Of a stretch of 46,484 nt of DNA, positions 1-46,484 are shown piece after piece. This DNA comes from a virus. Lineage: Duplodnaviria; Caudoviricetes. Position 1 is the first letter of the stretch. The number at the start of each line of letters is the position of its first letter. The stretch covers positions 1-46,484 of IMG/VR virus record IMGVR_UViG_3300012667_000478. One strand, 5' to 3'. The position numbers and the translations under genes were made by a program. Below the pieces are notes generated by a model. The model was not told where the DNA came from. It saw nothing but the letters and a program-made list of their open reading frames with translations, and did not search any database.

Positions 1-2
1 GT

Positions 3-3000
3 GCTGGTACTACTATTGGTGCTGCAATTACAGGTGCTGCATGGTCTAAAGGAATGTCTTTAGTTGGTAAAGCGTTAGGTGCTGCAGGATCTGCTGAAGA
101 AGCTGCTACAATAATTGCTGAAGCTGCTGAGTCAGGTATTGCTGCATCTGCTGATAAATTAAAATATGTTTCTGATCAAGCTTTAAAGAAAACTATTAAA
201 GATGGTGCTAGACAAGGAACTATTGCTATAACTTCTGCATCAGGTGAATCAGGTGCTGAAGCTCGTGAAGCTGAAAAGAATGTATATTATAAATTAACTC
301 ATGATGATTTTGGCAATGAAAAAAGAATGTCAGAAGGTGAGTTAGAATATGCTAAAATGATGTCACAACAAGCAGGTGATGCTGCATTTGCTATGAACTT
401 ACCAGTAATCATGGCTGATAACTGGATTACTTTTGGTAAAGCTTTATTTGGAAATAAAACAAATGACTTTGCTAAAATTATTAAAGAAGGTGCTATTTTA
501 GATGAGGCTACGGGAGCTTATAAAATTGCTGAAAAAGGTAAGTATGCTAACTTAGGATATAGAGCAAGTAAGATTGGTGGTACTATGGCTTCTGAAGGAA
601 CTCAAGAGCAATTACAATTTGCTATTGGTAAAACTGTAGAAGATTATTATAAAAAGAAATACTATAATCCTAATGCTACTGACTTTGCAGATTCAATGAC
701 TAAAGGTTTAGCTGAAGCTTATGGCACTCAAGAAGGATGGCATTCAGGTATTATTGGAGCATTGTCAGCAGGTATTGCTGGTCCAGGTATAGTATTAGCT
801 AGTAGAGGAGGTAAAGCTTTTAAAGATGAATATATAACTAATCCTGAAGATGCTATTATTGCTAAAGGAGTTCAGTCTTTAAATGAATATAATGCTGATG
901 TTGTTAGAAAAAAGTTTGTAGATAATTATGTAAGATCTGCAAATTTAACTGAAGATAAAGATGAAGCTTTAGCTAACAATAATGATTTTGATTACCACAA
1001 TGCTAATGAAGATATGATATTTTCATATATCTATAATAGAATGCAAAATGGTAAGTTAGAAGATGTTAAAAAAGAACTAGATGCTTTTAAAGATTTAACT
1101 GTTGAAGAATTAGAAACTAACTATGGTATAAAAATCAATGTTAATAATAAATCTAAAGTAGATGAATTAACTTCAACAAATGCTGTTAAAAAGTTTGTTG
1201 AATCTAGAATGGAAAAGATTACAGCTATTGAAGATACTTATAATGCTGTAACTAAATTATTTCCTAGTGCAAATCCTGATGTAAAAGAGTTACTTATGTA
1301 TTCTGCTCAAGGATTAGAAAGTTCTAAAAAAAGATCTAAAGAATTAGGTGAAAGTGTAAGTAAGATTTTACTTGGGGAAAATAATTTAGGTGGACAACAA
1401 TTATCTACTATTATACCAGGAATGCTTATTACACCTGCTACTTTTGCAAAAGACTTTGTTAAAATGTCTAAAGAACAAAAGACTAATATATTAAATTATA
1501 TTGAAAGTTCAGATGAAATTTCTCCATTAAATAAACAAGATATTTCTAATAAATTAAAAGATTTAGAATCTTTAAAAGAAAGAGAAAATGATTTTGTTGC
1601 AGCGTATAACGCATTAAAAAATCCTGAAGTACAAAATGAATTTTTAAAACAGTCTGAAACTCTTTGGGGTAAATATTCTAAAATAGAAGAAACTAAAAAA
1701 GCTCAAGAAGCTGCAGCTCAACAAGCTGCAAATCAACCTGCAGCTCAACCTCCAGTTAATCCTAATAATCCAGTTAACCCAGTTAACCCAAAAGCACCAG
1801 TTAATCCTACTAATCAACCAGGAGCAGTTAATCCTTATACTCAGTGGTATACTGATAATAATTTAAATTACAATTCTTCTGAAGAAGAAATTACAAATTC
1901 TTTGCAAGATGATGTTGATAATGGAATACTTAGTAATGAACAAGCAGCAGAAATATTTTCTGACTGGAATAATAATAAAGGTACACAACCTGCAGTTTCA
2001 CAACAACCTGAATCTATTGAAGGTCAATCTCAAAGTGTATTAAGAACAGAAACTAAAAATAGAGATTCTAATGTTACTCAATTTGAAGGAAAATCTATAT
2101 TTTTAGGTGAGTTAAGAGCTAATTTTGGTTTAGCTTCATTCAGTGAAGTTCAAGAATTATTAAAAACAATTATAAGTGAAGGAAAAGATATAAATAAACA
2201 TGTTCGTTTTACAGTAACAGCTAATAATAAAGTTACTTTAAATTTAGTATATGCTGGTGGTCTTCATTTTTTACCTGTAAGTATTATTGAAGAATTTGGT
2301 TTATTTAAAGATAAAGCAGATACAGAATTAACACCAGAACAACTTGAACAAAAGAAAAGATTTCAAGAAGTTATTGATTTATTTTATAATGAAAATGGTC
2401 CTAAAACTGTTCAAGAAATAAATGAATTACATGACAAAGGAGTTATTAAAGTAAACTTAAAAGAATTTTTAAATTATACTATTTCTAATGTAGATAGTAA
2501 TGGAGATTTTATTGATCCATTAATGGAGTTTGATTATCTTGATTATTTATTAGACGAAAATGGTAATCCTAATTACATTGTTAAAGATGGTGCTCGTGAA
2601 TTAAGTGATGATGTTCAAGGAGATTTTACAGCTTTTGAAGAAATAGATAATGAGATTACTGATGGGTATCACTTACTTGTTGAAGGATTACAACAACCAA
2701 TTAAATTAAGACTTGCTCAAAATAAAGAAGCAGGAGCTTTACTTGAACAATTAGGTAAAGATATAAAAGAAGCTATTGATGCTAATGCTAGTACTGCAGA
2801 TATTCAAGATCTTGTTAAGAAATTTAATGAGCAAGTATTTTTTGCATTAAAACCTAAAGGTAAAACATCAGTTGGTATTAACTTACGTTTTGATGAAACT
2901 AATGGTTTACATTTAAGAAAATCAGTATTAAGTAAAGAAGATCCTAATGGTGAACGTAAAACTAATGCTATTCTAGATAAAAAAGAATTTGATGCTATCA

Positions 3001-6000
3001 ATAATTCTAGTTTAGATATTGATCAAAAAACTGAAAAAATTGCAGAGTTAAGTAAGAAAGGTACAATGCCTTCATTAACTAACATTCATCCTGACAAATT
3101 AACTTTAGATTTTCTTATTGAGCAAATTAATAATTCTAATTTAACATCAGGTGCTAGACCATTTAAAGCAGAAGATATTAAATATAATTCACCATTTAAT
3201 GATTCTAAACAATTAGAAACAAGTAGATTTGAAGCACCTATTGGTGTTGAAGGTATTAAAAAATATAATATTGAAATATCTGCAAATATTCCAATTGCAC
3301 CTGTTCAAACACCTGTTCAAACTACTACTACAACTCCTACAGAAGAAGAAGCTAAAAGAATAGATCAATTTAATAGAGCTAAAAAAAGTGGTTTAGAAAG
3401 AATAAAAAATTCTAATAACCCTCAAGTAATTTTTACTGAAATAAATAGGCTTCAAGAAGCTTTAAAAAATACTAAAGGTTCTGAATTAACACCAGAAGAA
3501 CAAACTTTTATTAATGAAAAATTAAAAGAATTAAAAGATAAAGGTTATACTTTTATAGCAAGAAAAGGAACAATAATTCAAGAAGGGGATGTTATAGAAT
3601 TACAAGATTCAACTTTTTTAGAGTTAAATGAAATAAAAGACTCAGAAAATGAATTAATACAAGAAGAACTTAATAGGAGAAAAAAATTAAAACAAAAACT
3701 TATAGATAATGGTTATACAGAAAAAGAAGCTATTATTCAAGCTAAATTACATCCTGATGATAATATAGGAATTGTATCAAGAGATGTAAAGGTTACTTTA
3801 TTAAAAGATGGTGTTTTAGAAAAAGTTGGTAAAGTAACAACTAGATATACAGATATAAAAAATGCAGAACTAGCTGCTTTAGAAGGTGCACCTACTTCTA
3901 CTCCTACAGACTTAGAAGCTCAAAAAGCTGATATAGAAAATAAACTAGGTATAGATTTTACAAAGTTTTATTGGATGGGTACTGGACAAACTATAGATGA
4001 TATATTTAAAGGTAAAAACCAAGGTTCTGATAATACTGTTTCTGCTAAAAATGTAATAGGGTATGACTTAGGAAATGGTTATTTTGCAATAGGAATGAAT
4101 GGACATTCTGTTGATAAATCACGACCTAATAATAATAAGATAGAATTTAAAATATTTAATAAAGGAAATGAACTTTTTATACTTTCATTTACTAAAACAG
4201 GAAGTGATGTATGGACAGAAACAGACCTTAATACTATTAAAAAACAATTAGCTTTAAGAGGAGGTTTTATAAGTAAATTATCTGCTGAAGATATTTTACA
4301 AAAAGTTAATATTGCTAAAAATAAATATGATGCAGAACTAAAAGCTTTAGAAGGTACAACTACTCTTACAAATGAAGAACAACTTGCTAAATATAGAGCA
4401 GATGAACAAGCAGAGTATGATGCTATGTCTGATCCTAATGATACAGCAAAAAAACAAGAAATTTGGAATAGATATAATGATTTAATTACTAATTTATCAG
4501 AAGCAAATAAACCTTTTACAGGAAAACAAGCAGAAATTAAAGATGTTTTAATAGATAAAAATGGTGAAAAATATACAGTTACAAGTTTATCTATTGTTGG
4601 TAAAAATAAAAAAATTCACTATGTAAGAGAAAGTGGTGGTGGTGGAGCTTGGACTCAAGCAGATTTTGAAAATTTTATTTCAACAGGTTCTTTAGAATAT
4701 TATACTGAAGAATCAATTGATGATCCACTTAATGTTCAAAGAGGTAAACAAGATGACGATGATAATGTTTTTTCAGTAGGTGATGAAGAATCTACAGGTA
4801 TTACACAAGAAGAAATTAATAGTATTAAAGCAATATTACCTAAGTTTATTTCTATTGATGACATTAAAACTATTGCTCGTAATTTAAAAGTTAATGGTAT
4901 TCCTTATGGTGTATTTAAAAATAAAGTAATTTATTTAAATACTGCTAAAGGTAAACCTGGTACTGCATACCATGAAGCATTCCATGCTGTATTCAGAACA
5001 ATGTTAACTGATGAACAAATTGATAAATATTTAAAAGCTGCTCAAAAAGATTTTATTAAGTCTGGAAAGAACATGGAACAAGAAATTAACAATCTTATTC
5101 TTAAAGTTCCTGCATATATTAATAAAACTAAAAATGAATTAACTGAATTAGTTTTAGAAGAACATTTAGCTGATAAGTTTAGTGAGGTTGCTCAAAAACC
5201 TATGAGTCAAATAAAAGAATCTGATAACTATCTTAAACAATTATGGTTTAAGATTAAAGAGTTCTTTAAAAACTTAACTAATTTTAATGATTTAGATATA
5301 TTATTTAGTAATATTTTAAAAGGTAGTTTTGTTAATTCTTCTGAAATTGGTAACAGATTTTCTAATAGTACTGATTCAGTATTTAAATTACTTCCTAGAT
5401 TTGTAGGAGGATATTTTAGTGCTGAACAATCTAGAAAGTTTGTAAATACTTTTGCAGCTAAATTATATAAAATTAAAATAGGAGATATTAAAGATATTGA
5501 ATATTATAATGTTCAAGAAGTTAATGGTAATCAAATAAAAACTTTAAAATCTGATGAAAATTTATTAGAACTTTTAGTAGCTGAAAGATTAGATGAATTA
5601 AATAATGCCGGTGTTGCTTATATTAAATCTCAATTTCCTAATGCTCAAAGTGATAATTATAAATTAGCATTAAGTAAATTAAATGATGAAAGACGTTTAT
5701 TATTAGATACTGAAAAAGCTTATAATGGAGAAAGTAGTATTGATATTTTAAAAAGTGCAGTATTAGGTAAATTAAATACTTTTAATTTTGAAACTACTGA
5801 AGATGATCAAGAAAAACAAGAATACAAAGATAAATTTAGTTCACAAGAAGCTTGGTTATCTGGAGGACATGATTCTTTATCTAAAGTTATTAAGTCATAC
5901 ATAGGATTTTCTACAATGCCTGAAGTAGATGAAATTACAGGTCTTGTTCGTGAAGTAGCAGTTGATGAAGTAGCTGTATATAATGGTTTAATTAGACTAT

Positions 6001-9000
6001 TAGCAGATACTAATAAAGAAGATATGATTGCTAAATTACATTATTCTACCAGAGGAAATGATAATCCTAATGTTAAATCATTCTATGAACAAGTACTTAA
6101 AGATTTAGAAATTGCTTATGATCCAGAAACTAATAGTGTAGTATTACCTAAAAATCAAAATAAGATAAATGTATATAATGCAATATTAACTGCTTTTGAT
6201 AAGTCTAATATTCAAATGATTAATGCTTTTCAAAAAGAAAACTTTAAAGGTGATGTTGAAGGTTTTGGTTGGATGAAAGCTAATACTAGAGATACTGGTA
6301 AAATTACACTTGATAGATGGGCTTCTAAATTATTATTCTTAAGTAAGAATGGATTAAATATTAAAAAATTAGCAGCAATTGAAAAACAACTTGATACTAT
6401 TGCTAAAAAATATTATAGTGCAGAAAAAATTAAAGATATTTCTGAAGATGTTCAAAGTGTTCAAGATTTATTTAATCAGTTTGGTGTTAGTTTAACTAAA
6501 CCTTATATTGAATATTCATTATTAAAACAAAAAGAATCTTTTGAAGAAGTAAATAAAACTCAAAAATATTTTACTAAAGATCAATTAAACATTTTAAAAC
6601 TTAATGAAGAAGTAGTTCCTATTTCTTGGGCATTATTTGAACCAACAGGTGGATTCTCATTAAGTAAATCTGTAGATGGTAACATTTTAAATTTATATAA
6701 AGGTAAAAAAGTTGATAATGAATTAACAGTTATTGCTGAAAATAATGCAATTTTTGATGAAACTACTGCAAACTTTTCATTTACTAATGCTGAAGGAGAA
6801 AGAGTTTATGAAATTATTAGTAAGTCTGCTGTTATTGCTGCTATAATTAAATTTAATACTACAAATTTTGCAGAATCTATTACTGGAAGAATTAAGCGTG
6901 ATGAAAAAGGTAGGATTTTAAGAGATGATAAAGGAATGCTTATTTTTGAAGAAGGTACTGCTACTGCAAATTCTTCAGATAGTATTGAATCTAAAAATAT
7001 AGAATTTTTAAAAAGTAACTGGTTATTAAATAAATATTCTGAGTTATTTAACAAAGGTCGTAAAGCAGGTATAAAATTAAACATGCTTAGTGGATTTGTT
7101 GATACTACATTTAATCAAGGTAAAACAAAAGGTGGTATTGTTTTTGGTAAATTTGATCAACGTACTTATTTATTAAGTTCTTTAGGTTTATTTTACAATA
7201 ATGGTAAAAATTCAAATACTGCAAGATACCAATTTAGACAAAATGAATCTTCAGGTACATCTTATGTAGTTGAATTACCTAAAATAAATGTTCAAGGTAA
7301 AAACTTTACAACAGTAGGTAACTTTTTTGTTAATCAATTTACTACTGAATATAATAGAATTAAGAGAGAAGCTCAAGAGTTTAAAAAGAATGGACCAGGT
7401 AATATTAAAACTTACAATACTAGTCTATCAGATAGAGCTTTTGATTTTACTGAGTTTCAATATTTGCAAGATTTATTAGATCCAAAAGGAGCTACTGGAT
7501 CTATGGTTATTTATAATCAAATTAAAAATGCTGCAATTGATGGTCAAGAATTATCAGATGATCATTTACAAAAAGTACTAAGTGCTATTGGTATTACTGG
7601 TAATGAAATTCTTGATAAAAAAGGTAATACAACAACTATGTACACTCCAACAGGACAAGGTTTGTTGGGTATAAACTTTGCAGAATTTAAAAAAGATTGT
7701 GAAAGAAATAGAATTAAAGATTTTTTACCTGCAGATTTAAAAGATAATAATGGAAGTATTGATAATTTTTTATATGAATTTTATATAAATGATTACATGA
7801 TGTCATTATCTTTTAATGAATTATTAGATGGAGATTATGCTTTAAATAGAAAATCAAAAGATGAAATTTCTAAAAGACATAAAGGTGGTATTGCATCAGG
7901 TAACTCTTATGGTAAAGGTAAACATAACTCATCTATTATTAAAGGTATTAAAACAAAAATAACTACTAAAACAATTGATGGTAAATTATTAACAATAACT
8001 AATGAAGATGTAGTTGTTAAATATTATGATGAAAATGGTAAAGAAGTTAATGGTGATGATAATTTTAAAACTAAAAAATCATTTGCTGTTATTAACAATA
8101 CTGAATATGAATTAGCAGAATATGAACCTAATGATGCTCAATCTTATGCTTCTCAATATCATATGATGATGGGTGCATTAAGACAAGGTAGATTAGATGA
8201 AACAACTAGAGAAATTTATAAACAACTTATTCAATTTACTAGAAAAGATGCTAATGGTAATGTAGTTAAAAAAATTAATGTTGGTGATAAAAATGTTCCA
8301 GGATTTGATAATTTTTCTATTCAACATTTATTTAATACAGTGTCATCTTTTAACTCTAAAAAAACAGTAGTGTTTGATGGATTAAAAGGACAATATTTAA
8401 AAATGTCTGAAATAGCAATTGTTAGAAGTGCTGTTTCATATGTTGAAGATTACAATGTAGATAAATTTGTAGATTTAACAAATAGATTATTTGATCATAT
8501 ATTTCAAGATGATTTTGAATCTGCAAGTTATAGATCATTAGTTAGAGAAATATCTAAATTATATAAACCTATTCCAGGTATGGAAGATTTACATAATTTA
8601 GCTAATCAACAAGACTTACATGAAATTGATCATACGGCTGTAGAGTCTGCTTCTAAAGGAGCTACTTATGTTGCTCAAGATCCTAGTTCTACTGATTTTA
8701 ACTTAAGTAAATCTAAATTTGAAGTAATTAATGAAAACAAAAGAAATCAAGTTGAAACTCCAACAGGTAAATCTGAAGTTACAGTAGGTTCTCAAATATT
8801 AGGTATTATTACTTCTGAACAAGATGATACTAAGACAGTTAACTTTCAAGGTAAATTAATAAAAATTGGTAAACTTAAAGAAATTTACTATAGTTCTATT
8901 AATACTACTAGAGATGTTGCATTTAAAAATGCAATTAAAATTATTAAAGATGTTAAAGGTGAAATTTTAGAATATGGTAAAAATAATCCTGGTACAATTG

Positions 9001-12000
9001 ATATTACTAAATTAGATGAGTATGTTAAAAGAGCAATATTAAATTCTGGAGCTGATGCATCATTAACTGAATTTTTTGATACACCATATAATTATAATAT
9101 GGTTCAAAAATTAGTTAAAGCTGAACAAGTTGTTTTAGCACATTTTAGTAAAGGAGTTTTAGCTCAAAAAACTAATGGTGATAAAGTATCTTTAGTTTCA
9201 GGTATAGGATTTAAATTAGTTAGAGATTTAAGTACTGGTGAGATTATATCTCATCATCAAGTAGTTAAAGATCCTGCTAAATATGCAGATAAATCTAAAT
9301 ATAGTACTGATTCTAGATTACAATATAATGCTAAAGATCCAGTAACCGGAGAATTATATTCAGAATGTGCATTGTCACAACAAATTTTAACTAGACATGG
9401 TTTAAAAATTGGTGATAAGATTACTCCAGAAATGACTGAAGTAATGAGATCTTTAGGTTATCGTATTCCTACAGGTGATAAACAATCTGCAATCTCATTA
9501 AGAGTTGTAAGTTTATTACCAGATTACTATAATGGTTCAGGTATATTTCCAGATGAATTAGTTTACTTATCAGGAGCGGATTTTGATATTGACTCTGAGT
9601 TTATTCAAATGCCATATTTTTGGTATAAGAAATCAAGTCCTACAGTACCTATTAAGTATGGTATTGATTTAAATAATGATGACAAATGGGAAGCTTATAA
9701 ATTTTACAATTTAAATTATAATAAAGACTTTGTAAGAATTTACAAAGATGCTGTAAAAACATTAAAAATAACTAATCCTGAATATTTAGAACTTAAAGAT
9801 TTATTAAATTATAATAATGAAATTATTGCAAATTATAAAGAATCTACTGAAAATAGCCCTAGTAAAAAACAAGCTCTTAATGAATTATATGCTCTCACAA
9901 AACAATTACGTTCTCAAATAGAAGGTTTAGAAAACTTTATTTATCAAGCAACTTCTGAAGAATTAGGATTACCTAAAACTCAAAGTGACTATGAAAAAAG
10001 TAAATCACCTAGCCCTCCTGTTGATGCAAATAATACAGGACTAGATGCAATGATTACTTTATTAAGTAATGAATATGTTTCTAATATTACTAACGCTACA
10101 ACTTCTACTGAAGAAGTTATAAAAACTAGAGATAAAATTCTTAAAGAAGGATTTGTTAAAAGTAGTAATACTAAAATAAAATCAGAACATAGAGTTGTTC
10201 ATGATATTGTTGGTAAATTTAATGACAATGTTAAAAACTCTGAAGGTTCTCAAGGTATTGGACCTATTGCAAATAAAATTCAACAGTTTGCGTTTTTGAT
10301 GTCTAAAATAACATCTAAAAATAGAGAAGTTGTATTTGATGAAAATGCTTTTACATTTAAACTAGCAGATACTTCAGGTGGAGTATACAAAGCTTTAAAT
10401 AAAGATGGTAAGCGTATTGCTGATCAATTAAATATGTTATTAAACATGTTTACAGATAATGCTAAAGATCCTATTGCTGGTACTTTAAATATTAAATTAG
10501 AGTTATTAGGTGGAATGGCAGAAATGATTATGCAAGGTATGTCATTTGAAAATGCTGTAAAAATTATTAATATTCCTATTATTCAAGAATATGGACAATT
10601 AATTAAAACATTAAGTTATGGTAAAAAGAATAACATAGAAGAAAAGTTTACTAAGTTTGGTTCTCAAAAAGAAGCTATTCAAAGAATTATTTATGGAGAA
10701 GTAGATCCAACAACAGGTAAATATCTTAAAGAATTTACTTATGATGAATTAACTGAATTAAAACAAAATAAAAACTTTACAAATGTTTCTGTTTCAGAAA
10801 TTGAAAATATTTTAAAAGGTAATGAAAGTAAAGGTACTCAGATTGAAATCTTTATGCAATTTTTAAAAGTTGTAGATCAAGGAGATTTAATGTCAGATGT
10901 TAATACTTTCCTTAAGTTAAATCAAGGTTTAGATATTTCATTTACAGAATTACATCATGATTTACATAAAGCAATTGATAACTTTCAAATTCATGGATTA
11001 ATAGGTACTAAAGATCAAGGATTAGCTACTGTTACAAAACCACATATTGATATTGCTCCATTGTTAGAGCAAGATGTTAATACTTTAGAAAATATTAAAC
11101 GAGCTTTATTTGTTGATAAACAAGTAGGTCAAAAAATATTTATTGAACAAACACAAGTATTTAAATTTGAACTTAATAAATTATTTCCTTCTTTATCTGT
11201 ATCTTTTAGAAATAAACAAGATGAATTACAAAAATTAAGTAAAGCATTTTTAGGTCAAGTTTCTAGTTTAGGTTATCAGGAATGGTTAAAAAATTTATTA
11301 GAAAGTCCTGAAACTAATGAAGCTAATAAAAAATTAATTTCTCAAAAGTTAGATGCTTTAAATTTTGGATTATTATTTAGTTCATTAAATGATGAATCTA
11401 AAATTACATTAGCTAAACAATTAGAGGTTTTACAATCTCATAATACAACAAAAAACAATTATTTTATAAGGTATATTGCTTCTAGATTTTATGATGCTAC
11501 AGCAGTTACTGAAAAATTTAATCCTAAATTTGATTATATTGAAACAAGATCTTTTGTTAAAGAAAGTGATGCTACAATGTCTTTATTAATAGATTCTGTA
11601 AAAGATTTATTTAACAAGAAAGCAATATTAGATGATACTACACAATTAACAGCTAAACAATTTGTAGATAATATGTTTAACTATTTAATGGTTAAAGATA
11701 ATATGCAGTTTAAAAATAACAGTTTATCTAAGTTTTTACCAGTAACTATGTTTGGACAATATTCCAAAATGTTAGATAAAATGGTTGAAAGTTTTGTAAC
11801 AAATAGTAAATTTGCTGAAAACTTTGACTTAGCAGAACTTGCTTATAATTTTAGAAAGATTTATGCAACAGATGTTAATACTCCATTTGGAGCTGTTAAA
11901 TACAAAGAAATAAAAGCAGAATATGAAAATGAAGTAGTTACTAAAGATAAAAAACTTTATTTTAAAGTTAAAGGTAAAGGTAATGAGTTCAAAGATAGTC

Positions 12001-13001
12001 TTGCTAAAATGTCAGATGTTTTTGGATTTGAAACAGCACCTGTAACTGTTAAAATAGATGGTAAAAATGTTGTTGTTAATCATCCTTTATTTCCACAATT
12101 TATGAAATTTAAAGTTGATGGAGAAACTAAAGTATATGAATTACAAACTGCAAGAAATTCAGATAAATTAGCAGGTAGTATTGTTGGATTAGAAGCTACT
12201 TATGTAGCAATAGAAAATACAGGTACTAAAGGAGTTAGTTTATTTTTTGCAGGTTCTTATGAAAAAGCATTAGCAATTACAGAAAAAGTTGAATCTACTC
12301 CAGAAGAAGCAGAAGAAATTCAAGAAGAATCTATTGATGAATTACCTTTTGATGTTGAAATAACTAAATCTAATTATACAAGAAAAGAAGTTCAAAATAA
12401 CCCTGATGTTGCATATGTTTTTACAGAAAATACACATAGTATTACTGCATTCCCTAATACTCAAGGAGGTGGTTCTGCTATAATTAGACCTGAACCAAAT
12501 GCTTTTGCTATTGTAACTAAAAAGAAATATGATTATAATACTAAAGAAAATGTAGATTATACTGATACACAAGCAAACTTTAAAGAATTTACAAGTATAA
12601 ATGCAAAGCTTATTAATGAACTTAAAGAATCAGGTTTATCTAAAATTGTATTTCCTCAAGGTTTTGCTACAGATAAAGCAGTAATGCCTACAAGATTTGC
12701 AAAATGGTTACAAAAAGAATTATTAGATAATTTTGGATTAGTTACAGAACTTAATTCTACTAAAACAGGACTAATTAGTAAATCTGTTCAAGCACCTTCT
12801 AATATTGTTGAAGAAAACATTTTGTCAGATGAAGAAAAAGCTGTATCTTTAGAAGCAGAAGAAGAAAATCCTAATTCTGTAGTAGTAATGTCTGCTGAAG
12901 AACTAGATTTTCTTAATTCTTTTGATGAAGATTATGAAGAAGATAATAATGAAGATGAAGATGAAGATACTCCAGCGTGTGATGGAGGTATGTCAATTTA
13001 A
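3..13001 (+). CDS. Giant virion cargo polyprotein containing a crAss-like virion RNA polymerase and a zincin-like protease domain (5'-truncated)
   Basis: The frame is open from position 3 (AGTTIGAAITGAAWSKG-M54), so the true start lies upstream of the window. HEAFH is at 4971-4985 with a downstream EEHLAD. YRIPT (~9459-9473) precedes GADFDID (DFDID 9579-9593), the catalytic DxDxD variant of crAss-like two-barrel RNAPs. Confidence 0.9.
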   Translation, partial: AGTTIGAAITGAAWSKGMSLVGKALGAAGSAEEAATIIAEAAESGIAASADKLKYVSDQALKKTIKDGARQGTIAITSASGESGAEAREAEKNVYYKLTHDDFGNEKRMSEGELEYAKMMSQQAGDAAFAMNLPVIMADNWITFGKALFGNKTNDFAKIIKEGAILDEATGAYKIAEKGKYANLGYRASKIGGTMASEGTQEQLQFAIGKTVEDYYKKKYYNPNATDFADSMTKGLAEAYGTQEGWHSGIIGALSAGIAGPGIVLASRGGKAFKDEYITNPEDAIIAKGVQSLNEYNADVVRKKFVDNYVRSANLTEDKDEALANNNDFDYHNANEDMIFSYIYNRMQNGKLEDVKKELDAFKDLTVEELETNYGIKINVNNKSKVDELTSTNAVKKFVESRMEKITAIEDTYNAVTKLFPSANPDVKELLMYSAQGLESSKKRSKELGESVSKILLGENNLGGQQLSTIIPGMLITPATFAKDFVKMSKEQKTNILNYIESSDEISPLNKQDISNKLKDLESLKERENDFVAAYNALKNPEVQNEFLKQSETLWGKYSKIEETKKAQEAAAQQAANQPAAQPPVNPNNPVNPVNPKAPVNPTNQPGAVNPYTQWYTDNNLNYNSSEEEITNSLQDDVDNGILSNEQAAEIFSDWNNNKGTQPAVSQQPESIEGQSQSVLRTETKNRDSNVTQFEGKSIFLGELRANFGLASFSEVQELLKTIISEGKDINKHVRFTVTANNKVTLNLVYAGGLHFLPVSIIEEFGLFKDKADTELTPEQLEQKKRFQEVIDLFYNENGPKTVQEINELHDKGVIKVNLKEFLNYTISNVDSNGDFIDPLMEFDYLDYLLDENGNPNYIVKDGARELSDDVQGDFTAFEEIDNEITDGYHLLVEGLQQPIKLRLAQNKEAGALLEQLGKDIKEAIDANASTADIQDLVKKFNEQVFFALKPKGKTSVGINLRFDETNGLHLRKSVLSKEDPNGERKTNAILDKKEFDAINNSSLDIDQKTEKIAELSKKGTMPSLTNIHPDKLTLDFLIEQINNSNLTSGARPFKAEDIKYNSPFNDSKQLETSRFEAPIGVEGIKKYNIEISANIPIAPVQTPVQTTTTTPTEEEAKRIDQFNRAKKSGLERIKNSNNPQVIFTEINRLQEALKNTKGSELTPEEQTFINEKLKELKDKGYTFIARKGTIIQEGDVIELQDSTFLELNEIKDSENELIQEELNRRKKLKQKLIDNGYTEKEAIIQAKLHPDDNIGIVSRDVKVTLLKDGVLEKVGKVTTRYTDIKNAELAALEGAPTSTPTDLEAQKADIENKLGIDFTKFYWMGTGQTIDDIFKGKNQGSDNTVSAKNVIGYDLGNGYFAIGMNGHSVDKSRPNNNKIEFKIFNKGNELFILSFTKTGSDVWTETDLNTIKKQLALRGGFISKLSAEDILQKVNIAKNKYDAELKALEGTTTLTNEEQLAKYRADEQAEYDAMSDPNDTAKKQEIWNRYNDLITNLSEANKPFTGKQAEIKDVLIDKNGEKYTVTSLSIVGKNKKIHYVRESGGGGAWTQADFENFISTGSLEYYTEESIDDPLNVQRGKQDDDDNVFSVGDEESTGITQEEINSIKAILPKFISIDDIKTIARNLKVNGIPYGVFKNKVIYLNTAKGKPGTAYHEAFHAVFRTMLTDEQIDKYLKAAQKDFIKSGKNMEQEINNLILKVPAYINKTKNELTELVLEEHLADKFSEVAQKPMSQIKESDNYLKQLWFKIKEFFKNLTNFNDLDILFSNILKGSFVNSSEIGNRFSNSTDSVFKLLPRFVGGYFSAEQSRKFVNTFAAKLYKIKIGDIKDIEYYNVQEVNGNQIKTLKSDENLLELLVAERLDELNNAGVAYIKSQFPNAQSDNYKLALSKLNDERRLLLDTEKAYNGESSIDILKSAVLGKLNTFNFETTEDDQEKQEYKDKFSSQEAWLSGGHDSLSKVIKSYIGFSTMPEVDEITGLVREVAVDEVAVYNGLIRLLADTNKEDMIAKLHYSTRGNDNPNVKSFYEQVLKDLEIAYDPETNSVVLPKNQNKINVYNAILTAFDKSNIQMINAFQKENFKGDVEGFGWMKANTRDTGKITLDRWASKLLFLSKNGLNIKKLAAIEKQLDTIAKKYYSAEKIKDISEDVQSVQDLFNQFGVSLTKPYIEYSLLKQKESFEEVNKTQKYFTKDQLNILKLNEEVVPISWALFEPTGGFSLSKSVDGNILNLYKGKKVDNELTVIAENNAIFDETTANFSFTNAEGERVYEIISKSAVIAAIIKFNTTNFAESITGRIKRDEKGRILRDDKGMLIFEEGTATANSSDSIESKNIEFLKSNWLLNKYSELFNKGRKAGIKLNMLSGFVDTTFNQGKTKGGIVFGKFDQRTYLLSSLGLFYNNGKNSNTARYQFRQNESSGTSYVVELPKINVQGKNFTTVGNFFVNQFTTEYNRIKREAQEFKKNGPGNIKTYNTSLSDRAFDFTEFQYLQDLLDPKGATGSMVIYNQIKNAAIDGQELSDDHLQKVLSAIGITGNEILDKKGNTTTMYTPTGQGLLGINFAEFKKDCERNRIKDFLPADLKDNNGSIDNFLYEFYINDYMMSLSFNELLDGDYALNRKSKDEISKRHKGGIASGNSYGKGKHNSSIIKGIKTKITTKTIDGKLLTITNEDVVVKYYDENGKEVNGDDNFKTKKSFAVINNTEYELAEYEPNDAQSYASQYHMMMGALRQGRLDETTREIYKQLIQFTRKDANGNVVKKINVGDKNVPGFDNFSIQHLFNTVSSFNSKKTVVFDGLKGQYLKMSEIAIVRSAVSYVEDYNVDKFVDLTNRLFDHIFQDDFESASYRSLVREISKLYKPIPGMEDLHNLANQQDLHEIDHTAVESASKGATYVAQDPSSTDFNLSKSKFEVINENKRNQVETPTGKSEVTVGSQILGIITSEQDDTKTVNFQGKLIKIGKLKEIYYSSINTTRDVAFKNAIKIIKDVKGEILEYGKNNPGTIDITKLDEYVKRAILNSGADASLTEFFDTPYNYNMVQKLVKAEQVVLAHFSKGVLAQKTNGDKVSLVSGIGFKLVRDLSTGEIISHHQVVKDPAKYADKSKYSTDSRLQYNAKDPVTGELYSECALSQQILTRHGLKIGDKITPEMTEVMRSLGYRIPTGDKQSAISLRVVSLLPDYYNGSGIFPDELVYLSGADFDIDSEFIQMPYFWYKKSSPTVPIKYGIDLNNDDKWEAYKFYNLNYNKDFVRIYKDAVKTLKITNPEYLELKDLLNYNNEIIANYKESTENSPSKKQALNELYALTKQLRSQIEGLENFIYQATSEELGLPKTQSDYEKSKSPSPPVDANNTGLDAMITLLSNEYVSNITNATTSTEEVIKTRDKILKEGFVKSSNTKIKSEHRVVHDIVGKFNDNVKNSEGSQGIGPIANKIQQFAFLMSKITSKNREVVFDENAFTFKLADTSGGVYKALNKDGKRIADQLNMLLNMFTDNAKDPIAGTLNIKLELLGGMAEMIMQGMSFENAVKIINIPIIQEYGQLIKTLSYGKKNNIEEKFTKFGSQKEAIQRIIYGEVDPTTGKYLKEFTYDELTELKQNKNFTNVSVSEIENILKGNESKGTQIEIFMQFLKVVDQGDLMSDVNTFLKLNQGLDISFTELHHDLHKAIDNFQIHGLIGTKDQGLATVTKPHIDIAPLLEQDVNTLENIKRALFVDKQVGQKIFIEQTQVFKFELNKLFPSLSVSFRNKQDELQKLSKAFLGQVSSLGYQEWLKNLLESPETNEANKKLISQKLDALNFGLLFSSLNDESKITLAKQLEVLQSHNTTKNNYFIRYIASRFYDATAVTEKFNPKFDYIETRSFVKESDATMSLLIDSVKDLFNKKAILDDTTQLTAKQFVDNMFNYLMVKDNMQFKNNSLSKFLPVTMFGQYSKMLDKMVESFVTNSKFAENFDLAELAYNFRKIYATDVNTPFGAVKYKEIKAEYENEVVTKDKKLYFKVKGKGNEFKDSLAKMSDVFGFETAPVTVKIDGKNVVVNHPLFPQFMKFKVDGETKVYELQTARNSDKLAGSIVGLEATYVAIENTGTKGVSLFFAGSYEKALAITEKVESTPEEAEEIQEESIDELPFDVEITKSNYTRKEVQNNPDVAYVFTENTHSITAFPNTQGGGSAIIRPEPNAFAIVTKKKYDYNTKENVDYTDTQANFKEFTSINAKLINELKESGLSKIVFPQGFATDKAVMPTRFAKWLQKELLDNFGLVTELNSTKTGLISKSVQAPSNIVEENILSDEEKAVSLEAEEENPNSVVVMSAEELDFLNSFDEDYEEDNNEDEDEDTPACDGGMSI
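1700..1835 (+). repeat. Low-complexity Ala/Gln/Pro/Asn linker (AAQQAANQPAAQPPVNPNNPVNPVNP)
   Basis: Tandem ccagttaa(c/t) units encode PVN repeats. Confidence 0.7.
3862..4372 (+). repeat. Intragenic direct repeat (AELxALEG-T-rich) bounding variable modules
   Basis: ATGCAGAACTA-nnn-GCTTTAGAAGGT-nCA-nCTACT occurs at 3862 and at 4330. Confidence 0.75.
12821..12851 (+). promoter_or_regulatory. Bacteroidota-type promoter embedded in the 3' end of the RNAP gene
   Basis: TTTG (12821-24), 19 nt, TATCTTTA (12844-51), against the consensus TTTG-N19-21-TAnnTTTG. It lies ~160 nt upstream of the next gene. Confidence 0.5.
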
Positions 13002-13012
13002 AATATAAAAAT

Positions 13013-13510
13013 ATGGGATGTTTAATACACAAAGAATCAAAACTTAATGCTTTACAAGTATTAAAAGATGAAAATATAATTACTAATACAAGAGAAATAC
13101 TTGATGAACAAGCTTTTGATGATAAGCATGCATCTTTATTATCTGCAGTAAATAGAATTTATAAGTTAGCTTTAAACAGTCTTTTTGATAAAGAAGGTTC
13201 AAATGTTGCTAAGTTTGGAATTAAAGAAACTCCTTACAATAGAACAGATAGTAGATCTGATATTGTTAGAGCTAAACCAAAAGATGAATCTTTTAATCAA
13301 ATAGATAATGTTCGTAAAGCTTTAGGTATTTATGACTCTAAAGAATCTATTGGTGAGTATAGAAAAAGAATGGGATTAGTAGGTAAATCTATGAAATCTG
13401 AAACTTCTACAGATGAAGATATTTATAATCCCTCAGATTATGATGGTATTCAAGATTTTGAAAAGTTAGTAGAATCAGAAGAAATAAAACAATTTTGCAA
13501 AATAAGATAA
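13013..13510 (+). CDS. Hypothetical protein, probable virion cargo-associated
   Basis: 165-aa ORF tightly packed between the two large cargo genes; Cys only near each terminus. Confidence 0.75.
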   Translation: MGCLIHKESKLNALQVLKDENIITNTREILDEQAFDDKHASLLSAVNRIYKLALNSLFDKEGSNVAKFGIKETPYNRTDSRSDIVRAKPKDESFNQIDNVRKALGIYDSKESIGEYRKRMGLVGKSMKSETSTDEDIYNPSDYDGIQDFEKLVESEEIKQFCKIR

Positions 13511-13511
13511 T

Positions 13512-16500
13512 ATGGCATGTTTATACATATATAATAGTGGATCAGGAGAAAAAACCTACACTAAAGAAGAATTAATTGATTATTTAAAACAAAATCCTTT
13601 ATTTAATAAAATAATTACAGGTCCAGATTTTAAAAACATTGATGATTTAATAGATAGTGTTAGTAGAAAAGTTAAAATAGGTACTGAAGAATTTAAAGAT
13701 GTACCTGAAGAGGTAGCTGAAAAACTTCGTACTTTAAAAACAAATTCTAAAATTATTAAGTTAACACCTGATGGTAAAAATTATATAAATACTTTAACAG
13801 GTAGATTATATAAAAGGGTTACTTCAGTATTTAAAGATAGTCCAGAAGATAGTGATTTACTAACTAGTGCTTCTACAATAGGTACTAAAATAGATACTTT
13901 AGTTCGTGATTTCTTTAATGGTAGTTTAAAATCTGATACTTCAGCATATGGTATTTCTTCACCTGCTGAATATAATTCATTTATAAAACAATTAGAAAGA
14001 TTAAAAAAGAAATTTGAAGCTTCTGGAGAAACAGTTATTGCTGATGATATTTTAGTATATAATGATGAAGTTGGAGTAGCAGGAACTGTAGATTTACTAA
14101 CCTATGATAAACAAGGTAATATTCGTATCTATGATATGAAAACTATGAGAGGTAACAACTTTCAAAGTTATTATCCTGGAGATTCTAATAACAAATATGA
14201 AAGTACTAAATATGGTATGAGTAAAAGAGAACAACACTCTAAACAATTATCTTTGTATAGAATTTTATTAAATAATACAAATGGTTTAGAAGCTTCTGAA
14301 TTATTTATATTACCTATTGCTATAGATTATAATGCTAAAGATACTGAAACTAAATCTGCTGAGTTATTACCTACTGTAAAATTAGAAATAGAAGATTCTG
14401 TAAAAGATATTAGTTTTAAACCAGAATTTAAAAAAGAAGAAGAACCTGCTAAAGAACTTTCTCAAAGAGCAAAAGAAAGACTTAAAGCTTTTATTGATAA
14501 ACAAATTGATGTTTTAAGAAAACGTATTGTTGAATTTGAAACAGCTAAAGAAAGAAAAGGATTTTTACCTAAAAAAGAAACATTAGATAATTTAAATTAT
14601 CTTAAAGAACAATTGAGTAATTTAGAAAATGTTGATGCATTTTTTGAACAAACTAAATTTATTCATAATGAATTAAAAACTACTGAAAACTTTTTAGATA
14701 CTAAATTTGATATTAAAAATAGTGAACATGCTCATATTTTATTTCAAATTCTTAAACAATTAAATCAGTATAGTGACATGGCTGAGATATTACCTTCAAT
14801 GTCAGAATATAATCCTACAATTAAAAAGGAAGCTTTTGAAATTGATTCTATGTATCAAAATGTAAAAGCTAGAGTTAATGAATTACTTGAAATGCATTTT
14901 AAAGAATTTGTAAAATCTAATTCTAGTAGAAAACTTACAGAAGATGAACTTAGTGCTATGATTAAAGAAATGAAAGATATTTCTTGGCAAGAAGGTAAAT
15001 TAGGTGGTTTATCAAATAGTATGAATCCTTTATTACAGTTATATCACAAACATGTTGAGGAAACTCGTGAAAAAGTTTATGATAAAACTAATAAACACAT
15101 GGATGAAATTATTGCTGCTGGTCAAAAATTAAAAGATGCAGGAATTCAAGGATTTGATTGGATGTTTCAAAAAATTAATGGTATTAAAACTGGTAGAATT
15201 TTACAAAGAGTATCTAATAAATACTATGAAGCTAAAAAAGCATTTGATGAAACTTTAAAAAATGAATATGGTGATCCAAAAGAATACCATCAAGGTCCAT
15301 TAAGTACATTAACTCAAGCTCAAATTAATGAAAATATAAAACTAGGTGAGCTAAAAAAAGCTAGGGCAAATTTTATGTCTGCTGAAGTTAGTGATGAGCA
15401 AGGAATTAGAGATGGTGAAGTTCATAAATTTAGTGATAAATTTAAAGAACAAAGAAACATTTATGAAATGCAAATTATTACCAATAATGGTAAAATGAAA
15501 TGGATTCCTAGACCTTTTGTTGCAGGTAGTGTTAATGAAAAAGGAGTTAAATTAACACCTGAAGATTATGATAAATTATACAAATCTTATAGAAGAACAT
15601 ATTATACTGAAACAAAAGAATATCCTGTTTTAAATAAAGTAAAAATAGGTAATGAATATGTTCCAGATGGTTCTGTAGTTATGAAAAAAATGAGTTTTGT
15701 AAAATCAGAACATATTGAAATTGTTACAGAAGTTAATGGTAAACCTACAAAGTTTGCTGATGCTGAATATTATAGATTAATGGGTGATAATACAAAAGAT
15801 GGTAAATTAAAAAGAGAATATTTTGAATTTTATAAAGCTAAATCTGCAGAATTATTAGCAAATGTTCCTCAAAAACATGCTACTAAAATGAAGAATAATA
15901 TATTTAGGATTAAAAGTTCATTAATTAATGACATTCAATCTTTAGGTGTATTTGAAACTGTTAAAAAAGGTATTAGAAACTTTATTAATCCTGATATTAT
16001 TGTTAGTCAGGAAATGTTAGATGAGAATGGTAATCCAATAGAAGATATTCCTGTAGCATTTATGGGAAATCTTAAAAGTAATAAATCTATTGAAAATTTA
16101 AATAAAAAACTTGCTGATTTAAGAGCACAATTAATTAAAACACCTAATGATAAATCTTTAACTAATAAAATTATGTTAGCTAAAAGTTTACTATTACAAG
16201 AAGAACAAAAATTAACAGTTGATGAATTAGAATTAGATATGACTAAATCATTATCTAAGTTTGCACAAATGTCTGAAAACTATGCTTTAATGAAAGAAGC
16301 AGAAGGAAGTTTATTAATGTTAAGACATGTAATTAACAACACTAAATATTTTAAATTAAATTCCGCACAACAAAAAGAATATCTTGATTCTAAAAATACT
16401 AATACTATTAAAAGACTTGATACTTATATGAGAATGATATTTTATTCTAATTCTACAGCTAATCAGACAAAATCTGCAAAGCTCATACAGAATTTTAATA

Positions 16501-17723
16501 AGATGCTTGCTTATAAATCATTAGGTTTAAATCCTTTTTCAGGTATAAACAATGCTGTTATGGCCAATATTAATAATAGGATTGAAGCTTTTGGTGGTCA
16601 GTTTGGATGGGGTAATAGTAATCTATTTAAAGCCCAAGGTATTGTTACAGGATATATAACAAGTACTAGTCCTACTAAATATTTTGGTAAAGATAGATTT
16701 TTAGTTAAACCAACTAATAAATTTGAAGCAATGCTTAAAAAGTTTAATTGGATTGATCAAAATCAAATTATTGAAGATAGTTCTACTTTAAGTAAAGTAA
16801 TGTTTATGGGTATTACAGGAGGAGAGTTTTTAGCACAATCTAGTACAGCTATTGCTAAATTAGATTCAGAAATGCTAACTAATTCTAAAACTGGTGAAAA
16901 ATTATCAGTTTGGGATGCTCATGAATTTGTTAATGGAGAATTAAAACTTAAAGATGGATTTGAATATTCAGATAGTTCTCGTATTAAAGTTACTGTTAAT
17001 ATTAAAAACATGAATAAAATGATTCATGGTAACTACAGTGAAAATGATAAAGTTGCTATGCAAGAAACAGCATTAGGACAATCTGCAATGCAGTTTAAAA
17101 AATGGATGTATAACTTTGGTAAATCTAGATGGGGTAATACTTATTATGATGAATCAATGCAAAATAATGTTGAAGGAAGATATAGAACTGTTGGTAATTT
17201 TATAGCATTACTTAAAGCTGGTCAAATGTATGATTGGAATAGTATTAAAGGAGCATTTAATTCATTAGAAGATTATCAAAAATCTAATATGAAAAAATTT
17301 GCAGCAGAAGGTATGTATTGGATGATGACATTTGCATTAATGATAGTATTAGAAAGTATTGCTAAAGGTGTTGATGATGATGATGAAGAATTAAAAATGT
17401 TTGTAAACTTTTTAAGAAAACAATCTGATAGAATTGGTGGAGAATTAGATGGAGCTATAAATCCTAAAACAATTTACGCAAATATTAAATCACCTGTTGC
17501 AGGTATGAGAATGTTAAATGATTTTGGTCAATTATTAGTAGAAACTATTAAATTACCTCCTGCATATTTATTTGGGGATGATAAAGATTTATATATTGCT
17601 AAAGGTCCTAATAAAGGAAGTTTAAAATGGTCTAAAGAATTTAGAGATATTGTTCCAGTAGCTAATTTAAGAGGACAATTTGACCAACTAATGACTTCCG
17701 GCAACTATTACATTGGTAAATAA
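13512..17723 (+). CDS. Large virion cargo/ejection protein with N-terminal PD-(D/E)xK nuclease domain
   Basis: VAGTVDLL...IYDMKT...QLSLY (RecB/Cas4-like motifs), a long helical body, a hydrophobic segment near the C-terminus (YWMMTFALMIVL), and position next to the RNAP gene as in crAss-like phages. Confidence 0.8.
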   Translation: MACLYIYNSGSGEKTYTKEELIDYLKQNPLFNKIITGPDFKNIDDLIDSVSRKVKIGTEEFKDVPEEVAEKLRTLKTNSKIIKLTPDGKNYINTLTGRLYKRVTSVFKDSPEDSDLLTSASTIGTKIDTLVRDFFNGSLKSDTSAYGISSPAEYNSFIKQLERLKKKFEASGETVIADDILVYNDEVGVAGTVDLLTYDKQGNIRIYDMKTMRGNNFQSYYPGDSNNKYESTKYGMSKREQHSKQLSLYRILLNNTNGLEASELFILPIAIDYNAKDTETKSAELLPTVKLEIEDSVKDISFKPEFKKEEEPAKELSQRAKERLKAFIDKQIDVLRKRIVEFETAKERKGFLPKKETLDNLNYLKEQLSNLENVDAFFEQTKFIHNELKTTENFLDTKFDIKNSEHAHILFQILKQLNQYSDMAEILPSMSEYNPTIKKEAFEIDSMYQNVKARVNELLEMHFKEFVKSNSSRKLTEDELSAMIKEMKDISWQEGKLGGLSNSMNPLLQLYHKHVEETREKVYDKTNKHMDEIIAAGQKLKDAGIQGFDWMFQKINGIKTGRILQRVSNKYYEAKKAFDETLKNEYGDPKEYHQGPLSTLTQAQINENIKLGELKKARANFMSAEVSDEQGIRDGEVHKFSDKFKEQRNIYEMQIITNNGKMKWIPRPFVAGSVNEKGVKLTPEDYDKLYKSYRRTYYTETKEYPVLNKVKIGNEYVPDGSVVMKKMSFVKSEHIEIVTEVNGKPTKFADAEYYRLMGDNTKDGKLKREYFEFYKAKSAELLANVPQKHATKMKNNIFRIKSSLINDIQSLGVFETVKKGIRNFINPDIIVSQEMLDENGNPIEDIPVAFMGNLKSNKSIENLNKKLADLRAQLIKTPNDKSLTNKIMLAKSLLLQEEQKLTVDELELDMTKSLSKFAQMSENYALMKEAEGSLLMLRHVINNTKYFKLNSAQQKEYLDSKNTNTIKRLDTYMRMIFYSNSTANQTKSAKLIQNFNKMLAYKSLGLNPFSGINNAVMANINNRIEAFGGQFGWGNSNLFKAQGIVTGYITSTSPTKYFGKDRFLVKPTNKFEAMLKKFNWIDQNQIIEDSSTLSKVMFMGITGGEFLAQSSTAIAKLDSEMLTNSKTGEKLSVWDAHEFVNGELKLKDGFEYSDSSRIKVTVNIKNMNKMIHGNYSENDKVAMQETALGQSAMQFKKWMYNFGKSRWGNTYYDESMQNNVEGRYRTVGNFIALLKAGQMYDWNSIKGAFNSLEDYQKSNMKKFAAEGMYWMMTFALMIVLESIAKGVDDDDEELKMFVNFLRKQSDRIGGELDGAINPKTIYANIKSPVAGMRMLNDFGQLLVETIKLPPAYLFGDDKDLYIAKGPNKGSLKWSKEFRDIVPVANLRGQFDQLMTSGNYYIGK

Positions 17724-17725
17724 GG

Positions 17726-17797
17726 TCACTGAATAAGGACACTAAAGCCCTTTGTTTTTAATTGTAGCAGACTGCTACTTGTTGTGATGGTTTTCAT
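17726..17797 (-). CDS. Putative 23-aa micro-ORF (MKTITTSSSLLQLKTKGFSVLIQ)
   Basis: Its ATG is preceded by the same AAAACTATC leader found before early genes at 44-46 kb. Confidence 0.3.
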   Translation of the reverse strand: MKTITTSSSLLQLKTKGFSVLIQ

Positions 17798-17820
17798 TGT
17801 TGATAGTTTTAAGGTTAAAA

Positions 17821-17858
17821 AATTAAACCCCTTAGTGATTGCTAAGGGGTTTTTAATT
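17821..17858. terminator. Bidirectional intrinsic terminator between convergent modules
   Basis: AAACCCCTTAG-tgattg-CTAAGGGGTTT stem flanked by A and T tracts at the strand switch. Confidence 0.85.
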
Positions 17859-18246
17859 ATACTGACTCTTTGATTCTAAATTTTAATTCTTCTTTAAATA
17901 ATTCTTCATAAAGCTGATTATTTCTAGTCCAACCACCATCTAAAATTGCTTGAATATGATCAGATGTCATATCTTTAATTGGATTATAAATAGTTTTAGG
18001 TAATCTATTCATATCTTTATCATAGTTGTTACCCCATGTAAGATATTGCCTTCTAAGTTCATGTGAACCATCATCATCTATTGAAGTATCTGTAAAATCA
18101 GATAATTCAGTAAACATTGTTTTTCTATAATCTTTACCTCCATCTACACTAATTTTACCACATTTACATGTGACAAAATCATGTCTATGTTTAGATTCTA
18201 TTTCATCATTACAATGATTACATTTTATGCTATTTCTTAATATCAT
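17857..18246 (-). CDS. Zn-finger phage protein (CxxC...HxHDFxxCxCG...VDGG family)
   Basis: RNSIKCNHCNDEIESKHRHDFVTCKCGKISVDGG, a motif common in phage hypothetical proteins. Confidence 0.75.
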   Translation of the reverse strand: MILRNSIKCNHCNDEIESKHRHDFVTCKCGKISVDGGKDYRKTMFTELSDFTDTSIDDDGSHELRRQYLTWGNNYDKDMNRLPKTIYNPIKDMTSDHIQAILDGGWTRNNQLYEELFKEELKFRIKESV

Positions 18247-18491
18247 TTAAAATAAGTTTTTAATATATTCAACAAATTAAGTTTTAATTTAATTGTATCA
18301 TATTTGTTAGTAATAGGATTATGTTTAATAACTTCTCCTTGTTGTTTGATTAATCTTTTAACTCCACACAACCTGCAATCTACTGCTCTACCTTTGTCTG
18401 ATTTTAATTGATATTTTCTAGGATTAACCTTAAACCAAATCAAAGGTTTTAACTTATTGCATTTAAAACATCTTTTAATATATTTATTCAT
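18243..18491 (-). CDS. Small CxxC-CxxC zinc-binding protein
   Basis: CFKC...CRLC; overlaps both neighbours. Confidence 0.65.
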   Translation of the reverse strand: MNKYIKRCFKCNKLKPLIWFKVNPRKYQLKSDKGRAVDCRLCGVKRLIKQQGEVIKHNPITNKYDTIKLKLNLLNILKTYFK

Positions 18492-18756
18492 AAACTTTTA
18501 AACCCCACATTAAATCTATTTGTGAAACAACATCATTAATTTTATAAGGGCTATAATTAACTTTTGATTTTAAAAACTTTTTTAACCAATCTAAAAATTC
18601 TTGTTTACTTTCAGGAGTATCCCAATAGTATTCATACCAATCTACATTGTTAATTCTAGGTTTCTTTTTAACTGATTCATAATTTGCATTAAATTCTCTT
18701 AACATGTAATCTACAACTATAGATACAAACTTTTCACTATTTACTTTTATTTTCAT
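18484..18756 (-). CDS. Hypothetical protein
   Basis: 90-aa ORF in an overlapping operon. Confidence 0.65.
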   Translation of the reverse strand: MKIKVNSEKFVSIVVDYMLREFNANYESVKKKPRINNVDWYEYYWDTPESKQEFLDWLKKFLKSKVNYSPYKINDVVSQIDLMWGLKVYE

Positions 18757-19072
18757 TTAATTCTTCTTTAAGTCTTGTTAAAAATGTTTCTGGTCCATCA
18801 TCACCACTCAATAACCAATCTATTCGTTGAGCATAAATATAAGCTTCTTTAAGTTTTTCAACTCCAAGTTTAAACTTTTTAATTATTTCATCAGAATATT
18901 TGTAATAGAATTTTTCTTCAGGATATTTTTCATAATATTCAGGATCATATCCACCCCATTCTCTTAATTCTTCTTTGGTTTTTTCTCTACCATTTCTATC
19001 AATTTGTTCTTCAATTGATTCAATTATATCATTAATTCTATGTTGCTGGTATTTAAAATGTCCTCCACTCAT
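18737..19072 (-). CDS. Conserved phage hypothetical protein (MSGGHF...IDWLLSGDDG)
   Basis: Recognisable terminal motifs of a widespread uncharacterised phage family. Confidence 0.7.
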   Translation of the reverse strand: MSGGHFKYQQHRINDIIESIEEQIDRNGREKTKEELREWGGYDPEYYEKYPEEKFYYKYSDEIIKKFKLGVEKLKEAYIYAQRIDWLLSGDDGPETFLTRLKEELNENKSK

Positions 19073-19109
19073 ATTTTTTTAATTAAAATTAATATAATTG
19101 TTTTTAATA

Positions 19110-19140
19110 AAATAATCCCCGACTTTAGCTTGGGATTTTA
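19110..19140 (-). terminator. Terminator-like hairpin
   Basis: Minus strand AATCCC-aagctaaagtcg-GGGATT followed by ATTTTATT. Confidence 0.55.
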
Positions 19141-19498
19141 TATAAGCACTAGACAATCTGAAATTCATCAGTTGTTTGAAAACTAATCTTATATAGCTAC
19201 TCAGACTCAGCGGATCCTACTGTCTGAGGCACTCAACTTTAAACATATTCAGAGGTTGTTGGTACAATGTTTTTAAATAACTACAATATATTAGGTGTAA
19301 AATTTAAATAACTAACTTTTAAAGGTTAAAATTAAACTAATATAAAGTAGTTATTTAATGTTTTAACAGAGGGTTGTTCAGCTCAACCCATAACTTGGTT
19401 TTCTTATGAAACTCTGATATTTCTAACGGTTTCTGCATGGATTCAAGTTAACCTAATTAAATAGTAAACCCGAGTCTGTTTTTATTTTATCTGTTAAA
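19114..19498 (-). ncRNA. Putative large structured non-coding element (ncRNA or origin)
   Basis: A 430-nt ORF-free gap with many nested stems: TTTAACAGA/TCTGTTAAA, TAACTTG/CAAGTTA, GGGTTG/CAACCC, TAAATAACTAC/GTAGTTATTTA, CTCAGAC/GTCTGAG. Confidence 0.5.
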
Positions 19499-19504
19499 TG
19501 CTAA

Positions 19505-20590
19505 TTAATACTTATAAACTTTATTACCAAATACAAAACTATTATTATAGCAAACTATTTGTTGAATGTGGTAGAATCCTTGTTCATCTACATGAACAGC
19601 ATTAAATCCATTAAGCCAACTATTTTTCATAGCTCTTGAGGCATATCCAAATACTGGAGCATTAAAATCTGCCATAGAACCACCATTATAACCACCTACA
19701 GCACCTTCAATATATTGTTGTACTCTATGAGTATGATAATATAAGATAGATTTTCTATAAGTATCTATGTGTTTTTTAGCTGAATGTATATTATAAAATT
19801 CTCCATGTGATACTTGCAAATGATGACCTAATACAATATAATCTTCTTTCCAATTTTCATAAATGTGAAATCCTTTTTCAACAAGTTTTAATCCTGAAAT
19901 AGGACCTTCTAAAGAACTACCTAATTTAGAATTATCTATATCTCCCATATACCTATGATACCTATCTTCATGATTACCCCAAATATAAATTTTTTCTACA
20001 TTTGAAGATAATGGATCTAATAAATTATTTAAAAGTATTTCAGATTCAGTATATTCCCAATCTAATGTAACTCCAGGTAAAGGTTTTTTACCTTTGTCAT
20101 GAGATGATAAACTATTCATATCTAAAAAATCACCAGCTAAAACTAAACCTACTATTTGAGATTTATTATCGTTTAATAATTGTTGTACAGCTTTAAATGC
20201 TGGTTCCAAATGAAATGGTGCGTGAGCACAACCTATTGAAATGTAAATACCAGGAGTCAAATAATGTTGACCTCTAATTGGTTTAGAAACTTGTAAATCA
20301 TTAGTAATTTTAACTGTACCATCTCTTACAACTTTAGGTGCTCTAGTTTTTAAATTCATAGATTTTTTAAGTACCTCAACTTGTTGACTTAATGATACTT
20401 TCTTAACTAAATTCTTAGCAGACTCTCTACGTTTAACTTCAATCCTAGCTTGTTCTAATGCAATAATTATATGTTTAACATCTACTGTTTTAGGATAATA
20501 TTTACTTACTACTTTAGGACTAGTTTTTAGATAACCTGGATTGTTGAATAACCAATTATAAATTGGTTTTTGTATTTTGTTTAATACCAT
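19505..20590 (-). CDS. Calcineurin-like metallophosphoesterase with N-terminal extension
   Basis: GCAH (for DxH), GDFLD, GNHE, SHG and HTHR motifs in canonical order. Confidence 0.85.
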   Translation of the reverse strand: MVLNKIQKPIYNWLFNNPGYLKTSPKVVSKYYPKTVDVKHIIIALEQARIEVKRRESAKNLVKKVSLSQQVEVLKKSMNLKTRAPKVVRDGTVKITNDLQVSKPIRGQHYLTPGIYISIGCAHAPFHLEPAFKAVQQLLNDNKSQIVGLVLAGDFLDMNSLSSHDKGKKPLPGVTLDWEYTESEILLNNLLDPLSSNVEKIYIWGNHEDRYHRYMGDIDNSKLGSSLEGPISGLKLVEKGFHIYENWKEDYIVLGHHLQVSHGEFYNIHSAKKHIDTYRKSILYYHTHRVQQYIEGAVGGYNGGSMADFNAPVFGYASRAMKNSWLNGFNAVHVDEQGFYHIQQIVCYNNSFVFGNKVYKY

Positions 20591-20591
20591 T

Positions 20592-20960
20592 TTATTTTTT
20601 ATATATTAAGTTTCTATTATCTACACCTTTATTTAAGTGTATATTTTCTCTTAACATCATAAGACTAGCTATTGCATGATCTAAATGATGGTGTGTAGAT
20701 TCATCTATATCTTCACAAGTCATCCAAGAATTCATGTGTCTTTGAGCAGCATCATAGTATCTTAACCACTCTGTGCCATGAGAGTAGTTAAATTTACTAT
20801 ATTTCTTAGCACCATAATTAAATACTTTTGCTAATGACATTAAACTAAGTTGAGGTACATCACTTATACAAGGCTTACCTTCATCAAATTTTAAAGTTTC
20901 TTTAATATGTGCTATCTTTTCTTCTAAAGGAAGTAATTCATGTTTATTATCTAGTGTCAT
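20592..20960 (-). CDS. dATP/dGTP diphosphohydrolase domain protein (DUF5664-like)
   Basis: KFDEGKP...VFNYGAKKYSKFNY...AAQRH...HLDHAIAS. Confidence 0.85.
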   Translation of the reverse strand: MTLDNKHELLPLEEKIAHIKETLKFDEGKPCISDVPQLSLMSLAKVFNYGAKKYSKFNYSHGTEWLRYYDAAQRHMNSWMTCEDIDESTHHHLDHAIASLMMLRENIHLNKGVDNRNLIYKK

Positions 20961-21774
20961 ATTTTCTAATTTTTTGTTTAATTCTAAATAATTCTACACT
21001 TATCTGACGTTTAGGAATTTTAAATATTTGAGATATTTCTGTCATACTAACACCTTGCAAATATAAAGAATATAATTTAATATTTTTAGTATTCTTACTT
21101 TTAAAAATATTATCAAAATTATTAATTTTAGATTTAAGAAAATCTATATCGTCTTCTTTTAAATTTTTAGTAGTCCTTGTTTTATCAACTAATGACTTAA
21201 CAGGTTTAGGTTTCTTAACAACATCTTTCTTTGCTATTTTTGATAATTTAACTCTAATAAGATTATCAAGAAAACCTCTAGGTTTATTACATATTTCATC
21301 AATTTCTTTAATAGCATATCCTTGTAAATACAACTCTATAGCTTTAACTTCTATAGGTTTTAGTGTTTTAATATAATATTGATAGTCAATACTCTTCTTA
21401 AAATCTAAATGTATTTTAGCTGGTTCATAGTTAGCTTGCTCAAACATAAAGAAATCTTTAGGTGAGTCATCAATTCTATTTAAGCTTCTGTATATTCTTG
21501 AATTTGCACTAGTAATTCTTCTATGAAAAGTCCAGTACGTACAATTTTTCATTATTTGAATAAACTTACCCTCATATAATGGTTCTTTGGGTTTATTAAA
21601 ATAATTATCATGTACATACAAAAAAACCTCTTGATATAGTTCTTTAGCATCAGCTAAATCTCTATACCAAAAAGTTTCTCTTTTCTTTTGAGTCAAATTA
21701 ACACAATATTCAAATATAATAGGTTGTATTTTTATAAAGTCATCTATTGTATAATTATTTAATGTTGTTGTCAT
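20947..21774 (-). CDS. ECF/sigma70-like transcription factor with two region-4-like HTHs
   Basis: DAKELYQEVFL is region-2-like. LYLQGYAIKEIDEI and LYLQGVSMTEISQIFKIPKRQISVELFRIKQKI are region-4-like. Confidence 0.65.
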   Translation of the reverse strand: MTTTLNNYTIDDFIKIQPIIFEYCVNLTQKKRETFWYRDLADAKELYQEVFLYVHDNYFNKPKEPLYEGKFIQIMKNCTYWTFHRRITSANSRIYRSLNRIDDSPKDFFMFEQANYEPAKIHLDFKKSIDYQYYIKTLKPIEVKAIELYLQGYAIKEIDEICNKPRGFLDNLIRVKLSKIAKKDVVKKPKPVKSLVDKTRTTKNLKEDDIDFLKSKINNFDNIFKSKNTKNIKLYSLYLQGVSMTEISQIFKIPKRQISVELFRIKQKIRKYDTR

Positions 21775-21967
21775 CTATATGTTCATCTAATTTTTTAGTT
21801 AATTCTAAATCATCTAAATTACTATTTAATCCTAAAGTATTTATAACTTCACAAAAAGTAAGTTCTGGATTACTAGTCCAAAATCTATCTAATTTATTTA
21901 ATATAGGAAATATTCTATCTTTAGATTTTTCTTTAATTAATTGCTCTATTCTTTCGTTAATTTCCAT
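21755..21967 (-). CDS. Hypothetical protein
   Basis: 70-aa ORF overlapping both neighbours. Confidence 0.6.
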   Translation of the reverse strand: MEINERIEQLIKEKSKDRIFPILNKLDRFWTSNPELTFCEVINTLGLNSNLDDLELTKKLDEHIDDNNIK

Positions 21968-22550
21968 AATCTTCTTTTAATTGATCTATTGTTTTATATA
22001 CTTCATATTGTAATTTAGGTCTACTACATACTTCTTCAATAAGCATTACTTCTACATTTAAAAAATCAGCATATTGCTGTCTTTTAACATCAGTAGGATA
22101 TAATACATCATGTACAGTAGACAAGTGATTGGCTGAGTTATTCTGAATACCATATACTCTGAGCATTATCTCTTTATATGGTACACTAGTTTGTGAATAC
22201 TTGCCTTGTAAGATTAGTTCATAATCTTTATTAAAATGTTTAGGTAACTGATAAATTAAAATATATTCTTGTTCTTCTTCAATATAATCAACAAAATGTT
22301 CATTAAGATTTTGAAGTAAAACATAATCTCTAGATTCTTCAGGTGAATCTAATTTATTAAGAATAATGTAAATTAATTTATCTTCTTTACTTTTAATATG
22401 AGCATTAATTAACATCCTAGGATGTAAAAAATTAATACTTAACTCTGAGATGCCTATTAATGGCATTAAAAATGTTGTGGTTTTAGTATTATTGACTACA
22501 CCATTAGTGGTATATCCATTATTCTCCAACCATTCCAAGCGTTCTTGCAT
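21957..22550 (-). CDS. Conserved crAss-like hypothetical protein
   Basis: TTTFLMPL...DYELILQGKYSQTS; lies downstream of the exonuclease. Confidence 0.65.
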   Translation of the reverse strand: MQERLEWLENNGYTTNGVVNNTKTTTFLMPLIGISELSINFLHPRMLINAHIKSKEDKLIYIILNKLDSPEESRDYVLLQNLNEHFVDYIEEEQEYILIYQLPKHFNKDYELILQGKYSQTSVPYKEIMLRVYGIQNNSANHLSTVHDVLYPTDVKRQQYADFLNVEVMLIEEVCSRPKLQYEVYKTIDQLKEDYGN

Positions 22551-23316
22551 AAACTTCTGTGCTTTTAATTGGTTCTGGAATTATCATATTTTCATATTTT
22601 TCCAGTATATACAAACAGATATAATTTTTATAGTATTCTTTAATTCCAATTTCTTCACCAAAATGTTCAATATATTCATGTAACACATTAATTGCATAAT
22701 TATTATTTACACTATTAAACAACTTATTTACATACACTTGACCTTTTTTTGGAATTCCTTTAGTATTATTATGAGTTCCTTTAATCATATCTTGCCAAAA
22801 CTTTAAATTAGCTTCTTCTTTAGTACAAGTAATCCAATTTCCAGTTTTCCAATTGTAATGAGTACCTTCTAATCCTAATAAATCAGAATCTATTGCACAA
22901 ATAAAAGCATTTGGAATATTTAATCTAGCAATATTTACAGCATCATCCGTTTCAATATTATTTATTTCTATCGCACCATGTTTTTTAATAAAATAATCTT
23001 TTGTAAATCCCCACATTTTAGGAGATTCTTTAGTTCTATCTTGCTTATATAAAGGATCTACTGCTAATTTACTAGCTATAGTATTTTTACCTTTAATAAA
23101 AGCAATATAATGTGTAGCTTTAGAATTTTCTAAAACCATTTTCATTAAATTATCACAAGATAATTCAATTTCTTCTTCTGATTTATCAATATACAAAAAT
23201 TTTGTATTGTCATCAGTTCTCATTGGTATACCAAATTCATCTAATTGTTTATTAGGATGAAATGCAGTATAACACAAGGAATCTAAATCTATTATTGCTA
23301 TTTTTTGGTTTTCCAT
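22519..23316 (-). CDS. 5'-3' exonuclease / flap endonuclease (T7 gp6-like)
   Basis: IIDLDS, YKQDR, ETDDA, IDSDL, HYNW and KGIPKKG motifs. Confidence 0.85.
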   Translation of the reverse strand: MENQKIAIIDLDSLCYTAFHPNKQLDEFGIPMRTDDNTKFLYIDKSEEEIELSCDNLMKMVLENSKATHYIAFIKGKNTIASKLAVDPLYKQDRTKESPKMWGFTKDYFIKKHGAIEINNIETDDAVNIARLNIPNAFICAIDSDLLGLEGTHYNWKTGNWITCTKEEANLKFWQDMIKGTHNNTKGIPKKGQVYVNKLFNSVNNNYAINVLHEYIEHFGEEIGIKEYYKNYICLYILEKYENMIIPEPIKSTEVYARTLGMVGE

Positions 23317-23933
23317 ATAAATCCATTAAAATTTTTATTTACACTACATTTGTATCTAATGTTTTGTTTACTTAAATTGTTTAATTGTGCAGCTTCAATT
23401 AATGATTTGTATTCAGTAATTTTATTTGTACTAATACAAATTTTTAAAATTGGAGTGTATAAACTTTCTCTATTTTTTAAAAAAGCATTTTTATTATCTT
23501 GATGCCATTTTTTAACAATTAAAGTTAATTTATCTTTTGTTTCTTTAGTCACAATTTTTCCAATATTTCTAGATATTCCTTTTTGAGAAATACTCATTTT
23601 AAGTTTAGATTCTTCAGAAAATCTAAATCCTGATCTATTTCCTGCAACAGGTGTTGCATTGTAACCATATTTACGATTACAAACATTTAACATGTTCATC
23701 CAGTATTGTTCAGTAGATAAACAAAATTCAGGTAAACACTCTTCTAATATCTCAAATATAAAATTAGATTCTCCATATTTATTAAAAGAATACTGTAAAT
23801 ATTTAGAATGATGTCTATTTAATCTTAAATTACTTAAATGAATTCTCCAACGTATTCTAAAATCTTTAGTAGCACTACCAACGTAAATTTTATTATTAAT
23901 TAAATTAGTTATTGTGTAAACTCCTGTTTTCAT
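23298..23933 (-). mobile_element. Free-standing GIY-YIG homing endonuclease with NUMOD-like DNA-binding repeats
   Basis: GVYTITNLINNKIYVGSA...RWRIH...FEILE...EQYW...YN; SEESKLKMS (NUMOD3-like); YKSLIEAAQ (NUMOD1-like). Confidence 0.9.
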
Positions 23934-23937
23934 AGGT

Positions 23938-23969
23938 TAAAAATACACAATAACTAGTTAATTTCCAAA
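23938..23969 (-). promoter_or_regulatory. Bacteroidota-type promoter for the GIY-YIG gene
   Basis: Minus strand TTTG, 20 nt, TATTTTTA, ending 4 nt before the ATG. Confidence 0.55.
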
Positions 23970-23995
23970 TTGTCTGCATCAATCAGTCCTATCAT
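23954..23995 (-). pseudogene. Relict 5' fragment of the exonuclease gene (MIGLIDADNLEIN*)
   Basis: Matches exonuclease motif I (compare IAIIDLDSL in the intact gene) and overlaps the end of the upstream gene. Confidence 0.65.
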
Positions 23996-24161
23996 AATGA
24001 GGTTTTATTTCAGTGTATTTATCTTTAATCATTTTAGATAATTTAATAGAATTAGTATAAACTAACATATCTATTTTAATTCTAGGATTTTTAGGTGGTT
24101 TAATACTATCTAAAAACTTTGTAACTGATTCTAAATCAGCATAATCTACTTTACAAGGCAT
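23979..24161 (-). CDS. Hypothetical protein
   Basis: 60-aa ORF coupled to the resolvase gene. Confidence 0.55.
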   Translation of the reverse strand: MPCKVDYADLESVTKFLDSIKPPKNPRIKIDMLVYTNSIKLSKMIKDKYTEIKPHYDRTD

Positions 24162-24726
24162 AATATTTTTCTTTAATTAATTTAATACATTTATTTATAT
24201 TTGTCAAATTATTAGGAGCAAAATAATCTATAACCCAACCATTCATAGTCCACCAATATTTAAACAATCTTAATTTAAGAAGATACTCATTAGTGTAATC
24301 TCCCTTAGTTTCTATTATCCAACCAGTCTTAGTGTCTTTGTCTAAACAGCTAAAATCAGGTTTAATAGTAATTGCTCTCATCTTATTAGTAACTTCTCCA
24401 AATTGAAATACATACTTTGGCTTCTTTTTGTCTTTAAATCTAGCATTAATTCCTGCAGCTTGAGCATCATCATAAGTCATCATTCTTTTATAAAGCTGAT
24501 AACAGCTTCCTGTAGCTTCATATTTAGGTTGTAGTTCAAATACATCATCTTCATAATTAAAGTGTGTTATATTAGCTTTTTGTAAAGCTTGATAACATGC
24601 TTTTTCTAATCCTGATCTTAATTGAACTCCATCATGTACTGTAGGAATTCCATGAGGAACTGCTTTTTTCTTAGGTTTTTTAATAACCTTAAACTTTTTA
24701 GCAAGGTTTTGTTTTCTCACACTCAT
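24151..24726 (-). CDS. Endonuclease I / Holliday junction resolvase-like PD-(D/E)xK nuclease
   Basis: RSGLEK...YE...KPDF...IIETKG, as in T7 gp3-like enzymes. Confidence 0.8.
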   Translation of the reverse strand: MSVRKQNLAKKFKVIKKPKKKAVPHGIPTVHDGVQLRSGLEKACYQALQKANITHFNYEDDVFELQPKYEATGSCYQLYKRMMTYDDAQAAGINARFKDKKKPKYVFQFGEVTNKMRAITIKPDFSCLDKDTKTGWIIETKGDYTNEYLLKLRLFKYWWTMNGWVIDYFAPNNLTNINKCIKLIKEKYYAL

Positions 24727-25144
24727 CTCCCCTTTCTCTTACAATTGCCATTGTCCAAGTATCTAAGTTCTTAATATACTTAAGTCCCATACCTGGATAA
24801 TCTATTTTTCTATCTACTAAAATACCTACAGGTAAAAGTGTAGTATTAGGTCTTAAAGTATTAATAATAACTTGATCACCATCAAAGTGAATGTCACTAT
24901 TTAATATTATAATACCTACTTTAGTAGAGTCATTTAAACACATTTTAACTCTTTCTGGTGGAATATCATATTGACTAGCAATTGCATTAATATAAGCTAA
25001 ACTATCATTTGTAGTGATAATCCATAATTCATATTCAAACCCTTTGTGTGAATAATCATTCTCTTTAAGTGCCTTAATCAATTGTCTAAAATCTTCATGA
25101 TTCCAAATGTCAGTTGGTTCAAAACTTACTTTTATTATTTCCAT
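24698..25144 (-). CDS. Hypothetical protein, possibly degenerate HAD-like fold
   Basis: The WIITT...K...DIHFDGD arrangement resembles HAD motifs II-IV, but motif I DxD is absent. Confidence 0.55.
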   Translation of the reverse strand: MEIIKVSFEPTDIWNHEDFRQLIKALKENDYSHKGFEYELWIITTNDSLAYINAIASQYDIPPERVKMCLNDSTKVGIIILNSDIHFDGDQVIINTLRPNTTLLPVGILVDRKIDYPGMGLKYIKNLDTWTMAIVRERGDECEKTKPC

Positions 25145-25146
25145 AA

Positions 25147-25437
25147 TTATTCTTTTATTTCATATCCATCTTCTAATCTTACTTCAGTTCTTTCTTCTAA
25201 AGTATATTCTTCTCTTGCTACAACGTAACCTAATGCATTAATAAACCATAATCCATTAAGAATAAACATATCTTGTCCATCATTATTATCTAACAATGTC
25301 CATATTTTATTCTTAGGAACATCTTTTAAATGATCAGTATCTTGAAACAAGTGTCCATCACATGCAGCATCTTTTACAAATGTATTCTTTATTGGAGAAT
25401 ACTTTTCAACAAATTGTTGCCAATTTAAATTTATCAT
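25147..25437 (-). CDS. Hypothetical protein
   Basis: 96-aa ORF with an ATGA overlap to the primase stop. Confidence 0.65.
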   Translation of the reverse strand: MINLNWQQFVEKYSPIKNTFVKDAACDGHLFQDTDHLKDVPKNKIWTLLDNNDGQDMFILNGLWFINALGYVVAREEYTLEERTEVRLEDGYEIKE

Positions 25438-26426
25438 TTTAGTTTCTTTTTAATTAAGTTAAAAGCTTTCTTATAGCCATATTTTTTAATGTAATCACTT
25501 ATATCTTTTTCATTAGGAATAAAGAAAAACTCTATATCATATTCTAATAAGAAATCACCAGTAGAAGTATGTCCTTGATCATCATTATCAAGCACTAAGA
25601 TAACTCTTTTAAATCTTTTAACCAATTCATTATAAGATTTTTTACTCATTTTATTAGTTTCAGCTTGTAAACCTACTGCTGAATACCCAAGTTCATAGAA
25701 AGTCATGACATCTTTAAGTGACTTGGTTATAAACAATATATCACCAATTTCAGGTAATTGATCATAACCTTGTAAACAATCTGCACCTACATTACTTAAC
25801 CACTTACCTTCTTTAGTAACAGAATAAGGATTATAGATTTTAAGATACTCAGAGCTATTTTTAAAGAACTTATAAGAATATAAAGGACTATCATTCTTAT
25901 GATTAAATACATAATGCTTATCTCCTTTAACTAAATATACATTTTTACAAGCTTTAACATTAAAGAATTGTAAAGTTGTTAGTGAAATATGATATTGATT
26001 CCAGTAGTAATAATCTACCATGTTAAATGGTCTTACAACTACTTGAATATTAGATTTAACTTTAACTAACTTAGGAGCATCATTACTTAACAATAATTGA
26101 GGGGTAACTTTAAAGTTACTATTTTTTAATCCAAAATCATTAGCAATGATATTACAAGTTTCATGATAATTAGATCCATACTTTCTACTTACATAATCAA
26201 ATGCTAAAAAATAATCTCCATTACCAAAATCTTTATAATAAGGTATTCCTGATGCACTGATTACTATTCTACAACTTGCATTTCTATCATTATAAAATTC
26301 TGATTTAAAACTAGATTCTAATGAATTATAATTACTACAATATCTTTCTAATATCTGTAACTCTGTAACATACTTAAGTATTTCATCTTTTGTTATTTGT
26401 AAACTTGCACTATCAAAATTAAACAT
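25434..26426 (-). CDS. DNA primase (crAss-like, TOPRIM)
   Basis: YKDFG, ITKSLKDVM, LDNDDQG and KDISD motifs. Confidence 0.85.
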   Translation of the reverse strand: MFNFDSASLQITKDEILKYVTELQILERYCSNYNSLESSFKSEFYNDRNASCRIVISASGIPYYKDFGNGDYFLAFDYVSRKYGSNYHETCNIIANDFGLKNSNFKVTPQLLLSNDAPKLVKVKSNIQVVVRPFNMVDYYYWNQYHISLTTLQFFNVKACKNVYLVKGDKHYVFNHKNDSPLYSYKFFKNSSEYLKIYNPYSVTKEGKWLSNVGADCLQGYDQLPEIGDILFITKSLKDVMTFYELGYSAVGLQAETNKMSKKSYNELVKRFKRVILVLDNDDQGHTSTGDFLLEYDIEFFFIPNEKDISDYIKKYGYKKAFNLIKKKLK

Positions 26427-26437
26427 AGATTTATTTT

Positions 26438-26470
26438 AAAAAACTCCCTAACCTTACAGGGTTAAGGAGT
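26438..26470 (-). terminator. Intrinsic terminator after the SSB-like gene
   Basis: Minus strand ACTCC-TTAACC-ctgtaa-GGTTAG-GGAGT-TTTTT; a second hairpin TTGTCACA/TGTGACAA lies at 26480-26510. Confidence 0.7.
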
Positions 26471-26511
26471 ATTGTTTTATTGTCACAAATATATACTAAA
26501 TATGTGACAAA

Positions 26512-27105
26512 TTAAAATGTAACTGAATCTGCTGCTGGACTTGAGAATCCTGCTTGAGGTGCATTATCAGTTGCTGGTTCAATAGCTAATTTCTTAATGT
26601 TTTTATCAGCATTAAAGAATAATTTACTATCTGCTTCAGCAATTGCTTTAGACTCACAGAATACTCCATTACCAAAAGAAGAAGCTACATACTTAGTTCC
26701 CTTTTGAGAGATCTTTTCTTCACCATTAACTTTTAATCTGAACTCTTTACCAATAACTAACATAGCTAATTTTTGAGCTAATTCTTCAGCAGATTTAGCA
26801 TTAGGCATTTTAGTTTTAGCTGTAGCTTCATCTAAGTTATTAGATGCTGCAACTAATGCTAATATTGCATTCTTAGAAATATCCCAAGCTGATTTTTGTT
26901 TACCAGGATTAACTACTGTACTTAAATAATACTGTTGCTTTAATTCAGCACCATGATTATCTTCTACTGTAAACTCTAAATAAGGAGTTTGTTTTTGTGT
27001 ACTAAGACCATTAGTAATACTTGTTACTTTAGCAATACAAATGCCTGGTTTAATAGTTTCTTTGTAATTACCTTTAGATACTTCTGCGTTTTCAAAATTG
27101 AACAT
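26512..27105 (-). CDS. Putative single-stranded DNA-binding protein (DUF669-like OB fold)
   Basis: IKPG...KVTSI...PYLEFT...IGKEFRLKVNGEE; flexible tail ending in F; sits between the Sak4-like ATPase and the primase. Confidence 0.6.
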   Translation of the reverse strand: MFNFENAEVSKGNYKETIKPGICIAKVTSITNGLSTQKQTPYLEFTVEDNHGAELKQQYYLSTVVNPGKQKSAWDISKNAILALVAASNNLDEATAKTKMPNAKSAEELAQKLAMLVIGKEFRLKVNGEEKISQKGTKYVASSFGNGVFCESKAIAEADSKLFFNADKNIKKLAIEPATDNAPQAGFSSPAADSVTF

Positions 27106-27147
27106 AATTTTATATTTTAATTGTTTAATAATTTAATTTAAGAGAAG

Positions 27148-27816
27148 TTATTCTCCTAATTGATATTTTGCTATTTTATCCAAGATTAACCTGTAATCAT
27201 TTGGTTCAAACTTATCTAAACATCCTTCTGGAGATTTAGCAAGTCTTAATCCATCATAATTAGTTAAAAATGAATATTCCATTTTTCCATTTACTTCTTT
27301 CACATCAGCATGTAGAACATAAGTAAAATAAGAAGGAATCTTAATCTGGTTATCCAATAACTTACCTACAGTTTGTAAAGTAATTTCTGTATCACCATTC
27401 ATATTAGTACTTCTTTCAGTATGTCCTATCACTATCACATTTAAATCATCACGCAATTTTTCTTCCATTTTAATTAAGCCTTGGAATACGTCAACAGCTA
27501 AATCTGACCACTTTTGAAAACCATTAATTTTGGCATCAGCCATAACTCTGTTAGTTAAAAAGTGAGTAAAATCCTCAACAACAATTGTCTTGAATTTTGT
27601 ACCATCATTAGCTTTTGTTAGTATAACTTTAAGCTCTGGAAATGTAGAACAATTTACTACATTGCCTTTTTCTGTACTGTATTTCACAGCACCTCCCTTA
27701 AAAGGTAATTCTTTTCTATTAGGTTTAACTAATAGAGTTGTACTCTCATCTAGATTTAATATGGCTCTAGATTTGCCACTACCAGGATTTCCGATAGCTA
27801 AGATAATTCTTCCCAT
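27148..27816 (-). CDS. Sak4-like AAA (AAA_24) recombination ATPase
   Basis: GNPGSGKS, IVVED, IGH, AKSP. Confidence 0.8.
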   Translation of the reverse strand: MGRIILAIGNPGSGKSRAILNLDESTTLLVKPNRKELPFKGGAVKYSTEKGNVVNCSTFPELKVILTKANDGTKFKTIVVEDFTHFLTNRVMADAKINGFQKWSDLAVDVFQGLIKMEEKLRDDLNVIVIGHTERSTNMNGDTEITLQTVGKLLDNQIKIPSYFTYVLHADVKEVNGKMEYSFLTNYDGLRLAKSPEGCLDKFEPNDYRLILDKIAKYQLGE

Positions 27817-27817
27817 T

Positions 27818-28876
27818 CTATTTGTTTAAGTACATTGTGTAATCTTCTGTTGTCATTTCTCTAGGTAATTCTTCAAAGTAACCAGCTTCAGGTTTAGTAT
27901 ATAATCCGATGGATATATTATCTTGACCTAATCTATTCTTAATTACTTTAAGAAGTCTGTACTTACCTTTTAGATTACCAGGAAAACCTTCAACTTTAAT
28001 ATTGTAAGTTAGACTTGTTTCTAAGTCCATCTTATAAGCATTCATTAATCCTAAAACTACATCTGCATCTTGATAAGGATTAGTTGAGTCTTTGAAATCA
28101 GTTTGTTGTGGAGATATATCTGCACCTTTAAACTTCAATCTGTCTATTGAACTTAAGCCCTGATTAAATTGCTGAACTACAAAAAATGTCATGTTAAACA
28201 TATTTCTACAGGCAACAACATATTCAGACATTTTATCAATATTTTGTTTAAGATTAAATCCTCTTTCTAAACGACCTAAAGCCATGTGATCTAACACTAC
28301 AATATTGTATTCTTCTTTGTTATTAGCTTTCCAACTAACTATCTTTTCTTTAGCATTACCTTCCTCATCAGTATATGGCATCATTGTAAATTGACCTTTA
28401 GCAGACATTGTTTTCCACCATAGGTGATACAATCCTGTAGGATTTTCTGGAACCCAGTGCCAATCTATTTGTGCAAATAGTTCTTCTAATTCAGGTAATT
28501 CATCATAGACTATTTCTTTTTCTTCAGCAGTCAATCTAGAATCACCTAAACCTTTAATAGTTTGTGGTGATATTACTCTATTGTACTTTTTGTAAATCAT
28601 GATAGATAGCCAGTTAGCTTTCTTACTTACTTCATCAATCTCCCAAGAGTAATAAGTAACATTAAATGGAATATTTTTAGATTTAGCATCTTGTAAACCA
28701 TTCAATAATATAAAATCACAAAGAGTTGTTTTTGAACTTCCTGACAGTCCACCAATTAAGGTATAACAACTTCTTTGAATATTATAAATATACTTATTAA
28801 TTCTATCAAATCCATTAGCTAAACCAGTGTATTCGCCTAATAATCCTTGTTCTATTCTTTGCTTAAATTGCGTCAT
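27818..28876 (-). CDS. DnaB-like replicative helicase
   Basis: GGLSGSSKT, SWE, VLDH, QQFNQ, QDADVV, IKNR. Confidence 0.85.
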   Translation of the reverse strand: MTQFKQRIEQGLLGEYTGLANGFDRINKYIYNIQRSCYTLIGGLSGSSKTTLCDFILLNGLQDAKSKNIPFNVTYYSWEIDEVSKKANWLSIMIYKKYNRVISPQTIKGLGDSRLTAEEKEIVYDELPELEELFAQIDWHWVPENPTGLYHLWWKTMSAKGQFTMMPYTDEEGNAKEKIVSWKANNKEEYNIVVLDHMALGRLERGFNLKQNIDKMSEYVVACRNMFNMTFFVVQQFNQGLSSIDRLKFKGADISPQQTDFKDSTNPYQDADVVLGLMNAYKMDLETSLTYNIKVEGFPGNLKGKYRLLKVIKNRLGQDNISIGLYTKPEAGYFEELPREMTTEDYTMYLNK

Positions 28877-29462
28877 AGTCAGTGTTTGATTTTGGTAATA
28901 CGTCTATTTTAGAAACTTCATTGATATACTGCTCCCAAGTTCTTTGAGAAAGAAAAGTAGCTAATAACTGCATAAATTCCTGTTTATTGTCTTTCAGATG
29001 CTCTCTGTAATACATTTGGATACATAATAATATTTTCTTATGTAATTCTATATCTATACCATTGCTAACTAGACAAGATTTATATAATTTCTTACATCTT
29101 ACTAAATCATTATGTAATCTTCTTGTACCTCCAGTAATTCTCTTAACACTGTTAGGATAAGTAGACAGTAATTCTCTAAAACATACATCAAAAGGTGCAT
29201 TATCTTGCACATTAAATATGTTTTTTGTGATTTCTGTCACACTTATACTATCAAAAGTGCAATTTAATGCATCTTTAAGTACAATAAAACCAGAATTTCT
29301 TAAATTGTAAAATACTTGAGTGTCAATTGGTCCACAACTGTAGACATATTTCACAAGTATTTCTTCTTCTTTGTTGACTAAACAATATAAAATAAACCAT
29401 TCTTCTATCTTTAGTTTATTAGTATATAATTTGTTTAAGTCTACACTAATTTGTTCAATCAT
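28863..29462 (-). CDS. Conserved hypothetical protein (possible replication initiator/helicase loader)
   Basis: wHTH-like N-terminus; FRELLSTYP...ATFLSQRTWE; coupled to the helicase gene. Confidence 0.55.
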   Translation of the reverse strand: MIEQISVDLNKLYTNKLKIEEWFILYCLVNKEEEILVKYVYSCGPIDTQVFYNLRNSGFIVLKDALNCTFDSISVTEITKNIFNVQDNAPFDVCFRELLSTYPNSVKRITGGTRRLHNDLVRCKKLYKSCLVSNGIDIELHKKILLCIQMYYREHLKDNKQEFMQLLATFLSQRTWEQYINEVSKIDVLPKSNTDYDAI

Positions 29463-30544
29463 AAGTATGTTATTTTATTTTGGTTAAATCCTTCTAATGC
29501 AGATTTAACCCATTGTTCATCAATCGTGTCCTTGTAACATAATATATGTATAGTACTACAATCATCAGGATTTAATCTAAGAAACCTAAATATCTTTTGA
29601 CTAGCTTTTCTCTCATTGCCATAAGAGTGTAAGATAATTCCAAACTTTAGATTAGGTATATTAATTCCCTCTGATAATTGTTCTACTGCACATAATTTAT
29701 TATTCATACCATTACTAACTTTAAACTTTTCTAAATTAGATTCAGAAAACTTATTATTAGAATGATAAGTTACAGGACATATTCTTGCTGCTTGTTCTTG
29801 AGTACTAGCAAAACATAAGCATTTACTGTGTAATCCTATAGTATTTAACAGGTACCTTGCTTTAACTTCTTTAGTTAAGAATCCTTGCATTGCCTTCATG
29901 CGTTGTATAGCTGCAATCTGTTTCATCTTACCATGTGAGCTATCTACACGTCCTGTCCAATAATTATAAATAGCTAGTTCGCTAGTCATCCAAGTAGCTT
30001 GAGGTTTCACAACCTTAATATTCTTTTCCTTATCTAACTGTACATAATGTACAACCACTCTATAATCATTTAATATAGAATGATCTACTGCTTGATCTGT
30101 ATTATAAGAATATACTATTGGACAATACTTATCTACCATAAAACCACTTTCTGATTTTTCATCCCTAGGAGGGGTTCCTGTAAGTCCTAATATATGTCCT
30201 TTATACTTACTCATCCAAGCATTCTTAGTTAATTTAAGATTATGCACTTCATCTAAATAAATACCATCATAATCATGGCGTTGTTTAGGTAAAGATAAAT
30301 AAGTAGAGAATGTAATATTTTCAAGTAGATATTCAAGATTAAACTTTTTAGCATCATCTTTCCAAGATTCAAAAATAGATTTCTTTGGAGCTACTACTAA
30401 AAATTTACAATGACCAAATTGCTTTGTAGCCATATGTCTTAATCCTATAAGGGTTTTACCTGTACCTCCTGAAAGTGCAACTGTTGCTCTACTTTTATCT
30501 TCTAATAACTTTAAAACTTTATCTTGAATATCTTCTCTAGTCAT
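29459..30544 (-). CDS. Superfamily 2 (DExH) helicase
   Basis: GGTGKT, DEVH, LTGTP, EGINIP, QKIFRFLR. Confidence 0.88.
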   Translation of the reverse strand: MTREDIQDKVLKLLEDKSRATVALSGGTGKTLIGLRHMATKQFGHCKFLVVAPKKSIFESWKDDAKKFNLEYLLENITFSTYLSLPKQRHDYDGIYLDEVHNLKLTKNAWMSKYKGHILGLTGTPPRDEKSESGFMVDKYCPIVYSYNTDQAVDHSILNDYRVVVHYVQLDKEKNIKVVKPQATWMTSELAIYNYWTGRVDSSHGKMKQIAAIQRMKAMQGFLTKEVKARYLLNTIGLHSKCLCFASTQEQAARICPVTYHSNNKFSESNLEKFKVSNGMNNKLCAVEQLSEGINIPNLKFGIILHSYGNERKASQKIFRFLRLNPDDCSTIHILCYKDTIDEQWVKSALEGFNQNKITYL

Positions 30545-30639
30545 ATTATTTTTTTGTTTTTTGAATTAATCTATCTAGTAGAAAGTAAGTTAAAATTAAA
30601 CATAGTCCAATTAACTCATTATTACTTATATTTCCCATA

Positions 30640-30870
30640 TTAGTCTACTAAAGTAAATGATGGTGCATGAAACTTACGAATTTTCAAGCCTGCAGATTTT
30701 AATAACTTAGTTGTTTGAGCAATATTCAAACCATAGTGATTTGCAATTTGTTCTTTCTTACTACCTGATTCAACCATTGCAGCTAATGCCGCTTTAGAGA
30801 TTGTTCTAGCAGTTGTAGTAGTCTGTGCTACTGGAGTAACTTCTGTTACTGAGTTTAATTGTACTTCCAT
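30640..30870 (-). CDS. Small HTH DNA-binding protein
   Basis: SKKEQIANHYGLNIAQTTKLLKSAGL. Confidence 0.6.
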   Translation of the reverse strand: MEVQLNSVTEVTPVAQTTTTARTISKAALAAMVESGSKKEQIANHYGLNIAQTTKLLKSAGLKIRKFHAPSFTLVD

Positions 30871-30880
30871 TTGTTTTGTT

Positions 30881-31354
30881 TTATTTGTTATTTATTTGAT
30901 TATCTACTTTTACTCCTTGAAATAATGATTCTAGCCAAGTATTCATATCAGAAGAAGTTTCTTTAATTAAATGAATACATTGTCTAATATCTACATTATG
31001 TGGATATTTAACATAACCCATTGCATAAGAGCCTTTAGCAACTCTTAAATCTAAGCCATACTTAGTAGCTTTATTTAAAAGTTGCTTATCTCCTGTATAA
31101 TTAAGCCAACAATGAGCTCCACCTGATTTTGTATTATACATAAATGATTGTTGTAATTCAGATAAAATATTATCAGGTATAAATAAATATCCATCCTTAT
31201 CATTCTTAACATCAATATCTAATATAATATAATTATCTGATGGTGCTACAGCTAAAGCATAACCTTCTGGTACATTACCTTCAAAAAATGTATTATCTGG
31301 AACCATAGACCATTTTACAATTGGAGCATTTGATTTTAAGAGAAATGATTTCAT
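30881..31354 (-). CDS. Prim-Pol (AEP superfamily) catalytic domain protein
   Basis: IILDIDVK, TKSGGAHCW, LDLR, GYV. Confidence 0.75.
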   Translation of the reverse strand: MKSFLLKSNAPIVKWSMVPDNTFFEGNVPEGYALAVAPSDNYIILDIDVKNDKDGYLFIPDNILSELQQSFMYNTKSGGAHCWLNYTGDKQLLNKATKYGLDLRVAKGSYAMGYVKYPHNVDIRQCIHLIKETSSDMNTWLESLFQGVKVDNQINNK

Positions 31355-31605
31355 TAGAATTTATATTGAGCTTTAGCTTGTTCTTTTTTCCAAAACTTTC
31401 TGTAATTATTAACTTTGCAATAATCCCAAAGTCTATCTATCTCAGTTCCAATAAACCCATCAACTTTGATTTCATCATTTAATTCATCTTCTAATTGTTC
31501 TTGTGTCATTTCTAAATGTTGAGCATATCCAATTAAGGTTACTACACTACTATTTCTTGAGCCTGGCTCAAAAGAAATATCATTATCTGTTATAAACTTT
31601 CTCAT
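31354..31605 (-). CDS. PriCT-like primase C-terminal domain as a stand-alone gene
   Basis: PGSRNSSVVTLIGYA...EIDRLW; coupled to the Prim-Pol gene. Confidence 0.5.
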   Translation of the reverse strand: MRKFITDNDISFEPGSRNSSVVTLIGYAQHLEMTQEQLEDELNDEIKVDGFIGTEIDRLWDYCKVNNYRKFWKKEQAKAQYKF

Positions 31606-31606
31606 A

Positions 31607-31789
31607 TTAAATATTGCTATAAGGGTTTTCTAAAATCCATGCTTGTAATTCATCAACAGAATTAAATCCTAAACCGGATAAATCCTTGTTTCCTATTTTA
31701 CTCCATGTGTCTTTGTTATTAAGTAAATGTGCTCTAGCCTCAGCTTTCATATTTCTTAATTCATTCAGTAAGTTATCTATCTCACTCAT
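31607..31789 (-). CDS. Hypothetical protein
   Basis: 60-aa ORF in a coupled operon. Confidence 0.6.
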   Translation of the reverse strand: MSEIDNLLNELRNMKAEARAHLLNNKDTWSKIGNKDLSGLGFNSVDELQAWILENPYSNI

Positions 31790-32536
31790 TATGCTAATGT
31801 TTTTAAGGTTAATAATTCTTTTTTGATAAAGTTATGTACTTTAACATGGTCACTTAAATGATTATTAATTGTGCTTGTTTTTAAACTTTCTGTAATATTA
31901 TTATAAAAATCCCAAACAGTGTCGTTTGTAAAATCTTTTGAATAATATAACTCATTCTTGATAATATCTAACTGAGTAGATGTTATCATTTTTTCTTCAA
32001 TATACATTCTACCTAACAATTCAGAACAAGTCTTTTTTGTTATATCTCTTTCTTTCATTAAGTTTCTATCAGCAATGATAGAGTTAAATGAAATATCAAA
32101 TTCATTGATAGAATCTATAATTTTATTTTTAACAATTGAGCTAGCTGCACCAGTATGTTTTCTAATTAAAGAAATATCTCCTGATATTACTCCATTTTCA
32201 CAAATCCATACTTGACCACCTATTGCTAATCCTGCAGACATAGTCTTGTTATAACTATTTCTAAAAGCCATCATAATACCTAACTCACTATCAGTGTGTT
32301 CTATACCATAATAACCTATTAATTTAGTTCCTTCATGATTAGCTTTGTAATTAGAAGTTTTAATCTTAAAACCTTTAATATCCAGTTGTTCTTTAATACC
32401 TTCTATTATTTCCTTATGTGAAATAGGACTATAAGTTAAAGTTTTATTAGGAACTGGTACTTCTAATAGTTCAGTTTCACTAAAATTGTTCATTATTAAA
32501 TGTTTCATTATACTAATGTTTTTAATGTTAATAATT
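31786..32536. repeat. 32-nt direct repeat (30/32 identical) flanking the DUF932-like gene
   Basis: tcattatgctaatgtttttaaggttaataatt (31786-31817) vs tcattatactaatgtttttaatgttaataatt (32505-32536). Confidence 0.85.
31789..32508 (-). CDS. DUF932/DUF945-like protein
   Basis: TYSPISH, FRNSYNKT, ICENG, RKHT, WDFYNNITESLK. Confidence 0.75.
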   Translation of the reverse strand: MKHLIMNNFSETELLEVPVPNKTLTYSPISHKEIIEGIKEQLDIKGFKIKTSNYKANHEGTKLIGYYGIEHTDSELGIMMAFRNSYNKTMSAGLAIGGQVWICENGVISGDISLIRKHTGAASSIVKNKIIDSINEFDISFNSIIADRNLMKERDITKKTCSELLGRMYIEEKMITSTQLDIIKNELYYSKDFTNDTVWDFYNNITESLKTSTINNHLSDHVKVHNFIKKELLTLKTLA

Positions 32537-33245
32537 GTTCAGGAGTAATACTTAAATCTCTCTTCCAAACTTTAAGTATCTTTAATACTACTTCAAATTG
32601 TTCAATAGTATCATCAAAATACTTAGTTCCTTTATCAGACTTATAAAAATTATCAGTCAAAATAATTTCTTCTATAATTTCAATATACTTATCAGTTACA
32701 GATGTTAAATCATAACCTCTTTGTGTATATTTAACTACTCTTTCAAATTGTCTTAAAAGACGTTTAGTACCCCAAAAGTTACATTTGTAAAATGTACCAT
32801 TCCATTTATTCCAAGTACCTACTTTACCTGTAGATTCTCTCAATGAAATAGTTTTACCTGTTTTAATATCATAAGCTGTTGTTATAATATCTAAATCAAA
32901 ATTACTAACTACATCAAAACAAGTCTTGTTAAACTTTTTAAATATAACATTTACATCTACACATAAATTATATTTAAATTTGATTGTAATTAATCCTAAT
33001 GAATCTAACGAAGATTTATCTTCATTTGTAAATTCTTCAAACTTATGTTTTTCTAATGGATCTAAGATATTAAACATTGGATTATAATACATAAAATAAA
33101 GTAGTTTTGTAAAACTAGCTTTGTCATAAGTAAATAAGTCAATGTCTTGTCCTTCAAAGTAATCTAAAAGACAACTACCTGTGATACATCCATTAATCTC
33201 TTGTTTTTTTAATAATTCAATAGCACTATCAATTTGTTCTTTCAT
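32508..33245 (-). CDS. Pol-beta-superfamily nucleotidyltransferase (CCA-adding/poly(A)-like head domain)
   Basis: ITGS...QDIDLF, VDVNV, VSNFDL, ERVVKYTQRGY. Confidence 0.7.
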   Translation of the reverse strand: MKEQIDSAIELLKKQEINGCITGSCLLDYFEGQDIDLFTYDKASFTKLLYFMYYNPMFNILDPLEKHKFEEFTNEDKSSLDSLGLITIKFKYNLCVDVNVIFKKFNKTCFDVVSNFDLDIITTAYDIKTGKTISLRESTGKVGTWNKWNGTFYKCNFWGTKRLLRQFERVVKYTQRGYDLTSVTDKYIEIIEEIILTDNFYKSDKGTKYFDDTIEQFEVVLKILKVWKRDLSITPEQLLTLKTLV

Positions 33246-33263
33246 TTAGTTTGTTTTAAAATA

Positions 33264-33358
33264 AATAATATGTATCTCCAAAGTGTCTTATTTCTAAGTC
33301 TCATATGCTCGTAAAATGGACGTCACATAGTTGGGTATGATCCATCATACATATTATT
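33264..33358 (-). ncRNA. Putative structured intergenic RNA
   Basis: A 12-bp closing stem AATAATATGTAT/ATACATATTATT encloses ATGGA/TCCAT, CATA/TATG and CTTA-GAAA-TAAG. Confidence 0.5.
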
Positions 33359-33367
33359 ATATTTATA

Positions 33368-33856
33368 TTATTTTAATTTGTCTGCTGTAATCTTAACTGC
33401 TGCTAAAATTTGTTTAATACTATAAATAGCATTTAACTTAACAACACCTTCAGTGAAATAATCACCAACTGATTCTACATCATCAATTTTATTAAATTCA
33501 TTCATGATTTCATTCATTTTAGAAGCTTCTACTTTAGAATCTTCATAGTTAACAAAATCTAATGCATACTTAACTAATTCATCTTGAACTTTACTAGTTG
33601 GTTTAGCTGGTGCTGATACATAAGATTTAGCAGTATCATTAATAGCAGCCATTACACTAGCTTTAATTGCTTCTAAATTATCAACTTTACTTGCTGTAAA
33701 GTTTTTGTCTTTAATTGCTTCTGCAAACTTAACAATGTATTCTGCTGATTTTTGTTGTTTAACATAATCTACATGATTTACTGGTTTCTTAGAGTCTTTA
33801 CTGATTAAGTAACCTGCTGCATTCAATTCTAACTGTTTTGCTGTTAAAAATTCCAT
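33368..33856 (-). CDS. Hypothetical protein
   Basis: 162-aa Ala/Lys-rich ORF with an A-rich leader. Confidence 0.75.
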   Translation of the reverse strand: MEFLTAKQLELNAAGYLISKDSKKPVNHVDYVKQQKSAEYIVKFAEAIKDKNFTASKVDNLEAIKASVMAAINDTAKSYVSAPAKPTSKVQDELVKYALDFVNYEDSKVEASKMNEIMNEFNKIDDVESVGDYFTEGVVKLNAIYSIKQILAAVKITADKLK

Positions 33857-33887
33857 TTTTTTTGTTTTTGGGTTTTAGGGTTTATAT

Positions 33888-34829
33888 TTATTTGTTTATT
33901 GTGTTAATCCAGTTCTTTACTTTAATAGTAGTCTTAGGTTCAAATGATCTTGCATAACCAGTTACATTATCACTGTTTTTGTCAGTATGTAGTGAATATA
34001 ATGTTTGAACTTTAAAGTTACATTTATCTCCTCTACTTGCATAGTATCCAGGATTATCATTATCACCAAAAGAAATAACAGTGTTATACTCATTATGACT
34101 TTTTATAATTTGATTAAACATTTCTCCTTCATTACCTCCACCATAATCTCCTACTGCACCTACAATATCAGTATTAGGTACGTCATTATAATCTATCAAA
34201 TAACTTTTACAACCTGTTAAGATTACATCAGCATAGAATTTTTTAGACATTAACTTACCTAAGTTGACAATAGTTAATACTACTGACTTAGGCATAGATG
34301 ATGAAATATCTAGTATTAATAGATTCTTCATATTATGTTTAATATTACCATAACCAATGTTCATTCCTAATTGTTTATTAAATGCTGTAGGATCAAAAGT
34401 AACTTCATCAATGATGTTAGTTTCAATACTAGCTTTAATATCTTCTAACCATACTGGTAAGATTTTTAACTGAGATAATCTATCAAAGTCAACAAAATAT
34501 TGATCTTCAATAAAATCATCTACTTTTAATTCATATCTTCCATTACCACCTTCATAATATTCACCACCTGAATTTAATTTGTAATTTCTAATACTGTTAG
34601 AATTATATCCAATGTTTCTTAAACAATCTAACCATTTAATTGGTATACCTGTGTTTAAACAAGATTTATATAACACTTGAAATTCTAAGAATACAGTTAT
34701 AAAACTTAATTCTTCTTTGCTACCTATAATATAAGGTAATCCTTTGGGTAGATTCTTAAAATCTTCCTCATTCTCAACTAGAAATATTGTTGGTATTTCT
34801 ACTTTCTTACTTGTGATTTTTGTTATCAT
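33888..34829 (-). CDS. vWA-domain protein
   Basis: MIDAS motif ILDISSSM, then GGGN and ISFGD; adjacent to a MoxR-like ATPase. Confidence 0.75.
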   Translation of the reverse strand: MITKITSKKVEIPTIFLVENEEDFKNLPKGLPYIIGSKEELSFITVFLEFQVLYKSCLNTGIPIKWLDCLRNIGYNSNSIRNYKLNSGGEYYEGGNGRYELKVDDFIEDQYFVDFDRLSQLKILPVWLEDIKASIETNIIDEVTFDPTAFNKQLGMNIGYGNIKHNMKNLLILDISSSMPKSVVLTIVNLGKLMSKKFYADVILTGCKSYLIDYNDVPNTDIVGAVGDYGGGNEGEMFNQIIKSHNEYNTVISFGDNDNPGYYASRGDKCNFKVQTLYSLHTDKNSDNVTGYARSFEPKTTIKVKNWINTINK

Positions 34830-35817
34830 TTTGTACTATTAGTTTTAATAAATTTATATATTCAACTTCATCTCCTTTATTCACATTAATTGATTTAATA
34901 TCTGCTGGAGATACTATTTTCTGACTAAGAAAAGGAATTAATAAATGTCCATAAGGACTTTCTAATTCACAACCAATTTGGTTTATTGCTTTCTCAACAC
35001 TTCTTGGAGTAACATAATCCCAAGTATCTTGATCAAACTTTTCTTTACTAATTAATGTACACAAATGTTTAGAAATACTATTAGGCATACCATATTTATC
35101 TTTCATTAAAGCTTGATACTCTTCAGAATCAAATTTTAAATCATACCTAATAAATCTTTCCTTAATTTGAGGAGTTAAATTAATCAATCCTTGTGGATTA
35201 CTTGCAGACACTATCATTACATCAGCTAACTTTTTACCTGAAGGCAACATTCTATCTTCTAATAAGTTTAATACAGCATCTAAAGTTTGCTTTAGAGTAC
35301 CATTAAATACCTCATCAAAAAATAATACATCACCATCTTTTAAAGAATTTAATTCATGACTATCATAAACTAATAATTTACCACTTTTAACATCAGGCAT
35401 AACCATACCCACTACTTCATTTGGCATTCTTTGACTTAGTGTTATCTTAACCATGTTAACACCTTTTTCTTCTACAAACTTTTTAATAATTGTAGTTTTA
35501 CCTATCCCTGGATTTGACATGAATAAAGGTACAGTTTTTTTCCTTAATATCCTATTATCATAAGTCTTATTTAAGACATCAAGCATTTCTTTTTCCATTC
35601 CTGTTTTATTGTTTATTTTATTATTTGTTAATTCTAACCATTCATCAAATGTATATATTTTAAAACTGTTACTTTTAGCATATTCATAATTAGATCTAGT
35701 TTTATCTTTCCAATATATATAACAACTATCATCATTATATCTCATACCAAAAGTATAATTTATGTACTTTTCAACAAATTTCCATTCTTCTAATGAAGTA
35801 CAATGCACACATTCCAT
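34807..35817 (-). CDS. MoxR/dynein-related AAA+ ATPase (may start at internal Met ~35598)
   Basis: SNPGIGKT, LFFDE, SASN, KERF, TPRS. Confidence 0.82.
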   Translation of the reverse strand: MECVHCTSLEEWKFVEKYINYTFGMRYNDDSCYIYWKDKTRSNYEYAKSNSFKIYTFDEWLELTNNKINNKTGMEKEMLDVLNKTYDNRILRKKTVPLFMSNPGIGKTTIIKKFVEEKGVNMVKITLSQRMPNEVVGMVMPDVKSGKLLVYDSHELNSLKDGDVLFFDEVFNGTLKQTLDAVLNLLEDRMLPSGKKLADVMIVSASNPQGLINLTPQIKERFIRYDLKFDSEEYQALMKDKYGMPNSISKHLCTLISKEKFDQDTWDYVTPRSVEKAINQIGCELESPYGHLLIPFLSQKIVSPADIKSINVNKGDEVEYINLLKLIVQNDNKNHK

Positions 35818-36263
35818 TATATTATTCCTCTTTTTTTTAAAAACTTTATTAAATAAGTCATACTTTCTTTTTTAATTTTTTCTTTAGGTATTTCATAATC
35901 AAAACAAGGTCTATATTCTAATTGAAAGTATTGTTCAGTTACTCCAGATTCTTCATTATTGACAAAATATCTTGCATAACTATCTTCTCCTTTTATGTTA
36001 GTAATTTGTGTAATTTTAGGAGTATTATGACTTTTAGTATATTCATCATTAATATCATAAACCCAATCACCTAATTTGTAAGGATAATATATTAGTTTAA
36101 AAATTTCGTTTTTAAAATATTCAAGAACAACATCCATAGTATCAAATCCTATATCAGATTTATCATCATCAAAATAAACTTCAACATCATTTTTATCAAT
36201 TTTAGATATATAACCTTTTTTACCTGATTTAGATTTATAAATTATTCCTTCTCTTATTTCCAT
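35817..36263 (-). CDS. Hypothetical protein
   Basis: 148-aa ORF coupled to both neighbours. Confidence 0.65.
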   Translation of the reverse strand: MEIREGIIYKSKSGKKGYISKIDKNDVEVYFDDDKSDIGFDTMDVVLEYFKNEIFKLIYYPYKLGDWVYDINDEYTKSHNTPKITQITNIKGEDSYARYFVNNEESGVTEQYFQLEYRPCFDYEIPKEKIKKESMTYLIKFLKKRGII

Positions 36264-36598
36264 TATGTTATATTATTTAATAATTTTATAAGTGGTTTTT
36301 CATAACTTAAATCATTAAGATTAGAAAAATAATTTTCGTGAAAATGAGGTAAATATTCTTGTATTTCACTTAAATCAACAGGATTTTCTAAAGCATGTCT
36401 TTCAAAATCATCATTTGCCCAATAAGAATCTTCAAGTTCATAAACACCATTTTTAATAACTTCATTATAATGTATTCTTAAATAAGAATCTGCAAAACTA
36501 CTTATTCTAGACATTCTTTCAGTATTTGAATATCTTATAAAACTTTTATCATTATGTAATACTCTATACCAATTACCTTTTATAAATTCTTTTGCCAT
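36263..36598 (-). CDS. Hypothetical protein
   Basis: 111-aa ORF coupled to PolB. Confidence 0.65.
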   Translation of the reverse strand: MAKEFIKGNWYRVLHNDKSFIRYSNTERMSRISSFADSYLRIHYNEVIKNGVYELEDSYWANDDFERHALENPVDLSEIQEYLPHFHENYFSNLNDLSYEKPLIKLLNNIT

Positions 36599-36599
36599 A

Positions 36600-38525
36600 T
36601 TAAAATAAACTTAATTGTGAATTATTATTTATCTGATTAATTATTTTATTAATTTCAGCAATATAGAATTTGTAATTAACATCTGTAGGAAATACATCAG
36701 GATTATGATTATTGTAAATCATTACACCTGAATCTTTTAACAAATGATTAGATCTACCATCTCTACATTTATAAATATAACCACCTTTAGTTGAAGCATA
36801 AAATCTATTTAATCTTTGTTGTTTAGATTTAATAAAATTAGAATTAGTCCACATTACATGATAACTTTTATCTACTTTTTGTGAACAACAGAAATCAAAT
36901 ATATCTGTATGTGATTTAACAAAATCTTCAACTTTAATATTATCAATGTAATAAGCTTTTAATGCTTTAGGTATAATAAGATAATCTGTACTATTACCTA
37001 AGTCAGGTTTTTCAACAAATAAACCTTTTTGTTTAATTGTACCAGATAAATCTTGAGCTAAATAATTATTAACATTAGCTAATATCATTTTTTGATAATA
37101 TCCATATTCAAATTTAACTTTATATAATTGTTCAGTTTTTTGAACAATAGATATAAATAAGTCTTTTTTTGTTTTAGGTAATAATACAGTTAAACCATCA
37201 GTATTTACTTGAATAATTTTGATATTTTCTTCATGAATTTTTTCAATAATTGTTAATAAAACTAATTGTCCCATACATCTCATTTTCATAGCTCCAATAT
37301 TATTATATAACGGAGAATGTTCTTGATCAATATGTCCTGATAATCCATTTAAAATAACTTTATTAAAAGAATCTTCTTCTTTCCAGAATTGCTCTTTATC
37401 AGTACCTTTAAACTTTTTAATGTTAGGTTTAGATTCAGTAACTCTTAAATGTTTAAATTCTTCATAAGTTTCTTCTAACTCTTTAAATCTAAAACAATGT
37501 AATCCTAATATAAATGTAGGATATAAAGATTCTATATCTATGTCACAAATTTCATATTCATCATTTGCTTCATACATTTCATTTTTAACAATATTGTGAA
37601 TTCCACCTACACCTATAGATAATTTTATACCTTCTTTTTGATTTTTTGTAAAACAAATAAAAGTTTCATTAAATGTGTTATGACTATTCATCCATTTATT
37701 ATAAATATCTTTTAAAACTTTTGTTTTAAATTCAAATTTATAATCTATAAATAAATCTTTAAATTGAAAAGGAGTTTTCTCAAATCTTTGTTTTTTAAAA
37801 GTTCTTAAATCCTGATTAGTTTTTTCACAATATTTATAAATCATTACTTCAGATGCTATTTTAGGAGCATCAAAAGACATAGCATTAATTCCATATTTTT
37901 CTTTAACTTTAGCTCTTAATTGCACAGTACCTAAATTACCTAAAGGAATAGTTCCTTTACCTGTAAATTGAGTAAATAATAAATCAGTAATACCTAAATC
38001 ATGTACACTATTATAATGCCTTAATTCATCAATTTGAGCATGATTTAAGCTCATTGCAGGATCAAATGGTAATTCTTGTACTACAGGATAATTCATTTGA
38101 ATAGCAAGTCCCTTTAAGCTTATTTTTTTACTTAATCTAAGCATTTTAGACCAATATAAATATAAATCTATATCAATCCATTTATTATGATATTTGTATT
38201 TACTTAATTCTTTATCATTCCACCAAAAATCATTGTTGATTATATAGTCTGACCATTCTTTAAGCTTTTGTAGATAATTATCCACATTATCTAACTTATT
38301 GTGGATAATATACAACATTATACAGTTATCATAATGTATTCCATTAAATGAAATTAGATATTGATTAAACCCATTAAAGAATTTAACAACTTCATCATAT
38401 TCATTTATTCTATCTGAAATTTCCCAAACTATTTTCTCTTTAGTATCTACATCTTGTATTGCACAAAGAAAACAGTTTGAATAAACTTCAACATCATAAA
38501 TTACTTTTTGCCATTTACTTTCCAT
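36600..38525 (-). CDS. polB: Family B DNA polymerase (crAss-like)
   Basis: Exonuclease motifs YDVE, FNGIHYD, YNSVHD; polymerase motifs DIESLYP, KVILNGLSG, NTDG. Confidence 0.9.
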   Translation of the reverse strand: MESKWQKVIYDVEVYSNCFLCAIQDVDTKEKIVWEISDRINEYDEVVKFFNGFNQYLISFNGIHYDNCIMLYIIHNKLDNVDNYLQKLKEWSDYIINNDFWWNDKELSKYKYHNKWIDIDLYLYWSKMLRLSKKISLKGLAIQMNYPVVQELPFDPAMSLNHAQIDELRHYNSVHDLGITDLLFTQFTGKGTIPLGNLGTVQLRAKVKEKYGINAMSFDAPKIASEVMIYKYCEKTNQDLRTFKKQRFEKTPFQFKDLFIDYKFEFKTKVLKDIYNKWMNSHNTFNETFICFTKNQKEGIKLSIGVGGIHNIVKNEMYEANDEYEICDIDIESLYPTFILGLHCFRFKELEETYEEFKHLRVTESKPNIKKFKGTDKEQFWKEEDSFNKVILNGLSGHIDQEHSPLYNNIGAMKMRCMGQLVLLTIIEKIHEENIKIIQVNTDGLTVLLPKTKKDLFISIVQKTEQLYKVKFEYGYYQKMILANVNNYLAQDLSGTIKQKGLFVEKPDLGNSTDYLIIPKALKAYYIDNIKVEDFVKSHTDIFDFCCSQKVDKSYHVMWTNSNFIKSKQQRLNRFYASTKGGYIYKCRDGRSNHLLKDSGVMIYNNHNPDVFPTDVNYKFYIAEINKIINQINNNSQLSLF

Positions 38526-38727
38526 CAGTTAAATAATATTGTTTAGCTGTTTGATACATGTGTAACATTAAAATAAACATGCCTTGATCTTGAGGAGGAT
38601 TAATTGACCTATCAGATATATCTTGTTTAGTTTTATCAAAGATATATTTAACAATTACTTGTATTTGTTCTAATTCTCCAGGATCTCTTTTAGCTATTAT
38701 TTCTAATACTTTATCTTTATTTATCAT
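38515..38727 (-). CDS. Hypothetical protein
   Basis: 70-aa ORF overlapping both neighbours. Confidence 0.6.
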   Translation of the reverse strand: MINKDKVLEIIAKRDPGELEQIQVIVKYIFDKTKQDISDRSINPPQDQGMFILMLHMYQTAKQYYLTDGK

Positions 38728-38948
38728 TTTACACCTCCTTCAGGTAATTCTTCAGATTGTTTAGATTTTAGATCTTCTACAAATTTTTCTTTCATTACTG
38801 AAAGACAAACTTCTTTGTAACCACCACCTAATATAGGTAGCATTTCTTCTAACTCCTGAATTGTTTTTAAAGAATATTCTTTGTACTTAGCATGTAATTT
38901 AGCATGCTGTTTAATTGCTTGTGACAATGGTTGTCTTTTCTTTTGCAT
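38724..38948 (-). CDS. Hypothetical protein
   Basis: 74-aa ORF with an ATGA overlap. Confidence 0.6.
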   Translation of the reverse strand: MQKKRQPLSQAIKQHAKLHAKYKEYSLKTIQELEEMLPILGGGYKEVCLSVMKEKFVEDLKSKQSEELPEGGVK

Positions 38949-39026
38949 ATTATTTAATTTTAATTTCTAAATATTTTTTATATAATTCATAATTAAATGA
39001 ATCCCACCATTTTGTTTGTAATAAAA

Positions 39027-39503
39027 TTATTGTGTCCATAAATATTTGTTTTTTAATATTAGTTTATAATAATCTATTATTTCTTTTTTACCATCTGAAT
39101 AATGTGAAGTATATTTTTGAGAAAATTCTAACTTACATTGTTCAATTCTTTCTTTCTTAGATTTTGATTTATCAGTATCTCTTTCATAATATAACCAAGA
39201 TTCCCAATAATTACTACTATATGGAGCATTTACAATTACAGCTATTTGATAACCAAAGAATACAAATGATATTAGTGGTGACCATTCAAATCTATAATCA
39301 GTATTACTCCATTTAGTTTTCCATCCTAATTCTACAAAATCAAATCCTATTTTTTTAGGTGTTGACATATTATTTTTCCATGTTCTTGGATAAAAATAAG
39401 GTGTACCTATTGCAGTTTTACCACAATACCATTTTAATTTAAATGGTTTAAATGGTGACCATAATACTTTTACAAATGCTAATTTATTTATTTGTGTTAT
39501 CAT
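39027..39503 (-). CDS. Trp/Tyr-rich conserved hypothetical protein
   Basis: GTPYFYPR...LGWKTKW...RFEW...YWESWL. Confidence 0.7.
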   Translation of the reverse strand: MITQINKLAFVKVLWSPFKPFKLKWYCGKTAIGTPYFYPRTWKNNMSTPKKIGFDFVELGWKTKWSNTDYRFEWSPLISFVFFGYQIAVIVNAPYSSNYWESWLYYERDTDKSKSKKERIEQCKLEFSQKYTSHYSDGKKEIIDYYKLILKNKYLWTQ

Positions 39504-39816
39504 ATTGTTTCTCTGTTTTAATCATCATGTTTAATAATTCATTAGATAATGTTTCAGCTTTAACTAATGCTTTGTTAGCTAATCTAGTTTCAATTATTAC
39601 ATGTTTATGATTTTTAATGTTAGCTCTACATTTAATAATATAGTTAACAGCATTAACATATTCTGATTTATCATACCCATTAAGTAATCCTTGTGGATAT
39701 TTTTTAATAAATAATAATATACCATTTAATTCCCAATTGCTTAACCTACTTAAAACAGTTGGTTTACTTTTGCAAAAATATAACATTTTGCAATACTTGT
39801 CTAATAATTTGTTCAT
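39484..39816 (-). CDS. Hypothetical protein
   Basis: 110-aa ORF with an A-rich leader. Confidence 0.6.
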   Translation of the reverse strand: MNKLLDKYCKMLYFCKSKPTVLSRLSNWELNGILLFIKKYPQGLLNGYDKSEYVNAVNYIIKCRANIKNHKHVIIETRLANKALVKAETLSNELLNMMIKTEKQYDNTNK

Positions 39817-39839
39817 TTTGTGATTGTTTTTTGTTAATT

Positions 39840-39870
39840 AAAAACCACCTAGGACTTTCCTAAGTGGTTT
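39840..39870 (-). terminator. Terminator hairpin just downstream of the tRNA-like element
   Basis: Minus strand AAACCACT-TAGGA-aag-TCCTA-GGTGGTTT-TT. Confidence 0.7.
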
Positions 39871-39875
39871 GTTAG

Positions 39876-40015
39876 TAGTCAGGATAGGATTCGAACCTAT
39901 ATGTTTGGATTCATTTACGTTGCCTATACCCCTTAGTACATTTCAACTAATATGATAGGTCGTACCAAACTCTTGTTCCCATGCAATAGCGTCTAACCAA
40001 TAACGCCACCTGACT
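39876..40015 (-). tRNA. 140-nt tRNA-like RNA with degenerate anticodon arm and giant variable-arm hairpin
   Basis: Acceptor AGTCAGG/CCTGACT; TG; D-arm GCG-TTATTGGTTAGA-CGC; T-arm ATAGG-TTCGAAT-CCTAT; ~85 nt between the D and T arms. Confidence 0.7.
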
Positions 40016-40019
40016 ATTT

Positions 40020-40190
40020 GATGTCTTTCCATCAGTCATAACTTAACTTGCAGTTAACCGTGTTCCCTTTTCTTCAGAGACCAATAGCACCCGTTTATTC
40101 TCTGGGTACACCGAGTACAACTTTTACAACATACTACTAATAGTATGAATGGGACATTCTGTTGTCCTGCTTACCCCACCAGCAGAATTT
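40020..40190 (-). ncRNA. Putative structured RNA upstream of the tRNA-like element
   Basis: GC-enriched, ORF-free region with stems CTGCT/AGCAG, GGACA/TGTCC, CATACTA/TAGTATG, GTACCC/GGGTGC, TTAACT/AGTTAA and TGATG/CATCA. Confidence 0.45.
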
Positions 40191-40303
40191 TAAAATCATA
40201 CTAATATCCGGTCGCTTAGGTTGATATAAATATCATTAACCTGTTCAAAAGAACATTTCAAGGCTCTCGGTTTTATTGAGCCACTTCAATTAGTATGATT
40301 TTA
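40191..40303 (-). ncRNA. Putative four-way-junction RNA
   Basis: A perfect 15-bp closing stem TAAAATCATACTAAT/ATTAGTATGATTTTA encloses GGCTC/GAGCC, GTTC/GAAC and AGGTT/AACCT. Confidence 0.55.
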
Positions 40304-40309
40304 TATTGT

Positions 40310-40621
40310 TTAATCAATTAATTCTAAATTACTTTGTTCAATTAATTGCATAATATCTACTTTACCTAATTCAGTACATTCTTTCATTAGTTCTATTAGT
40401 TGATTTAAACCATCTTGAGTAAAAGCAAATCTATCTAATCTATAACTTGTATATTCTAATGATTTAGTTTGTACTTCATTTAAAGTAACACCTTGAATTC
40501 CTTGATTAACATGGTAATATACATAATTTATAGTATATTTTGTTCCTTCAATAATCCAGTTTTCAGGTAGTATTTCATTAGGTTTATTCTTATCATTTAT
40601 ACATAAACAAGGTACATTCAT
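40310..40621 (-). CDS. Conserved hypothetical protein
   Basis: CINDKNKP...WIIEGTKYT...YRLDRF. Confidence 0.7.
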   Translation of the reverse strand: MNVPCLCINDKNKPNEILPENWIIEGTKYTINYVYYHVNQGIQGVTLNEVQTKSLEYTSYRLDRFAFTQDGLNQLIELMKECTELGKVDIMQLIEQSNLELID

Positions 40622-40623
40622 TT

Positions 40624-40749
40624 TTAATTTGTAGATTTTTTAATACTTAATTTGTAAAGTCTTTTCATCTCTTTAAGTTTAGCTTTCTCTTCTTTAGTTT
40701 TTTTAAATACTGATCTATCAATATCTATTTTCTCTATTACAATTGCCAT
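40624..40749 (-). CDS. Small basic hypothetical protein (41 aa; not in ORF track)
   Basis: MAIVIEKIDIDRSVF...KKSTN*; fills the gap with 2-nt spacing on both sides. Confidence 0.5.
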   Translation of the reverse strand: MAIVIEKIDIDRSVFKKTKEEKAKLKEMKRLYKLSIKKSTN

Positions 40750-40751
40750 AA

Positions 40752-40910
40752 TTAATCTATTATTTGTTGTTTTAAATTATTAATTTGTTTTTTAATTTGA
40801 TTAATTTTTTCTTTATCCTGATTAGTAGGAACTGCTAAATTTTTACTATTTGAATAAAATTCTCCCCAACAAAAAAGGATTTCTAACTCTTTAAATTTTG
40901 ATTCTTGCAT
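40752..40910 (-). CDS. Small hypothetical protein (52 aa; not in ORF track)
   Basis: MQESKFKELEILFCWGEF...QQIID*; fills the gap. Confidence 0.5.
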   Translation of the reverse strand: MQESKFKELEILFCWGEFYSNSKNLAVPTNQDKEKINQIKKQINNLKQQIID

Positions 40911-40928
40911 ATATTATTTGTTTTTAGT

Positions 40929-41132
40929 TTATATTATTTGTTTGTTTAATAATTCAATAAAATTAGTTTTAATATATTGTCCTGGTGCTTCATTAGTAAA
41001 CCCATCTAATACATTTTGTATATCTTGTTCTGAGTATTTCTTATCAGCTACAGCTAACATTTTAAGTCTTTGTAAATCATTGATTTTAATACCTAATAAT
41101 TCTCCATATTTATAAAATTCTTCTTTACTCAT
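40929..41132 (-). CDS. Small hypothetical protein (start revised to MSKEEF)
   Basis: The ATG at 41132 follows the repeated KQD*-T-ATG junction; contains the DKKYSEQD motif. Confidence 0.6.
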   Translation of the reverse strand: MSKEEFYKYGELLGIKINDLQRLKMLAVADKKYSEQDIQNVLDGFTNEAPGQYIKTNFIELLNKQII

Positions 41133-41133
41133 A

Positions 41134-41301
41134 TTAGTCTTGTTTGTCAGTTTTTTCAAATAACCATTGTAGTAATGGCTCTCTTGTTGTTGATTTAGTT
41201 CCACATACTATCCAAAGAGGTATATGAACAAGAAATAATGATATACCATCTAAAAGGCAACAAGGAAAAAATAAAATTATTTGCATTAGTCTTAGTTTCA
41301 T
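41134..41301 (-). CDS. Small hydrophobic protein (55 aa; not in ORF track)
   Basis: MKLRLMQIILFFPCCLLDGISLFLVHIPLWIVCG...TDKQD*; bounded on both sides by the junction repeat. Confidence 0.6.
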   Translation of the reverse strand: MKLRLMQIILFFPCCLLDGISLFLVHIPLWIVCGTKSTTREPLLQWLFEKTDKQD

Positions 41302-41302
41302 A

Positions 41303-41491
41303 TTAGTCTTGTTTATTTTTAAATTTTATACACCAATCAAATAAATTTAAGTCTGTATCAGTATTTAACCATTCATTATACCATTTTTCAGTTGTTATAT
41401 AAACACTATTAGGACAATTCATTTTTGATGATGGATTTACATATTTATAAAGTTTTTCTGCTACTTCAATATAATCTGTTGTTGCTTTCAT
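41303..41491 (-). CDS. Small hypothetical protein
   Basis: 62 aa, ends NKQD*. Confidence 0.65.
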   Translation of the reverse strand: MKATTDYIEVAEKLYKYVNPSSKMNCPNSVYITTEKWYNEWLNTDTDLNLFDWCIKFKNKQD

Positions 41492-41492
41492 A

Positions 41493-41801
41493 TTAGTCTT
41501 GTTTGTTTAGTGAGTTGATAACATATTGAAAAAAATCACTCATATCCATTCCATACTCAACATCTCCATCTTTAAAGGTATCCCACTTTGTAGCCATACC
41601 CATAAGTTTAATTACATCTTCCTCTGTGTACCTTTTACTCAACTTTACTAATAATTCCCAATCTACATCTTCTTGGCATTGAGTGTAGCCTTTTGTATAA
41701 TCTTCAATTTTTTCAAAATACCAACCTATTTTTTGAGTTTTTAATCTAAATGTTTCTGCGTAATCTTTAGCTAACTGCTCTATTTCTTCTTTAGTTTTCA
41801 T
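41493..41801 (-). CDS. Small hypothetical protein (GYTQCQED / YTEED motifs)
   Basis: 102 aa, ends NKQD*. Confidence 0.65.
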   Translation of the reverse strand: MKTKEEIEQLAKDYAETFRLKTQKIGWYFEKIEDYTKGYTQCQEDVDWELLVKLSKRYTEEDVIKLMGMATKWDTFKDGDVEYGMDMSDFFQYVINSLNKQD

Positions 41802-41823
41802 ATTATTTGTTAGTTAATTTAAA

Positions 41824-41859
41824 TAAACTCTTACAAGATATTTCACAAGTAAGAGTTTA
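41824..41859. terminator. Hairpin (terminator or processing site)
   Basis: 11-bp stem TAAACTCTTAC/GTAAGAGTTTA. Confidence 0.55.
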
Positions 41860-41863
41860 ATTG

Positions 41864-42292
41864 TTATTTGTATTTTTTAAATGTTCTTAACAAAGTATCA
41901 TATTTAATACCACCTGCTAATATTCTTTTGTTATCATTTGTATTTAAATTAACATCTGCATTAATGTACCAATTATCCATTGGTGCTTCAGTGTCAACAT
42001 TAATAACTTTAATATTTGTTCCTTTATAAGATACAGATATTTCAAATTTAGTATCAAAGTCTAAATATAATACAAAATTATTAGGAACATGTGTTCTTAT
42101 AAATGATTCTGTATTAAAGTTATAAATTGTTAGTATATATGATGTATCTTTTACATTTTGATTATTGATTTTAACTGTTAAATCTAATTTAACTTTGTCA
42201 GTATCATAATTTGGTTGTGCTATTGCACATGCTGTCATTAAAACTATTAATAATCCTGTTACTAATAATTTGATTTTCACTGATTTTTTCAT
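41864..42292 (-). CDS. Secreted/periplasmic protein with signal peptide
   Basis: MKKSVKIKLLVTGLLIVLMTACAIA-Q signal-like N-terminus; beta-rich body. Confidence 0.7.
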   Translation of the reverse strand: MKKSVKIKLLVTGLLIVLMTACAIAQPNYDTDKVKLDLTVKINNQNVKDTSYILTIYNFNTESFIRTHVPNNFVLYLDFDTKFEISVSYKGTNIKVINVDTEAPMDNWYINADVNLNTNDNKRILAGGIKYDTLLRTFKKYK

Positions 42293-42363
42293 TTGATTTA
42301 GTTTTTAGTTGTTTATATTAATTGTTAATTGTTTTAAATTAAAAGAATAGGCTTTGCACCTAA

Positions 42364-42469
42364 TTGTAAGTTTCATGCTTGATAATATACAACACGCCAA
42401 ACAGTTGTATTTAATAGATTGATTCAGGCCTAATCTAATTATCGTGCCTAGTTAAAGGACAACTTATAA
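42364..42469 (-). ncRNA. Putative three-way-junction RNA
   Basis: Outer stems TTATAAGTT/AACTTACAA and GATAAT/ATTATC enclose hairpins TAGATT/AATCTA and ATACAAC/GTTGTAT. Confidence 0.5.
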
Positions 42470-42539
42470 GTAATTTAATTAAGTGAAAGATTAATGCACA
42501 AAAAGGGACATGACTACCTTACAAACATTAATCTAACAC

Positions 42540-42899
42540 TTAATTTATGCATTTAATATCACAACCTTGTAATACCATAGATAATTGTTCATTAGATAAA
42601 CCATTTTTAAGGTTATCTAATGTAACATTAATCCATATTTGTTCAATCCATTCTGAACCATCATACTCACTTATTCTGTATTCACACCCATCAGGTACGT
42701 TAACTATTTTTAAGTTAGCACAAAGACCACTAGCATTTTCTAATCCAAATTTAATTGCTTCTTCAATTATTGTTTGGTCATCTCTATCAATAGTATAACT
42801 ATTAGAATCTTGAGCAACTAAATTGTTAGCAATTAAATGGTTTACAAATTCTTGAGATAAACTATATCCACCATAATCATTATTAAGTAATACTTTCAT
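42540..42899 (-). CDS. Widespread uncharacterised phage protein (YGGxxLS...EYDGxE family)
   Basis: NNDYGGYSLS...RDD...LKIVNVPD...ISEYDGSEWI. Confidence 0.75.
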   Translation of the reverse strand: MKVLLNNDYGGYSLSQEFVNHLIANNLVAQDSNSYTIDRDDQTIIEEAIKFGLENASGLCANLKIVNVPDGCEYRISEYDGSEWIEQIWINVTLDNLKNGLSNEQLSMVLQGCDIKCIN

Positions 42900-43024
42900 T
42901 TTGTTTAGTTTTAGATTGTTAATAATATTTTAAAATAAAGGTTTAACCAACTAACCTCAAAGGAGTGTTTTTACAGAACACTTAAACTGTATTAGGGTAA
43001 ACTATCACATAAACCTAATATAAG

Positions 43025-43098
43025 GTGTGATAGTAGGAATCGAACCTACCATCCCCTGATTAATCGTCAGGTGCTCATACCAATAAGCTTTATCACAC
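43025..43098 (-). tRNA. Atypical tRNA-Asn-like gene, anticodon ATT
   Basis: Cloverleaf: TGTGATA/TATCACA; GCTT/GAGC; CCTGA-CGATTAA-TCAGG; GTAGG-TTCGATT-CCTAC. It has A8 and G33, and CCA is not encoded. Confidence 0.75.
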
Positions 43099-43109
43099 TT
43101 TTAACTTAA

Positions 43110-43568
43110 CTATGAATTAAGTTTTTTTGATTTAATTGTAGCTGCTACAGGTGCTTCACTTGTATAAGCTAATAACACATTTTCTGCTTTTAAATCAGTT
43201 GTGAATTCTGTTTCACGATAGATTGGTAAACCATTGTATAACAAGATTCCACCATCTTTGCCTTTTCTTTTAGGCTCTTGACTAGCACGGAAAGGGTTTT
43301 TAGTTGTTGATTCTTTAATTACAATTTTACCATCTAATACTTCACCTGCTACTAATGGTGCTAGTTTAAATGTTTCTGCACTAGTTGAACGAAGAGCTGT
43401 TAATACAGTTACTTTGTCCATTGAACCACTTCTGTCTACAAATGTAGATTGTACTGTGTACCAACCATATTCTTTACCATCTTTTGCACTGATTCCTGTT
43501 GAGTTGAATACTAAACCTGTTGTTTTGTTTGCAACTACTTCTACTTGATTTGCTGTTAAATTTGCCAT
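43110..43568 (-). CDS. Conserved hypothetical protein, possibly nucleic-acid binding
   Basis: GKIVIKES...QEPKRKG...GLPIYRETEFT; strong A-rich leader. Confidence 0.75.
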   Translation of the reverse strand: MANLTANQVEVVANKTTGLVFNSTGISAKDGKEYGWYTVQSTFVDRSGSMDKVTVLTALRSTSAETFKLAPLVAGEVLDGKIVIKESTTKNPFRASQEPKRKGKDGGILLYNGLPIYRETEFTTDLKAENVLLAYTSEAPVAATIKSKKLNS

Positions 43569-43656
43569 AACTTTTGTTTTTTAGATTGTTTAATTGATTT
43601 TTTTAATTGATTTTTATTTGATTTTAACAAAGTTTAAGTCTATGTTAAGACTATTT

Positions 43657-43749
43657 AACAATTAACAAGATGATATAACTAATGTATGCCTATTTTGGCG
43701 ATTATGACATGAATGTCTAATTAGATTATATGAGAGCTTGTTAATTGTT
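43657..43749 (-). ncRNA. Putative three-way-junction RNA
   Basis: 13-bp stem AACAATTAACAAG/CTTGTTAATTGTT, then ATATAA/TTATAT, CTAAT/ATTAG, GACA/TGTC and GCC/GGC. Confidence 0.5.
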
Positions 43750-43816
43750 TAATATTGTTTAAGATAATGTTAATGCATTTAGTCTAGCTTCTAAAGCTAA
43801 CCAATACTGTACAAAC

Positions 43817-44086
43817 TTAACGTAGTTCTTTTCTGCTTCTGTAACTGTCAGCATGATTTTTAGAGTTTTTTTCTTCAGTCCATAGTGCAAGTATTACACC
43901 TGAATATGCTATGAAGATGATTAATATACCTATTGCTAAGGCTGGTATAACTTGCCATAAACTTACTATTGATACTAAACCTAATCCAACATGTGCAGAT
44001 AAAGTTCTGTCATATGTTATATCAGCTAGTATACTGCATCCATACCAAGTTGTTGATATGAATGCAATTAAATACATTGGTTCCAT
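43817..44086 (-). CDS. Small membrane protein
   Basis: Two to three hydrophobic segments. Confidence 0.65.
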   Translation of the reverse strand: MEPMYLIAFISTTWYGCSILADITYDRTLSAHVGLGLVSIVSLWQVIPALAIGILIIFIAYSGVILALWTEEKNSKNHADSYRSRKELR

Positions 44087-44089
44087 TGT

Positions 44090-44284
44090 TTAAATTGTTA
44101 ATATTGATACACTTACACAAATGCTTGCCCATATTTGCTCATGGGTAGGTTTATTGTTCACATAACCTAATTCTTTTTTAACAGAGTTTAATCTGTTATG
44201 AACACTGAATTTATATTCAGGTAATTTAGTAGACCTATTTATAATAGGCCTACCATTCTTTGTAGTTTTTTGTAACATGTTCAT
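44090..44284 (-). CDS. Hypothetical protein
   Basis: Preceded by the AAAACTATCCAATC leader. Confidence 0.65.
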   Translation of the reverse strand: MNMLQKTTKNGRPIINRSTKLPEYKFSVHNRLNSVKKELGYVNNKPTHEQIWASICVSVSILTI

Positions 44285-44296
44285 GATTGGATAGTT

Positions 44297-44452
44297 TTAA
44301 TTGTTTAATGATTTTTCTTTATTAGTTATAGGATCCATTATTAAATGGAAACATAATGTAAAATGCATATCCATATATAAATCTTCTTTTAAATAATGAT
44401 AATATGGTGCATTTTGTTTACATTTTTTAAACATATTAATAAATGTGTTCAT
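44297..44452 (-). CDS. Small hypothetical protein (51 aa; not in ORF track)
   Basis: MNTFINMFKKC...SLNN*; has the same 23-nt leader repeat as the next gene. Confidence 0.55.
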   Translation of the reverse strand: MNTFINMFKKCKQNAPYYHYLKEDLYMDMHFTLCFHLIMDPITNKEKSLNN

Positions 44453-44472
44453 GATTGGATAGTTTTAAATGA

Positions 44473-44619
44473 TTATCTTCTTGCCCATGTTGGACATTTG
44501 TCTACGTTATACTTCTTAACTACAGCTTTACCATTTGCACAACTTGTTAAGGAAGCCATTGCTATAAGACATACGATTGTTACTGTGTAACACACTGTTA
44601 AATACACTAATTTTTTCAT
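44473..44619 (-). CDS. Small lipoprotein (48 aa; not in ORF track)
   Basis: MKKLVYLTVCYTVTIVCLIAMASLTS-C lipobox, then ANGKAVVKKYNVDKCPTWARR. Confidence 0.6.
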   Translation of the reverse strand: MKKLVYLTVCYTVTIVCLIAMASLTSCANGKAVVKKYNVDKCPTWARR

Positions 44620-44688
44620 TTGATTTTTGTTTTAGATTGTTTATAAAAAAAGACTTTTACCACCAAGTCTAGGAGTTTTAATAAAACT

Positions 44689-45138
44689 TTAAATTCCCCA
44701 AATATTTTCATCTTCTTTTTTTGGAATTAATGGTTTACCATTCCAATTAGATAAGTGTGTTTCAGAAATACTTTTTACAAGAGTACTTAATTTTACTCTG
44801 AAACCTATAGTATCTTGAGAATGATAATTTGTAGCAAACTCTTTATAATTGTCTTCATTGATAAGACTTGTGTCTGTATCTTTGTTTACATATATATGTT
44901 TGCTATCATTAATCATATAATAATAATTAACCCAATCATCCCATTTGTTATAGCTAATAAAGTAACAATCTCTATCATTATATATTGCTGAAGATTGTAT
45001 TACAGGTTCTTTATAAATACCTAATAATATTTGAGTTGCTATATCAGGGTTAGGTGTTGCATTAATTACTTCCATAATAGATTCAATGTCTTGTTTAGGG
45101 AATACAGTCCCTAATGCTACTGTTAAAATAGTTTCCAT
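44689..45138 (-). CDS. Hypothetical protein
   Basis: 149 aa; AAAACTATC motif upstream. Confidence 0.7.
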   Translation of the reverse strand: METILTVALGTVFPKQDIESIMEVINATPNPDIATQILLGIYKEPVIQSSAIYNDRDCYFISYNKWDDWVNYYYMINDSKHIYVNKDTDTSLINEDNYKEFATNYHSQDTIGFRVKLSTLVKSISETHLSNWNGKPLIPKKEDENIWGI

Positions 45139-45290
45139 GATAATTGTTTTTTTTAGATAGTTTATAATTTAATAAGAACAGTATAAAGCCATAAATCCCC
45201 GGTTAATTAACCTAGACCAAATACCTAACTCCTGTTCGTGTAGCTTATTGTGTTTTAATAAGTTGTTCTACGTTACATTTGATTGATTTA

Positions 45291-45476
45291 TTATTTAAAT
45301 TCATCTGATATTATAGGTAATGGTAGCCACCAACCTATTAATATTGAATAAAAGATGAATGTTGGTAGACTATGAATTAAGTCTTGTTGAGTGATTATTT
45401 CAATAAGGAATGCTAGTGTAAAGAATGTTCCAAAGAACATTGCAATGTAGATTAAAATCTTTTTAAAGTTTTTCAT
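45291..45476 (-). CDS. Small two-TM membrane protein
   Basis: Two hydrophobic helices; AAAACTATC leader. Confidence 0.65.
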   Translation of the reverse strand: MKNFKKILIYIAMFFGTFFTLAFLIEIITQQDLIHSLPTFIFYSILIGWWLPLPIISDEFK

Positions 45477-45513
45477 TTTGGATAGTTTTTAAAAGTTAAT
45501 AAAGTCAGAGGAA

Positions 45514-45723
45514 CTATTCCCCTGACTGTAATTCTGCTGCATTAAGTTCACTTTCAATAAATGATTGAAGACAGTCTCTAAATGAGATTAAAGTAGATTC
45601 TTGAATTTTTAATTCTTCTGTAGAATCAAATGTATTTTCTTCAATATATCCTATTGTACAACCAATAGTGTCTAATTCATTATCAATCATTTTGATAATG
45701 TCTAATGTTGTTTGAGTATCCAT
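45514..45723 (-). CDS. Small acidic hypothetical protein
   Basis: Glu/Asp-rich; AAAACTATC leader. Confidence 0.65.
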   Translation of the reverse strand: MDTQTTLDIIKMIDNELDTIGCTIGYIEENTFDSTEELKIQESTLISFRDCLQSFIESELNAAELQSGE

Positions 45724-45850
45724 TGTTTGATAGTTTTTTTAGTTAATAATTAATTGAATTTAAATCTCCAGGCGACCACCGTTAAGAGATTTTGTTCTAA
45801 TGTACTTGTATTTCTACGAAGGTATTATGTTCCTTCAACCATTAGTATTG

Positions 45851-46156
45851 TTATTTTGATTCTTTACATATTTCTGAATAATGTTTATCCATTACTTGTT
45901 TAAGTTCACGGTAGTATTTCATTTCTACAGCATCATTAGTATGTTCATCAGATATATACCATTTTTTAGCTTCATATAATGTATCTAATACATCTTTATG
46001 GTCTATTAACCATTTAGCATATTTATCATTTAAAGATAATCTTGTGCAAGTAATTTTATCAGACCAATCTACCATTGAATGTAAGTATACATAGTGATAT
46101 ATATCTATTACAACTGTGTGTGTAACAGGATATTCATAAATTTCAAAGTCGTTCAT
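45851..46156 (-). CDS. Hypothetical protein
   Basis: 101 aa; variant leader ATAACTATC. Confidence 0.65.
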   Translation of the reverse strand: MNDFEIYEYPVTHTVVIDIYHYVYLHSMVDWSDKITCTRLSLNDKYAKWLIDHKDVLDTLYEAKKWYISDEHTNDAVEMKYYRELKQVMDKHYSEICKESK

Positions 46157-46200
46157 TGTGATAGTTATTTAATTGTTAATAATTAATTGAATTATTCTAT

Positions 46201-46385
46201 TGCACTAAGTTGTAATCTGTAGCTTTTTATAGTATACACAGATTTTAGTATGAATTATTCTCCATCATACATTGGAGTAACTAACCTAGATATTAAGTTA
46301 TATCTATTAATCTTTGATCTAGCACTATTATTTATATATTATTCATATGATTTATGTATATAAATTTAGTTACAACTTTGGTGCA
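46201..46385 (-). ncRNA. Putative ~185-nt structured RNA
   Basis: Long-range stem TGCAC..AGTTGTAA/TTACAACT..GTGCA, with inner TATGAAT/ATTCATA, CTAGAT/ATCTAG and CTCCA/TGGAG. Confidence 0.45.
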
Positions 46386-46484
46386 TTAGGAATTAAAGTA
46401 ATACATACCACCTAACAGGTTAGTGTAAATGGTCTCCGAAGTCCAAGTATGTATTACATTGTGTTTAAGCTATGTATATAATAC

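What the first reader, a model, noticed from the sequence alone, without database searches (positions are those of the whole stretch)
39876..40015. tRNA scaffold carrying a ~70-nt hairpin in place of a normal variable arm
Seen: perfect acceptor, D and T arms. The anticodon arm is reduced to about TTG-catgggaa-CAA. It is followed by a long nested hairpin (GTTTGG/CCAAAC, TACG/CGTA, CCTAT/ATAGG, TTAG/CTAA), and a terminator follows directly. The insert is not at the canonical 37/38 intron position and is too small for a self-splicing intron. Inference: a non-decoding tRNA mimic in which the elbow and acceptor give processing and stability while the insert is a payload (decoy for anticodon nucleases or tRNA-sensing defences, guide, or antisense RNA).
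Basis: partly seen in the sequence, partly recalled or inferred. Interest (0 to 1): 0.78.

Follow-up and report, generated by a model that had tools for sequence, protein, structure and literature searches.

The report
Phage tRNA shells carrying swappable RNAs
This phage gene is a tRNA-shaped frame with a conserved folded RNA insert where the decoding arm should be; many other phages carry the same frame with different inserts and share whole units between unrelated genomes, so it likely serves as a natural scaffold that host enzymes would cut out and stabilise to display the insert, whose target is unknown.

Summary
Confirmed, on the minus strand (39876-40015). It is not a one-off. Its 3' end pattern hits about 1,800 IMG/VR stretches (estimated from 5/64 scanned) but only 27 among 185,579 species genomes. 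227 unique elements keep acceptor, D and T arms (tRNA-Leu-like, A15:U48, A73) around cores falling into 192 clusters; 3 of 206 have a normal anticodon arm. The window's whole unit recurs at 83-100% identity in 14 unrelated flank contexts, never without a shell. Both shell and core show compensatory changes (8 of 40 pairs, 3 in the core), and two other core families behave alike (21/21 and 14/14 in shells). Best reading: a natural tRNA scaffold, processed by host enzymes, displaying exchangeable structured RNA domains, with the constant ends acting as recombination joints. Processing, expression and target are untested; cores are on average no more stable than flanks; antisense, intron, peptide and pseudogene readings failed. 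This scan met similar tRNA-like elements before on other DNA (two notes), read as gene-shuffling joints; those notes as shown do not describe conserved cores. Ten literature searches found no description.

The parts
39876..40015 (-). Whole tRNA-shell RNA gene (140 nt, no encoded CCA)
   Evidence: 140/140 identical copy in L204 in other flanks
40009..40015 (-). Acceptor stem 5' strand
   Evidence: 7/7 pairs; 4 of 7 pairs show two-sided change among 13 variants
39989..40006 (-). D arm of tRNA-Leu type (G18G19, A15; this copy has U14)
   Evidence: family D arm scores closest to the four tRNA-Leu among 49 Bacteroidota tRNAs
39971..39988 (-). Short hairpin in the anticodon-arm position, 3-4 bp with 8-nt loop
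   Evidence: U-A/C-G covariation at columns 30:43 (7 vs 6 variants)
39903..39970 (-). 68-nt multi-stem core hairpin in the variable-arm position (predicted payload domain)
   Evidence: fold; two-sided changes at 59:91 and 60:90, G-U tolerated at 50:109 and 51:108, but 60:90 is G.G in 7 of 13
39884..39900 (-). T arm with canonical T loop, preceded by U48
   Evidence: 5/5 pairs; compensatory C-G to U-A against the family consensus
39876..39883 (-). Acceptor 3' strand and discriminator A73; followed by C
   Evidence: C follows in 97% of family members with a trailer
39840..39870 (-). Terminator-like hairpin directly downstream
   Evidence: fold; present in relatives L001-L003, L005, L006; not listed by the scan
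40019..40034 (-). Small leader hairpin with a GAAAGA loop just 5' of the shell
   Evidence: 20-nt pattern found in 101 viral loci: before shells, before tRNAs and inside tmRNA-like genes; role unknown
40035..40300 (-). Upstream non-coding block with further hairpins, likely co-transcribed
   Evidence: fold z -4.45 for 39810-40310; 181 nt shared at 96.7% with L003, where a different tRNA-like RNA follows

Best explanation
It is a phage non-coding RNA gene made of a constant tRNA-Leu-like shell (acceptor, D and T arms) around a conserved structured core, and it likely works as a natural tRNA scaffold: host RNase P and 3'-end enzymes would cut it out as a stable RNA of about 140 nt, and the shell would protect and display the core, which probably acts by shape on a host protein (anti-defence or host takeover). 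Shown: the shell, the family, the conserved and covarying cores, and movement of whole units between unrelated phages. Inferred: exchange by homologous recombination in the short conserved ends, processing, CCA addition and possible leucylation. Least supported step: a protein target for the core; none was identified.
For: Family: 137 loci from 5 of 64 parts of IMG/VR, about 1,800 estimated; 27 stretches among 185,579 species genomes, all MAGs, 15 labelled Bacteroidota. 227 unique elements, 52-196 nt; 223 cores in 192 clusters; 3 of 206 have a canonical anticodon arm. Shell selected as RNA: 205 of 227 have 7/7 acceptor pairs, 219 U8 (positions 1-10 were partly filtered for); 174 of 227 A15 with U48, both unfiltered; wholly different but paired acceptors around the same core in L192 and L200. 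Leader bias U-1 79%, A-2 73% resembles canonical phage tRNAs, 72% and 60%. Core selected and bound to the shell: 24 of 25 loci have the complete shell (one is cut by the contig end), 14 flank contexts; 8 of 40 pairs change on both sides, 3 in the core, 0/500 shuffles; 18 of 88 core columns vary against 23 of 53 shell columns. Second core 21 of 21 in shells; third core 14 of 14, 82% mean identity, 4 core pairs with two-sided change. Mobility: in 16.5 kb of window DNA the element is the only long match to five other phage records; the same upstream block leads to three different tRNA-like RNAs (window, L391, L364); shells also occur in four gp23-bearing T4-like phages of 174-271 kb. Engineered precedent: PMC3753655 (passages).
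Against: Cores are on average no more stable than 3' flanks (mean z -0.55, n=173, vs -0.42, n=171; p=0.17; the flanks are themselves ncRNA-rich). Nine of 50 paired and 9 of 38 unpaired core columns vary, so paired sites are barely more conserved. Helices 52-55 and 66-70 never vary and one pair is G.G in 7 of 13 variants; the search patterns fixed parts of those helices. High identity may reflect recent spread rather than selection, and the shuffle control ignores relatedness. No target found; no Rfam match for any core in 40 loci. The window copy lacks A14, part of the U8-A14 pair that PMC2377443 (abstract) calls critical for leucylation. The closest complete relative has no shell of this sequence type, so it is dispensable or replaceable.
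Confidence: 0.5

Rival explanations
1. Shell-only decoy: the acceptor and elbow are the working part, soaking up host factors that attack or sense tRNA ends or elbows, or supplying Leu-charged RNA. The cores are stable fillers that remove a cleavable anticodon loop and only need to fold.
For: 192 core clusters in one shell; LeuRS-type features in 157 of 227 (A14, A15, U48, A73); tRNAs are frequent defence targets (PMC12445682 abstract; PMC10264068, PMC11464382, PMC12851939 in listing only); cores only weakly structured on average.
Against: Individual cores persist across different acceptors and many genomes with invariant loops and covarying stems; 53 of 167 loci carry two or more different cores, which is unneeded if the core is filler.
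Confidence: 0.2
2. Processing punctuation and recombination joint: the shell marks RNase P/Z cut sites in phage transcripts and offers homology for shuffling neighbouring genes (PeSL-like); the core is a passenger.
For: Homology ends at the shell ends; order and content differ between close relatives L007 and L008/L009; none of 53 multi-shell loci has shells on both strands; two earlier AI notes read such elements this way (leads only, one marked 'part of it fell').
Against: Here the shell is single and followed at once by a terminator-like hairpin, with no small gene to punctuate; passengers would not be expected to covary. The joint role is compatible with the best explanation and is included in it.
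Confidence: 0.15
3. Selfish mobile RNA (SINE-like), copied by reverse transcription into new sites.
For: Sharp boundaries at the predicted mature ends; a 100% identical copy in unrelated flanks.
Against: No excess of target-site duplication (mean shared word 4.45 vs 4.33 shuffled; 7 vs 3.95 with 8 nt or more; n=224); no reverse transcriptase (PF00078) in 5 of 5 records, 4 of them at least 90% complete; relatives show replacement by other tRNA-like RNAs rather than clean empty sites; 1-5 copies per genome.
Confidence: 0.06
4. A decoding tRNA after all: a +1 frameshift-type tRNA with an 8-nt loop and giant variable arm, or a precursor whose insert is spliced out.
For: The 8-nt loop holds U-GGG/GGU-AA on a covarying stem; one excision (columns 34-79) gives an anticodon-like arm in 6 of 13 variants.
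Against: That excision fails in the window and 6 other variants and leaves a 24-nt variable region; the would-be anticodon switches between Pro and Thr on a Leu-type body; 3 of 206 family members have a canonical arm; no intron family matched.
Confidence: 0.04
5. Antisense or guide RNA against host or phage mRNA.
For: Core positions 6-26 match the antisense of the 5' coding part of a clpP-like gene (name recalled from the peptide) in 8 related genomes of 401, best E 0.028 per genome.
Against: About a dozen hits of that strength are expected by chance in 401 genomes, and the eight are one gene in kin; common variants change three of the matched bases; best self-match in the window is 11 nt, E 0.71; the core is mostly paired.
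Confidence: 0.03
6. Decaying tRNA pseudogene with a random insertion.
For: U14 in this copy; dispensable in the closest relative.
Against: Compensatory changes in acceptor, T stem and core; 98.3% of cells paired.
Confidence: 0.02

Closest known systems
Engineered 'tRNA scaffold' (Ponchon and colleagues; PMC3753655, passages read)
   Same: Acceptor, D and T arms kept; a structured RNA sits in place of the anticodon arm; host enzymes process and protect it.
   Different: Artificial. Here the design is natural, the insert takes both anticodon and variable positions, and hundreds of inserts circulate among phages. Processing here is only inferred.
Bacterial Y RNAs (YrlA; PMC4201824, abstract)
   Same: Non-decoding RNA with a tRNA-like domain joined to a second functional domain; also found in phages.
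   Different: Y RNAs have a Ro60-binding stem and lie beside Ro60; no YrlA match to the element and no TROVE gene in this 31%-complete record.
tmRNA
   Same: tRNA-like ends enclosing a large non-tRNA domain; a tmRNA precedes the four-element array in L007.
   Different: No G3:U70 (0 of 227), a D stem is present, no tag frame under selection, much shorter.
Bacterial tRNA-Leu (class II)
   Same: D-arm sequence, A15:U48, A73, hairpin before the T arm.
   Different: No canonical anticodon arm; variable region 70 nt; A1-U72 acceptor unlike the four host tRNA-Leu seen.
Allo-tRNAs (Mukai et al., PMC5389517, passages)
   Same: Irregular tRNAs with long variable arms and diverse anticodons, some in phages.
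   Different: Those have 8/4 or 9/3 acceptor branches, G73/U73 and working anticodon arms; this is 7/5 with A73.
PeSL cassettes of T4-type phages (PMC2839356, abstract)
   Same: Short conserved sequences in variable regions that mediate modular exchange.
   Different: PeSLs are promoter/terminator DNA units; here the joint is a tRNA fold and the exchanged part lies inside the RNA.
UG27 ncRNA arrays (bioRxiv 10.64898/2026.09.22.753630, abstract and passages); GOLLD/ROOL (PMC12286853, passages)
   Same: Phage-borne structured RNAs; UG27 units are variable, gained and lost; GOLLD/ROOL lie near tRNA islands.
   Different: UG27 needs its reverse transcriptase (none in 5 records) and the paper never uses 'tRNA-like'; GOLLD/ROOL are far larger and gave no Rfam match.

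Membership tests
Canonical tRNA-Leu | 7-bp acceptor, 5-bp T stem, T loop, U8, G18G19 | tested here: met
Canonical tRNA-Leu | A73 and A15:U48 | tested here: met
   window copy has both; 174 of 227 have A15/U48
Canonical tRNA-Leu | A14 (U8-A14 pair) | tested here: not met
   window copy has U14; the other 12 aligned variants have A
Canonical tRNA-Leu | 5-bp anticodon stem, 7-nt loop, Leu anticodon | tested here: not met
   8-nt loop on 3-4 bp; 3 of 206 family members canonical
Canonical tRNA-Leu | Aminoacylation by LeuRS | not testable with these tools
   needs a charging assay
Intron-containing tRNA | Excision restores a canonical tRNA in all homologues; group I/II or bulge-helix-bulge features | tested here: not met
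   (none in window, best 6 of 13); no intron match
tmRNA | G3:U70 and Rfam/ARAGORN tmRNA match | tested here: not met
tmRNA | Internal reading frame under coding selection | tested here: not met
   the 11-codon frame in this core varies mostly non-synonymously (read); frames in 35 of 173 cores vs 33.4 shuffled
Y RNA (YrlA) | Match to the YrlA model | tested here: not met
   one weak hit (28.5 vs 69 bits) in L034 lay outside the shells of this type
Y RNA (YrlA) | Adjacent Ro60/TROVE gene | tested here: inconclusive
   none in the record, which is 31% complete
Allo-tRNA | 8/4 or 9/3 acceptor branch | tested here: not met
   7/5
PeSL cassette | Strong sigma70-like promoter plus terminator in one conserved unit | tested here: not met
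   no promoter-like site within the element; Bacteroidota promoters are not covered by the scan
PeSL cassette | Exchange of modules at the conserved unit | tested here: met
   (pattern of exchange; recombination itself is inferred)
SINE-like retroelement | Target-site duplications and a reverse transcriptase | tested here: not met

The most novel reading that the evidence does not exclude
Bacteroidota-infecting phages, crAss-like and T4-like alike, share a pool of hundreds of RNA 'aptamers' mounted on one tRNA-Leu-like chassis; each core inhibits or hijacks a specific host protein such as a defence sensor or nuclease, and phages trade them by recombination at the chassis ends, an RNA counterpart of anti-defence gene islands.
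Probability: 0.3. Interest if true: 0.93.

Novelty: categorically new. Interest (0 to 1): 0.76.

Why it matters
If true, nature invented the tRNA scaffold used in biotechnology and uses it as a modular display platform, opening a large untapped library of small structured phage RNAs that can be cloned and screened one by one against defence systems. It bears on the open question of why phages carry so many tRNA genes: some are not decoding tRNAs. Whatever the function, there is a practical effect: 49 of 143 ARAGORN calls in 137 shell-selected loci were these shells, given scattered and probably false anticodons, so phage tRNA inventories and codon-compensation analyses for these phages may be contaminated.

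Tried and rejected
Annotated phage collection (50,697 records): only short T-arm or tRNA matches for the window region and for a short family member; no cultured phage with the element was seen in the rows listed (60 of 744 shown). First viral pattern with both ends and a long gap: 0 hits. Relaxed ARAGORN in a script gave noise. Expression: 9 of 12 listed runs hold small shares; laid contigs show one 114-nt contig over the core in run X1 (depth 2.4), one in X9, and shells with other cores in four runs, but contigs cannot show ends, strand or level and DNA carry-over is possible, so no verdict. Antisense to clpP, 11-codon peptide, intron excision, target-site duplication, reverse transcriptase, Ro60: see rivals. 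Anticodon-loop mimics inside cores: 2 observed vs 3.35 shuffled. Profile search for distant relatives of the window core in 392 held loci: 27 strong hits, nothing intermediate. Rfam on 40 loci: no family for any core. Neighbouring small ORFs have no Pfam match and one has an uninformative PHROG match. L196 (20-nt D-loop insert) was left out of the 13-sequence alignment. Literature: ten searches found no description; the library lacks most subscription papers; 3 of 9 supplement files of PMC10690425 could not be searched and could list some cores; bioRxiv supplements are closed.

Full report
Observation. The feature is on the minus strand, 40015 to 39876. Rfam matches it to the tRNA model at 31.7 bits with a 68-nt unmodelled middle; ARAGORN does not call it. 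The fold gives a 7-bp acceptor, a D arm, a weak hairpin in the anticodon position, a 68-nt multi-stem hairpin and a 5-bp T arm (z -2.04). A 13-bp hairpin with a U-rich tail follows, though the terminator scan missed it. The record is a 31%-complete virus contig with a 4,315-aa ORF, DNA polymerase, primase and helicases; I call it crAss-like from recalled genome layout, not from a formal test.

Close relatives. Of 16 loci fetched with the polymerase, seven (L003-L005, L007-L010) carry one to four tRNA-like elements at the same position, with matching ends and unrelated middles, 67-146 nt long. L007 and L008/L009 share two elements but differ in order and in the others. The upstream block of the window leads to three different tRNA-like RNAs in the window, L391 (the L003-type element) and L364. 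The closest complete relative has no shell of this sequence type but other degenerate tRNA-like RNAs at the locus. The site is thus an exchange hot spot and the element is accessory.

The family. A 22-nt pattern of the 3' end gave 137 loci from 5 of 64 parts of IMG/VR, about 1,800 stretches estimated, against 27 stretches in 185,579 species genomes, all metagenome-assembled, 15 labelled Bacteroidota; these may be misbinned phage contigs or prophages. From the loci then held I extracted 253 elements, 227 unique, 52-196 nt, median 103; 11 3' ends had no 5' partner, 7 of them at a locus edge. My filter favoured the first ten bases, so their conservation is partly circular; unfiltered positions are also conserved (A14 85%, A15 87%, G18 86%, U48 84%, C after the discriminator 97%). 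223 cores form 192 clusters, 170 of them singletons. Only 3 of 206 elements with a D arm have a canonical anticodon arm. Shells occur in four T4-like phages of 174-271 kb and in a distant relative of the window's phage. 53 of 167 loci carry two or more different elements, never on both strands.

What the shell mimics. Among 49 tRNAs from two Bacteroidota genomes, the four tRNA-Leu are closest in the D arm (scores 15-17 vs 13 or less; the set lacked tRNA-Ile). A15 with U48 occurs in 174 of 227 shells and in 9 of 49 host tRNAs, all four Leu among them; 157 of 227 have A14, A15, U48 and A73 together; none has G3:U70; 5 encode CCA. PMC2377443 (abstract) reports that LeuRS needs A73, U8-A14, G18-U55, G19-C56 and variable-arm orientation but not the anticodon arm, so leucylation is plausible for the family but doubtful for this U14 copy. 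The leader bias (U-1, A-2, A-4) resembles that of canonical phage tRNAs; that this fits RNase P preference is recalled.

The window's own core. Three core-directed searches gave 26 loci, several from the same contigs; of 25 examined with the window, 24 have the whole shell and one is cut by its contig end; they form 14 unique sequences in 14 flank contexts. L204 is identical over 140 nt in unrelated flanks. Against five of these records, 16.5 kb of window DNA matches at length only at the element. Two copies have quite different, fully paired acceptors (L192, L200) and one has a 20-nt insert in the D loop (L196). In 13 aligned variants (83-94% identical to the window), 98.3% of cells pair, and 8 of 40 pairs change on both sides, 3 of them in the core, with 0 of 500 shuffles reaching this. 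Caveats: relatedness inflates that test, two core helices never vary, the patterns fixed part of them, and one pair is G.G in 7 of 13. Two other cores were tested the same way: 21 of 21 and 14 of 14 lie in shells, and the third shows four core pairs with two-sided change at 82% mean identity (gaps make that part of the alignment uncertain). Against a strongly folded payload in general: core stability does not exceed that of 3' flanks. Eight cores contain T-loop-like hairpins against 0.6 in shuffles, hinting that some derive from other tRNA-like RNAs.

Mechanism. Shown: constant shell, hundreds of cores, cores conserved as units and always in a shell, units shared by unrelated phages, boundaries at the shell ends. 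Inferred: transcription with the upstream non-coding block, release by RNase P and 3' trimming with CCA addition, stabilisation as in the engineered tRNA scaffold (PMC3753655, passages), and exchange by recombination in the roughly 25-nt conserved ends. Most speculative: that the core binds a host protein. I favour that because base-pairing targets were not found, coding was not supported, loops are conserved, and the gain-loss pattern resembles that of anti-defence genes (recalled). Confidence 0.5; the shell-only decoy (0.2) and joint/punctuation (0.15) readings remain open. RNA-library contigs contain the core and many other shells but cannot show expression.

Known systems. It fails defining tests for tRNA-Leu, intron-containing tRNA, tmRNA, allo-tRNA, YrlA and SINE-like elements (see membership table). 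It works most like the engineered scaffold, and shares modular exchange with PeSL cassettes (PMC2839356, abstract) and UG27 arrays (abstract and passages). Other papers seen: PMC10690425 passages and 6 of 9 supplement files, no hit; PMC5389517, PMC7609411, PMC6409571, PMC12286853 passages; PMC12445682 and PMC4201824 abstracts. Ten searches found no description of the family. Two earlier notes of this scan (e1-5957254, e1-5410567) describe tRNA-like elements with constant ends in large phages as joints for gene shuffling; they share short words with my family loci, so they probably concern the same shell, but as shown they say nothing of conserved cores. I did not test their small-gene claims.

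Verdict. Real, selected at the RNA level, and part of a large undescribed family of modular tRNA-shell RNAs; function untested. tRNA mimicry as such is known; a constant tRNA chassis with an exchangeable library of conserved RNA domains is not matched by any system I could find. Interest 0.76.

Noticed in passing
window 43024-43097 (-): tRNA called Asn(ATT) by ARAGORN has G at position 33, and its homologues in L003 and L005 have a 6-nt loop; probably a second non-decoding tRNA-like RNA with a conserved body.
   Followed up: no
window 40019-40034 (-); L292-L392: A small hairpin with a GAAAGA loop occurs before shells and tRNAs in some phages and, by eye, inside tmRNA-like genes of many others, just before the tag frame.
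   Followed up: partly
window 40035-40300 (-): Further conserved hairpins; 42 nt identical to the closest complete relative; an RNA-library contig of depth 38.7 lies on 40060-40110 in run X3.
   Followed up: partly
window 32508-33245 (-): 245-aa ORF with a nucleotidyltransferase-like GS..DID motif (recalled); no Pfam or PHROG hit. It could bear on RNA end repair.
   Followed up: no
L007 5901-6289 and 6353-6974: Phage tmRNA directly followed by an array of four different tRNA-like elements.
   Followed up: partly
L291 873-1130: Group I intron (78.3 bits) in the non-coding region of the closest complete relative, upstream of a tmRNA-like 3' end.
   Followed up: no
L262-L282: Second core family: by eye the strand in the anticodon position can pair with the loop of the variable-arm hairpin, a possible pseudoknot; nearly invariant in 21 loci.
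   Followed up: partly
L196, L126, L167, L266: Some shells carry hairpin inserts in the D loop as well, and the same D-loop insert occurs with different cores.
   Followed up: no
window 33888-35817 (-): MoxR-type AAA ATPase gene next to a 313-aa ORF without a family match, possibly its vWA partner (pairing recalled).
   Followed up: no
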